Shown piece by piece: positions 1 to 64,000 of a DNA stretch of 64,000 nt. Every line of letters starts with the position of its first letter. Position 1 is the stretch's first letter. The stretch spans positions 13,178 to 77,177 of the forward strand of contig CAKOLH010000001.1 in the NCBI GenBank assembly GCA_934096105.1. The letters run 5' to 3'. Origin of the DNA: an uncultured Bacilli bacterium (GTDB taxonomy: Bacteria; Bacillota_I; Bacilli_A; RF39; UBA660). Position numbers and translations under genes: made by a program. The notes under the pieces were generated by a model. The model was not told where the DNA came from. It was given only the letters and a program-made list of their open reading frames with translations, and did not search any database.

Positions 1-1
1 A

Positions 2-763
2 AATGGTGGACAAGGTTCTGCAAGAAATTACGGATTATCAAAGGCTAACGGAAAGTATATTGGTTATGTTGATTCGGATGACTTTGTTGAGCCACAAATG
101 TTTGAAAAGCTATATAAAAAAGCTGTAGATGATGACTTGGATATAGTTATATGTGGAAATTATAATGTTAGTGAAGATTATAAAAATAAAAAAATAGATT
201 TAGAGCATATTAATTATGAAGATAATAAGATTAATGCTTTGTTGGGAAAAAAAGCAGTATGGAATAAAATATATAAAAAATCTATTCTTGATGGCTTAAC
301 TTTTAGAAGCAAGGTATGGTATGAAGATTTTGATTTTTCTATTAATGTAATATGTAAGGCAAATAATATTGGGTATGTAAATGAACCTTTGTATGATTAT
401 TTAATAAGAGAGGGGTCAACGATGAATAATTCTAATGTTTTAAGAAATCTTGAAATTTTAGAAGCTTTTGATAGTATATTAAGAAGCCCAATATATGAAA
501 ATAATAAGGAAATTATAGAGTTTTTGGCTATCGATCATATATATATATCCGCTATTGTTAGAATAATTAGATCTGAAGCAGATAAAAAGATAAAATTAGA
601 AACTATTGATAAGTTACTATGTTATATGAATGATAATTTTCCAAATTTTAAAAGTAATAGTTACTTGTCACAATTAGATAAAAATAGAAAAATTATATAT
701 AAATTGTTATTAAAAAAGCAGTATGGTATTATTAATTTTATATTTAAAATAAAAAAGAGTTAA
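2..763 (+). CDS. Glycosyltransferase family 2, 5'-truncated by the window edge
   Basis: Frame 2 is open from base 2 (NGGQGSARNYGLSKANGKYIGYVDSDDFVEP, GT2 D-x-D region) and runs into the 98..763 ORF. First gene of a glycan cluster. Confidence 0.8.
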   Translation, partial: NGGQGSARNYGLSKANGKYIGYVDSDDFVEPQMFEKLYKKAVDDDLDIVICGNYNVSEDYKNKKIDLEHINYEDNKINALLGKKAVWNKIYKKSILDGLTFRSKVWYEDFDFSINVICKANNIGYVNEPLYDYLIREGSTMNNSNVLRNLEILEAFDSILRSPIYENNKEIIEFLAIDHIYISAIVRIIRSEADKKIKLETIDKLLCYMNDNFPNFKSNSYLSQLDKNRKIIYKLLLKKQYGIINFIFKIKKS

Positions 764-780
764 TGTTAGGGATGATATAA

Positions 781-3483
781 ATGAAAAAGAAAAATTATGA
801 TAAATATATTTTATTACTTAGTTTTTTACTTCCGTTCATGGATATTTATCGTTCAACAGTAGGTAACAAATTTCAATTATTTGGTTTTTCTTTTGTTGAA
901 TTATTTAATTTTTTATTTACTTTTATTTTGCTTATTTTGCTGTTTTTAAAAAGTAAGCAGGATAACAAAAAAATATTTTCTAAAAAAACAATTCCAATAA
1001 TAATTGTTTATGGAATATATATCCTTCTGCATATTCTGCATATTTTATCTTTTAAAGGCTTTATATATATTAACGAAAATATATCAATGATTGTAGAACT
1101 ATATTATATTATTAGGGCTTATATTTTACCTTTGATTGTTTTGTTTATATATATGAAATCTGATCTTAAAACGATAGATATAATGGATACTTTATCAAAA
1201 ATTAGTTTAATATTTAGTTTAATAATAGTTATTAGTAATGTTTTTAATTTTTCATATGTTGGATATTCTTCTAACTATGAAGGAAATGTTACTATAATAG
1301 GTAATATATTTAGCTGGTTCAATGGTATTAAGATTAATGATGTTGATTTATATACGTCAAAAGGATTATTTTATTCAACTAATCAACTTTCTGCTATATT
1401 AGGATCTTTGCTTTTTATATCTGCTTTTTATACATTATTAAAAAACGATTGTAAATATTATTTATCATTTTTAATAAAATTAATTGCAGCATTAATGTTA
1501 TCTACAAAGACAGCCTTCTTTGCTATTACTTTCTCTGTTTTATCGATATTTGCTTATGCGATGATAGAGTATATTTTTCATAAGAAAAAAGTATTAAAAA
1601 TAAGATGTTTGTTCTTTGTATTAGAATTTTGTTTTATATTATTTCTTTTTAGTTATTCACCTGTAAAATATAAAATGCAGGGATATATAACTAATATAAA
1701 TAATAATACGGATAATGATGTGTCTTCAGTGAATTCAGAATGTGATTATTTGATAGATGAGTTAAGTGATAAATATAATTTATCTCTAGATGCTATATTA
1801 AAAAAAGAAGATATTGATAATAGTGAAAAAGAGTATTTATCACTATGTATTGAAAAATGTCCTCAAAAGTTTAGTGTTCCTGAGACATACGTTGAGTTTT
1901 ATCCGGTTAAAGAGAACTTTGATTTTTGGTTTGATGCAATTAAACAAGATACTTCTTTTTTAACTAATTATAGAGGATTTAAAATGAGTATGTATGAGGA
2001 TATATTAAATAAGCATGATGACAAAATAGATAAATGGTTAGGAATAGGGTACTCTTCTAATTTCCCATATCTAGAGAGAGATTTTATTGGACAAGAAGTT
2101 TGGCTTGGAAAAATTGGTATGTTTTTGGTTACGATACCATTTGTTGCTATTTTTACATTTAGTTTAGTTTTATTACTTATACATTTTAAGAAAAAAATTA
2201 ATATATTTACTTGTTCATTTTTACTTGCTTCTGCTTATATGATTTTATCTTCTGTATTGGCAGGTCATGTTTTTGGAATGTTTCTTACTACTAGTATTTT
2301 GTCTTTATTGTTAGTTGGTCTATATAATGAAGTAAAACAAAATCAAATAAATATTAAAGATAATAAAATAAGTTTTTTGTTATTACATCTGGGTTATGGT
2401 GGCATAGAAAGTGCTACGATTAATACTGCGAATAGCTTATGTGATGAGTATGATATTGAGATTATGTCTTTTTATAAATTAAATAAGACACAAGCTAATA
2501 AGCTTAATGATAAAATTAATGTTAAATATTTATATAATGGTGGTCCAAATAAAGAAGAATTCTTGAATGCATTTCATAATCATAAAGTATTTAGTATATT
2601 AAAAGAGGGGATAAAATCTGCTAGTATATTAACCAAAAAGAAAATCAGAGTAATTAACTATATAAAAAATTGTGATAGTAAATATATGGTTTCTACTAGA
2701 TATGATTTTAGTGTTTTGCTTAGTAAATATGGTAACGATAATTCAGTTAAGATAGCGCAAGAACATCATTATCATAATAATAATAATAAATATATTAACG
2801 TATTAAAAAATAAATATTATAATATAGATTATCTATTTGCTCTTACTAAGACTTTAGAAGATGATTATAAAAAGTTTTTAATTAAGAATAAACATACTAA
2901 GGTGATTTTAGTACCTAATATGTTATATTATATACCAAGTAAACAAAGTAAACTAGATAAAAAGAATATTATAACTATAAGCAGATTAGATTATGGTAAA
3001 AGAAATGATGATATTATTAAAGCTTTTTCTAAAATAAAAGAAAAAGATTGGAAATTATATATCATTGGTGATGGTAAAGAATTTAATAATCTTAATAAGT
3101 TAATTAATGATTTGAATATGAATGAGAGAATTATACTAACTGGTTATAAAAATAAAGAAGAAATTGAAGAATATATGTTAAGGTCTAGTTTATTTTTAAT
3201 GGCTTCCGAAACTGAAGGTCTTCCAATGGTACTTTTAGAGGCTATGAGTTATGGTATACCTTGTATAGCTTATGAAGTTGCTAGTGGAGTTAATGATATA
3301 ATTGATAATAATGAAAATGGTTATATTATAAAAAATAGAAATGAAGATGAATATATAGAAAAAATCGAAAAAGTAATTAATGATTCTAAACTAAGAAATG
3401 AATTAGGAATAGAGGCTAAAAACAAAGCAAATGAATTTTCTAAAGAAAAAATAGTTAATATTTGGAAAAAAATTTTAAAATAA
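781..3483 (+). CDS. Fusion protein: N-terminal polytopic O-antigen ligase/polymerase-like membrane domain plus C-terminal GT4 (GT-B) glycosyltransferase
   Basis: About 520 aa of repeated hydrophobic helices with a roughly 130 aa soluble acidic loop. The C-terminal GT4 motif is ETEGLPMVLLEAMSYGIPCIAYEVASGVNDIIDNNENGYII. RBS agggatga lies before the ATG. Confidence 0.7.
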   Translation: MKKKNYDKYILLLSFLLPFMDIYRSTVGNKFQLFGFSFVELFNFLFTFILLILLFLKSKQDNKKIFSKKTIPIIIVYGIYILLHILHILSFKGFIYINENISMIVELYYIIRAYILPLIVLFIYMKSDLKTIDIMDTLSKISLIFSLIIVISNVFNFSYVGYSSNYEGNVTIIGNIFSWFNGIKINDVDLYTSKGLFYSTNQLSAILGSLLFISAFYTLLKNDCKYYLSFLIKLIAALMLSTKTAFFAITFSVLSIFAYAMIEYIFHKKKVLKIRCLFFVLEFCFILFLFSYSPVKYKMQGYITNINNNTDNDVSSVNSECDYLIDELSDKYNLSLDAILKKEDIDNSEKEYLSLCIEKCPQKFSVPETYVEFYPVKENFDFWFDAIKQDTSFLTNYRGFKMSMYEDILNKHDDKIDKWLGIGYSSNFPYLERDFIGQEVWLGKIGMFLVTIPFVAIFTFSLVLLLIHFKKKINIFTCSFLLASAYMILSSVLAGHVFGMFLTTSILSLLLVGLYNEVKQNQINIKDNKISFLLLHLGYGGIESATINTANSLCDEYDIEIMSFYKLNKTQANKLNDKINVKYLYNGGPNKEEFLNAFHNHKVFSILKEGIKSASILTKKKIRVINYIKNCDSKYMVSTRYDFSVLLSKYGNDNSVKIAQEHHYHNNNNKYINVLKNKYYNIDYLFALTKTLEDDYKKFLIKNKHTKVILVPNMLYYIPSKQSKLDKKNIITISRLDYGKRNDDIIKAFSKIKEKDWKLYIIGDGKEFNNLNKLINDLNMNERIILTGYKNKEEIEEYMLRSSLFLMASETEGLPMVLLEAMSYGIPCIAYEVASGVNDIIDNNENGYIIKNRNEDEYIEKIEKVINDSKLRNELGIEAKNKANEFSKEKIVNIWKKILK

Positions 3484-3542
3484 TATTAAAAAAAATATAT
3501 AATAATGGTATACTATTGTTATAGGAACTAAGAGGTGAATAG

Positions 3543-4253
3543 ATGAGAAAACTATTTGATAAATTATATAAAAAGAGTGCAAAATCTTTTTATGAAATTT
3601 TAAGTGATAATTTAAAAAATAATAAGAAAACATTTGTTGTTACCGCTAATCCTGAAACATTTATGATTAGTGAAAAAAATGAAGATGTAAGAAAAATGTT
3701 ATTAGATAAAGAAACGATTATGGTACCAGATGGTATAGGTGTATTGAAGGCTGGTAAAAAGATTGGGTATAACATTGAAGAGAGAATTACTGGAATAGAT
3801 ATTGCAAATGAATTATTAAAGTTTGGTAATGAACAAAAAAAGAGTATTTATTTATTTGGTTCTAAGCAAGAAGTTATTGATTCAATGAAAATAGTTATTA
3901 AAGAACAATATCCTAATTTAAAATTAGTTGGTACTTCTAATGGGTATGTTACTGATAAAGATAAGGTATTTGATGAAATTGTAAAGCTTGAGCCTGATAT
4001 AGTTCTTGTAGCACTTGGTATTCCACTTCAAGAAATGTTAATATATAAACATTTAAATAGATTTAAAAAAGGTATCTTTGTTGGTGTTGGTGGCTCTTTT
4101 GATGTAATGAGTGGCATGAAAAAAAGAGCACCTAAAATATTTATTAAATTAAATCTAGAATGGTTATATAGAATTATGAAGGAGCCAAAAAGATTAAAAA
4201 GATTTTATGATAGCAACGTTAAGTTTTTATTTAGAATAAAAAAGTATAGGTGA
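3543..4253 (+). CDS. tagA: WecB/TagA/CpsF-family glycosyltransferase (N-acetylmannosaminyltransferase-like)
   Basis: Motifs TANPETFM, VPDGIGV, LGIPLQE, GVGGSFDV..KRAP, LEWLYR..EPKRLKR. RBS gaggtg. Confidence 0.8.
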   Translation: MRKLFDKLYKKSAKSFYEILSDNLKNNKKTFVVTANPETFMISEKNEDVRKMLLDKETIMVPDGIGVLKAGKKIGYNIEERITGIDIANELLKFGNEQKKSIYLFGSKQEVIDSMKIVIKEQYPNLKLVGTSNGYVTDKDKVFDEIVKLEPDIVLVALGIPLQEMLIYKHLNRFKKGIFVGVGGSFDVMSGMKKRAPKIFIKLNLEWLYRIMKEPKRLKRFYDSNVKFLFRIKKYR

Positions 4254-4260
4254 GTTAGAT

Positions 4261-5586
4261 ATGCAGAAAAATAAGATAAAGTCTTTGTTTTTAGATAATT
4301 GGTGCATTTTGGCTGTGTTAATTATATCATTAATATTACATATTTTGGCTTTAAAAGAATTAGGATTTAATTATTCCTTAAATAGTGATGATGCTGATTA
4401 TATAAAAAGTGGTATAGTATTTTTACAAACTGGTAAAATAACCATGCATGATGTATTGTCTGCGCAAATAATGCCTGGCATGACATTTTTGATTGCATTT
4501 ATAGCACTAATATTTGGAGTTGGCTCAAAGCTTATAATTTCTCTTAAAATATTATGGCTAATTATGGGATTATTAACGGTTTATATTGTTTATAAAACTA
4601 TTAGACTATATTCTAATCAATATATTGCTGCTATTTCATGCTTGTTTTTTCTTGCTGCTGATTATATTTGGATGGATAATTTAATTCTAACCGAAACACC
4701 ATATATTTTGTTATTTTCTTTGCTTATATATCACACATTAAGATTATCTATAAAAGCAAATAAAAAAGATTATATTTTAATAGTGATTTATTATATATTG
4801 GCAGTATTTATACGTCCAACTATAGGTATATTTCCTATTTTTCTGTTTATTTTCTTAATATTAAAGAAATATAATTTTAAGCTTTTAATTAGACAATGTA
4901 TAATTGCTGGAATTATTTTATTATTATGTTTAATACCTTGGACATATAGAAATTATAAAGTGTTTGATCATTTTATTCCATTAACATATGGTACTGGTAA
5001 TCCATTACTTTTAGGAACATATCAGGGAAGTGGTTATCCTACAGATGAAGAATTAGATTATGTGAAAAATGTTGATGAAAAAATGCCTGCTGAAATGAAA
5101 TATTATTTACATAATCCTAATAAAAAAGATTATATGACAAAGTATTATTCATTAGAATATGATGGTTTGAAAGCTAAATATAGAATGCACGAATGGTGGA
5201 ATAAAGATAAGATTTCTATGCTTAAATCATATTTAATTTATAAGCCATTACAAAACTTTGATAATTACTTTTATTGGGATACTATTATGGGAATAAGTGG
5301 TAGTCAATTAAATGTAGTAAGAAAAATTGAAATAGTATTATTTGTTATTAGTTCAATACTTATTTTTATAAATAAAAAGAGAATTAAAGAGTGGTTGTTT
5401 TTAATATTAACATATGGTTCTCAAATAGCTATATATTCTTATACATTTGCTTTTAGTAGATATGCTATAAGTATGTTCTTTATAAGATATATAATTATTG
5501 GTATTGGCATTTTGAGTTTTTATGAAATATATAAAAGTAGAAGAGGTAAAAGAAATGAAAGTATTAATGATAATTCCAGCATATAA
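4261..5586 (+). CDS. GT-C fold membrane glycosyltransferase (ArnT/PMT, GT39/83-like)
   Basis: Polytopic membrane protein with an acidic first-loop motif (NSDDADYIKSG). Lies next to a polyprenyl-phosphate GT2 gene and a small flippase-like gene. Confidence 0.6.
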   Translation: MQKNKIKSLFLDNWCILAVLIISLILHILALKELGFNYSLNSDDADYIKSGIVFLQTGKITMHDVLSAQIMPGMTFLIAFIALIFGVGSKLIISLKILWLIMGLLTVYIVYKTIRLYSNQYIAAISCLFFLAADYIWMDNLILTETPYILLFSLLIYHTLRLSIKANKKDYILIVIYYILAVFIRPTIGIFPIFLFIFLILKKYNFKLLIRQCIIAGIILLLCLIPWTYRNYKVFDHFIPLTYGTGNPLLLGTYQGSGYPTDEELDYVKNVDEKMPAEMKYYLHNPNKKDYMTKYYSLEYDGLKAKYRMHEWWNKDKISMLKSYLIYKPLQNFDNYFYWDTIMGISGSQLNVVRKIEIVLFVISSILIFINKKRIKEWLFLILTYGSQIAIYSYTFAFSRYAISMFFIRYIIIGIGILSFYEIYKSRRGKRNESINDNSSI

Positions 5587-6268
5587 TGAAGAGTTAAACA
5601 TAGAAAATACAATAAATAAAATAAAAAAATATAAGAAGAAATCCTCTAATGAAATAGACTATATTATAATTAATGATGGCAGTAAAGATAATACTGGTGA
5701 AATATGTTTAAAAAACAATTATAATGTTATTAATTTAGTACATAACCTGGGTATTGGTGGTGCCGTACAAACAGGATATAAATATGCACTAAAAAAAGAT
5801 TATGATATAGCTATTCAATTTGATGGTGATGGACAACATGATGAAAATTATATAGATAACTTGGTAGAAGAAATAAAAAATGGAAATAATTTTGTTATTG
5901 GTTCTAGATTTGTGAGTGAATTAAGTAAGTTTAAGTCTACTGGTACTAGAAGAATGGGAATTAAAATATTGTCTTTCTTAATTAAATTATGTACTGGCAA
6001 AAAGATATACGATCCCACTAGTGGATTTAGAGCAGGAGATAAAAAGGTTATTAAATTGTTTGCTGATCACTATCCAACGGAGTATCCTGAACCAGAATCA
6101 ACGGTAGAACTTATAAGTAAAGGATTTAAAGTTAAAGAAATACCTGTTGAAATGCATGAAAGGGAATTTGGTAGTTCTTCAATAAAACCATTAAAGAGTA
6201 TTTATTATATGTTTAGTGTATCAATATCAATAGTAATAGCTAGTGTAAGTGGGGAGATGAAAAAATGA
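5555..6268 (+). CDS. GT2 polyprenyl-phosphate sugar synthase (GtrB/CsbB/DPM1-like)
   Basis: MKVLMIIPAYNEE, IIINDGSKDNT, FDGDGQHD. The ATG at 5555 follows RBS agaggt; the track start at 5522 lies inside the upstream gene. Confidence 0.8.
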   Translation: MKVLMIIPAYNEELNIENTINKIKKYKKKSSNEIDYIIINDGSKDNTGEICLKNNYNVINLVHNLGIGGAVQTGYKYALKKDYDIAIQFDGDGQHDENYIDNLVEEIKNGNNFVIGSRFVSELSKFKSTGTRRMGIKILSFLIKLCTGKKIYDPTSGFRAGDKKVIKLFADHYPTEYPEPESTVELISKGFKVKEIPVEMHEREFGSSSIKPLKSIYYMFSVSISIVIASVSGEMKK

Positions 6269-6618
6269 ATATTGTATTGAAAATATCTTTATTATTACTA
6301 TTAGTATTTCAATTATTTTTAATAATTAGAACTGTAAAGAAAAAAAGACTTACAATGAAGTATGCTAGTTTTTGGATACTTTTAATTATATTGATGACAA
6401 TTGTTGTTATATTTCCGGAAATTGTTTTTAAAATTTCAAAACTTGCCGGTTTTGAGGAACCATCGAATATGGTATTCTTACTTGGATTTTTCTTCCTATT
6501 TTATGTTTCGTTTATTATTACTACAAGTATATCAATTCAAAATGAAAAAACTAAATTGTTAATACAAGAAATATCTATGTTAAAGGAAAGTGTAAATAAA
6601 AATGGAAAGAAGGATTAG
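6265..6618 (+). CDS. DUF2304-like small membrane protein, commonly paired with GtrB-like GT2 genes
   Basis: Sequence pattern IRTVKKKRLTMKYASFWILL...EEPSNMVFLLGFFF...EISMLKE. ATGA start/stop overlap with the GT2 gene. Confidence 0.65.
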   Translation: MNIVLKISLLLLLVFQLFLIIRTVKKKRLTMKYASFWILLIILMTIVVIFPEIVFKISKLAGFEEPSNMVFLLGFFFLFYVSFIITTSISIQNEKTKLLIQEISMLKESVNKNGKKD

Positions 6619-6619
6619 T

Positions 6620-6976
6620 ATGAAATTAATAATTATGTTTGCTTGTTATGTGCTTTTGGCTTCTTCAGGTTTGATTCTTTTTAAACTTGGTAGTGCTAAT
6701 AGTAATTTAACATTATCTTTATTTGGAATTAAAATAAATTATTCAATTAAAATGCTTTTGGGGTTATTATGCTATGGCTGTAGTTTTATACTATGGATGT
6801 TAATAGTTAGCAAAAGTAATTTAACTATTGCTATGCCACTTTCCGTTGCTTTAGTTAATACTTTGGTTGTAATTGAATCTTGTTTATTATTAAAAGAAAA
6901 AATAACACTTACTCAAGGAATTGGTATATTTGTAGTAATAGTTGGTGTCTGCATTATGACATTTGGAAGGAAATAA
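6620..6976 (+). CDS. Small 4-TM SMR/EamA-like protein (ArnE/ArnF or GtrA-like lipid-linked sugar flippase candidate)
   Basis: About 118 aa with four hydrophobic helices. The ATG at 6620 (MKLIIMF) is more plausible than 6602. Assignment rests on operon context. Confidence 0.55.
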   Translation: MKLIIMFACYVLLASSGLILFKLGSANSNLTLSLFGIKINYSIKMLLGLLCYGCSFILWMLIVSKSNLTIAMPLSVALVNTLVVIESCLLLKEKITLTQGIGIFVVIVGVCIMTFGRK

Positions 6977-6979
6977 TTA

Positions 6980-8080
6980 ATGATTAAAGTTATGACAATA
7001 TTTGGAACAAGACCGGAAGCTATTAAGATGGCACCTCTTGTTAAAGAATTAGAAAAAAGAAAAGAAATTGAAAGTATAGTATGTGTTACTGCTCAGCATA
7101 GAGAGATGTTAGATCAAGTACTTGATGTGTTTGATATTAATCCTGATTATGATTTAAATATTATGAAACAAGGCCAAACTCTTAGTGAAATTACTTCTAG
7201 AGTACTTATGGGACTTGAAGAAGTAATAGAAAAAGAAAAACCTAATATTGTACTTGTTCATGGTGATACTACTACAACTTTTGCTGGTGCATTAGCAGCC
7301 TTTTACAATCAAGTAGATATAGGACATGTTGAAGCTGGTCTTAGAACTTGGAATAAGTATTCACCATTTCCTGAAGAAATGAATAGACAAATGGTAGATA
7401 GAATGTGTGATATGTATTTTGCTCCTACTGATGTAAGTAAACATAATTTGTTAGAAGAAAATATATCAGAAGATAAAATATATGTTACTGGTAATACTGC
7501 TATTGATGCTATGAAAACAACTGTAAAGAAAGACTATAATAATGAAATATTTGATTGGATAGGCAATGATAGAATGATATTACTTACTGCTCATAGAAGA
7601 GAAAATCTTGGTGAACCTATGAGAAATATATTTAAAGCTGTAAGAAGAATAGTGAGTGAATATCCTGATGTTAAAGTGGTATATCCAATACATTTAAATC
7701 CTAAAGTTAGAGAAATTGCTAATGAAATATTTAAGGATACTGATAGAGTAAGATTAATAGAACCTTTAGAAGTGTTTGATTTCCATAATTTTCAAAATAA
7801 GAGTTATATTATCCTTACTGATTCTGGTGGTATTCAAGAAGAAGCTCCTTCACTTGGTAAACCTGTTCTTGTGCTTAGGGATACTACTGAAAGACCGGAA
7901 GGTATTGCTGCAGGTACTTTGAAATTAGTAGGTACTTCAGAAGATGCTATTTATAATGAAACTAAAAAGTTGTTAGATGATAAGAATGAATATAATAAAA
8001 TGAGTAGAGCATCTAATCCTTATGGAGATGGCTTTGCTAGTAAATATATAGTTGATGCTATTATAGATAAATATAAGTAG
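6980..8080 (+). CDS. mnaA: UDP-N-acetylglucosamine 2-epimerase (non-hydrolysing)
   Basis: FGTRPEAIKMAPL, VTAQHREMLDQVL, VHGDTTT, HVEAGLRT, TDSGGIQEEAPSLGKPVLVLRDTTERPE. Confidence 0.92.
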   Translation: MIKVMTIFGTRPEAIKMAPLVKELEKRKEIESIVCVTAQHREMLDQVLDVFDINPDYDLNIMKQGQTLSEITSRVLMGLEEVIEKEKPNIVLVHGDTTTTFAGALAAFYNQVDIGHVEAGLRTWNKYSPFPEEMNRQMVDRMCDMYFAPTDVSKHNLLEENISEDKIYVTGNTAIDAMKTTVKKDYNNEIFDWIGNDRMILLTAHRRENLGEPMRNIFKAVRRIVSEYPDVKVVYPIHLNPKVREIANEIFKDTDRVRLIEPLEVFDFHNFQNKSYIILTDSGGIQEEAPSLGKPVLVLRDTTERPEGIAAGTLKLVGTSEDAIYNETKKLLDDKNEYNKMSRASNPYGDGFASKYIVDAIIDKYK

Positions 8081-8090
8081 GAGGATGTTT

Positions 8091-9092
8091 ATGAAAATAT
8101 TAGTTACTGGTGGTACTGGTTATATTGGTAGTCATACTGCTGTTGAACTTCTTAATAATAATTATGAAGTTGTTATTATTGATAATTTATCTAATTCTAA
8201 AAGAGAAGTAGTAGATAAAATTAAAAAAATTACAGGAAAAGATGTTATTTTTTATGAGGGTGATGTATGTGATAAAAAACTATTAGAAGAGATATTTAAT
8301 GATAATAAGATTGATGCTGTAATTCATTTTGCTGGATATAAGGCTGTAGGTGAATCGGTAAAGAAACCTCTTATGTATTATAGAAATAATATCGATAGTA
8401 CACTTACTTTATGTGAAGTAATGAATGAACATAATGTTAAAAATATAGTATTTTCTTCAAGTGCTACAGTATATGGTACTCCGAAGAGTTTACCTATTAA
8501 AGAAAACTTTGATGTTACTCATGCTACTAATCCTTATGGTGAAACTAAAATTATGATTGAAAGAATATTAAATGACTTATATGTTTCTGATAATACTTGG
8601 AATATTGCTTTACTTAGATATTTTAATCCAATTGGAGCACATAAGAGTGGTTTAATAGGAGAAAATCCTAATGATATTCCTAATAATTTAATGCCTTATA
8701 TAGTTAAAGTGGCTAATAAAGAATTAAAAGAATTATCTGTATTTGGTAATGATTATGATACTATAGATGGTACAGGTGTTAGAGATTATATTCATGTTGT
8801 TGATTTAGCTAAAGGCCATATTAAGGCACTTAAATGGGTACTTAATAATAATGGTATTGATGCATTTAATCTAGGTACTGGTTATGGTTATAGTGTATTA
8901 GAACTTGTTGAAGCTTTTAAGAAATTTAATAATATTGATGTTCCATATAAAATAGTTGGTAGAAGAGATGGAGATATAGCATCCTGCTATGCTGATGCTA
9001 GTAAGGCTAAAGATGTACTAGATTGGTCTTGTACTTATAATATTGAAGATATGGTAAAAGATTCATATAATTATGTTAAGAATAGTAAATAG
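8091..9092 (+). CDS. galE: UDP-glucose 4-epimerase
   Basis: MKILVTGGTGYIGSH, SSSATVYG, NPYGETK, LRYFNP. RBS aggagg at 8078-8083. Confidence 0.92.
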   Translation: MKILVTGGTGYIGSHTAVELLNNNYEVVIIDNLSNSKREVVDKIKKITGKDVIFYEGDVCDKKLLEEIFNDNKIDAVIHFAGYKAVGESVKKPLMYYRNNIDSTLTLCEVMNEHNVKNIVFSSSATVYGTPKSLPIKENFDVTHATNPYGETKIMIERILNDLYVSDNTWNIALLRYFNPIGAHKSGLIGENPNDIPNNLMPYIVKVANKELKELSVFGNDYDTIDGTGVRDYIHVVDLAKGHIKALKWVLNNNGIDAFNLGTGYGYSVLELVEAFKKFNNIDVPYKIVGRRDGDIASCYADASKAKDVLDWSCTYNIEDMVKDSYNYVKNSK

Positions 9093-9180
9093 GCTATTCT
9101 TTTTTTGTTCTTTTATTGATTAAAATATAAATATATTATATAATATAGATGTAATTTGATTTAAGGAGTTGTATATTATT

Positions 9181-10257
9181 ATGGATATAAAAAGAGTTTT
9201 ACTAATGGTAGGAACAACATTTTTATTTACCGCTTTATTTGTTCCTGTTGTAAAAAAGATGGCTAATTTTATTGGGGCACTTGATATGCCTAATGAAAGA
9301 AAAGTACATAAGGTACCTATTCCTAGATTAGGTGGTCTTGGTATATATGCTGGTTTTTTACTTGGCTATATGTTATTTGGTATTCATTCGGTACAAATGA
9401 ATGCAATACTTATTGGTAGTTTTATAATATTGGTTACTGGTATATTTGATGATATAAAACCAGTGCCCGCTAAATGGAAGTTACTTGCTCAAACAGTAGG
9501 AGCTTCAATAATACCATTATATGGTGGTATATTATTAAAGGATATTTCAGCATTTGGATTATATTTGAATTTTGGAATACTTGCATATCCTATAACAATA
9601 ATATTTATTGTAGCTATTATTAACTGTATTAATTTAATTGATGGCTTGGATGGTTTATCTTCTGGTATTGCTAGTATATATTTCTTAACTATTGGTATAA
9701 TAGCAATGCTTCTTAATAATTCTAATGGTCTTGATATTATATTAACATTTATAATGCTTGGTAGTACACTTGGATTTTTAGTACATAATTTTAATCCAGC
9801 AAAAATATTTATGGGAGATTCTGGTAGTATGTTTTTAGGCTATATAATTGCGGTTATTGCATTGTTAGGATTTAAAAATGTAACTTTGACTTCATTTATT
9901 ATACCTATACTTTTACTTGCTATTCCTATACTTGATACTTTATTTGCGATTCTTCGAAGACTTATTAATCATAAGCCACTTGGAGAACCTGATAAAAACC
10001 ATTTACATCATCAATTGTTAAGATTAAAGTTATCTCAAAAAAAGACAGTAATTATAATATATGTAGTTGATTTACTATTTGCTTCAGCTTCTATTGTATA
10101 TGCTGTTGGTAACAGTATGCTTGGTAGCAATATTTATGGTATGGTTATATATGCTATATTATTTGTATTAATTTTATTACTAATATTAAAAACTAATATA
10201 ATATGGAATCATGATAAAAAGAAAGAAAAAACAAAAGAAGAAACTAAAGAAAAATAG
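9181..10257 (+). CDS. tagO: MraY/WecA-family UDP-GlcNAc:undecaprenyl-phosphate GlcNAc-1-P transferase
   Basis: PNERKVHKVPIPRLGG, FDDIKP, NLIDGLDGL, VHNFNPAKIFMGDSGS. RBS aaggag at 9163-9168. Confidence 0.88.
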   Translation: MDIKRVLLMVGTTFLFTALFVPVVKKMANFIGALDMPNERKVHKVPIPRLGGLGIYAGFLLGYMLFGIHSVQMNAILIGSFIILVTGIFDDIKPVPAKWKLLAQTVGASIIPLYGGILLKDISAFGLYLNFGILAYPITIIFIVAIINCINLIDGLDGLSSGIASIYFLTIGIIAMLLNNSNGLDIILTFIMLGSTLGFLVHNFNPAKIFMGDSGSMFLGYIIAVIALLGFKNVTLTSFIIPILLLAIPILDTLFAILRRLINHKPLGEPDKNHLHHQLLRLKLSQKKTVIIIYVVDLLFASASIVYAVGNSMLGSNIYGMVIYAILFVLILLLILKTNIIWNHDKKKEKTKEETKEK

Positions 10258-10317
10258 TTTCTTCTTTTGTTAATAAAAAGACTAGGTAATAAATAATGTT
10301 TTTGTCCTGAACTCTCT

Positions 10318-10387
10318 CTTATATATAATAGACTATTTTATAGACTTTAGGCTATAAAATACTAGTTAAGACCTTAGGCTTAACTAG
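10318..10387 (+). repeat. Interspersed structured repeat, copy A (left module truncated)
   Basis: cttatatataatagac, then hairpin tattttatag-actttagg-ctataaaata, then hairpin ctagttaag-accttagg-cttaactag. Confidence 0.8.
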
Positions 10388-10461
10388 CATAAATAAAGAA
10401 AATTTATTGAATCTTTCTCTTTTATGTGGTATATTTATTATGATAGATAGGTGATTGATAG

Positions 10462-11730
10462 ATGAATATAATTGATATAATATTAAAGAAGAAAAATAAA
10501 GAAATACTTACTGAAGAGGAAATTAAATATGTAGTGGAAAACTTTGATAATGGTAATATTAAGGATTATCAAATGTCAGCATTACTTATGGCTATTGTTA
10601 TTAATGATATGACTGATGAAGAAGTTATATATCTTACTAAATATATGATTCAGTCAGGTAGTAGAATAAATTTAAGTAATTTAAATAATGTAGTGGATAA
10701 ACATTCTACTGGTGGTGTAGGAGATAAAACTACTTTAATTATATCGCCAATTGTAGCTTCACTTGGATGTAGAGTCGCTAAAATGAGTGGTAGGGGGCTT
10801 GGATATACAGGAGGTACTATTGATAAATTAGAAAGTATACCAGGTTTTAATGTTAACTTGAGTATGGATAATTTTATTAAAGAAATAAGTGATATTGGTA
10901 TGGCTATTACTAGTCAAACTGAAGATGTCGCTAAAGCAGATAAAAAAATATATGCTTTAAGAGATGTAACAGGAACTACTGAAAGTATTCCACTTATTGC
11001 TTCTTCAATTATGAGTAAAAAGATAGCATCTGGTTCTAAGAATTTAGTTCTTGATATTAAAATAGGGGAAGGTGCTTTAATTAAAGATATTGATTCTGGT
11101 AGAAGACTTGCTAATCTTATGATTAAGATAGGTAAAGGAAATGATATGAGGGTAGTATGCTTACTTACTAATATGGATATTCCTTTAGGTAATAATATTG
11201 GTAATTCTTTAGAAGTACTTGAGGCTATTAATACTTTGTATTATAATCCTAATAATAATTTAAATAAACTATGTATAGAACTTGCTAGTTATATGGTAAG
11301 TTTAGGTCTTAATATTAATTATGAAGAAGCTAAAGAAAAGGTATTAGAAAGCATTTCTTCAAGAAAAGCATATAATAAATTATTAGAATTTGTTAGTTAT
11401 CAAGGTGGTAATATTAATGAACTACCTAAGAGTAATTATATATATGAAGTAAAAAGTAATAAAGAAGGATATTTAACTAATATTCATTCTTTAGAGATAG
11501 CTAAACTATCTAGTAGTTTAGGCTCTGGTAGAAAGAATAAAGAAGATAAGATAGATTATTCTGCGGGTATTATTATAAATAAAAATATTAATGATAAAGT
11601 TAATGTTGGTGATACAGTACTTACTTTATATACTAATAGAAAAGTACCTAGTATAGATAAAGATAAATTATTTACTATTGATAATAATATTAATAATGAT
11701 ATTAAATTAATATATGAAGTGATTAAATAA
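10462..11730 (+). CDS. pdp: Pyrimidine-nucleoside (thymidine) phosphorylase
   Basis: DYQMSALLMAI, DKHSTGGVGDKTTL, KMSGRGLGYTGGTIDKLESIPG, LRDVTGTTESIPLIASSIMSKK. Confidence 0.9.
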   Translation: MNIIDIILKKKNKEILTEEEIKYVVENFDNGNIKDYQMSALLMAIVINDMTDEEVIYLTKYMIQSGSRINLSNLNNVVDKHSTGGVGDKTTLIISPIVASLGCRVAKMSGRGLGYTGGTIDKLESIPGFNVNLSMDNFIKEISDIGMAITSQTEDVAKADKKIYALRDVTGTTESIPLIASSIMSKKIASGSKNLVLDIKIGEGALIKDIDSGRRLANLMIKIGKGNDMRVVCLLTNMDIPLGNNIGNSLEVLEAINTLYYNPNNNLNKLCIELASYMVSLGLNINYEEAKEKVLESISSRKAYNKLLEFVSYQGGNINELPKSNYIYEVKSNKEGYLTNIHSLEIAKLSSSLGSGRKNKEDKIDYSAGIIINKNINDKVNVGDTVLTLYTNRKVPSIDKDKLFTIDNNINNDIKLIYEVIK

Positions 11731-11785
11731 TATTTACAAAATGGATAAATTATAGTATGATATTAAACATGAAAGAAGGTATAAA

Positions 11786-13162
11786 ATGGAAAAGATGACT
11801 ATGGATAAATTAGTTAATTTTTGTAAACAATATGGATTTATATTTCAGGGTAGTGAAATATATGGAGGACTTGCTAATACTTGGGATTTTGGCCCAGTAG
11901 GAGCACTTTTAAAAGATAATGTAAAGAAGGCTTGGACTAAGAAGTTTATTCAAGAAGATGAAAATAATGTTGGACTAGATAGTGCTATACTTATGAATCC
12001 TAAAACTTGGGAAGCCTCTGGTCATTTAAAGACCTTCTCTGACCCATTAATTGACTGCAGAGAATGTAAGACAAGACATAGAGCGGATAATCTTATTAAT
12101 GATTATTCTAAGAGTTTAATCGGAGACTCTATGACTCAAGATGAAATGATGGAGTATATCAAAGAAAATAAGGTACCATGTCCTAAATGTGGTAAGAGTA
12201 ATTTTACAGATATTAGACAGTTTAATTTGATGTTTAAAACATTTCAAGGTGTTACTGAAGATGCTAAATCTACAATATACTTAAGACCTGAGACTGCTCA
12301 AGGTATATTTGTTAACTTTTTAAATGTTCAAAGAAGTATGAGACTTAAGGTTCCTTTTGGTATAGGTCAAGTTGGTAAATCTTTTAGAAATGAGATTACT
12401 CCTGGTAACTTTATATTTAGAGTAAGAGAGTTTGAACAAATGGAACTTGAATTCTTCTGCAAGCCTGGTACTGAACTTGATTGGCATAAGTATTATAAAG
12501 AATACTGCTACAACTACTTATTGTCATTAGGTATTGATAAAGATAAATTAAGACTTAGAGACCACTCTAAAGAAGAATTATCTTTCTATAGTAATGCTAC
12601 TACTGATATTGAGTATTTATTCCCATTTGGATGGGGTGAATTATGGGGTATTGCTTCAAGAACTGATTATGATTTGACTTGTCATCAAAAGGTATCTGGT
12701 AAATCTATGGAGTATTTAGATCCTGAGACTAATGAAAGATATATTCCTTATGTTATTGAACCATCAGTTGGAGTAGAGAGAACATTCTTAACAGTATTAT
12801 GTGATGCATATCACGAAGAAGAATTAGAAGATGGTACAACAAGAGAAGTTATGAAATTTCATCATTATTTAGCACCTTATAAGGCTTGTATACTTCCATT
12901 AGTAAAAAAATATCATAGTGAAAAAGCTATGGAAATATATAAGAAATTATCTAAATCATTTATGGTTACTTATGATGAATCTGGTAGTATTGGTAAAAGA
13001 TATAGAAGAGAAGATGCTATGGGTACTCCTTACTGTATAACTATTGATGAAGAAACTATTAATAATGGTACTGTTACTATTAGAGATAGGGATACTATGG
13101 AGCAGACTACTATTAAAGTAGAAGATATAGAAAAATATATTGAAGAAAGAATAAAATTCTAG
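11786..13162 (+). CDS. glyQS: Glycine--tRNA ligase (single-chain alpha2 type)
   Basis: [72 protein letters not shown]. Confidence 0.93.
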
Positions 13163-13246
13163 ATATTTCGAGAAAATTCTTTCTTTTTCTTTACATTGTT
13201 ACTTTTTATATGCTATAATTAGTATGAAAATAGTAGGTGACAGATA

Positions 13247-14188
13247 GTGGAAGGAAAAAATAGATTAATTACTTTATATATAGAAAACAAGGTTAAAGAA
13301 TTAGAAAATATGTCTATGTTTGTTTCTAAAGATAATGTACAAAAGGTTATTAATAACTTTCTTAATAGAAATGAAGATATAGAAATAATTAAAACTAAGA
13401 TAGATACTATTTTTAATAACAGTATTAGTGCTTATAAAGAAAACTTAGAAAAAATGGGATATACTTATGATGAAATAATGAAAGTATATGATAAAGTTGT
13501 TAAACTTAATAAGACAAGGGCTAAACTTTATTTAATGGGTGGTATTGTTCCTTATGTTTTACTTAATGATAGAACAGGTCGTAGACATGAAAGTCTAGAT
13601 TTACTTTGTGATAAGAAAGATGTTGAGCAATTAAGAGAATTATTTCGTAAGGAAGATTTATATGACCCTAAGAGAGATAGTTTAACTTATACCATTAATA
13701 ATATTGATTATGGTTTTCAGGTAATTGTTGATAAAATTAAAGTTAATATATTTGTATTTGAAGAAACTGATAAAGGAATAACAGAGTATACTTTTGACTG
13801 CAAGAAAAAGATTGGTAGAATTAAGAGTATAGCCGCTAAAATGAATGATTATATTATGCCTTATGTTACTTCAGATAATAAGAAATATACGACAGTATCT
13901 TTGGAGTTTGTAGTAGCGGATAAACTTCTAACTAATAGAGAAAAAGATAAGATAGATATTGAAAAAGTTAAAGAATGTAATGGTATGAGTAGTGAAAAGA
14001 TAAAAAAACTTCCTTTACCAGTAGTTAAAGAAGTTAGATTAATTGGAGATAATCTTGAATTTACTAGTACTATGCCAAGAATTAAACTTGATGTTCCTAA
14101 AAAGAAAAGAAGTAATGGCTTTATTAATATTGGTACAATACTTCTACTCATTGCTATAGTGGTAGCTATTATATTAACTAATAGATAA
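13247..14188 (+). CDS. Hypothetical protein with a nucleotidyltransferase-fold-like core and a C-terminal TM anchor
   Basis: LYLMGGIVPYVLL..RRHESLDLL resembles a minimal NTase G-G...D-x-D region. Hydrophobic tail is INIGTILLLIAIVVAIIL. Start is uncertain (GTG at 13247 or ATG at 13310). Confidence 0.4.
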   Translation: MEGKNRLITLYIENKVKELENMSMFVSKDNVQKVINNFLNRNEDIEIIKTKIDTIFNNSISAYKENLEKMGYTYDEIMKVYDKVVKLNKTRAKLYLMGGIVPYVLLNDRTGRRHESLDLLCDKKDVEQLRELFRKEDLYDPKRDSLTYTINNIDYGFQVIVDKIKVNIFVFEETDKGITEYTFDCKKKIGRIKSIAAKMNDYIMPYVTSDNKKYTTVSLEFVVADKLLTNREKDKIDIEKVKECNGMSSEKIKKLPLPVVKEVRLIGDNLEFTSTMPRIKLDVPKKKRSNGFINIGTILLLIAIVVAIILTNR

Positions 14189-14193
14189 ACTTA

Positions 14194-14226
14194 AATAGAC
14201 CTTGAAAAAGTCTATTTTTTATTTTA
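14194..14226 (+). terminator. Rho-independent terminator
   Basis: aatagac-cttgaaaaa-gtctatt followed by a T run. It lies inside the 5' end of the 14202 track ORF, which argues for the 14247 start. Confidence 0.6.
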
Positions 14227-14246
14227 TAATATCTAATGTGATTTAT

Positions 14247-15140
14247 ATGGAAGAACTATTTAATAAATGTAATATTTGCCCTAGAGAATGTAATGTAAAT
14301 AGGAATAATGGTGAACTTGGTTACTGTGGGGCATCTAATAAGATTAAGATAGGCGGTTATCATTTACATATGTGGGAAGAACCTATTATTACTGGTAAGA
14401 AGGGCTCTGGTACAATATTTTTTTCTTATTGCAATTTAAGATGTATTTATTGTCAAAACTATGACATTAGTATTAATAATAATGGCGCGGAAATAAGTAT
14501 TGAAAGATTTAGTGATATATGTCTTTTACTTCAAGAAATGGGGGCTGAAAATATTAATTTAGTTACTCCTAGCCACTATATACCATTAATTAGAGATGGT
14601 CTTATTATGGCTAAGAAGAAGGGACTTATTATACCGATAGTATATAATACTTCAGGGTATGAAAAGGTAAGTAGTTTGAAATTACTTGATGGTCTTGTTG
14701 ATATTTATTTACCTGATTTTAAGTATTATGACAAAGAATTAAATAAATATTCTAATGTTAATAATTATTTTGAGATTACTAGTGAGGCTTTAAAAGAAAT
14801 GTATAGACAGGTAGGCAAACCAGTAATTAAGAAAGGTATAATGAAAAGGGGAGTTATTGTTAGACATTTGGTATTACCTAGTCATATTGAAGATTCTAAA
14901 ATGGTTATTAAGTATTTATTTGATAACTATGGTAATAATATTTATCTTAGTATAATGAATCAGTATACTCCTGTTAGAAGATGTAAATATTTGGAACTTA
15001 ATAATAGAGTAAGTGAAGAAGAGTATGATGAGATTATAGACTATGCTTATGACCTTGGAGTAAGAAAATGTTTTGTACAGGATAAAGAAAGTCAAGAAGA
15101 AAGTTTTATTCCGGTATTTAAAGGAGATAGTGTTATTTAA
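14247..15140 (+). CDS. Radical SAM protein (PflX/PflA-activase-like)
   Basis: CNICPRECNVNR plus the CxxxCxxC motif YCNLRCIYCQNYDIS. Confidence 0.8.
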   Translation: MEELFNKCNICPRECNVNRNNGELGYCGASNKIKIGGYHLHMWEEPIITGKKGSGTIFFSYCNLRCIYCQNYDISINNNGAEISIERFSDICLLLQEMGAENINLVTPSHYIPLIRDGLIMAKKKGLIIPIVYNTSGYEKVSSLKLLDGLVDIYLPDFKYYDKELNKYSNVNNYFEITSEALKEMYRQVGKPVIKKGIMKRGVIVRHLVLPSHIEDSKMVIKYLFDNYGNNIYLSIMNQYTPVRRCKYLELNNRVSEEEYDEIIDYAYDLGVRKCFVQDKESQEESFIPVFKGDSVI

Positions 15141-15169
15141 ATCTTCTGATTGTAATTTGATAAATTTTA

Positions 15170-15198
15170 TTGCTTTTTTATTAAATTTATCATATAAT
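15170..15198 (+). promoter_or_regulatory. Sigma-A-type promoter of the antisense (antitoxin-like) RNA, locus 1
   Basis: TTGCTT, 17 nt spacer, TATAAT. Confidence 0.6.
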
Positions 15199-15204
15199 GT
15201 ATAT

Positions 15205-15309
15205 GAAAAGAGAAATTAGTCATAATAAAAATGGCTAACACCTATTTGGTAAGGTGTTCTCTTCAAACTATAGTTATCGGAGCAACCCCCTAAGGTGCCC
15301 CGATTTTTA
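15205..15309 (+). ncRNA. Candidate type I antitoxin antisense RNA, locus 1
   Basis: Lies downstream of the TTGCTT/TATAAT promoter. Ends in a GC-rich hairpin atcggagcaaccccctaaggtgccccgat plus a T run. Convergent with, and overlapping, the 3' UTR of the toxin mRNA. Confidence 0.55.
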
Positions 15310-15310
15310 T

Positions 15311-15388
15311 CTATTTTCTATGGCTACCTAGCACTATTATTGCTATGGTAACAAGAATAGTTAGAGCATATGCTATAACTAATTCCAT
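15311..15388 (-). CDS. Candidate type I toxin, 25 aa hydrophobic peptide MELVIAYALTILVTIAIIVLGSHRK
   Basis: ATG preceded by SD gggggaggagg. Single TM helix with a basic C-terminus. Near-identical paralog at 36468..36545. Confidence 0.6.
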   Translation of the reverse strand: MELVIAYALTILVTIAIIVLGSHRK

Positions 15389-15391
15389 CTA

Positions 15392-15436
15392 CTAATAACC
15401 TCCTCCCCCTAAGGTTAAGAAATTACTTTCTATCAT
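15392..15436 (-). CDS. Upstream mini-ORF (MIESNFLTLGGGGY) that spans the toxin SD
   Basis: Has its own SD (ggaaggagaggtg). Ends TAG TAG immediately before the toxin ATG. Translation is unproven. Confidence 0.35.
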   Translation of the reverse strand: MIESNFLTLGGGGY

Positions 15437-15510
15437 AAAATCACCTCTCCTTCCAAAGTAAATATACCCTAGAAAAAGAAGAGAACACCATAAGTATTAA
15501 CCACGCCAAC

Positions 15511-15540
15511 ATTATATACTAGTTTAAACATTATAGTCAA
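15511..15540 (-). promoter_or_regulatory. Sigma-A-type promoter of the toxin mRNA, locus 1
   Basis: On the minus strand: TTGACT, 18 nt spacer, TATAAT. The locus 3 promoter and leader (gttggcgtggttaatacttatggtgttctc) are nearly identical. Confidence 0.6.
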
Positions 15541-15595
15541 GATAATATGACTATTTTTTAATTATTTTTATAATATAAATATCTGTTATATTTTT

Positions 15596-15700
15596 TTGTA
15601 TATAGTCATGGCTTATATATGATAGATGCTGCTGGTATATTGTTATTAGACTACAGGCTAATAACAACACTGAAAGACTTATAAAATAAGGCTTGAAGTG
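15596..15700 (+). repeat. Interspersed structured repeat, copy B
   Basis: ttgtatatagtcatggcttatatatgatagatg..., then hairpin ttgttattag-actacagg-ctaataacaa, then hairpin cactgaaag-...-cttgaagtg. Confidence 0.85.
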
Positions 15701-15720
15701 CCAAAAGCATAAAAAAATAT

Positions 15721-15750
15721 TTGACAATACTAGTATTTTTGTGGTATAAT
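15721..15750 (+). promoter_or_regulatory. Sigma-A promoter with extended -10
   Basis: TTGACA, 18 nt spacer, TGgTATAAT, upstream of the 15787 gene. Confidence 0.6.
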
Positions 15751-15786
15751 CGAAATACATTCGTTTGAACTAGGGGGATGGTTAAA

Positions 15787-16209
15787 ATGAAGAATAGTTT
15801 TGTTATTGAATATCTAAATGAGAACGAATTTAGAAAAAAAGAACGTGCTGTTAAGAAATATAATATGCTTGCTTATAAGAAGTTAGTTTTTGATTTTTAT
15901 CCATCATTTAGAGATGGTGATTTCAAGGGTATAGTGGTATCAAAGAATACTAAAGATATGATTACTAAGTATGAACTTAAACTTCCTACTGATAGGATGT
16001 TTGCTAAAGTACATGGTGATGTTGTACTTCATTATACGGTGTATGAGAATCAAAAATTGGTAATGCTTGATACTTTAACTCCAGAGGATATTTTGACTGA
16101 GGGACATCAAAAGGAACTTTCTACTTATAAGGGAGTAATGGTATCTAAGTCTCATGCTGAGAGAGATATGTTTAAGATTAATCTTCTTAATATGTTAGAT
16201 AATAAATAG
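15787..16209 (+). CDS. Hypothetical protein
   Basis: ORF with RBS aggggga. The ATG at 15787 has better spacing than 15778. No motif recognised. Confidence 0.5.
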   Translation: MKNSFVIEYLNENEFRKKERAVKKYNMLAYKKLVFDFYPSFRDGDFKGIVVSKNTKDMITKYELKLPTDRMFAKVHGDVVLHYTVYENQKLVMLDTLTPEDILTEGHQKELSTYKGVMVSKSHAERDMFKINLLNMLDNK

Positions 16210-16279
16210 AAGCACGATATGCTTCTTTTTAATTAATTATGATATTGTATTTTTAATAAAATAATACTGAGGTGTAATA

Positions 16280-16777
16280 ATGAAAACTGGTAATGATGAT
16301 ATAGAATATATGGAAATTGTTAGTGAAATATTAAAGAATAGAGAGTTTAATAAGTTAAAGGATTGTACCCATCATAAGACTACTAGACTGGAGCACTCTA
16401 AGAGGGTGGCTTATTTATCGTATAGAATATGTAAGAAACTAGATTTGGATTATGTTAGTGCCGCTAGAGGGGGAATGTTACATGATTTCTTTTTAAATAA
16501 GTATACTGCTAAAAATACTAATAAGCTAATTAGAAATCATCCTAAGATAGCAAGTACTAATGCTAAGAAACATTTTAATCTTAATAAGAAGGAAATTAAT
16601 ATTATTGAGAGTCATATGTTTCCAATGGTTGTTAAGGTTAAACCTAAGTATAAGGAAAGTTATGTTGTTGCTTTTGCTGATAAACTTGTTTGGGGATATG
16701 AAAAGTTTGTTAGATACTGCAAGGAAATTAGTTTTGAACTGGGTAAATCTTATATATATTTATCTAGAGATATATAA
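16280..16777 (+). CDS. HD-domain phosphohydrolase
   Basis: RLEHSKRVAYLSYRI...GGMLHDFF (H...HD). Confidence 0.75.
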   Translation: MKTGNDDIEYMEIVSEILKNREFNKLKDCTHHKTTRLEHSKRVAYLSYRICKKLDLDYVSAARGGMLHDFFLNKYTAKNTNKLIRNHPKIASTNAKKHFNLNKKEINIIESHMFPMVVKVKPKYKESYVVAFADKLVWGYEKFVRYCKEISFELGKSYIYLSRDI

Positions 16778-16887
16778 TTAAAGGGCATAAAATGGGTATA
16801 AAATAATTTTATGCTTTTTTTGTATTTTTTTGGTAAAAAAATGTATAAATATGTTATACTAATATTATGAGAAAATGGAGTGATAAA

Positions 16888-18558
16888 ATGGGTGAAAAAA
16901 GAAGGAAAAAAAGAAGAGTTAATCCAGTAAAGGTAGGTATTGCAATTGGTATTCCTGCTATTATTGTGGTGTTAGCGGTGTTACTACTTGGAAAAGGTAA
17001 AGATATTATTAGTAAGGAAGCTATGTATTTGGCTTCTAGTGATAAGGTAGTAAAACTTTATATTCAGGATGATGATGGTAATTTTAAGGAAGATAAGGAC
17101 TTGGTAAGAGGTACTAAGGTAAGTAGTTATAAGGATACTGTTACTAAGGATAATAAGTCTTATACGAAGATTGATTATGATAAGAGTATTTATTATGTTG
17201 ATAGTGGTAGTTTGGTTAAAGATGCAAAAAGTGCTGTTTTAGAAAAGGTTAAGTATGTTAGAACTTCGGTTACGGTATATCAAAATAGTGAGGACTCAAA
17301 GATTGAATCTTTTATTAAGAAGGGTAATAAACTTGATGTAACTGATTATGATAAACTTCTTGAGGATGGCTCTGTTAATATGTATAAGATTAAGAGTGAT
17401 AACACAGAAGGATGGGTATATGGTAAGTACTTGGTTAATGAAGAAGAAGCCGCTAATGAGGTATATAATGAGAACTCTGTTTATGATACGCATAAGGACC
17501 GTAAGTATGGTTTGAGAGAGTTATATGGTGGTAAGGCATCTACTTTGGATTATTATCCTTATGAGAGAGTGGAGTTTGAGAATAATAAGCTTCTTAAAAG
17601 TGCCAAGGCAATGTATTTGAATGCGGGTACTATTGGGTCTATTGATAGTTATTTGAAGATTGCTAAAGAAAATGGTGTTAATGCAATAGTTGTTGATATT
17701 AAGGATGGAGCGCTTGCATATAGTTCTGAGGTGGCTAAAGAGATATCTCCAACGGCTTATAAAACCGCAATTAATGATAATAGTTTATATAAAGCCGCTA
17801 TTGATAAGATTAAAGAGGCTGGTATATATGCTATTGGTAGAATAGTGGTATTTAATGATACGCATTATGCTAAGGATCATCCGGAAGACTGTATTAATTC
17901 TACTGGATGGCCATCTGCTTATAGTAGAAATGTGTGGTATTATAATGTGGAACTTGCTAAAGAGGCTGCTAGAGAGATGGGATTTAATGAGATACAATTT
18001 GATTATGTTAGATTTCCAGAAAATGCTTATAATTTGTCAGTAGCAAAGGCTGACTTTAAAAATAAATATGATGAGGAAAAGGCTGAGACTGTACAGAATT
18101 TCTTATTTTATGCTACAGACCAGATACATAAAGAGGGTATATATTTATCGGTTGATGTATTTGGTGAATGTTCTAGTGAGTATGTAACAGCATATGGGCA
18201 ATATTGGCCGGCGATATCTAATATTGTTGATGCTATTAGTTCAATGCCTTATACGGACCATTTTGGTAGAAGTGTTGATACTTGGACTAATGCATATCAG
18301 ACAGTTAATAATTGGGCTAAAGGGGCTAGTGCAAGACAAAAAGAAATACCTACACCTGCAGTTGCTAGAACATGGATAACGGCTTATGATACTCCTTATT
18401 GGAATCCTAAGGTTATTTATAATGCTAGTAAGATTGAAGACCAGGTAAGGGCATTATATGATGCTGGATTGGATGGCGGATTTATTACTTGGAATTCAGC
18501 CTCTAGTTTGGCTAAGTATGAACAGATTAAGAGTGCATTTGCAAAGAATTATGGATAG
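16888..18558 (+). CDS. Membrane-anchored putative glycoside hydrolase-like TIM-barrel protein (DUF4015/GHL-type) with N-terminal SH3-like repeats
   Basis: KRRKKRR plus a TM helix; NAIVVDIKDG, IGRIVVFND, IQFDYVRFP. The ATG at 16888 has a GGAG RBS. Confidence 0.6.
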   Translation: MGEKRRKKRRVNPVKVGIAIGIPAIIVVLAVLLLGKGKDIISKEAMYLASSDKVVKLYIQDDDGNFKEDKDLVRGTKVSSYKDTVTKDNKSYTKIDYDKSIYYVDSGSLVKDAKSAVLEKVKYVRTSVTVYQNSEDSKIESFIKKGNKLDVTDYDKLLEDGSVNMYKIKSDNTEGWVYGKYLVNEEEAANEVYNENSVYDTHKDRKYGLRELYGGKASTLDYYPYERVEFENNKLLKSAKAMYLNAGTIGSIDSYLKIAKENGVNAIVVDIKDGALAYSSEVAKEISPTAYKTAINDNSLYKAAIDKIKEAGIYAIGRIVVFNDTHYAKDHPEDCINSTGWPSAYSRNVWYYNVELAKEAAREMGFNEIQFDYVRFPENAYNLSVAKADFKNKYDEEKAETVQNFLFYATDQIHKEGIYLSVDVFGECSSEYVTAYGQYWPAISNIVDAISSMPYTDHFGRSVDTWTNAYQTVNNWAKGASARQKEIPTPAVARTWITAYDTPYWNPKVIYNASKIEDQVRALYDAGLDGGFITWNSASSLAKYEQIKSAFAKNYG

Positions 18559-18566
18559 GAGACATT

Positions 18567-18845
18567 ATGAAATTTATTGAGGTGGAAAATAATAAGTATG
18601 AACTTATAAAGAATTATAAAGATGGGTTTGATTTAGATGAATTTACTAATCATTATACTGATTTCTTTAGTGATTATGATTATATAGTAGGTGATATTGC
18701 TTATGGTAAACTTAGATTAAAGGGCTTCTACGAAGAGACTAATAAGAAGGCTAAGAATATTAATAATTATAAATATTTGGATAAGTATTTGACAGATAAC
18801 TGTGCAGTGGACTGCAAGTACTTTGTGTTAAAGAGGGTTAAATAG
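18567..18845 (+). CDS. YutD-like protein (DUF1027)
   Basis: YELIKNYKDGFDLDEF...YDYIVGDIAYGKLRLKGF. Confidence 0.6.
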   Translation: MKFIEVENNKYELIKNYKDGFDLDEFTNHYTDFFSDYDYIVGDIAYGKLRLKGFYEETNKKAKNINNYKYLDKYLTDNCAVDCKYFVLKRVK

Positions 18846-19027
18846 TATTAAAAGAAAATAGACTAAAATAGGTCTATTTTCTTTATTTTTGTGGTTAACT
18901 ATTGATTAACAAAAATAATATTATCACTTTAAATCACTGATATTTATTTTTGACTAGTAATATGTTTTGTTTTGTGTTATTCTAAATAAGTCAACTTAAT
19001 TAGTTGAGGATAGGAAAGGGATACATA

Positions 19028-19717
19028 ATGCAAAAGATTTTTAAGGTTAGCAGTAAAAATAAAAAGAGTATAGTTCTATCTATTAAAAAGAAGAAACTAG
19101 TTAGACAAATAAAAAAGATTAATGTTGGTAATGAAATATTAATATTAAAGATTATTGAAAGTGGGGTACTTGATTCTAGTATAGTTAAGATTAATAATAA
19201 GTGTATATGTAGTAATGACAAACCGGTATTAAAAAGAGAATATGTTGATAGTTATAATCACTATATATATGTATTTGATAATTTTATTCATTACTTTTAT
19301 AATATTTTTAATTATAATATTGATTTAGAAGAAATAATTAGTGTTTGCTTGAATGATAATAGTGATGTTTTACTTTGTGATAAGTATGTATTTGATAATG
19401 ATAATATTAGATATTATAGAAGGGAGTATAATAAGATTATTATTGGTAATTTTTATTATAACATTCTTGTTTTTAAAGATGAATTAAATGAATATTTAAG
19501 GGACTTCTTTGCCGAGAATAAGAGATTAGATATTAATGATGATGAAACCGCTAGAAATGTATTAGAGCTTCTTAAGAATGTATATTTGTCTAATAGAGAG
19601 AAACATATGGCTTTATCTTTATTTATTAGAGTTACTGAAGATACTTATAAGTTTTATTTGGATGGTTTTGATTTTATGTTTTATTCATATTTTAATAAGA
19701 ATAAAAATAAAAACTAA
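19028..19717 (+). CDS. Hypothetical protein
   Basis: ORF with ATG at 19028 after ggaaaggga. Followed by bidirectional terminator aactaactac-ttaaaa-gtagttagtt. Confidence 0.5.
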   Translation: MQKIFKVSSKNKKSIVLSIKKKKLVRQIKKINVGNEILILKIIESGVLDSSIVKINNKCICSNDKPVLKREYVDSYNHYIYVFDNFIHYFYNIFNYNIDLEEIISVCLNDNSDVLLCDKYVFDNDNIRYYRREYNKIIIGNFYYNILVFKDELNEYLRDFFAENKRLDINDDETARNVLELLKNVYLSNREKHMALSLFIRVTEDTYKFYLDGFDFMFYSYFNKNKNKN

Positions 19718-19748
19718 CTACTTAAAAGTAGTTAGTTATTTTTTTAAA

Positions 19749-19824
19749 TGGTGCCCCGTTGGAGATTCGAACTCCAGACCCTTTGATTAAAAGTCAAATG
19801 CTCTACCGACTGAGCTAACGGAGC
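19749..19824 (-). tRNA. tRNA-Lys (anticodon TTT)
   Basis: Cloverleaf read by eye. Anticodon loop CTTTTAA, TPsiC arm GGAGTTCGAATCTCC, encoded 3' CCA. Confidence 0.9.
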
Positions 19825-19835
19825 AAAAAATTGAT

Positions 19836-19910
19836 TGGTTGCCTCGGCAAGATTCGAACTTACGAATGCCACAGTCAAAGTGTGGTGCCTTACCGCTTGG
19901 CTACGAGGCA
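19836..19910 (-). tRNA. tRNA-Gln (anticodon TTG)
   Basis: Anticodon stem-loop CCACA-CTTTGAC-TGTGG. Encoded CCA. Confidence 0.88.
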
Positions 19911-19919
19911 ATAATCAAG

Positions 19920-20003
19920 TGGTGGAGGGACATGGATTTGAACCATGGAACCCGAAGGAACAGATTTACAGTCTGCCGCGTTTGACCACTTCGCTATCCC
20001 TCC
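19920..20003 (-). tRNA. tRNA-Tyr (anticodon GTA), long variable arm
   Basis: Anticodon loop CTGTAAA, long extra arm, acceptor GGAGGGA/TCCCTCC, encoded CCA. Confidence 0.88.
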
Positions 20004-20011
20004 AAAAAAAA

Positions 20012-20087
<76 letters not shown>

Positions 20088-20096
20088 ATAAATAAA

Positions 20097-20173
20097 TGGT
20101 GGGCGATATAGGACTCGAACCTATGACCCCTTGCTTGTAAGGCAAGTGCTCTAACCAACTGAGCTAATCGCCC
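20097..20173 (-). tRNA. tRNA-Val (anticodon TAC)
   Basis: Anticodon loop CTTACAA, acceptor GGGCGAT/ATCGCCC, encoded CCA. Confidence 0.9.
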
Positions 20174-20252
20174 ATATCATCTCTGGACAATCAATAATAT
20201 ACCATTTATTTATGGCGTTTGTCAAGAGATTTGGCAACATTTTTTACTTTTT

Positions 20253-20609
20253 TTACATTTTATTAGTAATTTCTTTTATTTTTTCTGCTATCCATATTTC
20301 TAAATTATCTTTTAGAGGTTTAAAACCATTTTTTGTTTCTTCCATTCTTTCTAGTTTTGAACCATCATTTTTATAGTCTATATCTTTAATACTAAGCTTT
20401 AAATGATTATCTTCATCATCAATGTCTACAACTTTGGCATAAATTTCATCACCAATTTTTACAAAGTCATTTACATTTTTTACATAACCATAAGATATTT
20501 CAGAAATATGAATTAGTCCTTCGTAGTTATCAGTTTGGGCAAATACACCGTATTTTTGAATGCCTGTCACTGTTACTTTGACTACATCTTCTTTCTCTAT
20601 TTTTTTCAT
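20253..20609 (-). CDS. S1 RNA-binding domain protein (YugI/general stress protein 13-like)
   Basis: VKVTVTGIQKYGVFAQT..GLIHISEIS.GYVKNVNDFVKIGDEIYAKVVDID. Confidence 0.8.
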   Translation of the reverse strand: MKKIEKEDVVKVTVTGIQKYGVFAQTDNYEGLIHISEISYGYVKNVNDFVKIGDEIYAKVVDIDDEDNHLKLSIKDIDYKNDGSKLERMEETKNGFKPLKDNLEIWIAEKIKEITNKM

Positions 20610-20713
20610 ATTTCTTCCTCACTGGCAATATTATAGCACTTTTTCTTTATTTTTAGAATATATTATTGTTTTTTTTATAAAAAAAATATATAATAATTGT
20701 GGTGAGAAAAATT

Positions 20714-20950
20714 ATGGATAATAAAGAAATTGAAAAAAAGATATGTGAAGTATTAGATAAAATAAGACCATATTTAGAGAATGATGGTGGTTCTGTTAAG
20801 TTTAATAGATATGAAAATGGTGTTGCTTATGTAACATTAGTAGGAGCTTGTTCAAATTGTCCTTTGGCCTCTGTTACATTAGAGGATGGTATTGAATCTG
20901 CTTTAATAAATGAAATACCTGAAGTTGTTAAGGTTGTAAATGAGGATTAA
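20714..20950 (+). CDS. NifU-like (Nfu) Fe-S cluster domain protein
   Basis: IRPYLENDGGSV.F......VYVTLVGACSNCPLASVTLEDGIE. Confidence 0.8.
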   Translation: MDNKEIEKKICEVLDKIRPYLENDGGSVKFNRYENGVAYVTLVGACSNCPLASVTLEDGIESALINEIPEVVKVVNED

Positions 20951-21845
20951 GTCCTCTTTTTTTTAACCATTCAATACTTGGTATATCATAATATTTTCTT
21001 AAGTATAAATAAGTATTATATAAATATATTTCATACTCAGTTATTCTACTTATTATTTTATTTAGTTCTTTTTCTTCTTTTTTACCACTTATTATTTCAT
21101 CATATAAGTTAAAATAGAAACTAGGGTATAATATTCTAGAAAATAGTATTCTTATTCCATAAGGTGAGTAATAATTGTAATAAAAGTATTCATCTAATTC
21201 TTTGAATATATTTTTATTATTACTCCAAAAGGAGAATTTTATGTATTCTGCAACATCTCTGGCTTTATGATCTAATATTAAGTTAGAAGGATCAGTTAGA
21301 GATAATCCGATATTGTTGTGAGATATAACTTTTTGATCGGTAATGGTTGGTTTTAATTCTAATTTGGTATTTACTAAATAAGATATAGCATTTTCAGCCA
21401 TACCTATAAAATAATCAAATGATTCTCTTATTAGGGGATATTTTTTTTCGTTTTCTCCTACTTGCATTTCGTAGTAGTCAATTTTGTTTTCCCATAATAA
21501 TTCCCATTTATTTCTTTCTAATGTAGTTATATTTATATTTGATAAGGCCATATTTGATATTAATGGTAATGATAATTTTACTTTGGTTTTATTTAATATT
21601 AAGATATAATAATTATCATTTACTTTTGTCAAGGGATTATTATATTTATTCGGTATTATACTATCTATATTTAATCTATTTGAAATAAGGGTATTTAGTT
21701 TATATATATCATAACTTTTATCTATATTATCTATGTATGGTCTAAAAGTAAAATGATTATTATTTAAATCAAAATAGTAGATATCATTATTATTATGTAG
21801 TTCATCTATTCTTAAGTTATAGTAGTATTCTATTATGTTTTTCAT
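20928..21845 (-). CDS. CotS/YutH-like kinase-fold spore coat protein (tentative)
   Basis: The N-terminus IIEYYYNLRIDELHNNNDIYYF resembles the CotS/YutH family, and a YutD-like gene lies nearby. Assignment is weak. Confidence 0.4.
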   Translation of the reverse strand: MKNIIEYYYNLRIDELHNNNDIYYFDLNNNHFTFRPYIDNIDKSYDIYKLNTLISNRLNIDSIIPNKYNNPLTKVNDNYYILILNKTKVKLSLPLISNMALSNINITTLERNKWELLWENKIDYYEMQVGENEKKYPLIRESFDYFIGMAENAISYLVNTKLELKPTITDQKVISHNNIGLSLTDPSNLILDHKARDVAEYIKFSFWSNNKNIFKELDEYFYYNYYSPYGIRILFSRILYPSFYFNLYDEIISGKKEEKELNKIISRITEYEIYLYNTYLYLRKYYDIPSIEWLKKRGLNPHLQP

Positions 21846-21936
21846 AGTATCCCTCAATAATATTTTATTATTTTAAATTAAAATATAGACTAAAAATGAT
21901 AAATATGTTACAATTAGGTATAGATGAGGATAAGAA

Positions 21937-23118
21937 ATGAAAAAGACAATTAGAAATTATAGATTAGAGGGAAAAAAGGTTATTATAAGATGTGACTTTA
22001 ATGTACCTTTGAATAGTAAAAATAAAATAACTGATTATACTAGAATAAAGGCTAACTTAAAAACTATTAGATATGCCATTATGAAAGGAGCTAAAGTTAT
22101 TTTACTTTCACATTTAGGTAAGGTAAAAACTGATTTGGATAAGAAGAATAATAGCTTGTATCCAGTGGCTATAGCTTTATCTAGATATTTAAATAAGGAA
22201 GTTAAGTTTTCTCCTGATACTAGAGGTTATAAATTGGAAAGTATGATTAATGAACTTAATAATGGTGATGTTTTATTAGTGGAAAATACTAGATTTGAGG
22301 ATATATGTGGTAAAAAAGAATCAAACTGTGATGAAGAATTATCTAAATATTGGGCATCACTAGGTGATATTTTTATTGAGGATGCTTATGGTTCTTGTCA
22401 TAGAAATCATGCTTCAGTTACTGGTATACCTAAATACTTACCTAGTGGTATTGGTTTTCTAATTGAAAATGAATTAAATAAAATTAATACAGTTCTAGAT
22501 AGTGATACTCATCCATTTATTGTAGTAATGGGTGGTAAAAAAGTAGATGATAAGATAGTACTTATTGAAAAGCTTTTGGAGAAGTGTGATAAGCTTTTAG
22601 TAGGTGGAGCAATGTCTTTTACTTTTCTAAAGGCTATGGGATATAATGTTGGTAAATCAATTGTCAGTGATGAACATATTCCTTTTTGTAAGAGAATGTT
22701 AGAAGAATATCCAAATAAGATTGTATTACCGGAAGATTTTATTACTGAGAAAGATGATGTACTTGGTAATACTATGATAGAGCATTTTGAAGATGATGAT
22801 ATTGGATATGATATAGGTTCTAAAACAGTTAATAAGTTTAATAAAATACTTAGTACCGCTAAAAGAGTAATATTAAATGGTCCTATGGGAATGTTTGAAG
22901 AAGGTAGATTTAGTAATGGTACTTATTTGATTATGAAACAACTTAGTGAGATTAAGGCTAAAACTGTTGTTGGTGGTGGAGATACTGCTGCAGCAGTTAA
23001 TAAACTTGGCTTTGAAAAGAAATTTTATCATGTTTCTACTGGTGGTGGTGCAACTATGAAATATCTAGAAGATGGTAAACTGATTGGAATTGAAGTGATT
23101 GATGATGAAAAAAAATAA
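21937..23118 (+). CDS. pgk: Phosphoglycerate kinase
   Basis: RCDFNVPL, ILLSHLGKV, VENTRFE, FIEDAYGSCHR, GGGDTAAAV, STGGGA. Confidence 0.93.
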   Translation: MKKTIRNYRLEGKKVIIRCDFNVPLNSKNKITDYTRIKANLKTIRYAIMKGAKVILLSHLGKVKTDLDKKNNSLYPVAIALSRYLNKEVKFSPDTRGYKLESMINELNNGDVLLVENTRFEDICGKKESNCDEELSKYWASLGDIFIEDAYGSCHRNHASVTGIPKYLPSGIGFLIENELNKINTVLDSDTHPFIVVMGGKKVDDKIVLIEKLLEKCDKLLVGGAMSFTFLKAMGYNVGKSIVSDEHIPFCKRMLEEYPNKIVLPEDFITEKDDVLGNTMIEHFEDDDIGYDIGSKTVNKFNKILSTAKRVILNGPMGMFEEGRFSNGTYLIMKQLSEIKAKTVVGGGDTAAAVNKLGFEKKFYHVSTGGGATMKYLEDGKLIGIEVIDDEKK

Positions 23119-24124
23119 GCTTACTGTATATTTGACTGTTGTTATAATACTATTTGTATGTGTATTATATGTTTCTTTGAAAGACGATTATAAAGATATC
23201 TTGAATGCACTTGATGATGTTAATATATTGTTTCTTTTGATAGGAGTATTTTTTATGTTTCTATCTAAGTATTTTCTTGGAGAAACATTATATTTTTTGA
23301 CTAAAAAAGAAAAGTCTGATATTAAAATAAAAGATATGGTACTTATTGAACTTATTTATCCCTTTTTTGCGGGTATTACTCCTAGTTCATTAGGTGGTGA
23401 GTCTTTTGAAATATTATATATGAGAGACTGTGGTATTTCGGTGGGTAAGGGATCTAATATTACTATACAGAAGTTTATTACTTATCAGATATCACTACTT
23501 ATTATTAATACGATGGCAGTAATTTTAAACTTGTTTATTAGGGTTGTGCCTCTTAATAGTTTTGTCTTTTCTTTTGTAGTTATTAATTTCTTGATAAATG
23601 GATTTTTGCTTGGTTTCTTTTTCTTGGTGGCCTACAATAAGAAGTTTAATCATTTTATTATGAAGAAGGGACTACAGATAGGTCATAAACTTCATTTTGT
23701 TAGAAATATTGAGAAGACTAGAGATAGATTAGATAATTATTTAAAGAACTTTGATGAGGGTGTTGAAAAGTTAAAACATGATAAGAAGTTGTTTTTTAAG
23801 GTAATTGGTATTCAAATGTTATCATTCTTATTTTATATGTTAGCGGCTTATCCAGTAGCGGTATCTATGGGTATTACTAGTATTAGTGCTGTTAAGATGT
23901 TTATTTTGGCTACTTATGTTAAGATGCTTAGTCTTATATTTATTACTCCTGGTAATAGTGGGGCAGCAGAATATAACTTTGTGTATTTATTTACTGGTCT
24001 TATATCTGAGTCTGATATAATGGCATACATGTTGATGTGGAGACTTGTTACTTATTATATTCCTCTTATAGTAGGTGGTTTAATTGCAATTACGTGGAAG
24101 AAGGTGAAACATAATTATGAATAA
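23099..24124 (+). CDS. Polytopic membrane protein, LPG-synthase-TM / flippase-like (UPF0104) family
   Basis: About 8 TM helices and a C-terminal PGNSGAAEY-type motif. Overlaps both the pgk stop and the tpiA start. Confidence 0.55.
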   Translation: MMMKKNKLTVYLTVVIILFVCVLYVSLKDDYKDILNALDDVNILFLLIGVFFMFLSKYFLGETLYFLTKKEKSDIKIKDMVLIELIYPFFAGITPSSLGGESFEILYMRDCGISVGKGSNITIQKFITYQISLLIINTMAVILNLFIRVVPLNSFVFSFVVINFLINGFLLGFFFLVAYNKKFNHFIMKKGLQIGHKLHFVRNIEKTRDRLDNYLKNFDEGVEKLKHDKKLFFKVIGIQMLSFLFYMLAAYPVAVSMGITSISAVKMFILATYVKMLSLIFITPGNSGAAEYNFVYLFTGLISESDIMAYMLMWRLVTYYIPLIVGGLIAITWKKVKHNYE

Positions 24125-24818
24125 ATTAGTTGTTCTTAATCATAAGATGAGTCTTTTATATGATGATTTATATAGTTATATAGAGATGCTTAATAATATT
24201 GAGACTGATTGTGATATTGTTGTATGTCCATCTAATATTTATTTAGAGGCATTCTTAAATAATTCTGATTATGCTATTGGGTGTCAGAATATTAATTATA
24301 ACTTAGATGTTAATAATACTGGTGAGATATCTACTGACCAAGTAAGAGCTCTTGGAGTAGAGTATGCTATTATAGGACATAATGAGAGAGTAGAAAAGTA
24401 TCATGAGAATAAGAATATTGTTAATATGAAACTTATCGCGGCTTTAGAGGCTAATATATTACCAATTCTTTGTTTTGGTGAGAATATTGATGAGGATTAT
24501 AAAGTGGCTATTCCTAAAATACTTGATGTTTATTTAAAAGATGTTCTTAATATTGATTTTATTACTTTTGCTTATGAACCTGTTTATGCTATTGGTACTG
24601 GAACACTTCCAAGTGTTGATAGAATTAAGGAAGTAACTGATTTTATTAGTAAATATATTGAAGATAAATATCATAAGAAGCCTAGTATTATATATGGTGG
24701 TAGTGTTGATAGTAGTAATATTGATGAAATTATTAATATAGAAAGGTTATCTGGTGTTATGGTAGGAGCTATATCATCGAATATAAAAGAAATACAAAAA
24801 ATATTTAAAAATATATAG
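24117..24818 (+). CDS. tpiA: Triose-phosphate isomerase (divergent)
   Basis: VLNHKM (Asn/Lys), IGHNER (His), AYEPVYAIGTG (Glu), IIYGGSV. Confidence 0.85.
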   Translation: MNKLVVLNHKMSLLYDDLYSYIEMLNNIETDCDIVVCPSNIYLEAFLNNSDYAIGCQNINYNLDVNNTGEISTDQVRALGVEYAIIGHNERVEKYHENKNIVNMKLIAALEANILPILCFGENIDEDYKVAIPKILDVYLKDVLNIDFITFAYEPVYAIGTGTLPSVDRIKEVTDFISKYIEDKYHKKPSIIYGGSVDSSNIDEIINIERLSGVMVGAISSNIKEIQKIFKNI

Positions 24819-24868
24819 AGAAGTACTTAATAAGATATTTCTCTATTTTTCTTTGGTTTATAGTATAA

Positions 24869-24875
24869 TTCGACA
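24869..24875 (+). promoter_or_regulatory. Candidate Spo0A box (TTCGACA) overlapping the 3' end of a TATAAT hexamer upstream of spo0A
   Basis: Sequence tagTATAATTCGACAtattt. The 0A-box consensus is TGNCGAA / TTCGNCA. A single 7-mer is weak evidence on its own. Confidence 0.3.
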
Positions 24876-24930
24876 TATTTTTCGTTTTTGATGCAGTACA
24901 ATGATAATGTAAGAAAGAAGGTATAAGAAA

Positions 24931-25686
24931 ATGGAAAAAATAAAAGTTTTAATGATTGATGATAATGTTAATTTAGTGGAGATGGTTAAGGATTATTTTG
25001 AGAATCATCCTAAGATTGAAATTGTTGGTAGTGCTAATGATGGAATGGAAGGGTTGAATATTATTAAGGAAGGTAAACTTAAATATGACCTTATTGTACT
25101 AGATTTGATTATGCCAAAGAAAGATGGGATGGGTGTTCTTAAAGAATTAAAGGATTCTAATATTGCTTCTAATGTGATTGTGGCTACTTCTTATAATGCT
25201 CCTGATACGATAAGGAAGGTTAGTGAATATGGGGCTAATTATTATATACTTAAGCCTTTTGAACTTCCTGACTTAGAAGAGAAGATACTGGATACTTTTA
25301 ATACTAATAAGAGTAAGAGTATTAATCTTATTAGTAATAATCTGCAGATATCTATTAGTAAGATGTTACATGAACTTGGTATGCCATCACATATTAAGGG
25401 ATATCAATATATTAGGGAGGCTATTTCAATGGTATATGATAATCCGGAGATAGTAGGAGGTATTACTAAGGAATTATATCCTACTTTGGCTGGTAAATTT
25501 GATACTACTGTATCGAGAGTTGAAAGGGCTATTAGGCATGCTATTGAGGTATCTTGGAATAGAGGTGACTGGGATTTGATGGAAGAGGTATTTGGTCATA
25601 GTGTGGATATTGATAAGGCTAAACCTACTAATTCGGAGTTTATTGTTACGGTAGCGGATAAACTTAGACTTGAATATGTTAGATAA
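24931..25686 (+). CDS. spo0A: Sporulation master response regulator Spo0A
   Basis: Receiver domain (DDN...DLIMP). Diagnostic C-terminus [18 protein letters not shown]...[20 protein letters not shown]. Confidence 0.95.
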
Positions 25687-25714
25687 TAAAAGAAAAGACA
25701 GTGATTGTCTTTTC

Positions 25715-26203
25715 TTAATAACCTAATACTTTTTCTAAACTTTCGTCATTATCTATGTATTCTTGTACTTTAATTATACGATATTTCTTTTTGGTATCTC
25801 TAATTATTACTTCTTTGATACCGGAATTGATAATCATTCTTTTGCATAGGGCACAAGGATTAGCATTTTCAACATAGGTATGGTCTTTATAGTTTATTCC
25901 TACTAGATATAGAGTGGAATCTATCATATCTCTTCTTGATGCACTGATAATGGCATTCTGCTCGGCATGAACACTACGGCATAGTTCGTATCTTTCTCCT
26001 CTTGGGATATTTAATTTTTCTCTTGTGCAATAGCCAAGATCACAGCAGTTTTTTCTTCCACGGGGGGCTCCAACATAGCCTGTTGATATTATTTCATCAT
26101 TTTTGACAATGATGGCTCCAAAGTTTCTTCTTAGACATGTTCCCCTTTCAACAACGGTTTCAGCAATGTCTAAGTAGTAATTTATTTTATCTATTCTTTC
26201 CAT
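25715..26203 (-). CDS. comEB: dCMP deaminase, ComEB type
   Basis: HAEQNAI and PCALCKRMI zinc motifs. Confidence 0.8.
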   Translation of the reverse strand: MERIDKINYYLDIAETVVERGTCLRRNFGAIIVKNDEIISTGYVGAPRGRKNCCDLGYCTREKLNIPRGERYELCRSVHAEQNAIISASRRDMIDSTLYLVGINYKDHTYVENANPCALCKRMIINSGIKEVIIRDTKKKYRIIKVQEYIDNDESLEKVLGY

Positions 26204-26311
26204 AATACACCTCTTATAAAGATTATATCAAATAAAGTGTAAATTTGGAATAAAAACTATTCTTTTTTCATAATTTGTGTTATATTATAGGTGTAAGTAA
26301 GGAGAATGAAT

Positions 26312-27358
26312 ATGGATAATGAGAATAAACCTATAATGGAGACTGAACCTTTTGATTATAAGGAGGATAATGGTGATATGAAAATGAAACTTAATAGAAG
26401 TAATGATGATAATAAGAAGAAAATTATTATGTATGTTGTTATAGGAATAGTAGTACTTATTTTGATTTTGGTTATGATTTATATTATTCTTGGTAATAAG
26501 AAAGATAATGCTGATAATAAGAAGAATGATACTGATATTGTAAATAAGAATGAGGATAAAGATAAGGATACTAATAAGAGTAATATGGGATATGTATCTT
26601 GTGATGATAATACTTCGCTTCTTAATGTAAGGAATTCTACTAGTGGGGATATTATTGATGGGTTATCCTGTTATAAGGAAGTTACTATTGAAGAGGAACT
26701 ACCTGGTACGGATAATTGTAAGAAGTGGTATAAGGTTAGTTATGTGAAGAGGGGTAGTAATTATACTGGGTATGCTTGTGGTACTTATATTAAGGTAGAA
26801 GATATAGATAAGAATACTATTAAGACTGCTAAAGAGGTTATTGATAAGGCTAATAATTATTATGAGAATAGTGTTCTTAAGGCTTATTGTGGGGAGAATC
26901 CTGGTGAAACTAAGACTATTGAATATAATGAGAATGGTAATGGTTTTAAAGGGTATTATGTTAAGTCTGAGTATAAGAATCTTGAGGAGTTAAAGAAGCA
27001 TTTGCTTACTTTCTTAGATGAATCGCTTATTAAGACTGAACTTAAACTTTCGGATATTAATAATAAGAGAATGTATGATGACTACTATGAGATTGATGGT
27101 AATTTATATTGTAGGAATTATTCTGGTAAGGGATGGCATACTAGATATACTGGTAACTATGATATTGAGATTACTAATAGTAGTGATAGTAGAATATCTG
27201 GTAATATTGTTTATGAATATTTAACAGAAGAGAGTACTTGTGATGTTAAGAACTTATCTAAGTGTAGTAATTCTAATTTTAAATATGAACTTGGTAAGTT
27301 TAATATTGATAAAGTGGATAATAATTATGTTGTTACTAAGATAGACTTTCATGAATAA
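26312..27358 (+). CDS. Membrane-anchored hypothetical protein with an SH3b-like domain
   Basis: TM helix IIMYVVIGIVVLILILVMIYIIL and a lysine/aspartate-rich linker. LNVRNSTSGDIIDGL..WYKV resembles bacterial SH3. Confidence 0.5.
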   Translation: MDNENKPIMETEPFDYKEDNGDMKMKLNRSNDDNKKKIIMYVVIGIVVLILILVMIYIILGNKKDNADNKKNDTDIVNKNEDKDKDTNKSNMGYVSCDDNTSLLNVRNSTSGDIIDGLSCYKEVTIEEELPGTDNCKKWYKVSYVKRGSNYTGYACGTYIKVEDIDKNTIKTAKEVIDKANNYYENSVLKAYCGENPGETKTIEYNENGNGFKGYYVKSEYKNLEELKKHLLTFLDESLIKTELKLSDINNKRMYDDYYEIDGNLYCRNYSGKGWHTRYTGNYDIEITNSSDSRISGNIVYEYLTEESTCDVKNLSKCSNSNFKYELGKFNIDKVDNNYVVTKIDFHE

Positions 27359-27494
27359 AAATGTAAAATATATCAAAAAATACTTGATATATTTTTATTT
27401 TATGGTATTATAAATAACCAAGGAAGTGATGCACATCTACAATTAATTTTTAATTAGTTAGTATGTGCTTTTTTGTTTATTTGGAGGTCATCTT

Positions 27495-29789
27495 ATGATT
27501 GAGACTAATTTACCGATATTGTACTTAAGAGAAGTAGTATTACTTCCATTTAATGAAATTAGATTAGAGTTTACTGAAGATAAAGAAAAGAATATTCTTG
27601 ATATTTCTATGAAGAATTATGATAGTAATATTCTGCTTATTAATTTGGCTGATCCTCTTGAGGAGGCTCCACTTATTAATGATTTATCTAATGTTGGTAT
27701 TTTGGCTAAGATTAAGTCTAAGATAGATCTTCCTAATGGGATAACAAGAGTGGTACTAAAGGGTATTGATAGGGTTACGATATCTAGTTATGTTGAGGAT
27801 ACTACAGTATTATCGGCTTTTGTTGTTCCTACTAAAGAATATGATTATAATGAGGTGGAGGCTGCTGCTTTAAAGAGAGTTTTATATCGTAAATTGGATG
27901 AGTATATTGATATTTCTCCTTATATGTCTAATACTGTTCTTGGTAGAATTAATGATGTTAAGAATATTAGTAAGTTATCTGATATTATAGTAGCAGAACT
28001 TCCTTTGGAATATAAGGATTTGATTAAGTATATAGAGATTACTAATCCGATGGTTAGGATTAAGAATATTATTGAGGATTTATCTAAAGAGATAGAGACT
28101 GTTAGATTAGAGAATGAAATTGAAGATAATTTGAAGGTTAAGTTAGAGGAAGACCAAAGGGAATATATGCTTAAGGAGAAGATTAGGCTTATTAAGGAAG
28201 AACTTGGGGAGACTGATTTAAAAGAAGAGGATATTAATAAGGTTAGGAATAAGATGAATAGTCTTAAATTACCTGATAATATTACGAAGAGACTTAATGA
28301 AGAGATAGAGAGATATTCTCTTACTAGTAGTGCTTCGCCGGAAGTTACTACGATTAGGAGTTATATTGATTGGCTTTTGGCATTACCTTGGAATAATGAG
28401 AGTAAGGATATTACGGATATTAAGAAGATAGAGAGTACTTTGGATGAATCGCATTTTGGTCTTGATAGTGTTAAGAAGAGAATTCTTGAGTTTATAGCGG
28501 TTAAGAAGAAGACTAATACTGCTAATAGTCCGATACTTTGTTTGGTTGGGCCTCCAGGTGTTGGTAAGACATCGCTTGCTAGTTCTATTGCTAGAGCACT
28601 TGGTAAGGAGTTTGTTAAGGTATCTTTGGGTGGTATTAATGATGAGGCTGAGATACTTGGCCATAGGAGAACTTATGTAGGGGCTTCTCCTGGTAAGATT
28701 ATTCAGCAGATGAAGAAGGCTAAGACTTCTAATCCGGTATTTTTGATTGATGAAGTTGATAAGATTACTAAGGATTATAAAGGAGATCCAGCGTCAGCGT
28801 TACTTGAGATACTTGATAAGTCACAGAATAATAAGTTTTGTGATAATTATATTGAAGAAGAGTTTGATTTGAGTAAGGTACTTTTTATACTTACTGCGAA
28901 TAATATTGAGAAAGTACCTGCTCCTTTACTTGATAGATTAGAGATTATTGAGTTATCTAGTTATACGATATATGAAAAGGTTAGCATTGCTAAGTATCAT
29001 TTAATTCCTAATTTACTTGAGGATTACAAAGTAAAGGGTATTAAGTTTACTGATGAGGCTATTGAGAAGATTATTACTTCTTATACTAAAGAGGCTGGGG
29101 CTAGAGATTTGTATAGACAAATTGATTCGGTAATTAGAAAGGTTATTATATCTAGAGATAGGAATAGTAGGGTAGATGTTACTCCTTCGGATATTGAGGT
29201 ATATTTAGGTCCTTCTAAATATAGTATTATGGCTAATGAAGAGACTAATAAGACTGGTATTGTTAATGGGCTTGCTTATACTCCTTATGGGGGTACTATT
29301 CTTAAGGTTACTTGTACTTTGTATCCTGGTCATGGTAATGTTACTTTGACTGGTGCTTTAGGAGATGTTATTAAAGAGAGTATTTATATTGCTCTTAGTT
29401 ATATTAAGGCTAATAATACTAAGTTTAAGATTGATTATAAGATATTTGAGGAGTCTGATTTTCACTTTCATATTGAGGAAGGGGCTGTTCCTAAAGATGG
29501 TCCTTCTGCGGGTATTACTATTGTTACTGCTATTCTTAGTTTACTTAAGAATAGGGTTATTGATAATAAGATATCTATGACTGGTGAGATTACTTTAAGA
29601 GGTAAGATACTTCCTGTTGGGGGTCTTAAAGAGAAACTTATATCTGCTGTTACTAATGGTATTACTACTGTGTATTTACCTTTAGAGTTATCTAAAGAAC
29701 TTATATTACTTCCTAGTGAAGTTAAAGATAGACTTGATATTGTCTTAGTAGAAGACTATGAGGATGTATACAAGAGATTATTTAAGTAA
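27495..29789 (+). CDS. lon: ATP-dependent Lon protease
   Basis: LPILYLREVVLLPF, GPPGVGKTS, FLIDEVDK, PKDGPSAGITI, MTGEITLRGKILPVGGLKEK. RBS ggagg at 27483. Confidence 0.93.
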   Translation: MIETNLPILYLREVVLLPFNEIRLEFTEDKEKNILDISMKNYDSNILLINLADPLEEAPLINDLSNVGILAKIKSKIDLPNGITRVVLKGIDRVTISSYVEDTTVLSAFVVPTKEYDYNEVEAAALKRVLYRKLDEYIDISPYMSNTVLGRINDVKNISKLSDIIVAELPLEYKDLIKYIEITNPMVRIKNIIEDLSKEIETVRLENEIEDNLKVKLEEDQREYMLKEKIRLIKEELGETDLKEEDINKVRNKMNSLKLPDNITKRLNEEIERYSLTSSASPEVTTIRSYIDWLLALPWNNESKDITDIKKIESTLDESHFGLDSVKKRILEFIAVKKKTNTANSPILCLVGPPGVGKTSLASSIARALGKEFVKVSLGGINDEAEILGHRRTYVGASPGKIIQQMKKAKTSNPVFLIDEVDKITKDYKGDPASALLEILDKSQNNKFCDNYIEEEFDLSKVLFILTANNIEKVPAPLLDRLEIIELSSYTIYEKVSIAKYHLIPNLLEDYKVKGIKFTDEAIEKIITSYTKEAGARDLYRQIDSVIRKVIISRDRNSRVDVTPSDIEVYLGPSKYSIMANEETNKTGIVNGLAYTPYGGTILKVTCTLYPGHGNVTLTGALGDVIKESIYIALSYIKANNTKFKIDYKIFEESDFHFHIEEGAVPKDGPSAGITIVTAILSLLKNRVIDNKISMTGEITLRGKILPVGGLKEKLISAVTNGITTVYLPLELSKELILLPSEVKDRLDIVLVEDYEDVYKRLFK

Positions 29790-29793
29790 TTGA

Positions 29794-29892
29794 CACTGTA
29801 AGTCTTAGGTCTTACAGTGTTCTTTTTAGCCTAAGGTCTAAAAAGAATATATCTACATATCTATTATATATAAGCCATATCTATATATTTAG
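29794..29892 (-). repeat. Interspersed structured repeat, copy C (reverse orientation)
   Basis: cactgtaag-tcttaggt-cttacagtg, then ttctttttag-cctaaggt-ctaaaaagaa, then tatatctacatatctattatatataagccata. Confidence 0.85.
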
Positions 29893-30039
29893 TATAAATT
29901 GTTCTATAAAATACTTGTATAAATATTTAATTTATGTTATTATTTTGTATGTAAGGTAAATAGATTGATTTGTTCTAAATATTTATAATTTTTATATATT
30001 TTTTAGAATAAAAATCAACAAGAAAAGGAGGCCCTTCTT

Positions 30040-30096
30040 ATGATTAAAATGGTAAATAGAAATGTTAACTATTTGTTAATTAGGGGGGGGGCTTGA
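30040..30096 (+). CDS. Leader mini-ORF MIKMVNRNVNYLLIRGGA, whose last codons are formed by a G9 tract
   Basis: Strong SD aaaaggagg 8 nt upstream of the ATG. The stop TGA lies 2 nt after the G run. Translation is unproven. Confidence 0.35.
   Translation: MIKMVNRNVNYLLIRGGA
30083..30091 (+). repeat. Homopolymeric G9 tract
   Basis: Sequence ttaGGGGGGGGGcttga. Conspicuous in this AT-rich window. Confidence 0.95.
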
Positions 30097-30144
30097 AAGT
30101 CTATTAACCTATATAAATAAAGGAATTATAATTAATTTTAATAT

Positions 30145-30197
30145 AAAGACTATAAAGAGAACTAATAGAAATATTAGTCTTTCTTTATAGTCTTTTT
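30145..30197 (+). terminator. Long hairpin plus T run (terminator/attenuator) just upstream of the 30221 operon
   Basis: aaagactataaaga..actaat / attagt..tctttatagtcttt followed by tttta. Confidence 0.55.
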
Positions 30198-30220
30198 ATG
30201 TTATAGAAGGAAGGTATATT

Positions 30221-30775
30221 ATGAATAAGAAATTATTATATAGTTTATTAATAGTATTATTAATAGTAATAGTATCAGTAAGTATTACTTATGCTTGGTT
30301 ATCTTGGTCTGGAGTAGTTAATATATCAGGTACTAGTGAATGTTTTGATGTTAATTATGTTAAAGGACAAGATATAGGTAGTGATAGTAATCCTGCTAAT
30401 TTTAGTTTAGCAAGTACTTATACTGAAGGTTTATCTTCAGTAATTAAAGTTAATTTAAAAGATACTTGTACTATTAGTAATGGTACTGGGACATTATATT
30501 TAAATACTGATAGTACTACAAGTAATATATTACTTACTAGTAATGTATTAAAGTATCAAGTATTAGAAGGTACTAATGAAGTAGCAAGTGGTATAGTAAG
30601 TAGTACAGGTAATTTACCTATATATAATAATATAGAAATAAATAATGAAGTAAAACAGTTAACAGTATATATATGGATAGATGGTAGTTTAGTAAATAAT
30701 GATAATTCTAATGATATATTATCTAGTGTATATAAAGGAAATATAAGTATGAGTATAGAAAGTGGTGATAAGTAA
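30221..30775 (+). CDS. Secreted or anchored protein with a TasA/camelysin-like SipW-type signal motif (paralog 1)
   Basis: N-terminal h-region followed by SITYAWLSWSG (compare TasA GGTWAAF). Conserved ECFDVNY, DTCT..GTGTLYLNTDS, VYIWIDGS. Paralogs at 30775 and 53168. Confidence 0.5.
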   Translation: MNKKLLYSLLIVLLIVIVSVSITYAWLSWSGVVNISGTSECFDVNYVKGQDIGSDSNPANFSLASTYTEGLSSVIKVNLKDTCTISNGTGTLYLNTDSTTSNILLTSNVLKYQVLEGTNEVASGIVSSTGNLPIYNNIEINNEVKQLTVYIWIDGSLVNNDNSNDILSSVYKGNISMSIESGDK

Positions 30776-32538
30776 TGAAAGATAATAGAAATAATAAAGC
30801 AAAGATATATATGATATTTAGTTTAGTAGTATTAGTAATAGTAGTAATAGTAAGTGGTACTTATGCTTATTATGTATGGACTACTTCTGATAGTGATACT
30901 ACAAAAATAGTTGCAGGAATAGGAGTAGCCACAGTTACCTTTGATGGAGGAAGTGATATAAGTGCTAATCTAAGACCAGTATCAGATAAAAGTAAAGGTA
31001 TAGTAAAGAATATAAGTGTTAAAGGAGATACTACAGGATTAGTATTTAATATGTACTTAGATATAACTAGTATAGATACAGGATTAAAAGATGAAAGTTT
31101 TAGATATGAATTATATAAAGGAACTACTAAAGTAAAAGAAGGTAATTTTAGTGATAGTTATTTAACTAGTAATACAGTTACTTGTACTAAAAATAATACT
31201 AATCATATAGTATTATTAACTAATGAAAGTATATCTACATCAAAGACATCATATACATTATATATTTGGATAGACGGTGCTAATTATACTAATCCAAATA
31301 CTATGATGAATAAAACATTTAGTTTTAAATTACATGCTGATGGAGAGGGAGCAGTAATGAAAGGTTATACAGCAGCAGATTATATTACTGATTTATATAC
31401 TGAAGCAGCAAAAGCAACAGTAACAAATAATAGTATTACTTATAATACAGCACCTTCAGTATCACTTATGAATGATAGATTAGGTGGTACAATTTCAATG
31501 AAAGAGGTAAAGGCTTGGGAAACCTCTAATAACCCAACAAATAATCCATTTACTTCAGAAGAAGAATGTTTAAACTATGTTAATACTGTTTATAGAAATA
31601 ATATAAATAATATTACTTGCAGTAGTGATTGGGAAAATAATGGCTTTGAAAGTGAAACTGCTTGTAATGAAGCAAAAACAGAAGAAAAAATAAAAGAAAA
31701 TGTTAAAAACTTTCAACAAAAAATGTGTTTAAATAGTGCTGGTGAGTTTCCAGACGATACTGCAGGTGGTAATATAAGATATTATGGAGCAAGTCCAGAT
31801 AATTATATTTATTTTAATTGTGAGACATACCCAAATACTAATTGTGAACTATGGCGAATAGTAGGAGTATTTAATGGCAAATTGAAAATAGTAAGAAATA
31901 GCAATTTAGACGACAAGTTTTTAATATGGGACTATGATAAAAATAATGATGGAGCCTCAACCGGAAGTGATTTTGATTGGAGTGAGGCTTCACTTCAAAA
32001 ATTATTAAATGAAAAATATTACAATGGGGCTAAATCAGGTACTATAACCTATTACAACGATGACTCTGATACAGTTACTTTAAATATGGCTAATATTGGT
32101 ATTAAAAATGATTTGAATCGTTCTTTTATTTCGGAAGAAAAATGGTATCTTGGTGGAACTGCTTCTGGTGAGTATATTAATGATGTTTATACTCAAGAAA
32201 GAGGTACTATAAAGTGTGATAGTTGTGATTATGATACTATTTGGAATGGTAAAATTGCTATGTTATATGCTAGTGATATTGGTTATAGTTATGACCTCAC
32301 AAACTCTTCCGATAAAACATTGAGTTCTATGTCTTCATCTGATACTTGGATAGAAAATACTTTTGGTTTTTTACTTAATTTTTCAAAAATTGGACCCCCT
32401 TTATATTTAAGTGGTTATGTTCAAACTAACTATTATTTAAGGGCACAAATGGTTTTTCCAGCTCTTTATCTAACTTCTGACATTAGTATAGTAGGAGGTA
32501 CTGGAAAAAGTGATAATCCATATCTAATTAGTAAATAA
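30775..32538 (+). CDS. Large paralog (587 aa): TasA-like signal motif and N-domain plus a Cys-containing C-terminal extension
   Basis: SGTYAYYVWTTSD and LYIWIDGANY. The C-terminal roughly 350 aa has no recognised domain. ATGA-type overlap with the upstream gene. Confidence 0.5.
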   Translation: MKDNRNNKAKIYMIFSLVVLVIVVIVSGTYAYYVWTTSDSDTTKIVAGIGVATVTFDGGSDISANLRPVSDKSKGIVKNISVKGDTTGLVFNMYLDITSIDTGLKDESFRYELYKGTTKVKEGNFSDSYLTSNTVTCTKNNTNHIVLLTNESISTSKTSYTLYIWIDGANYTNPNTMMNKTFSFKLHADGEGAVMKGYTAADYITDLYTEAAKATVTNNSITYNTAPSVSLMNDRLGGTISMKEVKAWETSNNPTNNPFTSEEECLNYVNTVYRNNINNITCSSDWENNGFESETACNEAKTEEKIKENVKNFQQKMCLNSAGEFPDDTAGGNIRYYGASPDNYIYFNCETYPNTNCELWRIVGVFNGKLKIVRNSNLDDKFLIWDYDKNNDGASTGSDFDWSEASLQKLLNEKYYNGAKSGTITYYNDDSDTVTLNMANIGIKNDLNRSFISEEKWYLGGTASGEYINDVYTQERGTIKCDSCDYDTIWNGKIAMLYASDIGYSYDLTNSSDKTLSSMSSSDTWIENTFGFLLNFSKIGPPLYLSGYVQTNYYLRAQMVFPALYLTSDISIVGGTGKSDNPYLISK

Positions 32539-32540
32539 CC

Positions 32541-32650
32541 CCTAAATATATATCTACTGCTTATATATAATAGGTATGTAGATACATTATTCTTAGACTA
32601 AGAATTAGGCTAAGAATAACACTAATAAGACTTAGAATAAGGCTTATAGT
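32541..32650 (+). repeat. Interspersed structured repeat, copy D
   Basis: ctaaatatatatctactgcttatatataataggtatgtagata, then ttattcttag-...-ctaagaataa, then cactaataag-...-cttatagtg. Confidence 0.85.
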
Positions 32651-32677
32651 GAATATAATAAAATAAATAGGAATTAA

Positions 32678-33517
32678 TTACTTAGTTCCTATTTTATTTA
32701 TTCTATAAAAGTTTATTGATGGTTTATTAAATAATCTAAAGTTTATCTTTGATTCTCCTAGTCCACTAGAAATATAGAGGTTGGTATTATTTACTTTATA
32801 ATAATTATTATAGTATTTTTTACTACCTTCAGGTAGAAATAATTTCTTTATATATGGTATATTTATTTGTCCATTATGAGAATGTCCTGCTAGTACTAGG
32901 TTTATATTATCATATTTAGAAGTTATTGTATCTATATAATCTGGTTCATGGACTAGTATTATTTTATAATTTATATCTTCATTATCAGTAAAGTAATTCA
33001 TTACTTTATCTATATCTGGATTATTACTTAGTCCTCCTATGAATAACTTGTTATTATTATTTCCATATATTATATCATAACTATTATCTAATAGAGTAAA
33101 GTTACTACTTATATATATATCTTTAATAGTATCTTCTACTTTAATATCATGTTCTCCTAGTACGGAGTATTTACCATATTTACTTTTAATACTAGTAAGT
33201 AATTCTTTTAAATTACTTATATCTTTATCATTAGGTTTATAGTCTTTATCTATTAAATCTCCGGTAAATACTACAATATCTGGATTTAATAGATTTATTT
33301 CTTCTATTATACTTTGAGTAGTTTCTTTATTTGTTATTCTAAGATAATGTAAATCACTAAAGTGAACTATTTTTAGTCCATCAAAACTATCATCAATAGT
33401 GGTTTCAATTGGGTATTCTTTGGTTATTAATCCTCTTGTACCTCCATATCTAGCATATATTATGAGTAATGATAGTATTAATATTATTATTAATAAGAAT
33501 CTTATTAGCTTTTTCAT
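32678..33517 (-). CDS. Membrane-anchored metallophosphoesterase (YkuE/calcineurin-like)
   Basis: IVHFSDLH, FTGDLID, LGEHD, ILVHEPD, LAGHSHNGQ. Confidence 0.8.
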   Translation of the reverse strand: MKKLIRFLLIIILILSLLIIYARYGGTRGLITKEYPIETTIDDSFDGLKIVHFSDLHYLRITNKETTQSIIEEINLLNPDIVVFTGDLIDKDYKPNDKDISNLKELLTSIKSKYGKYSVLGEHDIKVEDTIKDIYISSNFTLLDNSYDIIYGNNNNKLFIGGLSNNPDIDKVMNYFTDNEDINYKIILVHEPDYIDTITSKYDNINLVLAGHSHNGQINIPYIKKLFLPEGSKKYYNNYYKVNNTNLYISSGLGESKINFRLFNKPSINFYRINKIGTK

Positions 33518-34206
33518 AATGATGCTCCTAGTAAGACTAGTAATGATGCTAGAAGATTATGGATACTATGCATAGTAATTGATGAGAAGATATTATCTGT
33601 CTTATAATATAATAGGGCAAAGGCTATACCTAAGGCTGAATATGGTATTAAATATATGATATCACTAAATGTTTCTATATAACTAGCAACATGTAATGAA
33701 CCAAATATTAGACCACTCATGATAACAAATACCCATTTACTTGGAAATATTTCTTTAAAACTTTTTCTAAATGTTAATTCTTCATTAATTGGAGCACATA
33801 TAGCGGCATCAAATGTCATAAGTAGTGGTAATGTTATTAGATAATTTCTTACTGTTTCTTCATTACCCGCTAATTGTTTATTTAGAACAAAGGTTATGAA
33901 TAGATTACTTATGTACATTACTGCAAGACCTGCTAACCAATATTTAAATGATACTTCAAAGTTATTTTTAAAGTTTTTGAAATAGGATTTTAAATCTTTA
34001 AAGAAATCTTTTCTATATATTGTAATTAATATTATACTTAGTGTTAAACTTGATATGGTATAATAGATTACATAATCTTTACTAGTTATGTTATTTATAT
34101 CTACATTAAATACTATAAATATTACTGATGGCCATAGGAGCATTAATATTAGTACTCCTGTACTTTTTAATATGTTTAATAATTTTTGTTTCATTTTTAT
34201 TATCAC
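33514..34206 (-). CDS. CPBP-family (CAAX) intramembrane glutamic endopeptidase
   Basis: INEELTFRKSF, FGSLH, HSIHN. Confidence 0.8.
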   Translation of the reverse strand: MIIKMKQKLLNILKSTGVLILMLLWPSVIFIVFNVDINNITSKDYVIYYTISSLTLSIILITIYRKDFFKDLKSYFKNFKNNFEVSFKYWLAGLAVMYISNLFITFVLNKQLAGNEETVRNYLITLPLLMTFDAAICAPINEELTFRKSFKEIFPSKWVFVIMSGLIFGSLHVASYIETFSDIIYLIPYSALGIAFALLYYKTDNIFSSITMHSIHNLLASLLVLLGASL

Positions 34207-34300
34207 CTTCTTCTATATTATAACAATTATTTTTGAATTAATCTATATTATGTAGATTTTTTCTCTTTAATTTGATAAAATATATCTACTGGAGGTTATT

Positions 34301-34804
34301 ATGGAATATATTGATAAACAAAGAAAAGATTATTTATCTTGGGATGAATTTTTTATGGGAGTGGCTATTTTGGCTTCTGAAAGAAGCAAGGATCCTAATA
34401 CACAAGTTGGTGCTTGTATAGTAAGTGCGGATAATAGAATATTGTCTGTTGGGTACAATGGTACTCCTAATGGGTATGAAGATAGATTTTTCCCTTGGGA
34501 TAGAGAAGGTGATGAACTTAATACTAAGTATATGTATGTTGTTCACGCTGAGAGAAATGCTATCCTTAATTATAGGGGTAATATAAAGGATTTTGAAAGA
34601 GCTAAGTTATATGTTACTTTGTTTCCCTGCAACGAATGTGCTAAAGAAGTAATACAAGTAGGGATAAAGGATATTATTTATTTGGATGATAAGTATGCAA
34701 GAAGTAATGGAGTAATGGCTGCGAAGAGAATGCTTGATGTATGTGATGTTAATTATTCAAAATTAGAACTTGATAAAAGTAAAATAAAGGTGTTAGAAAA
34801 ATAA
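34301..34804 (+). CDS. dCMP deaminase (second paralog)
   Basis: SWDEFFMGVAILASERSKDPNTQVGACIV, VHAERNAI, PCNECAKEV. Confidence 0.85.
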   Translation: MEYIDKQRKDYLSWDEFFMGVAILASERSKDPNTQVGACIVSADNRILSVGYNGTPNGYEDRFFPWDREGDELNTKYMYVVHAERNAILNYRGNIKDFERAKLYVTLFPCNECAKEVIQVGIKDIIYLDDKYARSNGVMAAKRMLDVCDVNYSKLELDKSKIKVLEK

Positions 34805-34856
34805 GATTCGACATCTTTTTTATTTTTTATTTCATATAATTAAAATGAGGTGAAAA

Positions 34857-35807
34857 ATGAAGAAGGTTTATTTGGGCATTGATATTGGTAGTATATCTAC
34901 TAAAGGAGTTATTATTGATGAAGATAATAAGATACTAGCTAGTTCTTATTTGTATACGGAAGGTAGTCCTATTACTGCGAGTAAAAGGGTAGTTAGAGAA
35001 CTTAAAAGTAAGATTAATCTTAATGAATATAAAGTGGTTGGAGTTGGCACTACAGGATCGGCGAGAAAACTTATTGGAACTATACTTGGGGCTAATGTTA
35101 TTAAGAATGAGATTACTGCTCATGCTATTGGAACAATGAGTATTTATCCTGAGGTTAGAACGATATTTGAAATAGGAGGACAGGATTCTAAAATTATTCT
35201 TATTGATAATGGTATTGTTACTGATTATGCTATGAATACTTTATGTGCTGCTGGTACTGGATCTTTTTTATCTAGTCAGGCTAAGAGACTTGGTATTCCG
35301 ATAGAGGAGTTTGGTAATATTGCCATTACTAGTAAGAAACCGACAAAGATAGCTGCTAGATGTACTGTTTTTGCAGAATCGGATTTGGTTCATAAATCAC
35401 AAATGGGACATAAAAAAGAAGATATAATAGCGGGTCTTTGTTATGCTATTGTTAATAATTATTTGAATAATGTTGGTAAAGGTAAAAAGATAGTGGCTCC
35501 AATTGTATTTCAAGGCGGGGTATCAAAAAATATTGGGGTAGTAAAGGCTTTTGAGGATATTACTGGGGAGAAGATTTATGTAGATAATAATTCCCATTTA
35601 ATGGGTGCTCTAGGAGTGGCTATCCTATCTAAGAAACAGAAGGAAATTGAGTTTTCTTTTGATATTGAAGATGTTATTTATGAGACTAAAGGTACAGAGT
35701 GTAGAGGCTGCTCTAACAACTGTGAAATAATTGAGGTACTAAGGGATAAAAGAATAATAGATGCATGGGGTAATAGGTGCCCTAAAGGAGAACTTGTTCA
35801 CAAATAG
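34857..35807 (+). CDS. BadF/BadG/BcrA/BcrD-type ATPase (CoA-substrate-specific enzyme activase-like)
   Basis: LGIDIGSISTKGVI, FEIGGQDSK, AAGTGSF, C-terminal Cys cluster CRGCSNNC...C. Confidence 0.7.
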   Translation: MKKVYLGIDIGSISTKGVIIDEDNKILASSYLYTEGSPITASKRVVRELKSKINLNEYKVVGVGTTGSARKLIGTILGANVIKNEITAHAIGTMSIYPEVRTIFEIGGQDSKIILIDNGIVTDYAMNTLCAAGTGSFLSSQAKRLGIPIEEFGNIAITSKKPTKIAARCTVFAESDLVHKSQMGHKKEDIIAGLCYAIVNNYLNNVGKGKKIVAPIVFQGGVSKNIGVVKAFEDITGEKIYVDNNSHLMGALGVAILSKKQKEIEFSFDIEDVIYETKGTECRGCSNNCEIIEVLRDKRIIDAWGNRCPKGELVHK

Positions 35808-35843
35808 GTATAGATATCATATTATATATGGGAGGACTTAATT

Positions 35844-36281
35844 ATGTATGGTATTTATAAAATACAAAATGGTGATACTCTGGATAGTTTAGCGAAAAGG
35901 TATGGAGTATCACCTGAGATATTAAAAAACTTAAATCAAAATAGTAACTTTGCAGTAGGGAGTAATATTATTGTTCCTACGATGAATGAGTATTTTGAAA
36001 TTTATACTATTGAAAAGGGAGATAATTTATATAATATTGCAAGAAAATATAATACTGATTATAATTTATTAGCATTACTTAATGGTATTAATGTAGATGA
36101 TTATATTTATCCTAATACGACTATATTAGTACCTAAGAGAGATGTTAAGTATTATATAACTAAGGATAATGATACTTTACTTTTGGTTAATAGATTACTT
36201 GGTGGTAATATTAATAAATTACTTAGTCAAAATAATAATATTTATTTAGAAGAAGGTCAATTGATTGTATATAAAGATTAA
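35844..36281 (+). CDS. LysM-repeat peptidoglycan-binding protein
   Basis: YKIQNGDTLDSLAKRYGVSPEILKNLN and YTIEKGDNLYNIARKYNTDYNLLALLNG. Confidence 0.8.
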   Translation: MYGIYKIQNGDTLDSLAKRYGVSPEILKNLNQNSNFAVGSNIIVPTMNEYFEIYTIEKGDNLYNIARKYNTDYNLLALLNGINVDDYIYPNTTILVPKRDVKYYITKDNDTLLLVNRLLGGNINKLLSQNNNIYLEEGQLIVYKD

Positions 36282-36337
36282 AACTATAAGAAATTATAGT
36301 TTTTATTGTTTAATGGATATAAAAAAATAGTCAATAA

Positions 36338-36365
36338 TTGACTATTACTTAAACTAGCATATAAT
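36338..36365 (+). promoter_or_regulatory. Sigma-A-type promoter of the toxin mRNA, locus 2
   Basis: TTGACT, 16 nt spacer, TATAAT. Confidence 0.55.
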
Positions 36366-36432
36366 GCTGGTTTTAATTAGTACCTATGGATATTTTTTTG
36401 ATTTTCTATTATCAGAAGAAAGGAGTAATGAC

Positions 36433-36477
36433 ATGCTGAAAAAACTATCTGTAAAGAGGGTTAGTAAATGGAATTAG
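36433..36477 (+). CDS. Upstream mini-ORF MLKKLSVKRVSKWN overlapping the toxin start
   Basis: SD aaaggag. Overlaps the toxin SD and ATG out of frame. The N-terminus is conserved in locus 3. Confidence 0.35.
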   Translation: MLKKLSVKRVSKWN

Positions 36478-36545
36478 TTATAGCGTATGCTTTAACTATT
36501 CTTGTTACCATAGCAGTAATAGTGCTAGGTAGCCATAGAAAATAG
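36468..36545 (+). CDS. Candidate type I toxin, 25 aa: MELVIAYALTILVTIAVIVLGSHRK
   Basis: Differs by one residue from the peptide at 15311..15388. Not in the ORF track because of its size. Confidence 0.6.
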   Translation: MELVIAYALTILVTIAVIVLGSHRK

Positions 36546-36548
36546 ATT

Positions 36549-36652
36549 AAAAAAATCAGAGCGCCTCAGTGGGTCGTTCTGATAACTTAAGTTTGAAGAG
36601 AACACCTCGCAAATAGATGTTAGCCATTTTATTATGGCTAATTTCTCCTTCT
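36549..36652 (-). ncRNA. Candidate antitoxin antisense RNA, locus 2
   Basis: Minus-strand promoter TTGCAT, 17 nt spacer, TATAAT (36659-36687). Terminator atcagaacgacccactgaggcgctctgat plus T7, ending next to the toxin stop. Confidence 0.55.
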
Positions 36653-36658
36653 GTATAC

Positions 36659-36687
36659 ATTATATGTTATTTTAATAAAAAATGCAA
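36659..36687 (-). promoter_or_regulatory. Promoter of the locus 2 antisense RNA
   Basis: TTGCAT, 17 nt spacer, TATAAT on the minus strand. Confidence 0.55.
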
Positions 36688-36799
36688 TAGATATGGTTAA
36701 AAATGTATATTATCGTACAAATGTTTTGCACCTTAAAATCTTGTAAAACCTTTGTTTATAAGGCTTTATAAAGATATTAAAAAAATAGTCATATTTTGC

Positions 36800-36829
36800 T
36801 TGACTACGATATTCAAATTAGTATATAAT
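36800..36829 (+). promoter_or_regulatory. Sigma-A-type promoter of the toxin mRNA, locus 3
   Basis: TTGACT, 18 nt spacer, TATAAT. Same leader as locus 1. Confidence 0.6.
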
Positions 36830-36931
36830 GTTGGCGTGGTTAATACTTATGGTGTTCTCTCCAATTTTCTGTTATGGAAGAAAGGGGTGATGATATGCTG
36901 AAAAAACTATCTGTAAAGGGGGTTTTAGTAA

Positions 36932-37006
36932 GTGGAATTAGTTCTTGCTTTTGCATGGACTACTCTAATTGTACTGTTTTTAATAGACAGTTGCAATCGT
37001 AGATAG
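36932..37006 (+). CDS. Candidate type I toxin paralog, 24 aa (GTG start): MELVLAFAWTTLIVLFLIDSCNRR
   Basis: Homologous frame and MELV N-terminus as in loci 1 and 2. SD aaggggg. The GTG start may mean weaker expression or decay. Confidence 0.45.
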   Translation: MELVLAFAWTTLIVLFLIDSCNRR

Positions 37007-37105
37007 AAAAAGGGCACCCAGGGGGTGCTCTATACCAAAATATAGAGAGAAACACCTTACTAAAATAGGTGTTAACCATTTTTATTATGGTTATTTTCTC
37101 TTCAT
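37007..37105 (-). ncRNA. Candidate antitoxin antisense RNA, locus 3
   Basis: Minus-strand promoter TTGATT, 17 nt spacer, TATAAT (37112-37140). Terminator agagcaccccctgggtgccc plus a T run, abutting the toxin stop. Confidence 0.55.
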
Positions 37106-37111
37106 ATATAC

Positions 37112-37140
37112 ATTATATGCTATTTTTAATAAAAAATCAA
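37112..37140 (-). promoter_or_regulatory. Promoter of the locus 3 antisense RNA
   Basis: TTGATT, 17 nt spacer, TATAAT on the minus strand. Confidence 0.55.
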
Positions 37141-37272
37141 TAATATTTACAAATTATAGACTACTTGGAGGCTATAATTTGCCAAGAAAGACTTTGGCTT
37201 TCTTGGAAAGGAAAAGTATTGATATAATTATAGTTTTATTGTATAATTTTATTATGATAGGAGGATTTGAAT

Positions 37273-38355
37273 ATGATACTTAGAAGGCCTTATGCTTTTT
37301 TAATAAAACATTTTAGATTAATACATTTAATATTATTTACTCTACTGGCAATTATTACATATAATGCTAGTACAGTACTTAATTTCTTTAAAGACTATAT
37401 AATCAATAATGGAAATATGGAGATATTATCTTCTAATTATATTAATGTATTTATATATATTGCTCCAATTATTATTATTGGTTTATCTATTTTGATATTT
37501 TATCTTATGAAATATAAAGATAAACCTAGGTTATATTATATTATTTTAATTATAGTTAGTATACTTTGTACGGGAGTATATACTTATTTATATTTAAATA
37601 TTAGGTCTTTAGAAACTACTACTGTTAGTGCTAGAATAATTAGATTATATAGAGATATAGCAAGGTCTAATTTTTATGTATTATTTGTTATGTGTATACC
37701 TACTTTAATAAGAGGACTTGGATTTGATATTAAGAAGTTTAATTTTAGTAAGGATTTAAAAGAATTAAATCTAAGTGAAGAAGATGGTGCTGAAGTAGAA
37801 GTTAGTATTGATGTATCTAGTAATGGTCTAAAGAGAACTGGTAGAAGAACTCTTAGAGAACTTAAGTATTATTATGTAGAAAATAAATTTTTTATTAATA
37901 TAATTCTTGGTACTTTAATACTTATTTTAATTATGGTATTTCCTTTTAATAAATATGTTGTTAATAGAAATTTAAAAGAAGGTGAAGTACTTGGTACTAG
38001 TGCATTTAATATAAAGGTTACTGATAGTTATCTGACTGATAGAAAGAGAATTAGTAAAGATAATAGTTATGTAATACTTAAAGTTAGTGTAATTGGTAAG
38101 GTAAATAAATATTCTTTGGATTTAGACCATTTTGTTTTAGAGGGTAAGAATAATAAATATGTTCCAAGTCAGAAGTTTTATTTATATTTTAATGATATTG
38201 GAACAGGATATAGAAATAATATATTAGATACTACTAGTTATAAAGATTATATTTTAGTATTTAATATAAATAATATTGATAAAGATTCTAACTTTATATT
38301 TAGGTATGTAGATAATGATAGGGGTATTAAATTATCTCCTGAAGTAATTTATTAA
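37273..38355 (+). CDS. Polytopic membrane protein with a C-terminal extracytoplasmic beta-sandwich-like (DUF4352-like) region
   Basis: Five hydrophobic helices, then NIKVTDSYL...YVILKVSVIGK...HFVLEGKNNKY. RBS aggagga, ATG at 37273. Confidence 0.5.
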   Translation: MILRRPYAFLIKHFRLIHLILFTLLAIITYNASTVLNFFKDYIINNGNMEILSSNYINVFIYIAPIIIIGLSILIFYLMKYKDKPRLYYIILIIVSILCTGVYTYLYLNIRSLETTTVSARIIRLYRDIARSNFYVLFVMCIPTLIRGLGFDIKKFNFSKDLKELNLSEEDGAEVEVSIDVSSNGLKRTGRRTLRELKYYYVENKFFINIILGTLILILIMVFPFNKYVVNRNLKEGEVLGTSAFNIKVTDSYLTDRKRISKDNSYVILKVSVIGKVNKYSLDLDHFVLEGKNNKYVPSQKFYLYFNDIGTGYRNNILDTTSYKDYILVFNINNIDKDSNFIFRYVDNDRGIKLSPEVIY

Positions 38356-38366
38356 ATTGGTTTATA

Positions 38367-38398
38367 AAAATATAACTTTTGAGGTTATATTTTTTTTT
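38367..38398 (+). terminator. Rho-independent terminator
   Basis: aaatataac-ttttgagg-ttatatt followed by T9. Confidence 0.6.
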
Positions 38399-38459
38399 GG
38401 CTATAAATAATCTATTTTGGTTATAAATTAATAATTTTTGGTAATAATTGAATAATTTT
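38395..38459 (+). promoter_or_regulatory. Three tandem direct repeats spaced 20-21 bp apart, upstream of the bacteriocin-export operon
   Basis: TTTTGGCTATAAATAAT / TTTTGGTTATAAATTAAT / TTTTGGTAATAATTGAAT, starting at about 38395, 38415 and 38436. Confidence 0.5.
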
Positions 38460-38526
38460 AAAGAAATTTTCAAAATTATGGCAAAATCGTATATTAATTC
38501 TTGTATATAAGTATGAAGGGAGTAAA

Positions 38527-40587
38527 ATGAAGAAAGATTTAATTGTACTACAAGAAGGAAATAAGGATTGCGGAGCAGCCTCTCTTTTATCTATCATTCG
38601 TTATTATGGAGGTGATATTTCTTTAGATAGATTAACAGAGATGACTAAAACAACAAAAGAAGGGACTAATTTTTATAATTTAAGTGAGGCATCATCTAAA
38701 CTAGGACTAATGGCTAAATCATATAAGGCAAGTGATGTTAGTCAAATAAAGGAGGTTAAATGTCCATATATTGTTCAGCTTAATAATAAGAATTATATGC
38801 ATTTTGCTGTTATATATAAATTATATGAAGATAAGGTATTAATGATGGATCCTGCAGTAGGTAAAGTTACAATGGATATGTTTGATTTTACTAATATGTG
38901 GACAGGCTATTTAATGCTTTTTGAAAAAGTAAAACCTATTTCAGTAATCACTAGTGATAAAAAATTAATGAAGATGATATGGCTAGTATTATTTAATAAT
39001 AAAGGTATTATTGTATTCTTAACTATATTGTCATTATTAATTACTTTATATTCTATAGGAACATCTTTTTATTCACAAATTATTTTTGATAAGATAATAA
39101 ATACTGAAGTAAATAATTTAATTATAATTACGATATTCTTTTCTATCTTATATATACTTAAAAATATTAGTAATTATGTTAGAAATTACTTAATTATTTA
39201 TTTAAATCAAAAAATAGATATTAGTATCATTCTTAGTACATTTAGTAATATTATTTTACTTCCCTTCACATTTTATCAAGGAAAGACTTCGGGTGAAGTA
39301 TTATCTAGAATTAATGATTTATCACACTTTAAAATATTTATATCTAGAATTATAGTTACTATATTTTTAGATATTATAGTATTTATTACATCTTTTATTA
39401 TTATATATTTTATTAAGAGAGAATTTATTATGTTAATTATTATTATGCTTATAGTATATATATTAATTATACTAATATTTAATCCAATAATAAAAAGAAT
39501 TAATATTAAAAATCAGATGAATAATGAACTAGTTAATAATGATATAATAGAGTCTACTAAATCATTTGAAACTATTAAAAATCTTAATATTCAAGATAAT
39601 ATTATATTAAAGTTTGAGAAGGATTATAATAAGTTAATTGCTACTTCATATTATGGTGAGAAAATTAATAATATTCTTTTATTACTTAAAAGTTTACTTG
39701 GTGATTTAGGATTATTAGTACTTAATTTTATTTGTTTTAGATTTATTATGAAGAATAATTTAACTATGGGTAATTATATGACTATAACACTACTATTTAA
39801 TTATATATTATCACCAATTGATAATTTTATATCTTTACTTAATGAGTATCATTTTGTTAAGAATAGCATTAGAAGAGTAAATGATTTACTTGATGCGGAC
39901 AAAGAAATTATTGCAGATAATAAACTAGAATTAAATGGTAATATTGAAGTTAGAAATTTATCTTTTACTTTTAATAATAAATATTATCCTCTTAATAATG
40001 TTAATTTATCTATTAAGAATGGAGAAAGAGTACTTATACTTGGTGAATCTGGTATTGGTAAGTCCACTTTATTAAGATTAATTTATAAGTATTATGATAT
40101 AGATAGGGGACAAATATTTATTAATGGTTATGATATTAATGATTATACTTTAGCGGATATAAGAAAGAACATAACATATATTTCACAAAATGAAATGTTA
40201 TATACAGATAGTATTAGAAATAATATTATACTTGATAGAAATATTTCAGAGAATGATTTTTTGAATGTATGTAAAATGACTTATGTAGATGAGATTATTA
40301 AAGATAATATATTAGGTTATGATTATATTACCGAAGAGAATGGTAGTAATCTTTCAGGAGGTCAAAGACAAAGAATAATACTAGCCCGAGGTCTTTTAAA
40401 AAATAGTAAAATAATAATGATAGATGAAGGATTGAGTCAAATTGATATTAAGTTAGAGAGAATTATTTTAGAAAATTTATTTTGGACATATCAAGATAAA
40501 ACTTTTGTAGTGGTATCACATAGAGAGAATAATACTGATTTATATGATAAAGTTATTAGACTAAGAGGTAAAAATAATGATAGATAG
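38527..40587 (+). CDS. Bacteriocin-processing ABC transporter with an N-terminal C39 cysteine peptidase domain
   Basis: C39 motif QEGNKDCGAASLLSI with downstream His (YMHFAVIY). Six TM helices. Walker A GESGIGKST, signature LSGGQRQR, Walker B IIMIDEG. Confidence 0.9.
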   Translation: MKKDLIVLQEGNKDCGAASLLSIIRYYGGDISLDRLTEMTKTTKEGTNFYNLSEASSKLGLMAKSYKASDVSQIKEVKCPYIVQLNNKNYMHFAVIYKLYEDKVLMMDPAVGKVTMDMFDFTNMWTGYLMLFEKVKPISVITSDKKLMKMIWLVLFNNKGIIVFLTILSLLITLYSIGTSFYSQIIFDKIINTEVNNLIIITIFFSILYILKNISNYVRNYLIIYLNQKIDISIILSTFSNIILLPFTFYQGKTSGEVLSRINDLSHFKIFISRIIVTIFLDIIVFITSFIIIYFIKREFIMLIIIMLIVYILIILIFNPIIKRINIKNQMNNELVNNDIIESTKSFETIKNLNIQDNIILKFEKDYNKLIATSYYGEKINNILLLLKSLLGDLGLLVLNFICFRFIMKNNLTMGNYMTITLLFNYILSPIDNFISLLNEYHFVKNSIRRVNDLLDADKEIIADNKLELNGNIEVRNLSFTFNNKYYPLNNVNLSIKNGERVLILGESGIGKSTLLRLIYKYYDIDRGQIFINGYDINDYTLADIRKNITYISQNEMLYTDSIRNNIILDRNISENDFLNVCKMTYVDEIIKDNILGYDYITEENGSNLSGGQRQRIILARGLLKNSKIIMIDEGLSQIDIKLERIILENLFWTYQDKTFVVVSHRENNTDLYDKVIRLRGKNNDR

Positions 40588-41011
40588 TAGAATTATTTTA
40601 AATAGAAAGATTAGACCTTTAGTATATATTTATATAATGATATTAATAATATGTGCACTTTCCTTAATTATAGTATGTATGTTATTTCATTATAAAGAAT
40701 ATTACTTTTTTAAAGGTACTGTTACTGAAGAAGAGAATAGTTATTATTTAAAATGTTATATACCAATATCTGAGACAAAGTATATTACTTTAAATGATAC
40801 TTTGACAACTGATAAGAAAACATATAAGTATAGTATTAAGAGTATCAGTGAGGAATACTTTAGTGATAATAATGATACTTATCAAGAAGTAGTTCTTAAT
40901 ATAAATCTTGATAATAAGTATAGGTATAATAATTTGGTATTAAACTTAAAACTATTAAAAGAAGATAAAATGGTAATAGAATATTTAAAGGAATTAGGAG
41001 GTATAAAATGA
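40577..41011 (+). CDS. Small single-TM protein in the export operon (minimal accessory or immunity candidate)
   Basis: N-terminal TM helix LVYIYIMILIICALSLIIVCMLF. Overlaps the ABC gene stop and the first peptide gene start. Confidence 0.45.
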   Translation: MIDSRIILNRKIRPLVYIYIMILIICALSLIIVCMLFHYKEYYFFKGTVTEEENSYYLKCYIPISETKYITLNDTLTTDKKTYKYSIKSISEEYFSDNNDTYQEVVLNINLDNKYRYNNLVLNLKLLKEDKMVIEYLKELGGIK

Positions 41012-41166
41012 CTGAATTAAAAAAAGAAGAAATGTTAAATATTAATGGTGGAGCTAATGCAATTTTAATTACAACAATTATTGGAACAGTAATAACTTTT
41101 ATAGTGGGAACACTTAAAGGCTATTCTAATCCAGAAAAATGTAATGTATTAGGAGGTAAAAGATGA
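41008..41166 (+). CDS. Double-glycine-leader peptide 1 (class II bacteriocin-like precursor), 52 aa
   Basis: MTELKKEEMLNINGG / ANAILITTIIGTVITFIVGTLKGYSNPEKCNVLGGKR. SD aggagg. ATGA overlaps on both sides. Absent from the ORF track. Confidence 0.75.
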   Translation: MTELKKEEMLNINGGANAILITTIIGTVITFIVGTLKGYSNPEKCNVLGGKR

Positions 41167-41330
41167 GAGAATTAGATAAAAATGAGATGTTAAAAATAGA
41201 TGGCGGAGCAGGTTTTACTGCCACGATGATGAATGCAATATATAAAACTATTGAGATTATTTTTAATATAGGTGAAGCCTTTGGAAGTTATATCAGAAGG
41301 AAAAGTGAAGATAAAATGTGTGATTTTTGA
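41163..41330 (+). CDS. Double-glycine-leader peptide 2 (class II bacteriocin-like precursor), 55 aa
   Basis: MRELDKNEMLKIDGG / AGFTATMMNAIYKTIEIIFNIGEAFGSYIRRKSEDKMCDF. SD aggaggt. Confidence 0.75.
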   Translation: MRELDKNEMLKIDGGAGFTATMMNAIYKTIEIIFNIGEAFGSYIRRKSEDKMCDF

Positions 41331-41371
41331 TAAAATATAGGCTATTTTTATAAAAAAAGACTTTTTTCTTC

Positions 41372-41400
41372 TTGTAAATTATGTCAAATAATGTTATAAT
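41372..41400 (+). promoter_or_regulatory. Sigma-A promoter of rpsU-yqeY
   Basis: TTGTAA, 17 nt spacer, TATAAT. Confidence 0.55.
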
Positions 41401-41431
41401 CTTACTTGGTAAAGCGGAAGGAGGGATATAG

Positions 41432-41638
41432 ATGTCAGCAGGAACTAAAATAACCGTTGGTGTTAGAAATAATGATGTTGAATTTGCTTTAAGAAAATTT
41501 AAGAATCAAGTAGCACGTAATGGTAATCTCTCTAAAGCTAGGGAAAGAGCAGATGGATTTAAGTCTAAAGGATTTAAAGAAAGAGAAGAAAAAAAGAAAA
41601 ATACTATTAATTCTAGAAAAAATAAAAGAAATTACTAA
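41432..41638 (+). CDS. rpsU: 30S ribosomal protein S21
   Basis: VRNNDVEFALRKFKNQVARNG and a basic tail. Conserved rpsU-yqeY order. Confidence 0.85.
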   Translation: MSAGTKITVGVRNNDVEFALRKFKNQVARNGNLSKARERADGFKSKGFKEREEKKKNTINSRKNKRNY

Positions 41639-41650
41639 GGAGATAGAATT

Positions 41651-42091
41651 ATGTTAGCGGAAAAAATTAATAATGATTTAAAAGAAGCAATGAAAAATAA
41701 AGATAGTTTTAAACTTGGAGTAATTAGAATGATCAAAGGTGCTATGCAACTTGCTAAACCTAATCCTAGGGAAGAACTTACTGATGATGATGTTATTCAG
41801 GTAATTTCTAAACAGATTAAAATGAGAAAAGATGCAATAGAACAATTTGAAGCCGCTGGTAGAGAAGACTTAGTACTTCAAAATAAGAAAGAAATAGAAA
41901 TACTTAGTTCTTATATGCCTGAAGAGATGTCTTTAGAAGAGTTAAATAAAACTATTGATAAGGTATTTGAAGAAGTAAAACCTACATCTTCAAAAGATAT
42001 GGGCCTTATAATGAAGAATATATCACCTTTAGTTAAAGGTAGAGCAGATATGTCTTTAGTAAATAAATTAATTAAAGAGAGACTTGGATAG
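41651..42091 (+). CDS. yqeY: GatB/YqeY domain protein
   Basis: INNDLKEAMKNKD...LGVIRMIKGA...ISKQIKMRKDAIEQFEAAGREDL...EIEILSSYMPE. Confidence 0.85.
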   Translation: MLAEKINNDLKEAMKNKDSFKLGVIRMIKGAMQLAKPNPREELTDDDVIQVISKQIKMRKDAIEQFEAAGREDLVLQNKKEIEILSSYMPEEMSLEELNKTIDKVFEEVKPTSSKDMGLIMKNISPLVKGRADMSLVNKLIKERLG

Positions 42092-42155
42092 TTTCTCTTT
42101 TTTGTATTGAAAAGTATATTTATTTTTTATATAATACTTTTAGGTGGGACTAATT

Positions 42156-42761
42156 ATGAGTAAAATAACTAATACAATTTTAATGATAAAATTATTATCA
42201 AATGGTAGAGTATATTCAGTTAAAGAATTAAGTGAAGAACTTGGTGTTACTGAGAGAATGGTTAGATATTATAAAGAACAGTTAGAAATTGCTGGATATA
42301 TTATTGAATCTTTTAAAGGTCCTGGAGGCGGCTACTACATAAATAAGAATGATATGATTGATATAGATTACTTTAATAAGTATGATTTAGAAGTATTAGA
42401 TAAAGTACAAAGTGAGATATCTACTTCAGATAATGATAAACTTATTAAAGACTATACAGAACTAAACAAGAAACTTCATTCTATTTATAATACTAATAAG
42501 GTGTTATCGGAGTATAAAGATATTAATGTAGTTGTAAATGGTGCTGATGATAAAATAAACACAATAAATGATTGTATTAAAAATAAGAAGAGTATATTTA
42601 TTGATTATCTTGGTTCTTCAGGAAAAATAGTAAAAAGAGAAATTATACCAATAAATATATTTGAATTTGAAAATAAAATTTATGTTTTAGCCTTTTGTAA
42701 ATTAAGAGGATCAATTAGGCACTTTACTTTGAGTAAAATACTAAATATAAAAGAAATATAG
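42156..42761 (+). CDS. HTH plus WYL-domain transcriptional regulator
   Basis: N-terminal wHTH YSVKELSEELGVTERMVRYYKEQLEIAGYIIES. C-terminal WYL-like IFIDYLGSSGKIVKREIIPINIFEFENKIYVLAFCKLRGSIRHFTLSKI. Confidence 0.7.
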   Translation: MSKITNTILMIKLLSNGRVYSVKELSEELGVTERMVRYYKEQLEIAGYIIESFKGPGGGYYINKNDMIDIDYFNKYDLEVLDKVQSEISTSDNDKLIKDYTELNKKLHSIYNTNKVLSEYKDINVVVNGADDKINTINDCIKNKKSIFIDYLGSSGKIVKREIIPINIFEFENKIYVLAFCKLRGSIRHFTLSKILNIKEI

Positions 42762-42846
42762 AATAGACAATATATTTCCTTGTATTAAATTAAAAAGACT
42801 TAATATTTCCTGAATTGGTAATACAATATTTTTAGGAGGAATAAAT

Positions 42847-44181
42847 ATGAATATAAAAGATAAGGCTAAAGAGTTTGCAATCAATGCACATAAAGGACAG
42901 ATAAGAAAATCGGATAAAGAAAAACCAATGATAATACATCCTATAAATGTTGCTGATATTTTGAGTGAATATGGTTTTGATGATAATGTAGTGTCCGCAG
43001 GATATCTTCATGATGTAATTGAGGATACTAAGTATACTAAAGAGGATTTATTAAAAGCATTTAATGAAGATATATTATCTTTAGTACTTGGGGATACAGA
43101 AAAAGACAAAAGTTTAAGCTGGGAAGAGAGAAAAATAGAAACTATAAATATTGTAAAAAATTTAGATTTAAGACATAAATCTATAGTATGTGCTGATAAA
43201 ATAAGTAATTTAGAAGATATGAGAATTATTTTTGAAACTAGAGGAGAAAAAGACTTTTCGGCATTTAAAAGAGGGTATGAAAAACAAAAATGGTATTATA
43301 CAGAAGTATATAATAGTTTAATATGTAATGAAGATAAGAACTATCCAATGTTTGTTAGATTAAAATTATTAATTGATGATGTTTTTGATAATAATAAGCA
43401 TGATGACTTAGAAAGAAAAATATTTGAAGGTAGGGAAGAAGAATATAGTAAATTAATAAAACTACATTATAAGAAACAAGAAATATATAAAATGATGAAA
43501 GTATTAAATAATAAGTTTACATATGTTATAGAATTTACTGGTACTCCGAGAACTGGTAAGACTACGCTTATAAATAATTTATATGATTTCTTTAAAAAAG
43601 GTAAATTTAAAACTAAAGTACTTGAAGAATTTACTACTTCCCAAAGATATAAGAAAGAAATATATCCAAGATTAAAGAATGAATATAAAAATGTAATAAA
43701 TACAGAGATACCTAAATATGTTTTAAATGATTTAAATGATACAATAAATAAGAACTATGATGTTATAATAATAGACAGATCATTATTTGATAGGATGATT
43801 TGGATGGATAGATTATATAGTAAAAATGGTGTATCTAAAGAAGAATATGATAATTATATAAATGAATATGTACCTATTATTAAAAATAAAATTGATATTG
43901 TAATAGGAACTTATACCGATAGTTTGACTTCTTTAAGAAGAGATTACACTGCTAATGTAGCATTAGAAAAAAGAACTTTCTTAAGCGAAGATAATGTTAA
44001 TGAATATAATAATTCTTTATTAAATATGAAGTTACTTGCAGAAAAAGAAAATATTAATTTTTATATGTTTGATACCACTAATAAGAGTGAAAGAGAGATA
44101 TCTTTTGAAGTAGTAGATACTATTCTTAATAATATGAGAACATACTATATAAATAAATTAAATGAAGGATTTAATAAATAG
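42847..44181 (+). CDS. Fusion: RelA/SpoT-type HD (p)ppGpp-hydrolase-like domain plus C-terminal P-loop dNK-like kinase domain
   Basis: HD half: AHKGQIRKSDKEKPMIIHPINVA...AGYLHDVIEDT...CADKISNLEDM. Kinase half: Walker A GTPRTGKTT, IIIDRSLFDR (dNK-type D/E-R-S), Arg-rich lid LRRDYT..EKR. Confidence 0.65.
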   Translation: MNIKDKAKEFAINAHKGQIRKSDKEKPMIIHPINVADILSEYGFDDNVVSAGYLHDVIEDTKYTKEDLLKAFNEDILSLVLGDTEKDKSLSWEERKIETINIVKNLDLRHKSIVCADKISNLEDMRIIFETRGEKDFSAFKRGYEKQKWYYTEVYNSLICNEDKNYPMFVRLKLLIDDVFDNNKHDDLERKIFEGREEEYSKLIKLHYKKQEIYKMMKVLNNKFTYVIEFTGTPRTGKTTLINNLYDFFKKGKFKTKVLEEFTTSQRYKKEIYPRLKNEYKNVINTEIPKYVLNDLNDTINKNYDVIIIDRSLFDRMIWMDRLYSKNGVSKEEYDNYINEYVPIIKNKIDIVIGTYTDSLTSLRRDYTANVALEKRTFLSEDNVNEYNNSLLNMKLLAEKENINFYMFDTTNKSEREISFEVVDTILNNMRTYYINKLNEGFNK

Positions 44182-44207
44182 AGGGAATTTAAATATTCTT
44201 TCTTTTC

Positions 44208-44309
44208 TTTGTATATAATTATGGCTTATGTATGATAGATATGTAGATATATTTATTTGAGACAATACTTTGGCTCAAATAAACACTCTAGAGCCTTAGA
44301 TCTAGAGTG
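44208..44309 (+). repeat. Interspersed structured repeat, copy E
   Basis: tttgtatataattatggcttatgtatgatagatatgtagatata, then tttatttgag-...-ctcaaataaa, then cactctaga-...-tctagagtg. Confidence 0.85.
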
Positions 44310-44353
44310 AACATAAAAAAACTAACTCTTAACGAGCTAGTTAATTATCTATC

Positions 44354-44430
44354 TGGGACGGAATGTGGGAATCGAACCCACGAATAATGGAACCACAATC
44401 CACCGTGTTAACCACTTCACCAATTCCGCC
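44354..44430 (-). tRNA. tRNA-His (anticodon GTG) with G-1
   Basis: Anticodon loop TTGTGGT. An extra 5' G pairs with C73. Encoded CCA. Terminator hairpin aactagctcgttaagagttagtttttt lies downstream. Confidence 0.88.
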
Positions 44431-44534
44431 ATAAGACATTTACAATGATATCATATATTTTTATATTTGACAAGTATTTTGTTTAAAAAAGATAGAAAAT
44501 ATGTTATAATACCAAAGAGAAAAGAGGAAGAAGT

Positions 44535-45269
44535 ATGAGAAAAACTGTATTAGTAACAGGATCTTCAAGTGGAATAGGTAAAGAAATAGCTAGGATACTT
44601 GCTAAAGACTATGATGTAATACTACATTATAATAGTAATGAAAATAGTACTAGATTATTAAAAGAAGAGTTAGATAAAGAATATAATAGAGATTATTTAA
44701 TGGTAAAATGTGATTTATCTAAAGAAGATGAAATAGATAATATGCTTGATATAATATATAATAAATATAATAATATAGATATACTTATAAATAATGCAGG
44801 TATAGCAATAGATACTTTATTTGAAGATAAAACTAAAGATAACTTTATGAAAACTTTAGATATTAATTTAATTGCACCTTTCTTATTATGTAAAAAGATA
44901 GGACCTAAAATGGTAGATAATAAATATGGGGTAATAATAAATATTAGTTCTACTAATGGAATAGATACTCCTTATATAGAGAGTGTAGATTATGATGCTT
45001 CAAAGGCAGGCTTAATATCTTTATCAAAGAATCTTGCTAATTATTTTGCTCCTTATGTTAGAGTAAATACAATATGTCCTGGTTGGGTTAATACTGAAAT
45101 GAATAAAAACTTAGATAGTGATTTTATAAGTAAAGAAGAAGATAAAATATTACTTGGTAGATTTGCTAATCCTAGAGAAGTTGCTAATTTAGTAGAATTT
45201 CTTATTAGTGATAAAGCAAGTTATATAAATGATAGTATTATTAGAATAGATGGTGGTATAAAATGTTAG
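44535..45269 (+). CDS. SDR-family oxidoreductase (FabG-like)
   Basis: VLVTGSSSGIGKEIA, NNAG, YDASKAG. Confidence 0.85.
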   Translation: MRKTVLVTGSSSGIGKEIARILAKDYDVILHYNSNENSTRLLKEELDKEYNRDYLMVKCDLSKEDEIDNMLDIIYNKYNNIDILINNAGIAIDTLFEDKTKDNFMKTLDINLIAPFLLCKKIGPKMVDNKYGVIINISSTNGIDTPYIESVDYDASKAGLISLSKNLANYFAPYVRVNTICPGWVNTEMNKNLDSDFISKEEDKILLGRFANPREVANLVEFLISDKASYINDSIIRIDGGIKC

Positions 45270-46504
45270 ATAATATAATTAAAGATAGTAAAAGAGATTT
45301 AGAAGTATATTTTAATAAAATAGAAGAAATAGAAGAATTTAATAGTAAGAAAGTACTTGATGCCTTTATAGAAAATAGTGTATGTGAAAGTGATTTTAAT
45401 AGTGCTACTGGATATGGATATAATGATATTGGTAGAGATAAAATAGAAAGAGTATATGCAAGTGTATTTAAAACTGAAGATGCTCTAGTTAGAAGTCAGT
45501 TTATATCTGGTACTCATGCTATTAGTACATGTTTATTTGCACTATTGAGACCTGGTGACACTCTTTTATCAATAAGTGGTAAACCTTATGATACACTAGA
45601 TAGTGTAATTGGTTTTAATAATAATAGTTCTTCATTAAAAGCATTTAATATTAATTATATGGAAGTTAATTTAGTTAATGATGACTTTGATTATGAAAAA
45701 ATTATTGATGTACTTAAGAATAATAAGATTAAATTAATTGAAATACAAAGAAGTAAAGGTTATAGTACAAGAGAAAGTATTAATATTGATAAAATAGAAA
45801 AAGTTGTCAAACTAATTAGAACTATTAATAAAGATGTAATTATAATGGTAGATAACTGCTACTGCGAAATGGTTAGTACTAAGGAGCCTACTGAAGTAGG
45901 AGTAGATGTATGTGTTGGTTCACTTATTAAGAATTTAGGTGCTTCAATTACATCAAATGGCGGCTATATAGTAGGTAGAAAAGATTTAATTAATTTATGT
46001 GCAGAAAGATTAAATGTCCCAGGGCAAGGTGCTGAAGTAGGCCCTTCTTTAAATCAAAATAGATATATTCTTCAGGGATTATATATGGCTCCAATGATTG
46101 TAGCTAATGCTTTAAAGACTGCCACTTATACAGCATATTTATTTGAAAAGTTAGGCTATAAAGTTAGTCCTAAATATAATGATGAGAGAGTAGACATAGT
46201 TCAAAATATTATATTTGAAAATGAAAATGATTTAATTAATTATGTTAGAGGTATTCAGTCTAATTCTAAGATTGACTCTAATGCATTAGTAGAACCATCT
46301 GATATGCCAGGATATGACGATAAAATTATTATGGCATCAGGATCTTTTACACAGGGTAGTTCTATTGAATTATCTTGTGATGGCCCTCTTAGAAGTCCTT
46401 ATATTGCTTATCAGCAAGGATCTATCAGTTATAAGTATGGTAAGATAATTGTTGAAAGAGCTATTAATAATTTAATTAAAAGTAAGGAGAATATAAATGA
46501 GTAA
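45263..46504 (+). CDS. Methionine gamma-lyase-family (YnbB / aluminium-resistance-like) PLP enzyme
   Basis: ATGYGYNDIGRDKIERVYASVFKTEDALVRSQFISGTHAI. Confidence 0.7.
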   Translation: MLDNIIKDSKRDLEVYFNKIEEIEEFNSKKVLDAFIENSVCESDFNSATGYGYNDIGRDKIERVYASVFKTEDALVRSQFISGTHAISTCLFALLRPGDTLLSISGKPYDTLDSVIGFNNNSSSLKAFNINYMEVNLVNDDFDYEKIIDVLKNNKIKLIEIQRSKGYSTRESINIDKIEKVVKLIRTINKDVIIMVDNCYCEMVSTKEPTEVGVDVCVGSLIKNLGASITSNGGYIVGRKDLINLCAERLNVPGQGAEVGPSLNQNRYILQGLYMAPMIVANALKTATYTAYLFEKLGYKVSPKYNDERVDIVQNIIFENENDLINYVRGIQSNSKIDSNALVEPSDMPGYDDKIIMASGSFTQGSSIELSCDGPLRSPYIAYQQGSISYKYGKIIVERAINNLIKSKENINE

Positions 46505-47000
46505 ATATTATCTTGTTAGATATAAAAATATAGAAGAAAAGAAAAAGATAACTAATGAAGTAGAAGTTAATACAGAAAGATTAGAGGTTGCACCAGATAT
46601 ATTTAGTAATGCTTCTTTAGTAGAGTTTAATGAAACTTATTATTATGATGGAAAACAAAAAAATAGAAGTATTAAGATTTTTACAATAGTTGAATATAAT
46701 GAGTTAGAAGATAAATACTATGATATTATAACTGGTGATGAATATGTAAATTATGAGTATAATAGTAGACTTAGACATCTTAAAAATGTAAAAGGTAATT
46801 TAGTGTTAGAACTTGGTTATAATTTACCTTCAAAAACTGTGGTTAATTTATTAGAAGAAATTAATTTTAATGATGAGAGTGTAGAGGCTTATATTACTGC
46901 GATGATGGTACTTAATAAAATGAATAATAATGATAAAGATTTTGATACTGATAATGAATATTATATAGAAAGTTTTAAAAGAAGATATAGAAGAAGATAA
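46497..47000 (+). CDS. Hypothetical protein
   Basis: ORF with RBS aaggag. Translationally overlapped with the upstream gene. Confidence 0.5.
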   Translation: MSKYYLVRYKNIEEKKKITNEVEVNTERLEVAPDIFSNASLVEFNETYYYDGKQKNRSIKIFTIVEYNELEDKYYDIITGDEYVNYEYNSRLRHLKNVKGNLVLELGYNLPSKTVVNLLEEINFNDESVEAYITAMMVLNKMNNNDKDFDTDNEYYIESFKRRYRRR

Positions 47001-47015
47001 AAAGAGAAGTTTTGA

Positions 47016-48185
47016 TTACTTCTCTTTTAACATACCTCTTGCTATATATTCATCATAAGTTAACTTACTTTCATATATTTTAGTGGCTAAATCAATACCT
47101 AGATATCTAAAATGCCAATCTTCAAAAACATAACCTGTTATATATTCACTCTCATGAGGATATCTAAGTATAAAACCATATTTATATGAATTATTAATAA
47201 GCCAAGTATATTCTTTATCATTTTCACTAAGATAATTCCATTTACCATTTACAATATCTACCGCTAGTCCTAATTGATGTTCTGAATAACCTGCTCTTGC
47301 AGAGTATGTTTCAGCTTCTTTAAAACCATCTTTTTTAACATATCTATTATATAATCCTTCTTGATAAGAATAAGAACGATAAGTAGAACCAGCATATATT
47401 TTTAGATTTTCTTTTAACATATCAGAAGCCATTTCTTCAAACTTACCAGCGGCTTCTTTTCTTAATTTTTGAGTACCTGAAGCAAACTTGCTATTAATTA
47501 CTGTTAAATCTTCTGGTTCATAGTCTTTATCTAATTTATAATATTTATTTACAATAACATCTAACTTACTTGCTTCATCTTTAGATAATGGAATATCATT
47601 TGAATAGTAATCTTTATCTAGATAAGCATTAACAAAAGTTACAGTATCTTCATAGTTATATTTTTCTTTTAATATAGTAGTATCGTATACTGATTTAGTA
47701 TCAATAAAATCATATTTAATATATCTATCTAGATTTTCTTCTTTAAAATAATTTAGTGATATATAATTAATAATATTTTTATCATATTTATTTGAGGTAA
47801 TAACATCAATACTTTTAGGTACTTTTTCATAGAAGGTATTGATATCTTTATTTTTATAACCTAAATCTAATAATTTATTAATATTATTTATAAAGTTATC
47901 TTCTTCAACATAATTTATATCTAAGTATTCATCAAAATATTCTTTCTTATAGTTATTTTCTATAACTGCTGTTTCTAATGTCTTAGAATACTTTTTAGTT
48001 TCTTTTATTTTTTCATAATAATTATCTTCTTTAAATACATTAATGACATCTTTTTGATAACCATATCTCTTTGGTACTATTAAGTAAATACCAATAGATA
48101 ATATGATTAATAAGAATAAAACTAATATTAATATTCTTTTTTTATTTATTTTTCTTTTTCTCTTTTTCATACTATCACCAACCAT
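47016..48185 (-). CDS. Membrane-anchored D-alanyl-D-alanine carboxypeptidase (VanY / peptidase M15B)
   Basis: SYRSYSYQEGLY, SEHQLGLAVDI, EDWHFRY. An alternative start at 48170 is possible. Confidence 0.8.
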   Translation of the reverse strand: MVGDSMKKRKRKINKKRILILVLFLLIILSIGIYLIVPKRYGYQKDVINVFKEDNYYEKIKETKKYSKTLETAVIENNYKKEYFDEYLDINYVEEDNFINNINKLLDLGYKNKDINTFYEKVPKSIDVITSNKYDKNIINYISLNYFKEENLDRYIKYDFIDTKSVYDTTILKEKYNYEDTVTFVNAYLDKDYYSNDIPLSKDEASKLDVIVNKYYKLDKDYEPEDLTVINSKFASGTQKLRKEAAGKFEEMASDMLKENLKIYAGSTYRSYSYQEGLYNRYVKKDGFKEAETYSARAGYSEHQLGLAVDIVNGKWNYLSENDKEYTWLINNSYKYGFILRYPHESEYITGYVFEDWHFRYLGIDLATKIYESKLTYDEYIARGMLKEK

Positions 48186-48323
48186 AATAATTATATATCA
48201 AAAGTACTTAAAAAGCAATTGGTAAAAAGTATTTTTACATGGTAAAATATATATGATTTTACATATTTTACATTTACTAAAATAGCATAAAATGGTATAA
48301 TTAAAGAGCAAAGAAGGTATAAA

Positions 48324-50855
48324 ATGAAAAGAAGTGAAATTGACAGGAGTAAATTATCTCCGATGATGAAACATTATGTAGAATTAAAAGATAAATACGA
48401 GGATACAATAATATTATATAGACTTGGTGACTTCTACGAAATGTTTTTTGAAGATGCTGAAGAAGTGGCTCATGCTTTAGAACTTACACTTACTGGTAAA
48501 AATGCTGGACTTGATGAGAGAGTTCCAATGTGTGGTATACCACATCATACCGCTGAAGTATATATTGATAAACTAATAAAAAAAGGATATAAGGTTGCTA
48601 TATGTGAACAATTAGAGGATCCAAAGACCGCTAAAGGGATAGTAAAAAGAGATATTGTTGAAGTAATATCTTCTGGTACAGTAATTAATACTAATTCTTT
48701 AAATGAAAAAGAAAATAACTATATAGGATGTTTATATGACTTTTCTTATGGCTTTGTTCTTACTTATTCAGATATTACGACAGGAGAAGTATATAGTGAA
48801 TTACTTACTAATAATATTGATGATGTAATATATAAAATATTATCTTTAGATATTAAAGAATTAATTGTAAATGAACTTATTAATAAAGTATTATTATCTA
48901 AGATAAGAAGTTTAAAAATACCTGTTACTATACAAAATGAATTATTAAATGATAAATATCAAAATATTTATCAAAATATTGGTGATGCGAGAATTGTTAA
49001 TTCTATTAAGTTACTACTATATTATTTAGATGTATTACAAAAAAGAAATCTATCACACTTCCAAGAAGTTGTTATTAAAGAAAAAGAACAATACTTAGAG
49101 ATGGATATTCATACAAAGAGAAATCTAGAACTTACAGAATGTCTAAGGACTAAAGAGAGAACTTATTCGTTACTTTGGCTATTAGATAATACAAAGACCG
49201 CAATGGGTAGTAGAAAACTTAAGTATTTTATTGAAAATCCATTATTAGATATTAATAAGATTAATAAAAGATATGATATAGTTAGTAAGTTACTTGAAGA
49301 GTTTATTTTGGCAGAAGAACTTAGAAATGATTTATATGAAGTGTATGACTTAGAAAGATTATGTGGTAAATTATCTTTTGGTTCTGCAAATGGTAAAGAC
49401 TTATTACAATTAAAAGCTTCTTTAAAAGTACTTCCTAGTATTAAGGAAAAACTAGAAAAAATAGGTTTTTATGAAAAGATTACTACAATGAGTGATCTAT
49501 ACGATTTATTAGAAAAGTCTATATATGAAGAACCTCCTAATACGATAAAAGAAGGATATTTAATTAAAGATGGATATTCTAGTGAACTTGATGAACTTAA
49601 AGATTTAAGTAGAGGTGGAAAAGACTTTATTAGTAGATTTGAAACTGAAGAGAGAGAAAGAACTGGTATTAAAGGTTTAAAAGTTGGTTTTAATAAAGTT
49701 TTTGGTTATTATATAGAGATTAGTAAATCATATTTAAATATGGTTACTGATGATATGGGCTATATTAGAAAACAAACTTTGGCTAACTGTGAAAGATTTA
49801 TTAATCCAATATTAAAAGAAAAAGAAGATTTAATATTATCTAGTGAAGATAGAATTATTAATTTGGAATATAATTTATTTATAGAAATTAGAGATAAATG
49901 TAAGGAATATATTCCAGAACTTCAGAGAACTGCTAAAGTAATTAGTGAAATAGATGTGCTTAGTTCTTTTGCTCTAGTTAGTGAAAAATATAATTATGTT
50001 AGACCTATGATTACTAATAGTAATGAGATAAAAATACTTAATTCAAGACATCCAGTAGTAGAAAGAGTATTAAAAGGAGAAGAGTATGTACCTAATGATA
50101 TAGTTATGGATAATAATACAGATATTCTTTTAATTACTGGTCCTAATATGGCAGGTAAATCTACTTATATGAGACAACTTGGTATTATTGCTATAATGGC
50201 CCAGATAGGATGCTTTGTACCTGCTGAAGAAGCAACACTTCCTATATTTGATAAGATATTTACACGTATTGGTGCTTCTGATGATTTAGTTAGTGGTGAG
50301 TCAACATTTATGGTAGAAATGATGGAAGCTTCGAGAGCTATTAAGTATGCTACAAGAAACAGTTTAATACTTTTTGATGAATTAGGTAGAGGAACTGCTA
50401 CTTTCGATGGTATGAGCCTAGCCCAAGCTATCTTAGAATATGTAGCTAATAAAATTAAATGTAAGACACTTTTCTCAACGCATTATCATGAACTTACTGA
50501 TATGGAAAAGACTATTCCTAATTTAAAAAATAAACACGTTTCAGCAGTAGAAGAAGATGGTAATATTACTTTTTTACATAAAGTAAAAGATGGCTCTGTA
50601 GATAAGAGTTATGGTATTAATGTCGCTAAACTTGCAGGACTTCCTGATGAGGTAATAGATAGAGCAAGTGGCATACTAAATATATATGAAAATAAAGAAA
50701 AGAAAACAGATACTATTATACAAACAACACTTCCACTTAATTTTGATGATAAAAAGAGTGAAGTAGAAGAAGATGTTAAAAATATTGATATTTTGAATAT
50801 TACACCAATTGAAGCAATAAATATATTAAGTAAACTTAAAGAAAAAGTTAAATAG
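48324..50855 (+). CDS. mutS: DNA mismatch repair protein MutS
   Basis: SPMMKHYVELK..ILYRLGDFYEMFFEDA, ITGPNMAGKSTYMRQ, STFMVEM, DELGRGT, THYHEL. Confidence 0.95.
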   Translation: MKRSEIDRSKLSPMMKHYVELKDKYEDTIILYRLGDFYEMFFEDAEEVAHALELTLTGKNAGLDERVPMCGIPHHTAEVYIDKLIKKGYKVAICEQLEDPKTAKGIVKRDIVEVISSGTVINTNSLNEKENNYIGCLYDFSYGFVLTYSDITTGEVYSELLTNNIDDVIYKILSLDIKELIVNELINKVLLSKIRSLKIPVTIQNELLNDKYQNIYQNIGDARIVNSIKLLLYYLDVLQKRNLSHFQEVVIKEKEQYLEMDIHTKRNLELTECLRTKERTYSLLWLLDNTKTAMGSRKLKYFIENPLLDINKINKRYDIVSKLLEEFILAEELRNDLYEVYDLERLCGKLSFGSANGKDLLQLKASLKVLPSIKEKLEKIGFYEKITTMSDLYDLLEKSIYEEPPNTIKEGYLIKDGYSSELDELKDLSRGGKDFISRFETEERERTGIKGLKVGFNKVFGYYIEISKSYLNMVTDDMGYIRKQTLANCERFINPILKEKEDLILSSEDRIINLEYNLFIEIRDKCKEYIPELQRTAKVISEIDVLSSFALVSEKYNYVRPMITNSNEIKILNSRHPVVERVLKGEEYVPNDIVMDNNTDILLITGPNMAGKSTYMRQLGIIAIMAQIGCFVPAEEATLPIFDKIFTRIGASDDLVSGESTFMVEMMEASRAIKYATRNSLILFDELGRGTATFDGMSLAQAILEYVANKIKCKTLFSTHYHELTDMEKTIPNLKNKHVSAVEEDGNITFLHKVKDGSVDKSYGINVAKLAGLPDEVIDRASGILNIYENKEKKTDTIIQTTLPLNFDDKKSEVEEDVKNIDILNITPIEAINILSKLKEKVK

Positions 50856-50904
50856 ATATTGTATAATATTTAAAAATATTTTATACTATGGTTAGGTGAG
50901 ATGA

Positions 50905-51303
50905 ATGAAAAAAATGAATAGAAAAGGATTTACTCTAATAGAGTTACTTGCAGTACTTGTAATACTTGTTGTTATTATGGCTATTGCTATACCAAGTGTT
51001 ACTTCTTCAATTGAAAGAAGCAAAAATAAAGAAAAAACTATGAAGATTAAACTTATAGAATCTGAAGCAGAATTATATATTGATAGACATAGTGGCACTA
51101 CGACTACAATTACAATTACTATTCCTACTTTGATTAAGAATGCAAAGAGTACACTTAAAGCAAGCGATATAACAGATCCTAATAATTCTAAGAGAACATT
51201 ATGTGGAACTGTTACTTGTCAAAATAAGACTTGTACCTTTGCTGAAGAAAAAGATATAAATACAAATAATGAAAGTACTTACTGTATTAAAATCACTTCA
51301 TAG
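50905..51303 (+). CDS. Type IV pilin / pseudopilin (ComGC/PilA-like)
   Basis: Canonical prepilin signal MKKMNRKG/FTLIELLAVLVILVVIMAIAIPS. Confidence 0.85.
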   Translation: MKKMNRKGFTLIELLAVLVILVVIMAIAIPSVTSSIERSKNKEKTMKIKLIESEAELYIDRHSGTTTTITITIPTLIKNAKSTLKASDITDPNNSKRTLCGTVTCQNKTCTFAEEKDINTNNESTYCIKITS

Positions 51304-51336
51304 TAAATAGATAGAAATGAGAATGAGAATGATAAA

Positions 51337-52509
51337 ATGAAAATAATATTAATTAAATATGGTGAATTAACTACTAAAAAGGATAATAGAAAGTTATTTA
51401 TAAATATTCTTTATAATAATATTAAGAGAGCATTAGAAAATTATAATGTTAAAATAATTAAAAATAGGGTAAGAATGTTTATTGAAACTGATGATAATAT
51501 TGATGAAATAGTGGATATTCTTAAGAATATATTTGGTATTCATAGTATAGTTATAGCTACTAGAGTGAATACTAATATTGAAGAAATAGAAAAAGAAGTA
51601 TTAAATATTGCAAAAGATACAAAATTCAATACTTTTAAAGTAGAAACTGATAGAGCAGACAAGTCTTTTCCTATACCTAGTATGGATTTTAGTAGAAGGA
51701 TTGGGGCTTTAATACTTAAAAATATTGATAATATTAAGGTTGATGTACATAATCCAGAATATTTATTAAAAATTGAAATAAGAGAGGATTATACATATAT
51801 ATATCATAAAGAAATAAGTGCTTCTGGTGGCTATCCTGTTGGAGTAGCTGGCAAAGGGCTTCTTATGTTATCAGGAGGAATTGATTCCCCAGTGGCAGCT
51901 TATTTGGCAATGAAGAGGGGAATCAAGGTAGAATGTGTGTATTTTGAGTCTCCACCACATACTAGCATAATGGCTAAGAATAAGGTAAAAAAATTAGTAG
52001 AGCTTCTTACAAAATATGAACCTTCTATAACATTACATGTTATAAAATTTACTGATATTCAGGAAGCAATATATAAAAATATTGATCCTACATATATGAT
52101 AACCATTATGCGTAGAATGATGTATAGAATAAGTGAAAAACTAATGGAAAAGAATAACTTACTATGTCTTATTAATGGTGAGTCAGTAGGTCAAGTTGCA
52201 AGTCAAACTCTTACTAGTATGAGAGTAATTAATGCTGTTACTAATAAACCTGTTATTAGACCAGTAGCATGTTTAGATAAATTAGAAATTATTGATATAT
52301 CTAAAAAAATTGGCACTTATGAAACTTCTATTCTTCCGTATGAAGATTGCTGTACAATATTTTTACCTAAACATCCAGTTATTAATCCAGATATTGATAA
52401 AGCAGTTCTTTATGAGAAAAGTTTTGATTATGAAAGTTTAATTACTGCTGCGATAGAAAATGAAGAAGTTATTAAAATAAGTAATAAGAAAAAAGATTTT
52501 GATATTTAA
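51337..52509 (+). CDS. thiI: tRNA 4-thiouridine(8) synthase ThiI
   Basis: IKYGELTTK.DNR (THUMP), PP-loop LLMLSGGIDSPVAAY, GESVGQVASQT. Confidence 0.9.
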   Translation: MKIILIKYGELTTKKDNRKLFINILYNNIKRALENYNVKIIKNRVRMFIETDDNIDEIVDILKNIFGIHSIVIATRVNTNIEEIEKEVLNIAKDTKFNTFKVETDRADKSFPIPSMDFSRRIGALILKNIDNIKVDVHNPEYLLKIEIREDYTYIYHKEISASGGYPVGVAGKGLLMLSGGIDSPVAAYLAMKRGIKVECVYFESPPHTSIMAKNKVKKLVELLTKYEPSITLHVIKFTDIQEAIYKNIDPTYMITIMRRMMYRISEKLMEKNNLLCLINGESVGQVASQTLTSMRVINAVTNKPVIRPVACLDKLEIIDISKKIGTYETSILPYEDCCTIFLPKHPVINPDIDKAVLYEKSFDYESLITAAIENEEVIKISNKKKDFDI

Positions 52510-52587
52510 GTAAGAGTAAAAATATAATTACTCTTATTTTGCTAATATAGTTAATTTTTTATAGTAAAAATTACCATTAATTTAAAT

Positions 52588-52616
52588 GTATGAAATTGTT
52601 AATATTTCACAACCTA
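52588..52616 (+). promoter_or_regulatory. Candidate forespore sigma-G-type promoter
   Basis: GTATG, 17 nt spacer, CAACCTA, close to the GHATR / CAHWHTA consensus, upstream of a SASP gene. Confidence 0.4.
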
Positions 52617-52637
52617 TTAGTGTAGGAGGTGAAAATA

Positions 52638-52847
52638 ATGAGTAACAATACAAATAGTAAGATGGTAGTTCCAGGAGCTAAACAAGCTATCGAAAGAATG
52701 AAATATGAAATAGCTAACGAATTTGGTGTTAATTTAGGACCAGATACAACTTCAAGAGCTAATGGATCAGTTGGTGGAGAAATCACTAAGAGATTAGTTC
52801 AATTAGGACAAAACCAAATCAGTGGTTCAAATTACCAAGCTAAATAG
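52638..52847 (+). CDS. Small acid-soluble spore protein, alpha/beta type
   Basis: [47 protein letters not shown] ggaggtg. Confidence 0.92.
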
Positions 52848-52935
52848 TTAATTTTAAGTATAAAAAAAGTCTCATGATATAGATGAGGCTTTTATTTTTT
52901 TATTGTTTATTCTTTTTGGTGTAAAGTTAGGATTA

Positions 52936-53042
52936 AAAAAATAAAAAGAGACTGACCCCCTAAGGAACAGTCTCCCAAAAAGAATAAAAAGGGGTTGGCT
53001 AGTGTGATACTAGCACCAATTCGCCTAATATCGAACTGGTGA
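52936..53042 (-). ncRNA. Candidate stand-alone small RNA
   Basis: Minus-strand promoter TTGACA, 17 nt spacer, TATTAT (53048-53076). Hairpins caccagttcg/cgaattggtg and ctagt/actag. C-rich single-stranded CCAACCCC. Terminator gagactgttccttagggggtcagtctc plus a T run. No ORF. Confidence 0.45.
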
Positions 53043-53167
53043 TTAATATAATAAACGAAGTTGGGTATTTTGTCAACCCTAAAATTAAAAAAAATAAAAA
53101 AATATTTTAAATATTGTTATTATTAAAAAAATATGGTATTATTTTATTAGAAATAGAGGAGTTAAAT

Positions 53168-53707
53168 ATGAAGAAAGCAAAATTAGTAGGAACAATATTT
53201 GGAGTTATTTTATTTATAGCATTGATTGCTGGCTTTACTTATGCATGGGTATCATGGCAGAGTGATGATATTAATATAAGTGGAACAGCAGATTGTTTTG
53301 ACATTGATTATGGAATAAGTCAGCAAATAGGAAGTGCTAGTACAAAGGGAAGTCTAGAAATGGCTAGTTCTTATACTGAAGGATTATCCGCAAAAGTTAG
53401 TTTGGCTCTTAAATCTACTTGTACTAATGTAGCTGGTACTGCGACACTTTATTTAAATACAAGTTCTGCAAGTTCTAATATTTTAAAGGGTGCCCTTAAA
53501 TATATAGTTCTTAAAGATAGTGCCGTAGTTGGTACTGGAGTAATTAATACTAGTAAGAAAATTACTTTAGTAAGTGATATAGATGTCAGTAGTACAACAC
53601 CAGTTACATATACTGTATATGTATGGTTAGATGGTTCTATTGCAGATAATTCTTATGCTAATTTAAGTTATAATGGTTATATATCTGCTGAAGCTGTATC
53701 TAAATAG
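53168..53707 (+). CDS. TasA/SipW-type signal motif protein (paralog 3)
   Basis: GFTYAWVSWQSD, DCFDIDYG, STCT..GTATLYLNTSS, VYVWLDGS, collinear with 30221..30775. RBS agaggag. Confidence 0.5.
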   Translation: MKKAKLVGTIFGVILFIALIAGFTYAWVSWQSDDINISGTADCFDIDYGISQQIGSASTKGSLEMASSYTEGLSAKVSLALKSTCTNVAGTATLYLNTSSASSNILKGALKYIVLKDSAVVGTGVINTSKKITLVSDIDVSSTTPVTYTVYVWLDGSIADNSYANLSYNGYISAEAVSK

Positions 53708-53709
53708 AA

Positions 53710-53795
53710 TTTGCTTATATATAGTAGATATGACTGATATATTGTTTTTAGACTTTAGGCTAAAAACAACACTTCAAGATTACAAGCTTGAAGTG
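53710..53795 (+). repeat. Interspersed structured repeat, copy F
   Basis: tttgcttatatatagtagatatgactgatata, then ttgtttttag-actttagg-ctaaaaacaa, then cacttcaag-attacaag-cttgaagtg. Confidence 0.85.
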
Positions 53796-53887
53796 AATTA
53801 AAATATGATAAAATAAGACAAAAAGCAATATAATACTTGCTTTTTTATTCTTTTAAGTGTAAACTATTTATTAGGAGGAAGATTGTT

Positions 53888-54634
53888 ATGGCAAATCAAA
53901 GTTCAAAAAATAAAAATACAAAAAAAGTGAATAATAAAGGTGGTCAAAATAAAAATACTAATAAACAAAATGTAAAGAAAGAAGCAGTAAAAAAAGTAGA
54001 TACTAAAGCAAGTGTTAAGAAGGATACTGCTAAAAAAGTAGAAACTAAAAATACTGTACATGAAGAAGTTAAGATAAAAGAAATAGCTCCAAAGGTAGAA
54101 GAAAAAAAGATTGAAAAAGTAGTTAAAGAAAAGAAGAGTTTTTCTCTAACTTCAAAGCAAAAAGATTTAATATTAATTCTTTTAGTAGTAGTTCTTTTAG
54201 TAGTTGCACTATTTGTTACTATGAAAAAGACTCCTAAACTAGATATAGAATTACCAGTAGCTTTAGAGGGAGAAGCAGGATTTACAGAAATTACATATTC
54301 TGAGTATGAAGAAAAAATGAATACTGAAGCTCCATTCTTAGTAGTAATAGTAAGAGATGGATGTGGCTACTGCGAAATGTATGAACCTATACTTAAAGAA
54401 GTAGCAGATGAATATAAACTTCCTATTTATTATATAAATATGACTAATTTAAATAATGATGAGTATACTGCTCTTGGAACATCTAATTCTTACTTAAAGA
54501 AGAACCAAGGTAAATGGGGAACTCCAACTACATTATTTATGTATGGTAGTACAGTAGTTGATTCTATACCTGGATATGTTGATAAAGATAAATTTGTTGA
54601 CTTTGTAAAAGAAAACTTTAAAGTAGAGGTATAA
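53888..54634 (+). CDS. Membrane-anchored thioredoxin-fold protein (CGYC active site) with a Lys-rich N-terminal tail
   Basis: TM helix LILILLVVVLLVVALFVTM. FLVVIVRDGCGYCEMYEPILKEVA and cis-Pro GTPTT. Confidence 0.7.
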   Translation: MANQSSKNKNTKKVNNKGGQNKNTNKQNVKKEAVKKVDTKASVKKDTAKKVETKNTVHEEVKIKEIAPKVEEKKIEKVVKEKKSFSLTSKQKDLILILLVVVLLVVALFVTMKKTPKLDIELPVALEGEAGFTEITYSEYEEKMNTEAPFLVVIVRDGCGYCEMYEPILKEVADEYKLPIYYINMTNLNNDEYTALGTSNSYLKKNQGKWGTPTTLFMYGSTVVDSIPGYVDKDKFVDFVKENFKVEV

Positions 54635-54638
54635 AACA

Positions 54639-55091
54639 ATGAACCAAGATATATATTTAGGGGCTAAAGAGTTTAAAAGAAAATATCCTAAAACTATAGC
54701 ATTTAGGTTAAAAGCTCATGCTAAAGTGGCTAGTAAATTTGTTGGTGATGATGAACAAGTAAAGTATGTATTTGTAGCTCAAAAGAACTTTAAAAGTTAT
54801 GAAATATGTAATACTAATATAGTGGTGCTTACTGACAAAAGATTGATTGTGGCTACGAAGAGATTACTATTTGGATACTTTTATAGAGTAATTACACCAG
54901 ATATGTTTAATGATTTAACTATTAAAACAAATATTATTTGGGGTAAAGTTATTATTGATACTATAAAAGAAAAAGTTATTCTTTCAAATATTGATCCTAA
55001 TGCTCTACCTGAGATAGAGGAAAATGTATCTAATGTTATGATGGAAGAAAAGAAAAAATATATACAAAGAGAAAGTGAAGTAAAAGAGTAA
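54639..55091 (+). CDS. Hypothetical protein (bacterial PH-domain-like)
   Basis: ORF only. Weak resemblance to bPH/YokE-like proteins. Confidence 0.4.
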   Translation: MNQDIYLGAKEFKRKYPKTIAFRLKAHAKVASKFVGDDEQVKYVFVAQKNFKSYEICNTNIVVLTDKRLIVATKRLLFGYFYRVITPDMFNDLTIKTNIIWGKVIIDTIKEKVILSNIDPNALPEIEENVSNVMMEEKKKYIQRESEVKE

Positions 55092-55119
55092 GCTTTCTCT
55101 TTATTTTAAGGGTGGTACT

Positions 55120-55734
55120 ATGAAAATTGAAAAATATGAGTTTACTAAGAAGAATAATTATAATATTTATTTATCTAATGGTGAAATAATTACTTTGAAT
55201 GAGAGAGTTATTACTAAGAATGAACTTTTATTAAAGAAAGAGATTGATAAAGAGTTATATAGTAAGCTAATACATGATAATAATGTTTGTGAGGCTTTTG
55301 ATACTGGTGTTAAATATATTACTATTAGACTTAGAAGTATTAAGGAAATGAGAGATTATTTACTTAAGAAAGGATATTTATCTGATGTAGTTAATGAGGC
55401 TATTCAGAGTCTAATTAGTAATGGTTATTTAGATGACGATAGATTTACTAAGGCTTATATTAAGGATAAAATGACTTTTACTTCGAAAGGGGATTATAAG
55501 ATTAGAATGGAACTTAGTAGTCTTGGTATAGATAATAGTATAATAGATAATAATATTTTAATGATAGATAATGATATGCTTATTAATAAAATGAAAAAAA
55601 TTATTGATAAAGATATTAAGAGTAATAAGAAATATAATGGTAGTGAACTTAGAAATAAGATATATAATCATTTGATTAGTCAAGGTTATAGTAAAGAAAA
55701 GGTAATAAATGTTATTAATACTTATAATTTCTAG
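55120..55734 (+). CDS. recX: RecX family regulator
   Basis: LRSIKEMRDYLLKKGY..VVNEAIQSLISNGYLDDDRFTKAYIKDK. Confidence 0.8.
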   Translation: MKIEKYEFTKKNNYNIYLSNGEIITLNERVITKNELLLKKEIDKELYSKLIHDNNVCEAFDTGVKYITIRLRSIKEMRDYLLKKGYLSDVVNEAIQSLISNGYLDDDRFTKAYIKDKMTFTSKGDYKIRMELSSLGIDNSIIDNNILMIDNDMLINKMKKIIDKDIKSNKKYNGSELRNKIYNHLISQGYSKEKVINVINTYNF

Positions 55735-55778
55735 TATAAAATGTTAATTATTAGTAAAAATATAAATGGAGGGATAAA

Positions 55779-56285
55779 ATGAAAAAAATAGTTTCTTTGT
55801 TTATATTTTTATTATTACTTGTGGGTTGTTCATTATCTAATAGTCCTACTTCAAAGGTTGAAGAACTTTTAAGTAAATATCAAACTTTGGATAGTGATAT
55901 TAAGAGTGGTATTGATGATGTATTAAAGGAAGAGAATCTTAATGATTCTCAGAAGGAAAGATACCGAAAGGTCATTGAAAAACAGTATAGAAATTTAGCT
56001 TATGAAGTTAAGGATGAAAGAATAGATGGAGATATTGCCACTATTACGGTGGAGATTGAAGTTATTGATTATAAAAAACAAGTTAATGATACTAATAATT
56101 ATTATCAAGGAAAGACTGATTATACAGTTGAAGACTATAACAATACTAAACTGGATAAGTTAGAGAAGGCTAAAGATAAGGTTAAATATACTATTGACTT
56201 TGAAGTGAAAAAAGATAGTAATGGTAATTGGAAATTATCTTCACTTAGTAATGATACTATTAAGAAAATACAGGGAATGTATTAA
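55779..56285 (+). CDS. Lipoprotein, function unknown
   Basis: Lipobox LLLLVGC at the end of a signal peptide. Confidence 0.65.
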   Translation: MKKIVSLFIFLLLLVGCSLSNSPTSKVEELLSKYQTLDSDIKSGIDDVLKEENLNDSQKERYRKVIEKQYRNLAYEVKDERIDGDIATITVEIEVIDYKKQVNDTNNYYQGKTDYTVEDYNNTKLDKLEKAKDKVKYTIDFEVKKDSNGNWKLSSLSNDTIKKIQGMY

Positions 56286-56325
56286 TTAATAGTTTCTTTT
56301 TGTTTTAGAATATGATAAAATTAGT

Positions 56326-56592
56326 ATGGTGATAGACATGAATAGAAATGAAGATTTGACTAGAGTCTTTGATAGAACTTGGAAGGCTAATCATAATAAT
56401 GATGTTAAAGAAGCAAGGGCTAAAGAAAAGAAATTTTGGAATAAGATGTTTAATGTTAAGGAAAGTAATACCTCTAGTAGAGGGGTTATAACTCCTGGTG
56501 AACAAGTGGGTAATCTGCAGAGAAATATGAATAGTGCTGCTGATTTTCAGAAAAGAAATAATATTAATAATATAGTAAAGAAGTGGAAGTAA
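56326..56592 (+). CDS. Small hypothetical protein
   Basis: ORF only. Start is uncertain (56326 or 56338). Confidence 0.4.
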   Translation: MVIDMNRNEDLTRVFDRTWKANHNNDVKEARAKEKKFWNKMFNVKESNTSSRGVITPGEQVGNLQRNMNSAADFQKRNNINNIVKKWK

Positions 56593-57233
56593 TGGTAGAT
56601 TTATATAAATATGAAAATGAATTATATGATAAAGGATTAAATTTTATTGGGGGAGTAGATGAGGTCGGAAGAGGACCACTGATTGGTAGCGTGGTAGCGG
56701 CCTGTGTTGTGCTTCCACGTGATTTTGTACTTGAGGGACTTACGGATTCAAAGAAATTATCTGAGAAGAAGAGAGATGAATTTTATAAAGTTATTGAGGA
56801 TAAAGCTATTGCTATTGGTATTGGGATTGTAGATGAAAAAAAGATAGATGAAGTTAATATTTATGAGGCTACTAAAATAGCAATGAAAGAGGCTATTAAA
56901 AATACGGGCATTAAACTTGATCATGTACTTATTGATGCAATGCCTCTTGATATTGATGTAGCTACGACAAGTATTATTAAGGGAGATGCTAAATCTATTT
57001 CAATAGCAGCGGCTTCAGTAATTGCAAAGGTTACTAGGGATAAGATGATGTATGATCTTGATAAGATTTATCCTATGTATGATTTGGCTCATAATAAGGG
57101 TTATGGTACAAAGAAACATATTGAGGCTATTAAGAAGCATGGTATTACTAAATATCATAGATTAAGTTATAAACCTGTTTCTGATTATAAGGATAAAGTT
57201 AATGATATAGAAAAAGAATTATCTGTGAGTTAG
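56592..57233 (+). CDS. rnhB: Ribonuclease HII
   Basis: GVDEVGRGPLIGSVVAA, DSKKLSEKKR, ASVIAKVTRD, GYGT..H. Confidence 0.9.
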   Translation: MVDLYKYENELYDKGLNFIGGVDEVGRGPLIGSVVAACVVLPRDFVLEGLTDSKKLSEKKRDEFYKVIEDKAIAIGIGIVDEKKIDEVNIYEATKIAMKEAIKNTGIKLDHVLIDAMPLDIDVATTSIIKGDAKSISIAAASVIAKVTRDKMMYDLDKIYPMYDLAHNKGYGTKKHIEAIKKHGITKYHRLSYKPVSDYKDKVNDIEKELSVS

Positions 57234-57241
57234 ATAATTCT

Positions 57242-64000: not shown

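Follow-up and report, generated by a model that had tools for sequence, protein, structure and literature searches.

A predicted small toxin gene and its predicted antisense RNA represent a previously undescribed multi-copy family in uncultured human-gut bacteria

The detection of type I toxin-antitoxin systems is difficult, since their toxins are tiny and their antitoxins are RNAs; according to a 2019 review, most clostridial species yielded no known type I toxin in homology searches (PMC6563280). Coupling of the toxin to a leader peptide has been reported so far only for hok/Sok and ldrD/RdlD of E. coli (PMC6562991). In the convergent bsrG/SR4 pair of B. subtilis, the antisense RNA is the complement of the toxin mRNA at its 3' end, and the 5' ~30 nt of this mRNA lie in a long helix (P1; nt 1-35 paired with nt 232-262) while the Shine-Dalgarno (SD) sequence is sequestered (PMC3834814). 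SR4 binds the 3' end of bsrG from its terminator loop, which is complementary to the loop of a stop-codon hairpin and makes the first contact, and the 5' arm is thereby freed, the SD helix is extended (4 bp before, 8 bp after), and the mRNA undergoes RNase III-dependent decay (PMC3834814). In hok/mok/Sok, found on plasmid R1 and on enterobacterial chromosomes, the small membrane toxin is translated only if the leader ORF mok is, a 5'-3' fold-back (tac/fbi) keeps the full-length mRNA inert, and the chromosomal loci are multi-copy and many of them decayed. The Gram-positive par system (fst RNA I/RNA II, Fst/Ldr) consists of convergent transcripts whose pairing begins at the terminator loop; a 5' structure sequesters the SD, and a single helix with a charged tail makes up the toxin peptide. 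In SprA1/SprA1AS of Staphylococcus aureus, a cis-encoded antisense RNA overlaps the 3' end of the mRNA for a short membrane peptide toxin, and it has been proposed that SprA1AS also blocks the toxin ribosome-binding site via a non-overlapping region.

We analysed a window of 64,000 nt, that is, the whole stretch at positions 13,178-77,177 (forward strand) of contig CAKOLH010000001.1 (GCA_934096105.1), from an uncultured Bacilli bacterium (GTDB Bacillota_I; Bacilli_A; RF39; UBA660). The stretch at 15170-15540 is quite probably a chromosomal toxin-antitoxin module of type I, one of many copies: a small predicted toxin gene is accompanied by a predicted antisense RNA, and the pair belongs to a multi-copy family of uncultured human-gut bacteria that has not been described before. 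The toxin mRNA, with a predicted length of ~285 nt, has a folding energy of -102.8 kcal/mol (z = -7.95 relative to dinucleotide shuffles). More than 100 loci carry the whole unit, and the two findings together place the locus beyond chance. All elements named in the original prediction were present in the sequence, with small corrections of coordinates only, and the module was indeed kept as a unit in relatives, its structural features being conserved across 78 distinct transcripts. The elements for transcription and translation of the toxin mRNA are as follows.

15540..15511, minus strand: toxin mRNA promoter TTGACT-18-TATAAT (promoter scan, 11/12 consensus matches)
15454..15444, minus strand: leader-ORF SD GGAAGGAGAGG
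15436..15392, minus strand: leader ORF (uORF), with ATG at 15436..15434, 14 codons MIESNFLTLGGGGY, and TAG at 15394..15392
15406..15399, minus strand: toxin SD GGAGGAGG, lying in the leader-ORF hairpin
15388..15311, minus strand: putative toxin ORF, 25 aa, MELVIAYALTILVTIAIIVLGSHRK, a single hydrophobic helix with a basic C-terminus

The anticipated minus-strand TTGACT/TATAAT promoter was thus located, and it is nearly invariant across all family members; the transcription start site would lie at ~15505-15507. The mini-ORF was likewise found as described, having its own SD, crossing the toxin SD and ending in TAG TAG, of which the second (15391..15389) directly precedes the toxin ATG at 15388, in frame with both stops. 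The 25-aa hydrophobic ORF, whose stop codon occupies 15311-15313, is kept across the 78 distinct transcripts. With 24-25 aa in the family, the product falls within the small (<60 aa), hydrophobic, membrane-type proteins encoded by type I systems. We also considered read-through of TAG, which would fuse the leader ORF to the toxin, and rejected it, since long, regularly spaced ORFs under table 11 run across the window and the double stop points to firm termination.

On the plus strand, the convergent gene and its RNA comprise the following elements.

15170-15175 and 15193-15198, plus strand: -35 and -10 of the antisense promoter TTGCTT-17-TATAAT
15205..15310, plus strand: predicted antisense (antitoxin) RNA, ~105 nt, three hairpins (fold z = -3.7)
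15218-15236 and 15237-15258, plus strand: antisense hairpins HP1 and HP2 (predicted fold)
15276..15304, plus strand: HP3, the GC-rich antisense terminator hairpin, with the T-run TTTTT at 15304-15308

The promoter scan omits the antisense promoter because its -35 hexamer matches at just 3/6 positions; it is nevertheless kept as TTG(C/A)(T/A)T-17-TATAAT in every subtype, and the HP3 hairpin and T-run are conserved in all family types, in support of the convergent RNA of ~105 nt put forward originally. That this RNA would end at the toxin stop codon also held, the T-run lying 3-7 nt away. The antisense RNA is complementary to ~85 nt of the toxin mRNA 3' UTR, in agreement with the expected coverage, and this arrangement is found throughout the family. 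At the level of sequence alone, the antisense gene thus has its own promoter, its own terminator and base-pairing with the toxin mRNA. HP3 also forms in the toxin mRNA, just past the stop codon, and its loop would be the likely first contact point between the two RNAs. On the minus strand, HP2 and a U-run are the likely terminator of the toxin mRNA, and the terminator scan found a terminator-like element at 15258..15237; since HP2 is weak as a terminator, with 7 bp of which 3 are G-C, the 3' end of this mRNA, expected near 15225, is uncertain.

In both the MFE and the centroid structure, the toxin mRNA folds into a 25-bp 5'-3' helix (LDI), a hairpin over the leader SD and a hairpin over the toxin SD.

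15480..15504, minus strand: 5' arm of the 5'-3' helix, containing GGUGUUCUCUUC (MFE, centroid, compensatory changes)
15231..15262, minus strand: 3' arm of the same helix, AGAGAACACC, a 7-nt bulge and AUAGGUGUUAGCCAU (MFE, centroid, compensatory changes)
15446..15479, minus strand: 5' hairpin between CUUCUUUUUCU and the leader-ORF SD, GGAAGGAGA (MFE, centroid)
15394..15427, minus strand: leader-ORF hairpin, with codons 4-7 as the 5' arm that covers the toxin SD (MFE, centroid)

The perfect inverted 12-mers linking the 5' leader to the 3' UTR were recovered at 15253-15264 and 15478-15489, and proved to be only the core of the 25-bp helix, which the original prediction had missed. In the window, the 12-mer GGUGUUCUCUUC has four matches against 0.05 expected, the two extra ones lying in paralogous modules. 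The 3' arm overlaps HP2 and lies wholly inside the region complementary to the antisense RNA. In the ensemble of this copy (module A), 25.5 bp of the helix are expected, and the toxin SD is almost always paired (unpaired probability 0.01). All non-B subtypes are predicted to form the helix as well (23.6-27.6 expected bp); it is missing from B-type leaders, including module B in the window (1.5-7.5 expected bp), and is therefore not universal.

Covariation supports these helices. In the structure test, 94.6% of the cells were paired, versus 53-61% for slid controls, 16 pairs had changed on both sides (equalled by 1/500 shuffles), and the covariation score was 0.132, versus ≤0.074 for slid controls, although these statistics are inflated because near-identical A-type rows make up most of the alignment and the tested structure was taken from one of them. 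The compensations seen include U-A to C-G, U·G to A-U, and a matched U/A insertion. The 5' hairpin over the leader SD (helix 4) was paired in 97% of the cells with three two-sided changes, the toxin-SD hairpin (helix 5) had six pairs changed on both sides, and HP3 (helix 7) had four. Furthermore, G·U pairs of the mRNA helices are nearly confined to the toxin strand (15.7-30% vs 0.1-1.2%), and in the 5' hairpin they make up 30% of the cells, on the toxin strand only. HP1 covaries too, with 12.8% of its cells pairing on the antisense strand only. The 5'-3' fold-back of the toxin mRNA that was first proposed is therefore conserved, as backed by the covariation and the strand-specific G·U pairs. 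The claim that the antisense RNA shares the sequence of the 5' leader was extended as well: ~27 nt are near-identical between the antisense RNA and the 5' arm, and this likeness is maintained by compensatory changes.

On the basis of this anatomy, we propose that three locks act on the mRNA. The first ~25 nt would pair with the 3' UTR and hold both ends in one helix, a 15-bp 5' hairpin would hide the leader-ORF SD, and a hairpin formed by leader-ORF codons would hide the toxin's own SD, so that the toxin would be made only after ribosomes translate the leader ORF. Leader-ORF translation would melt the toxin-SD hairpin, with ribosomes terminating at TAG TAG right before the toxin ATG. The antisense RNA would first touch the fully complementary loop of HP3, zip along the 3' UTR and expel the 5' arm, whose sequence matches its own; the freed arm would refold onto the leader-ORF SD and tighten repression, as in bsrG/SR4, and the long duplex would be a likely RNase III substrate. 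We put forward this three-step relay, in which the antitoxin at the 3' UTR expels the 5' arm, the arm closes the leader-ORF ribosome-binding site and only leader translation opens the toxin SD, as a tentative model with rather less than an even chance of being correct. If true, it would merge the fold-back and leader-ORF logic of hok/mok with the 3'-antisense refolding of bsrG/SR4, traits known separately from E. coli and Bacillus, in one Gram-positive family.

Alternatively, the module may be of type I with an antisense RNA that only makes a 3' duplex for RNase III-dependent decay, as in txpA/RatA, while the 5'-3' helix merely shields the mRNA ends from exonucleases. Action by degradation only is an accepted mode in B. 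subtilis (PMC3834814), and B-type leaders without the helix still retain the antisense gene. In silico, the leader SD became less accessible when the 3' UTR was blocked (unpaired probability 0.46 before, 0.12 after), with the freed 5' arm of A-type leaders predicted to lengthen the helix over this SD, but the effect of antisense binding on SD accessibility was inconsistent between subtypes. Against decay without refolding stand this A-type prediction and the ~27 nt shared between the 5' arm and the antisense RNA with their compensatory changes, an arrangement proven to refold in bsrG/SR4. We regard a purely degradative antitoxin as possible but less likely.

The relay has its closest mechanistic precedent, by analogy, in bsrG/SR4, where SR4, bound at the 3' end, drives out the 5' arm, which goes on to close a ribosome-binding site (PMC3834814). 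Both pairs are convergent, with the antisense RNA complementary to the toxin mRNA 3' end, and the P1-like helix with its 3' arm in the antisense target and the SD held in a helix is predicted and covarying here, except in B-type leaders. Contact through the stop-codon hairpin loop, release of the 5' arm, tighter SD sequestration and RNase III-dependent decay would be further points in common. The two systems share no sequence similarity, and no Pfam, NCBIfam or Rfam match to BsrG or SR4 appeared at permissive thresholds. They also differ in the size of the toxin (24-25 aa here vs 38) and of the antisense RNA (~105 nt vs ~180), and in that the predicted refolding strikes the leader-ORF SD, not the toxin SD, bsrG having no leader ORF. 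Furthermore, bsrG/SR4 resides on a prophage (SPβ), whereas the present modules are chromosomal, multi-copy and known from the sequences of uncultured gut Bacilli.

The original prediction had likened the fold-back to that of hok mRNA and had expected the antisense RNA to compete for the 3' site. The fold-back stood, but bsrG/SR4 is a better precedent than hok/Sok for competition between the antisense RNA and the 5' leader: Sok is transcribed from the 5' end and acts on the mok initiation region, whereas the antisense RNA here covers the 3' UTR (the arm equivalent to fbi) and carries the sequence of the 5' leader, not its complement. In addition, Hok is a Gram-negative protein of ~50 aa with its own Pfam family, and whole Pfam-A and Rfam scans gave no match to a Hok/Gef toxin or Sok RNA.

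In the suggested mok/hok-like coupling the leader ORF would be analogous to mok, but its frame and stop vary between subtypes. Its ATG is unchanged in 78/78 distinct sequences even though the surrounding leader differs, its SD is also invariant, and in all subtypes it spans the toxin-SD hairpin, with an in-frame stop (TAG, TAA or TGA) always ≤2 codons from the toxin start. In contrast to the fixed frame and overlap of mok, it runs for 10-37 codons in three frames, and in C-type modules it overlaps the entire toxin ORF out of frame; termination-reinitiation coupling thus cannot apply to all subtypes. Variation in the length of a leader-ORF G-tract may shift the frame and tune the coupling.

These observations bear on another explanation, namely that the leader ORF is untranslated, its SD and ATG being the partner in the 5' hairpin, a STAB-SD-like stabiliser or a standby site, and that the toxin is translated independently. 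The leader peptide differs between subtypes, and this divergence, the shifting frame and stop, and the C-type overlap favour such a non-coding role. However, the invariance of the ATG in differing leaders, the constant crossing of the toxin-SD hairpin, the stop near the toxin start and the near-complete sequestration of the toxin SD if the leader is not translated point the other way, and we consider an untranslated leader a doubtful alternative to leader-dependent opening of the toxin SD.

Two paralogous modules lie in the same window.

36338..36687, plus strand: module B, toxin at 36468-36545 MELVIAYALTILVTIAVIVLGSHRK, leader-ORF ATG at 36433, leader without the 5'-3' helix
36800..37140, plus strand: module C, toxin at 36932-37006 with a GTG start, MELVLAFAWTTLIVLFLIDSCNRR, 5'-3' helix kept

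The nhmmer scans of sequence collections gave 150 matches, 104 of them full-length and 86 unique. Every one lay in a human-gut contig related to Clostridium sp. CAG:302, and the carriers are labelled as this species or as uncultured Bacilli/Tenericutes MAGs. The human-gut metagenome scan yielded 98 stretches, often tandem arrays of two or three copies, and the GTDB species representatives six matches in five, including Clostridium sp. CAG:302. A single hit among the genome contigs, from a gammaproteobacterial MAG, was discarded, since the 24-nt pattern had matched there by chance and no module surrounded it. The plasmid and phage collections (blastn, distant mode) returned only short chance matches and the pattern scan of viral contigs none, so that the module is not evidently plasmid- or phage-borne. 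Rfam searches (E up to 10 around module A, up to 5 around modules B and C) gave only noise, the toxin peptides matched no relevant family in the whole Pfam-A and NCBIfam libraries (E up to 10), and the literature search found none of the peptide strings.

The locus defines a new family with more than 100 natural variants in human-gut metagenomes. These form a mutational series of leaders with and without the 5'-3' helix, three leader frames, recombinant modules and orphan antitoxins, which could show whether leader coupling operates in Firmicutes too and whether long-range antisense refolding of the bsrG/SR4 type is a general design. The family also offers an annotation model for ~300-nt "empty" intergenic regions in these genomes.

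Despite ~50% nucleotide divergence, each of the 15 distinct toxin peptides has 24-25 aa, a hydrophobic core and a basic C-terminus, and the frequent polymorphisms either are silent (A6) or exchange similar residues (V17L/I, S22N). Decayed copies carry nonsense changes (MKLVLAFA*, MELVIAYALTI*) or, in both CAG:302 copies, a 1-nt deletion, and one orphan antisense gene and recombinant modules are also present. The peptide could instead be a benign small membrane protein whose antisense RNA serves for routine regulation, with no toxin-antitoxin pair; it has no homology to any proven toxin. Three predicted layers of translational silencing, multi-copy tandem arrays, frequent nonsense or frameshift copies, the orphan antisense gene and recombination between modules are, however, all typical of type I toxins and hardly expected of a benign peptide, leaving this reading improbable. 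The further notion of a non-coding repeat such as a MITE, with the arms as terminal inverted repeats and accidental ORFs, matches the ~400 bp, multi-copy, intergenic unit with its ~25 bp inverted repeat, but was rejected as barely credible, because the repeat is internal (conservation runs ~35-60 nt past each arm and covers both promoters), its mismatches are G·U-compatible on one strand only, and ORF length, hydrophobicity, basic tail and leader ATG are all maintained.

Returning to the predicted toxin-antitoxin pair, a second complementarity, likewise missed by the original prediction, arises from a direct repeat.

15286-15296 and 15405-15415, plus strand: 11-nt direct repeat CCCCCTAAGGT, copy 1 in the HP3 loop and copy 2 in the toxin SD region

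The repeat is exact over 11 nt, with 0.3 matches expected, and the antisense terminator loop is thereby complementary to the toxin SD region, so that this C-rich loop may also pair directly with it. RNAduplex with the entire antisense RNA and the entire 5' region gave only long, gapped, meaningless duplexes (z near 0), and no 5' complementarity between the two RNAs was found. In par, a comparable second, non-contiguous complementarity reaches the toxin initiation region. Unlike par, the present module has no shared bidirectional terminator, the mRNA reading through HP3 to a separate one, and no DRa/DRb 5' repeats; its 5' leader is identical, not complementary, to the antisense RNA, it has a leader ORF, and Pfam-A and NCBIfam (E up to 10) gave no Fst_toxin match for the peptides. 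SprA1 shows no sequence similarity to it and is not known to have a leader ORF or a 5'-3' helix, and the domain of SprA1AS that pairs in trans is at its 5' end, whereas the candidate here is the 3' terminator loop. In a shared-substring test of the SD region against the HP3 loop, the match was clear in the source strain (p < 0.0005) and weaker elsewhere, being evident in some subtypes only.

The minus-strand promoter predicted for module A, the candidate type I toxin-antitoxin locus at 15170-15540, was indeed present, and both-strand reading together with the ORF listing confirmed a 14-codon leader ORF (a short, mok-like ORF ahead of the toxin ORF) with its own Shine-Dalgarno sequence (SD), ending TAG TAG before the ATG of a 25-aa toxin ORF; the leader ATG, both TAGs and the toxin ATG share a single reading frame. 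On the plus strand, the elements of the proposed convergent RNA unit were likewise recovered, with about 105 nt running from the antisense promoter to a GC-rich hairpin and T-run; this promoter is absent from the promoter-scan listing because its -35 hexamer matches only 3/6. A repeat search also recovered the inverted 12-mer pair, with four matches against 0.05 expected per window, and the surplus matches led to two paralogous copies, modules B and C. The features are as follows.

15540..15511, minus: toxin mRNA promoter, TTGACT-18-TATAAT, 11/12 consensus match
15504..15480 with 15262..15253 and 15245..15231, minus: predicted 5'-3' helix, 25 bp with one 7-nt bulge, tying the mRNA ends together
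15479..15446, minus: predicted leader-SD hairpin, adjoining the 5'-3' helix, 15 bp, CUUCUUUUUCU paired with the leader-ORF SD
15454..15444, minus: strong leader-ORF SD GGAAGGAGAGG, 5' of the leader ATG
15436, minus: leader-ORF ATG, opening 14 codons, MIESNFLTLGGGGY
15427..15394, minus: predicted toxin-SD hairpin, leader-ORF codons 4-7 paired with toxin SD GGAGGAGG
15394..15392, minus: leader-ORF stop TAG, followed by the second TAG (15391..15389) and the toxin ATG (15388)
15388..15311, minus: toxin ORF MELVIAYALTILVTIAIIVLGSHRK
15170-15175 and 15193-15198, plus: antisense promoter, TTGCTT-17-TATAAT
15276-15304, plus: GC-rich antisense terminator hairpin HP3, T-run 15304-15308; the toxin stop codon (15311-15313) is only a few bases away
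15286-15296 and 15405-15415: 11-nt direct repeat CCCCCTAAGGT, in the antisense terminator loop and the toxin SD region
15405-15415: variable G-run, with equivalents in loci L021, L109, L054 and L064
36338-36687, plus: module B, toxin MELVIAYALTILVTIAVIVLGSHRK
36800-37140, plus: module C, GTG start, toxin MELVLAFAWTTLIVLFLIDSCNRR

Directly upstream of the toxin promoter lies a 28-nt AT-rich tandem direct repeat (15542-15597, 75% identity), and a block AAAAAATAGTCA upstream of the toxin -35, conserved in all modules, may be an UP element or operator.

The predicted module A mRNA (15505..15222) folded at -102.8 kcal/mol against a shuffle mean of -65.1 (z = -7.95), with the 12-mer as the core of a far longer helix between the 5' leader and its own 3' UTR, and the toxin SD had an unpaired probability of 0.01 in the ensemble. 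We tested the module A structure on 78 distinct transcripts, mostly near-identical A-type rows (A-, B- and C-type being the leader/toxin subtypes), from one of which the structure itself was derived: 94.6% of cells were paired versus 53-61% with partners slid by 1-3 columns, the covariation score was 0.132 versus at most 0.074 in slid controls, and 16 pairs had changed on both sides versus a shuffle mean of 10, with 16 reached in 1 of 500 shuffles. Within the 5'-3' helix, CUCUUC/GAAGAG became CUCUCC/GGAGAG (U-A to C-G), U·G became A-U in L097, an additional U in the 5' arm of L046 was matched by an additional A in the 3' arm, and GAAGAG became GGGGAG in L015, yielding U·G pairs. G·U pairs on the toxin strand made up 15.7% in this helix, about 30% in the two SD hairpins and 0% in the antisense hairpin HP1, versus 1.2%, about 0% and 12.8%, respectively, for pairs valid only on the opposite strand. 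These strand-specific mismatches argue against an inverted repeat acting at the DNA level and for two structured RNAs, one per strand. The 5'-3' helix was predicted for all non-B leaders (23.6-27.6 expected bp) and not for B-type leaders (1.5-7.5 expected bp).

The leader ORF is retained throughout the family. Its ATG was invariant in 78/78 sequences, its SD is near the Firmicute ideal in all subtypes, it crosses the toxin-SD hairpin in every case, and in every subtype read the toxin start is preceded, within two codons, by an in-frame stop (TAG, TAA or TGA). The 14-codon in-frame form stopping directly before the toxin start was found in 67 of 86 unique modules; in the remainder, frame and length vary (10-37 codons), often because the G-run in the leader ORF/toxin SD region changes length (GGGG, GGGGG, GGGGGG, GGGGAGGAGG), each change shifting the leader frame and stop. 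This G-run is a possible slippage hotspot and may thereby tune coupling. We read the leader ORF as regulatory, its translation presumably opening the toxin SD; only in the main subtype is termination-reinitiation plausible.

Across subtypes that differ at about half of their nucleotides, the small ORF stays 24-25 codons long and keeps a hydrophobic core and basic tail. Fifteen distinct peptides were found (for example MESVVALAMIILITIVYIDNMIRRK, MDSVVSLITIVFLFVIYLDNRKHRK and MELVLAYAITVLILLAVISKNNHTK), and the polymorphisms common in the A type either are silent (A6) or replace residues conservatively (V17L/I, S22N). Inactivated copies occur frequently, including 13 copies of the nonsense form MKLVLAFA*, the stop-truncated MELVIAYALTI* and MELVIAYALTILVT*, a decayed copy (L012:235-538) whose toxin is frameshifted and from which HP3 and the antisense promoter have been deleted, and an orphan antisense gene (L017:7216-7381) whose toxin half is replaced. 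Both copies in Clostridium sp. CAG:302 (L013:7594-7680 and L015:2480-2586; scaffolds FR887371 and FR887368) share a 1-nt deletion, GTTACCATA to GTTACATA, truncating the toxin to 14 aa, which could reflect either genuine inactivation that gene conversion has spread or an assembly/homopolymer error. Recombinant modules in L017 and L012 carry a C-type toxin behind a B-type leader. Judged from sequence, the small ORF is a gene, and probably one with a harmful product; such decay and recombination is typical of chromosomal type I toxins.

In the antisense gene, TTG-17-TATAAT, HP1, HP2, the GC-rich HP3 with its C5 loop and the T-run are conserved in all subtypes. Its target covers the entire 3' arm of the 5'-3' helix, and the 12-mer said to be shared with the 5' leader proved to be part of about 27 nearly identical nt in the antisense RNA and the mRNA 5' arm. 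In bsrG/SR4, the precedent solved by experiment, helix P1 joins nt 1-35 at the 5' end to nt 232-262 at the 3' end; SR4, complementary to the bsrG 3' end, begins pairing at its terminator loop and leaves the bsrG 5' arm single-stranded, and the SD helix lengthens from 4 to 8 bp, followed by RNase III-dependent decay (PMC3834814). With the 3' UTR blocked in silico to mimic antisense binding, the 5' arm of the A-type mRNA, once freed, lengthened the leader-SD hairpin, and leader-SD unpaired probability fell from 0.46 to 0.12; other subtypes responded differently. The antisense RNA would then occupy the 3' UTR, free the 5' arm and extend the leader-SD hairpin in A-type modules, a specific relay that we propose only tentatively. 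As a secondary hypothesis, the C-rich HP3 loop could pair directly with the toxin SD region, to which it is complementary since both sites carry CCCCCTAAGGT; this route ranks second because the shared string, which reaches 11 nt for this strain (p < 0.0005) and 9 nt for L046 (p = 0.0015), extends over no more than 6-7 nt elsewhere (p = 0.05-0.16).

We then investigated the distribution of the module. The window matches human-gut metagenome contigs, with module A at the same site in other strains (94-100% identity). Scanning with a 24-nt pattern that surrounds the toxin start gave six true copies, spread over five GTDB species representatives (two in CAG:302, two in "uncultured Bacilli" MAGs and two in "uncultured Tenericutes" MAGs), and an independent pattern from the antisense hairpin region matched 98 metagenome stretches, many of them with 2-3 units in tandem at a spacing of about 480 nt, and no viral contigs. 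An nhmmer search gave 150 matches (104 full-length, 86 unique). Nothing was found in plasmid and phage collections, and the neighbours are ordinary chromosomal genes, such as those for radical-SAM, HD and LysM proteins. The stretch directly downstream of modules B and C (37267-40587) contains a 362-aa ORF that gave no Pfam match and a C39-peptidase ABC exporter of the bacteriocin-transporter type; no link to the modules was found, and other copies have different neighbours.

Rfam gave no family match near modules A-C, nor did Pfam and NCBIfam for the toxin peptides, and the locus therefore lies outside the bsrG, hok and Fst families; the peptide strings were not found in indexed papers. According to a 2019 review, homology searches of most clostridial species turned up none of the known type I toxins (PMC6563280), and the only systems for which leader-peptide coupling is cited are hok/Sok and ldrD/RdlD (PMC6562991). 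We consider the locus probably a type I toxin-antitoxin module. It appears nearest to bsrG/SR4 in geometry and probable refolding, to which it adds a leader ORF like that of hok/mok, and would represent a new family whose predicted control joins two known designs.

The sole Rfam gathering-level matches in the window were minus-strand tRNA genes, a cluster of five and a single one (19752-20173 and 44357-44429). An ORF at 52620-52847, identified by eye, resembles an alpha/beta-type small acid-soluble spore protein and suggests a spore-former, although the labels on related MAGs read 'Tenericutes' or 'Bacilli'. A candidate unannotated small RNA without an Rfam family match (52935-53045, minus; about 110 nt, three hairpins, z = -4.4) follows a TTGACA at 53071-53076 (minus) and, about 17 nt further downstream, a -10-like TATTAT. 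Its last hairpin, a terminator, contains in its stem-loop UCCUUAGGGGG, one mismatch from the module A toxin-SD-region 11-mer; this stem-loop would thus complement the loop of the antisense HP3.

Follow-up and report, generated by a model that had tools for sequence, protein, structure and literature searches.

Small genes downstream of a peptide exporter raise the question of what the exporter carries, and whether its cargo acts on competitors or serves the producer itself. Such genes are present in an uncultured human-gut bacterium of the Clostridium sp. CAG:302 group, within the window, i.e., the whole 64,000-nucleotide stretch of DNA that was analysed. A previous interpretation made from the letters alone (the sequence-only reading) considered two of these genes, here pepA and pepB, as unannotated genes of a putative class II two-peptide bacteriocin. 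The first point needs amending, since homologues are already called ‘hypothetical protein’ in MAGs. The second is retained in a qualified form. The scores of pepA orthologues with TIGR03949, a curated class IIb model, and the GxxxG motifs of both peptides speak for it, while the missing immunity gene, an accessory of undescribed type and the vertical conservation of the locus speak against it. On balance, pepA and pepB probably encode a class IIb-type two-peptide bacteriocin, an antimicrobial reading that the sequence features support but do not prove.

Organization of the locus

The cassette consists of four genes on the forward strand in the order ABC, X, pepA and pepB (38527-41330). Taken as a whole, they are best explained as a single operon. 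All genes of the operon had been described as chained by ATGA overlaps; this is true of the X/pepA and pepA/pepB junctions but not of ABC/X, where the overlap is 11 nt. The two peptide frames were re-found at 41008-41166 (52 aa) and 41163-41330 (55 aa), each with the Shine-Dalgarno (SD) sequence claimed for it, an AGGAGG 6-8 nt upstream of the ORF.

A putative operon promoter and leader lies at 38456-38526 on the forward strand, as judged from the sequence and from the alignment of 15 orthologous upstream regions. Within it are TTTTAAAGAAATTTTCAAAA (38456-38475), an A/T element that is conserved; TGTATATAA (38502-38510), which resembles an extended -10; and GAAGGGAG (38515-38522), the SD of the ABC gene. 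Among the 15 aligned regions, AAGAAATTT, TTGTATATAA and the SD are kept in the nearer lineages. LytTR-type direct repeats (TTGGT) upstream of the ABC gene were also considered and were rejected, being absent as a conserved feature in sister species.

Directly upstream of the cassette, a separate transcription unit encodes a 362-aa multi-TM protein of unassigned function (37267-38355, forward strand), with no family match in Pfam, NCBIfam or PADLOC. It adjoins the cassette in the CAG:302 group and in lineages L019, L020 and L023. The deep lineages and L021, L022, L024 and L025 do not have it at this site. As it is unlinked in the more distant genomes, it was not retained as a candidate immunity or accessory protein.

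The exporter

The first gene of the cassette (38527-40587, forward strand) encodes a 686-aa peptidase-containing ABC transporter of the PCAT/AMS type, which joins an NBD and a 6-TM domain to a C39 peptidase domain. The corresponding Pfam matches are Peptidase_C39 (E 1e-33), ABC_membrane (E 1e-32) and ABC_tran (E 1e-28). Its closest solved relative is PCAT1 (4RY2), matched over the full length at E 6e-104, and solved ComA ranks second among the structural relatives (E 2e-81). In the alignment with PCAT1, residues Q9, C15, H92 and D108 fall in the common motifs DCGAA, HF.VIY and DP.G. From what is known of PCAT1, we take these four residues to be catalytic. At the level of these motifs, the C39 protease is intact.

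The scores against two NCBIfam models are lower than the curated thresholds. The protein reaches 388.8 bits with NCBIfam TIGR01193 (cutoff 523.85), with the C39, TMD and NBD architecture and the protease motifs present, and 316.7 bits with NF045998 (Mbov_0121 family), below its 500-bit cutoff. The Pfam architecture and the PCAT1-like motifs identify it as the dedicated ABC exporter with a C39 peptidase domain that marks class IIb systems, its peptidase activity being predicted. That pepA and pepB are real double-glycine-leader genes served by this adjoining exporter is well supported.

The peptide pair

Both precursors begin with a 15-residue double-glycine leader, MTELKKEEMLNINGG in pepA (41008-41052) and MRELDKNEMLKIDGG in pepB (41163-41207), in which positions -4, -7, -12 and -15 are hydrophobic and position -8 is Glu. 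The leaders had been said to fit the double-glycine pattern; their canonical positions agree with this, and the strict pattern is found in 2 of the 254 ORFs of at least 30 aa in the window, namely pepA and pepB alone. Through the ATGA overlap and the 15-aa leaders, the two are the adjacent, co-transcribed double-glycine-leader genes by which class IIb systems are recognised. The lengths and characters given to the mature peptides also stood: 37 and 40 aa, the one hydrophobic and the other amphipathic, with one Cys each (C45 of 52 and C53 of 55).

The predicted mature pepA (41053-41163, forward strand) has a net charge of +3 and a GRAVY of 0.55, is transmembrane-like and carries GTLKG and GYSNPEKC motifs. 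The predicted mature pepB (41208-41327, forward strand) has a net charge of 0, a pI of 6.3, a maximum helical hydrophobic moment of 0.57, and GEAFG and IRR motifs. The residues invariant in the pepA alignment are GG, F31, G34xxxG38, P42 and C45, and those in the pepB alignment are G37xxxG41, R45 and C53. The GxxxG motif expected of class IIb partners is thus present in both peptides, as G34-T-L-K-G38 in pepA and as G37-E-A-F-G41 in pepB, invariant in all aligned lineages. Likewise, GxxxG and the single C-terminal Cys persist in both peptides across these lineages, down to ~30-40% identity.

There is evidence of a relationship between pepA and a known bacteriocin family. The pepA of the window scores 20.4 bits against TIGR03949, 1.1 bits short of the cutoff of 21.5. 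The model is matched by 17 of 18 pepA orthologues. Of 10 orthologues tested against the cutoff, 5 exceed it (27.6, 26.9, 28.6, 28.4 and 22.7 bits), with an alignment spanning the leader and the hydrophobic Gly-containing core; failing ones score 19.6-20.7 bits, and one closest homologue has no match at E <= 0.01. The pepA family straddles the curated threshold of TIGR03949. For pepB, searches of Pfam and NCBIfam gave leader-level HMM matches only, and the PDB-sequence search gave no solved-structure relative; a pepB variant is indexed in 202 blocks of a public assembly collection.

The dN/dS values are 0.10-0.41 for pepA and 0.00-0.18 for pepB, and this range of 0-0.4 indicates purifying selection on both genes. 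Small size, and nothing else, would recommend the view that the frames are due to chance or are non-functional. More than 20 loci keep both frames, dN/dS is far below 1, the SDs are intact and the motifs invariant; these conservation data already refute that view.

The suggestion that the cysteines form an intermolecular disulfide is strengthened, since both are invariant in every aligned lineage; an interchain bond between the pepA and pepB cysteines is probable. A thioredoxin-like protein is encoded 12.5 kb away (53837-54634) and is a general candidate only for disulfide formation.

Protein X

Between the exporter and the peptide genes lies the gene of protein X (144 aa; 40577-41011, forward strand). 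It had been described as a single-TM protein, and the one helix was re-found (~residues 14-36), behind a basic N-terminus and ahead of an extracytoplasmic beta-rich domain. X has no match in Pfam, NCBIfam or the PDB sequences. Its AF2 model has a pLDDT of 92.9 (from a 75-sequence alignment), and the top Foldseek matches in the PDB are to membrane-fusion proteins (BesA, MacA, Spr0693 and MexA), in their beta-barrel domains. The Foldseek probability is ~1 with E values of only 0.03-0.3, a weak though consistent likeness of fold.

Word-indexed homologue searches of pepA, pepB and X returned close relatives only. The wider X family came from exhaustive profile search alone, which gave 343 clusters, all of ~135-155 aa and uncurated. 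Weak matches to NF045999 (‘MAG1140 family’), colinear and near full-length, were found from 23 of 75 X relatives, the best at E 6e-6; example scores are 13-15 bits against a curated cutoff of 35 bits, and the X of the window has no match to this model.

X is most likely a candidate minimal export accessory. The same system may be imagined with X as the immunity protein, or as combined immunity protein and accessory, so that only the role of X differs; this is rather unlikely. No other membrane protein of the cassette is inherited along with it in every case, just 3 of the examined lineages have a dedicated third small gene, and the resemblance of X to membrane-fusion proteins is a weak one, all of which would suit immunity. 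Against this, the position of X directly after and overlapping ABC would be typical of accessories. To our knowledge, class IIb immunity proteins are multi-TM or CPBP-type proteins, none with a single TM helix and a beta-barrel.

Conservation and genomic position

The order ABC-X-pepA-pepB is found in all 19 lineages that are readable through pepB, i.e., 13 species-level genomes and 6 deep lineages; two further contigs (L032 and L041) stop inside or just after pepA and are outside the 19. In the lineages compared, X always sits between the ABC gene and pepA, even though it is just 25-37% identical in the deep lineages. The genes rpsU-yqeY lie downstream of the cassette in nearly all lineages, the cassette being displaced from rpsU in L036. 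Identity declines in step with YqeY and RpsU (ABC from 98 to 36%, X from 97 to 25%, YqeY from 100 to 46%), the peptides diverge no faster than the exporter, and YqeY is 46-58% identical in lineages that still hold the cassette beside rpsU-yqeY.

On the evidence of gene order and identity, the cassette is vertically conserved at one core-genome position. Bacteriocin genes are not usually inherited at a single chromosomal site by relatives this distant, and such conservation is atypical for antagonism genes. The Mycoplasma-related Bacilli orders have small, fast-evolving genomes (PMC10868615), and the cassette is retained in them. Some strains (P0018 and P0021) carry a frameshifted pepA on long contigs, as would be expected for a dispensable competitive trait.

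Immunity and regulation

As the sequence-only reading had claimed, neither an immunity gene, nor a full-length accessory, nor a sensor/regulator pair is visible. No ORF lies in the 100 nt between the end of pepB (41330) and rpsU (41432), and the immunity gene that accompanies class IIb peptide genes in their operon is absent in the window. The only partner of the exporter at the locus is the 144-aa X, with no LcnD/ComB-type accessory of ~450 aa. A scan of the ORFs at ~24.9-62.2 kb gave no histidine kinase and no LytTR regulator, the only response regulator found being Spo0A (24931-25686).

Three distant lineages (L037, L038 and L039) have an extra gene after pepB, which encodes a leaderless, membrane-anchored pepB-like peptide and is placed as an immunity gene would be; it is a candidate for that role. 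In the window, a CPBP/Rce1-like (Abi-type) intramembrane protease of 230 aa (33514-34206, reverse strand; Pfam Rce1-like, 2e-16), which the sequence-only reading had passed over, is no more than a remote candidate for an immunity protein. Its gene lies 7 kb upstream of the cassette and is read in the other direction, and four unrelated genes separate the two.

What the peptides may do

In the mechanism proposed here, the C39 domain of the exporter would cut each 15-residue leader after Gly-Gly, and the exporter would then release two peptides, A (37 aa, hydrophobic) and B (40 aa, amphipathic). With its N-terminal helix as the anchor and its beta-barrel-like domain outside the membrane, X would most likely assist this step. 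Once released, A and B may pair helix-to-helix via the invariant GxxxG motifs, probably tethered by a disulfide between the C-terminal cysteines, and would jointly target membranes in the manner of a class IIb-type two-peptide bacteriocin. The calculated monoisotopic masses are 3874.18 Da for A, 4581.22 Da for B and 8453.38 Da for a disulfide-linked heterodimer. This explanation as a whole is given slightly better than even confidence. The canonical leaders, unique in the window, and the translationally coupled junctions with strong SDs argue for this outcome, as do the PCAT1-like exporter, the TIGR03949 scores of the pepA family, the invariant motifs, the purifying selection, the constant gene order, the fold of X, the third gene of L037-L039 and the frameshifted pepA alleles. 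The points against it are that the operon holds no immunity gene and no LcnD/ComB-size accessory, that the pepA of the window falls under the TIGR03949 cutoff and pepB is without a known relative, that mature B is not cationic, that the cassette is conserved vertically at one core-genome position, and that X has no more than a weak likeness to known structures (E 0.03 or worse).

Several of these points would be at home in another explanation, somewhat unlikely in our view, in which export is the same and the peptides serve the producer. A and B would then form a conserved, possibly disulfide-linked heterodimer of the membrane or surface, with a physiological role (envelope, cell-cell interaction or sporulation) and without killing of competitors. 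The cassette stays ahead of rpsU-yqeY in almost every lineage and diverges in parallel with YqeY/RpsU; the motifs of the mature peptides are invariant rather than diversifying, the window lacks an immunity gene, and the ORFs scanned at ~24.9-62.2 kb include no regulator pair. Retention in small, fast-evolving genomes of Mycoplasma-related Bacilli (PMC10868615) and the existence of Mycoplasma C39-ABC exporters that are orphans without a known peptide (PMC6609329) point the same way. Against it stand the relationship of pepA to a curated class IIb bacteriocin family, the frameshifted pepA alleles on long contigs, which suggest dispensability, and the move of the cassette off rpsU in L036. We also know of no example of a housekeeping double-glycine peptide pair. 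A bolder form of the explanation, and a distinctly unlikely one, would make ABC-X-pepA-pepB an ancient vertical module of Mycoplasma-related Bacilli (the CAG-302 genus along with uncultured gut lineages that branch deeper) that yields a disulfide-linked heterodimeric membrane peptide for the producer, with X as a new minimal PCAT adaptor family; the orphan C39-ABC exporters of Mycoplasma could be understood in this way too.

A signalling role is disfavoured. Double-glycine pheromones of the ComC/BlpC/PlnA type would share the leader type and the exporter class of ComAB/CSP, and among solved structures ComA comes next after PCAT1 in closeness to the exporter (E 2e-81). However, a short mature peptide beside an HK/RR pair is not what the locus offers: the mature peptides have 37 and 40 aa, one of them is transmembrane-like with GxxxG, there are two rather than one, the ORFs at ~24.9-62.2 kb include Spo0A only and no HK/RR pair, and the promoter has no conserved direct repeats. 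Quorum pheromones are therefore very improbable here, and the class IIb-type bacteriocin is the preferred reading.

The breadth of the cassette, which the sequence-only reading missed in taking the locus for a local curiosity, the X family and the deep synteny are new findings. If the pair is active, a widespread though uncultured human-gut genus would have a bacteriocin of class IIb type that is unusual in two respects: its chains are probably joined by a disulfide, and its 144-aa accessory comes from a family, so far undescribed, that numbers several hundred clusters. The synteny beside rpsU-yqeY asks whether a double-glycine peptide pair may belong to the core genome and define a lineage, instead of serving as an accessory weapon. 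The cassette also offers a search template for the missing substrates of Mollicutes C39-ABC exporters: a ~46-aa peptide ending in G.xxP..C, followed by a ~55-aa peptide with G...G..IRR...C.

Comparison with known systems

The full-text literature search found no characterisation of the peptide sequences, of Mbov_0121/MAG1140 or of two-peptide bacteriocins with intermolecular disulfides, and the article text of the IIBacFinder gut-bacteriocin atlas does not mention the CAG:302-type group. Among described systems, the lactobin A/cerein 7B class IIb bacteriocins (TIGR03949) share with the cassette adjacent co-transcribed double-glycine peptides with a GxxxG each, a dedicated C39-ABC exporter and, for some pepA orthologues, a score above the curated HMM cutoff. 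The cassette differs in having a pepA just below that cutoff, a pepB without recognisable relative and one invariant C-terminal Cys per peptide. It also has no immunity gene, an accessory of 144 aa rather than ~450 aa, and a core-genomic position, syntenic over deep lineages and not strain-variable. Similarly, lactococcin G/enterocin 1071 (NF038034, NF038035) combine two peptides with an ABC exporter and share the concept of GxxxG pairing. The HMM match to their models is weak (19.2 bits against a cutoff of 37) and largely leader-driven, and the cassette has no LagC-like immunity gene. Bacteriocins of this type are not known to have a counterpart of its Cys residues.

In Clostridium thermocellum PCAT1-CtA (PDB 4RY2 and others) and in ComAB, whose exporters are the best solved relatives and align over the full length, the cargo is again a double-glycine-leader peptide with its gene beside that of the exporter, and PCAT1 shares the DCGAA, HF.VIY and DP.G motifs. 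The cargo peptides of PCAT1-CtA and ComAB are unrelated to pepA/pepB. Membrane-fusion proteins (MacA, BesA, Spr0693, HlyD/LcnD-type) are like X in the N-terminal anchor, the extracytoplasmic beta-barrel-like domain and the location beside an ABC gene. X differs from them in having no coiled-coil hairpin or lipoyl domain, about one-third of their size and no sequence match; it has the beta-barrel-like domain only of the HlyD/MacA family, 144 aa being too short for the rest. As far as we know, an X-type partner is absent from the solved PCAT1-CtA and ComAB systems.

The Mycoplasma Mbov_0121/MAG1140 system (NF045998, NF045999) resembles the cassette through weak HMM matches of both ABC and the X family, and both come from AT-rich, Mollicutes-related Bacilli, although all scores of the cassette lie below the cutoffs for membership (500 and 35 bits). 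The C39-ABC exporters of Mycoplasma are long-standing orphans with no cognate peptides known (PMC6609329). The HMM matches point to a possible distant homology between the cassette and this Mycoplasma system.

Operon structure and exporter

The cassette is encoded on the + strand of an AT-rich window (27% GC) by four genes, ABC (38527-40587, 686 aa), X (40577-41011, 144 aa), pepA (41008-41166, 52 aa), and pepB (41163-41330, 55 aa), as taken from the ORF listing and the raw sequence. The sequence-only reading had all of these genes chained by ATGA overlaps, which holds for the X/pepA and pepA/pepB junctions and fails for ABC/X, where the overlap is 11 nt. Its two small ORFs of 52 and 55 codons, each with an SD, were recovered, with AGGAGG 6-8 nt upstream of both starts; the start regions of pepA and pepB share 75% identity across 77 nt. 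The C39-ABC exporter that it had placed ahead of the peptide genes carries the Pfam domains Peptidase_C39, ABC_membrane, and ABC_tran, and its closest solved relative is PCAT1 (4RY2; E 6e-104, full-length alignment). Since Q9, C15, H92, and D108 of ABC, which correspond to the catalytic residues of PCAT1, align within the DCGAA, HF.VIY, and DP.G motifs common to both proteins, the protease domain looks catalytically competent and not degenerate. Every NCBIfam subfamily score of ABC lies under its curated cutoff, including TIGR01193 (388.8 bits, cutoff 523.85) and NF045998 "Mbov_0121 family" (316.7 bits, cutoff 500).

An A/T element with AAGAAATTT lies about 55-70 nt 5' of the ABC start and is followed by an extended -10-like box, TTGTATATAA (together 38456-38510). 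Both are kept in lineages whose proteins are just ~50% identical, and the comparison of orthologous upstream regions gave no conserved direct repeats. The ORFs scanned over about 24.9-62.2 kb of the window include Spo0A and a WYL protein as the only regulators and no histidine kinase/LytTR pair, in agreement with the earlier statement that a sensor/regulator pair is missing. Upstream of the cassette, a module resembling type I toxin-antitoxin systems occurs twice in tandem (36320-37150; ~455 nt per copy) and matched no Rfam family; this region varies among strains and is missing from the sister species. Each copy has a strong + strand promoter (36338-36365 and 36800-36829) and a tiny hydrophobic ORF (36468-36545, MELVIAYALTILVTIAVIVLGSHRK; 36932-37006, (V)ELVLAFAWTTLIVLFLIDSCNRR). 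In copy 2, a promoter on the - strand (37140-37112) converges on that of the + strand, and the 3' end of the ORF is overlapped by a terminator on the - strand (37028-37014).

Leader peptides and their families

Double-glycine leaders had been proposed for both peptides, and among 254 window ORFs of at least 30 aa the strict leader pattern fits pepA and pepB only. The leaders, MTELKKEEMLNINGG in pepA and MRELDKNEMLKIDGG in pepB, are hydrophobic at -4, -7, -12, and -15 and carry Glu at -8. The predicted mature peptides also agree with the earlier description of one hydrophobic and one amphipathic peptide with a single Cys each: A has 37 aa, GRAVY 0.55, net charge +3, and pI 9.6, and B has 40 aa, helical moment 0.57, net charge 0, and pI 6.3.

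The alignment of 18 pepA orthologues is invariant at the GG site, F31, G34xxxG38, P42, and C45, with the C-terminal motif G-Y-S/V-N/R-P-x-x-C. Likewise, 16 pepB orthologues together with three "third" peptides are invariant at G37xxxG41, R45, and C53, and the peptide pair of the distant locus L040, a later addition, retains GxxxG, Pro, and Cys. In the CAG:302 group and the sister species, the pepA C-terminus (window 41143-41163) runs past the conserved ...KCN, adding VLGGKR or TLGGNR; pepA of all other lineages ends 1-2 residues past the Cys.

TIGR03949 (class IIb, lactobin A/cerein 7B family; curated NCBIfam cutoff 21.5 bits) was matched by 17/18 pepA sequences, with alignments that extend from the leader through most of the hydrophobic core. 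Half of the ten sequences scored individually exceed the cutoff (22.7-28.6 bits), and window pepA lies just under it (20.4 bits). The NCBIfam matches of pepB are at the leader level only. Relatives with a solved structure were found for neither mature peptide, and the literature searched prints neither sequence.

Protein X

Window X matched no Pfam or NCBIfam family. An exhaustive profile search gave an X family of 343 clusters at E <=1e-3, essentially all of 135-155 aa and with Pfam coverage of 0/343. The AlphaFold2 model (pLDDT 92.9, from a 75-sequence alignment) has one TM helix (residues 14-36) and then a beta-rich domain, which would be extracellular by the positive-inside rule because the N-terminus is basic (R5, R10, K11, R13). 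The top Foldseek matches of both X models in the PDB are the membrane-fusion proteins BesA, MacA, Spr0693, and MexA, with a probability of about 1 but E of just 0.03-0.3 and TM-scores of about 0.4. X is taken, with moderate confidence, to partner the exporter as a minimal adaptor-like protein. Weak colinear matches of 23/75 X-family members to NF045999 "MAG1140 family protein" (best E 6e-6; examples 13-15 bits, cutoff 35) hint that the X family and a Mycoplasma gene family are remotely connected.

Conservation and inheritance

pepA and pepB are real genes, and they and X have homologues in numerous MAGs and contigs from gut metagenomes. Among named genomes, Clostridium sp. CAG:302, of GTDB genus CAG-302 (PMC13646880), is the nearest, with an X of 97% identity. 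All 13 species-level genomes recovered through the X alignment keep the order ABC, X, pepA, pepB. It is complete in six (L028, L033, L036-L040) of eight distant X-family members, which are 25-37% identical to window X, and the contigs of L032 and L041 stop inside or just past pepA. The rpsU-yqeY pair lies directly or closely 3' of the cassette in nearly all loci; an insertion of ~1.7 kb intervenes in L023 and L024, only L036 departs clearly from the pattern, and the contig of L027 runs out. Identity to the window declines in parallel for the cassette proteins (ABC, 98% to 36%; X, 97% to 25%; pepA, 92% to 35%; pepB, 98% to 30%) and for housekeeping neighbours (YqeY, 100% to 46%), which indicates long vertical co-inheritance and not recent transfer. 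Such vertical core co-inheritance is not usual for bacteriocin loci.

L027 (CAVCHK010000067.1), which has a full cassette, bears the label 'Paludibacteraceae bacterium' (Bacteroidota); all other matches are MAGs of Bacilli or 'Tenericutes'. Mis-binning of this contig, and not horizontal transfer, is the probable cause. These members of the Mycoplasma-related Bacilli apparently form spores, as the window encodes Spo0A (24931-25686) and related loci carry the sporulation genes SASP, YabP, and YqfD. Between yqeY and an SDR gene, a slot at 42144-44181 holds a WYL/HTH regulator (PADLOC WYL, 9e-23) and an HD_4/AAA_28 protein. This slot is empty in the strain loci L001 and L011, has 2-3 more genes in other strains, including one for a PfkB-domain protein, and may be a variable or defence-related island.

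Pairwise Nei-Gojobori estimates across six genomes gave dN/dS of 0.10-0.41 for pepA and 0.00-0.18 for pepB. In the close strains L015-L018, compared with window 40577-41330, dS of pepA/pepB (0.11-0.45) exceeds that of adjacent X (0.01-0.07), on small counts, and could point to recombination in the peptide genes or to exchange of their alleles. The metagenomic pepA variants P0018, P0021, P0016, and P0022 are frameshifted or truncated and lack the GYSNPxxC tail. Some of them have several member sequences, and P0018 and P0021 are on contigs of 261 kb and 81 kb; they may have been inactivated naturally, or may stem from misassembly at an A-run.

Immunity and proposed function

The earlier claim that a typical immunity gene is absent stands, as the interval from pepB to rpsU is free of coding sequence; rpsU has a TG-extended promoter of its own. 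The other window candidates are remote: a CPBP/Abi-type protease (Pfam; 33514-34206, - strand) and an unlinked 362-aa membrane protein (37267-38355). A third small gene, absent from the window, overlaps the pepB end in three distant loci (L037:5738-5878, L038:5770-5931, L039:5744-5905). Its product of 46-53 aa lacks a double-glycine leader and has a hydrophobic N-terminal (TM) segment and a pepB-like C-terminus, G-x-x-x-G-T-x-I-R...C, ending in Cys; it could plausibly confer immunity or mimic pepB.

In the proposed mechanism, the cassette would be transcribed as an operon, the C39 domain would cleave both leaders after GG, and the PCAT would export the peptides with X as a membrane-anchored helper. 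A and B would then pair via their GxxxG motifs, probably with an interchain disulfide between the invariant C-terminal cysteines, and the pair would act on membranes. A 265-aa thioredoxin-fold protein at 53837-54634, 12.5 kb from the cassette, matches Thioredoxin_2, Thioredoxin, and TraF, and its L001 orthologue has a PedC-like Pfam match; it is a general candidate for extracytoplasmic disulfide formation.

A dispensable competitive function is favoured for the peptides because pepA is assigned to class IIb and some strains carry frameshifted pepA alleles. The peptides could instead be self-directed, serving the producer, as would suit the core-genome synteny of the cassette, the absence of an immunity gene, and peptides that do not diversify; on balance this is rather unlikely, and the competitive function is preferred.

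Comparison with known systems

In the sources searched, three features appear to have no earlier description: X and its family, the pair of invariant Cys residues, and the deep conservation beside rpsU-yqeY. The earlier designation as a two-peptide class II bacteriocin survives in part. The cassette differs from class IIb systems in having no immunity gene, in an accessory protein of the wrong size (the 144-aa X and, as previously noted, not a full-length one of ~450 aa), and in a window pepA HMM score just under the cutoff; it would work alike, with two leader peptides and an exporter, and is related to them through pepA (TIGR03949). Double-glycine peptides are not known for the C39-ABC exporters of Mycoplasma (PMC6609329). 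Because of the weak MAG1140 and Mbov_0121 matches, the cassette offers a template for revisiting the substrates of those exporters.
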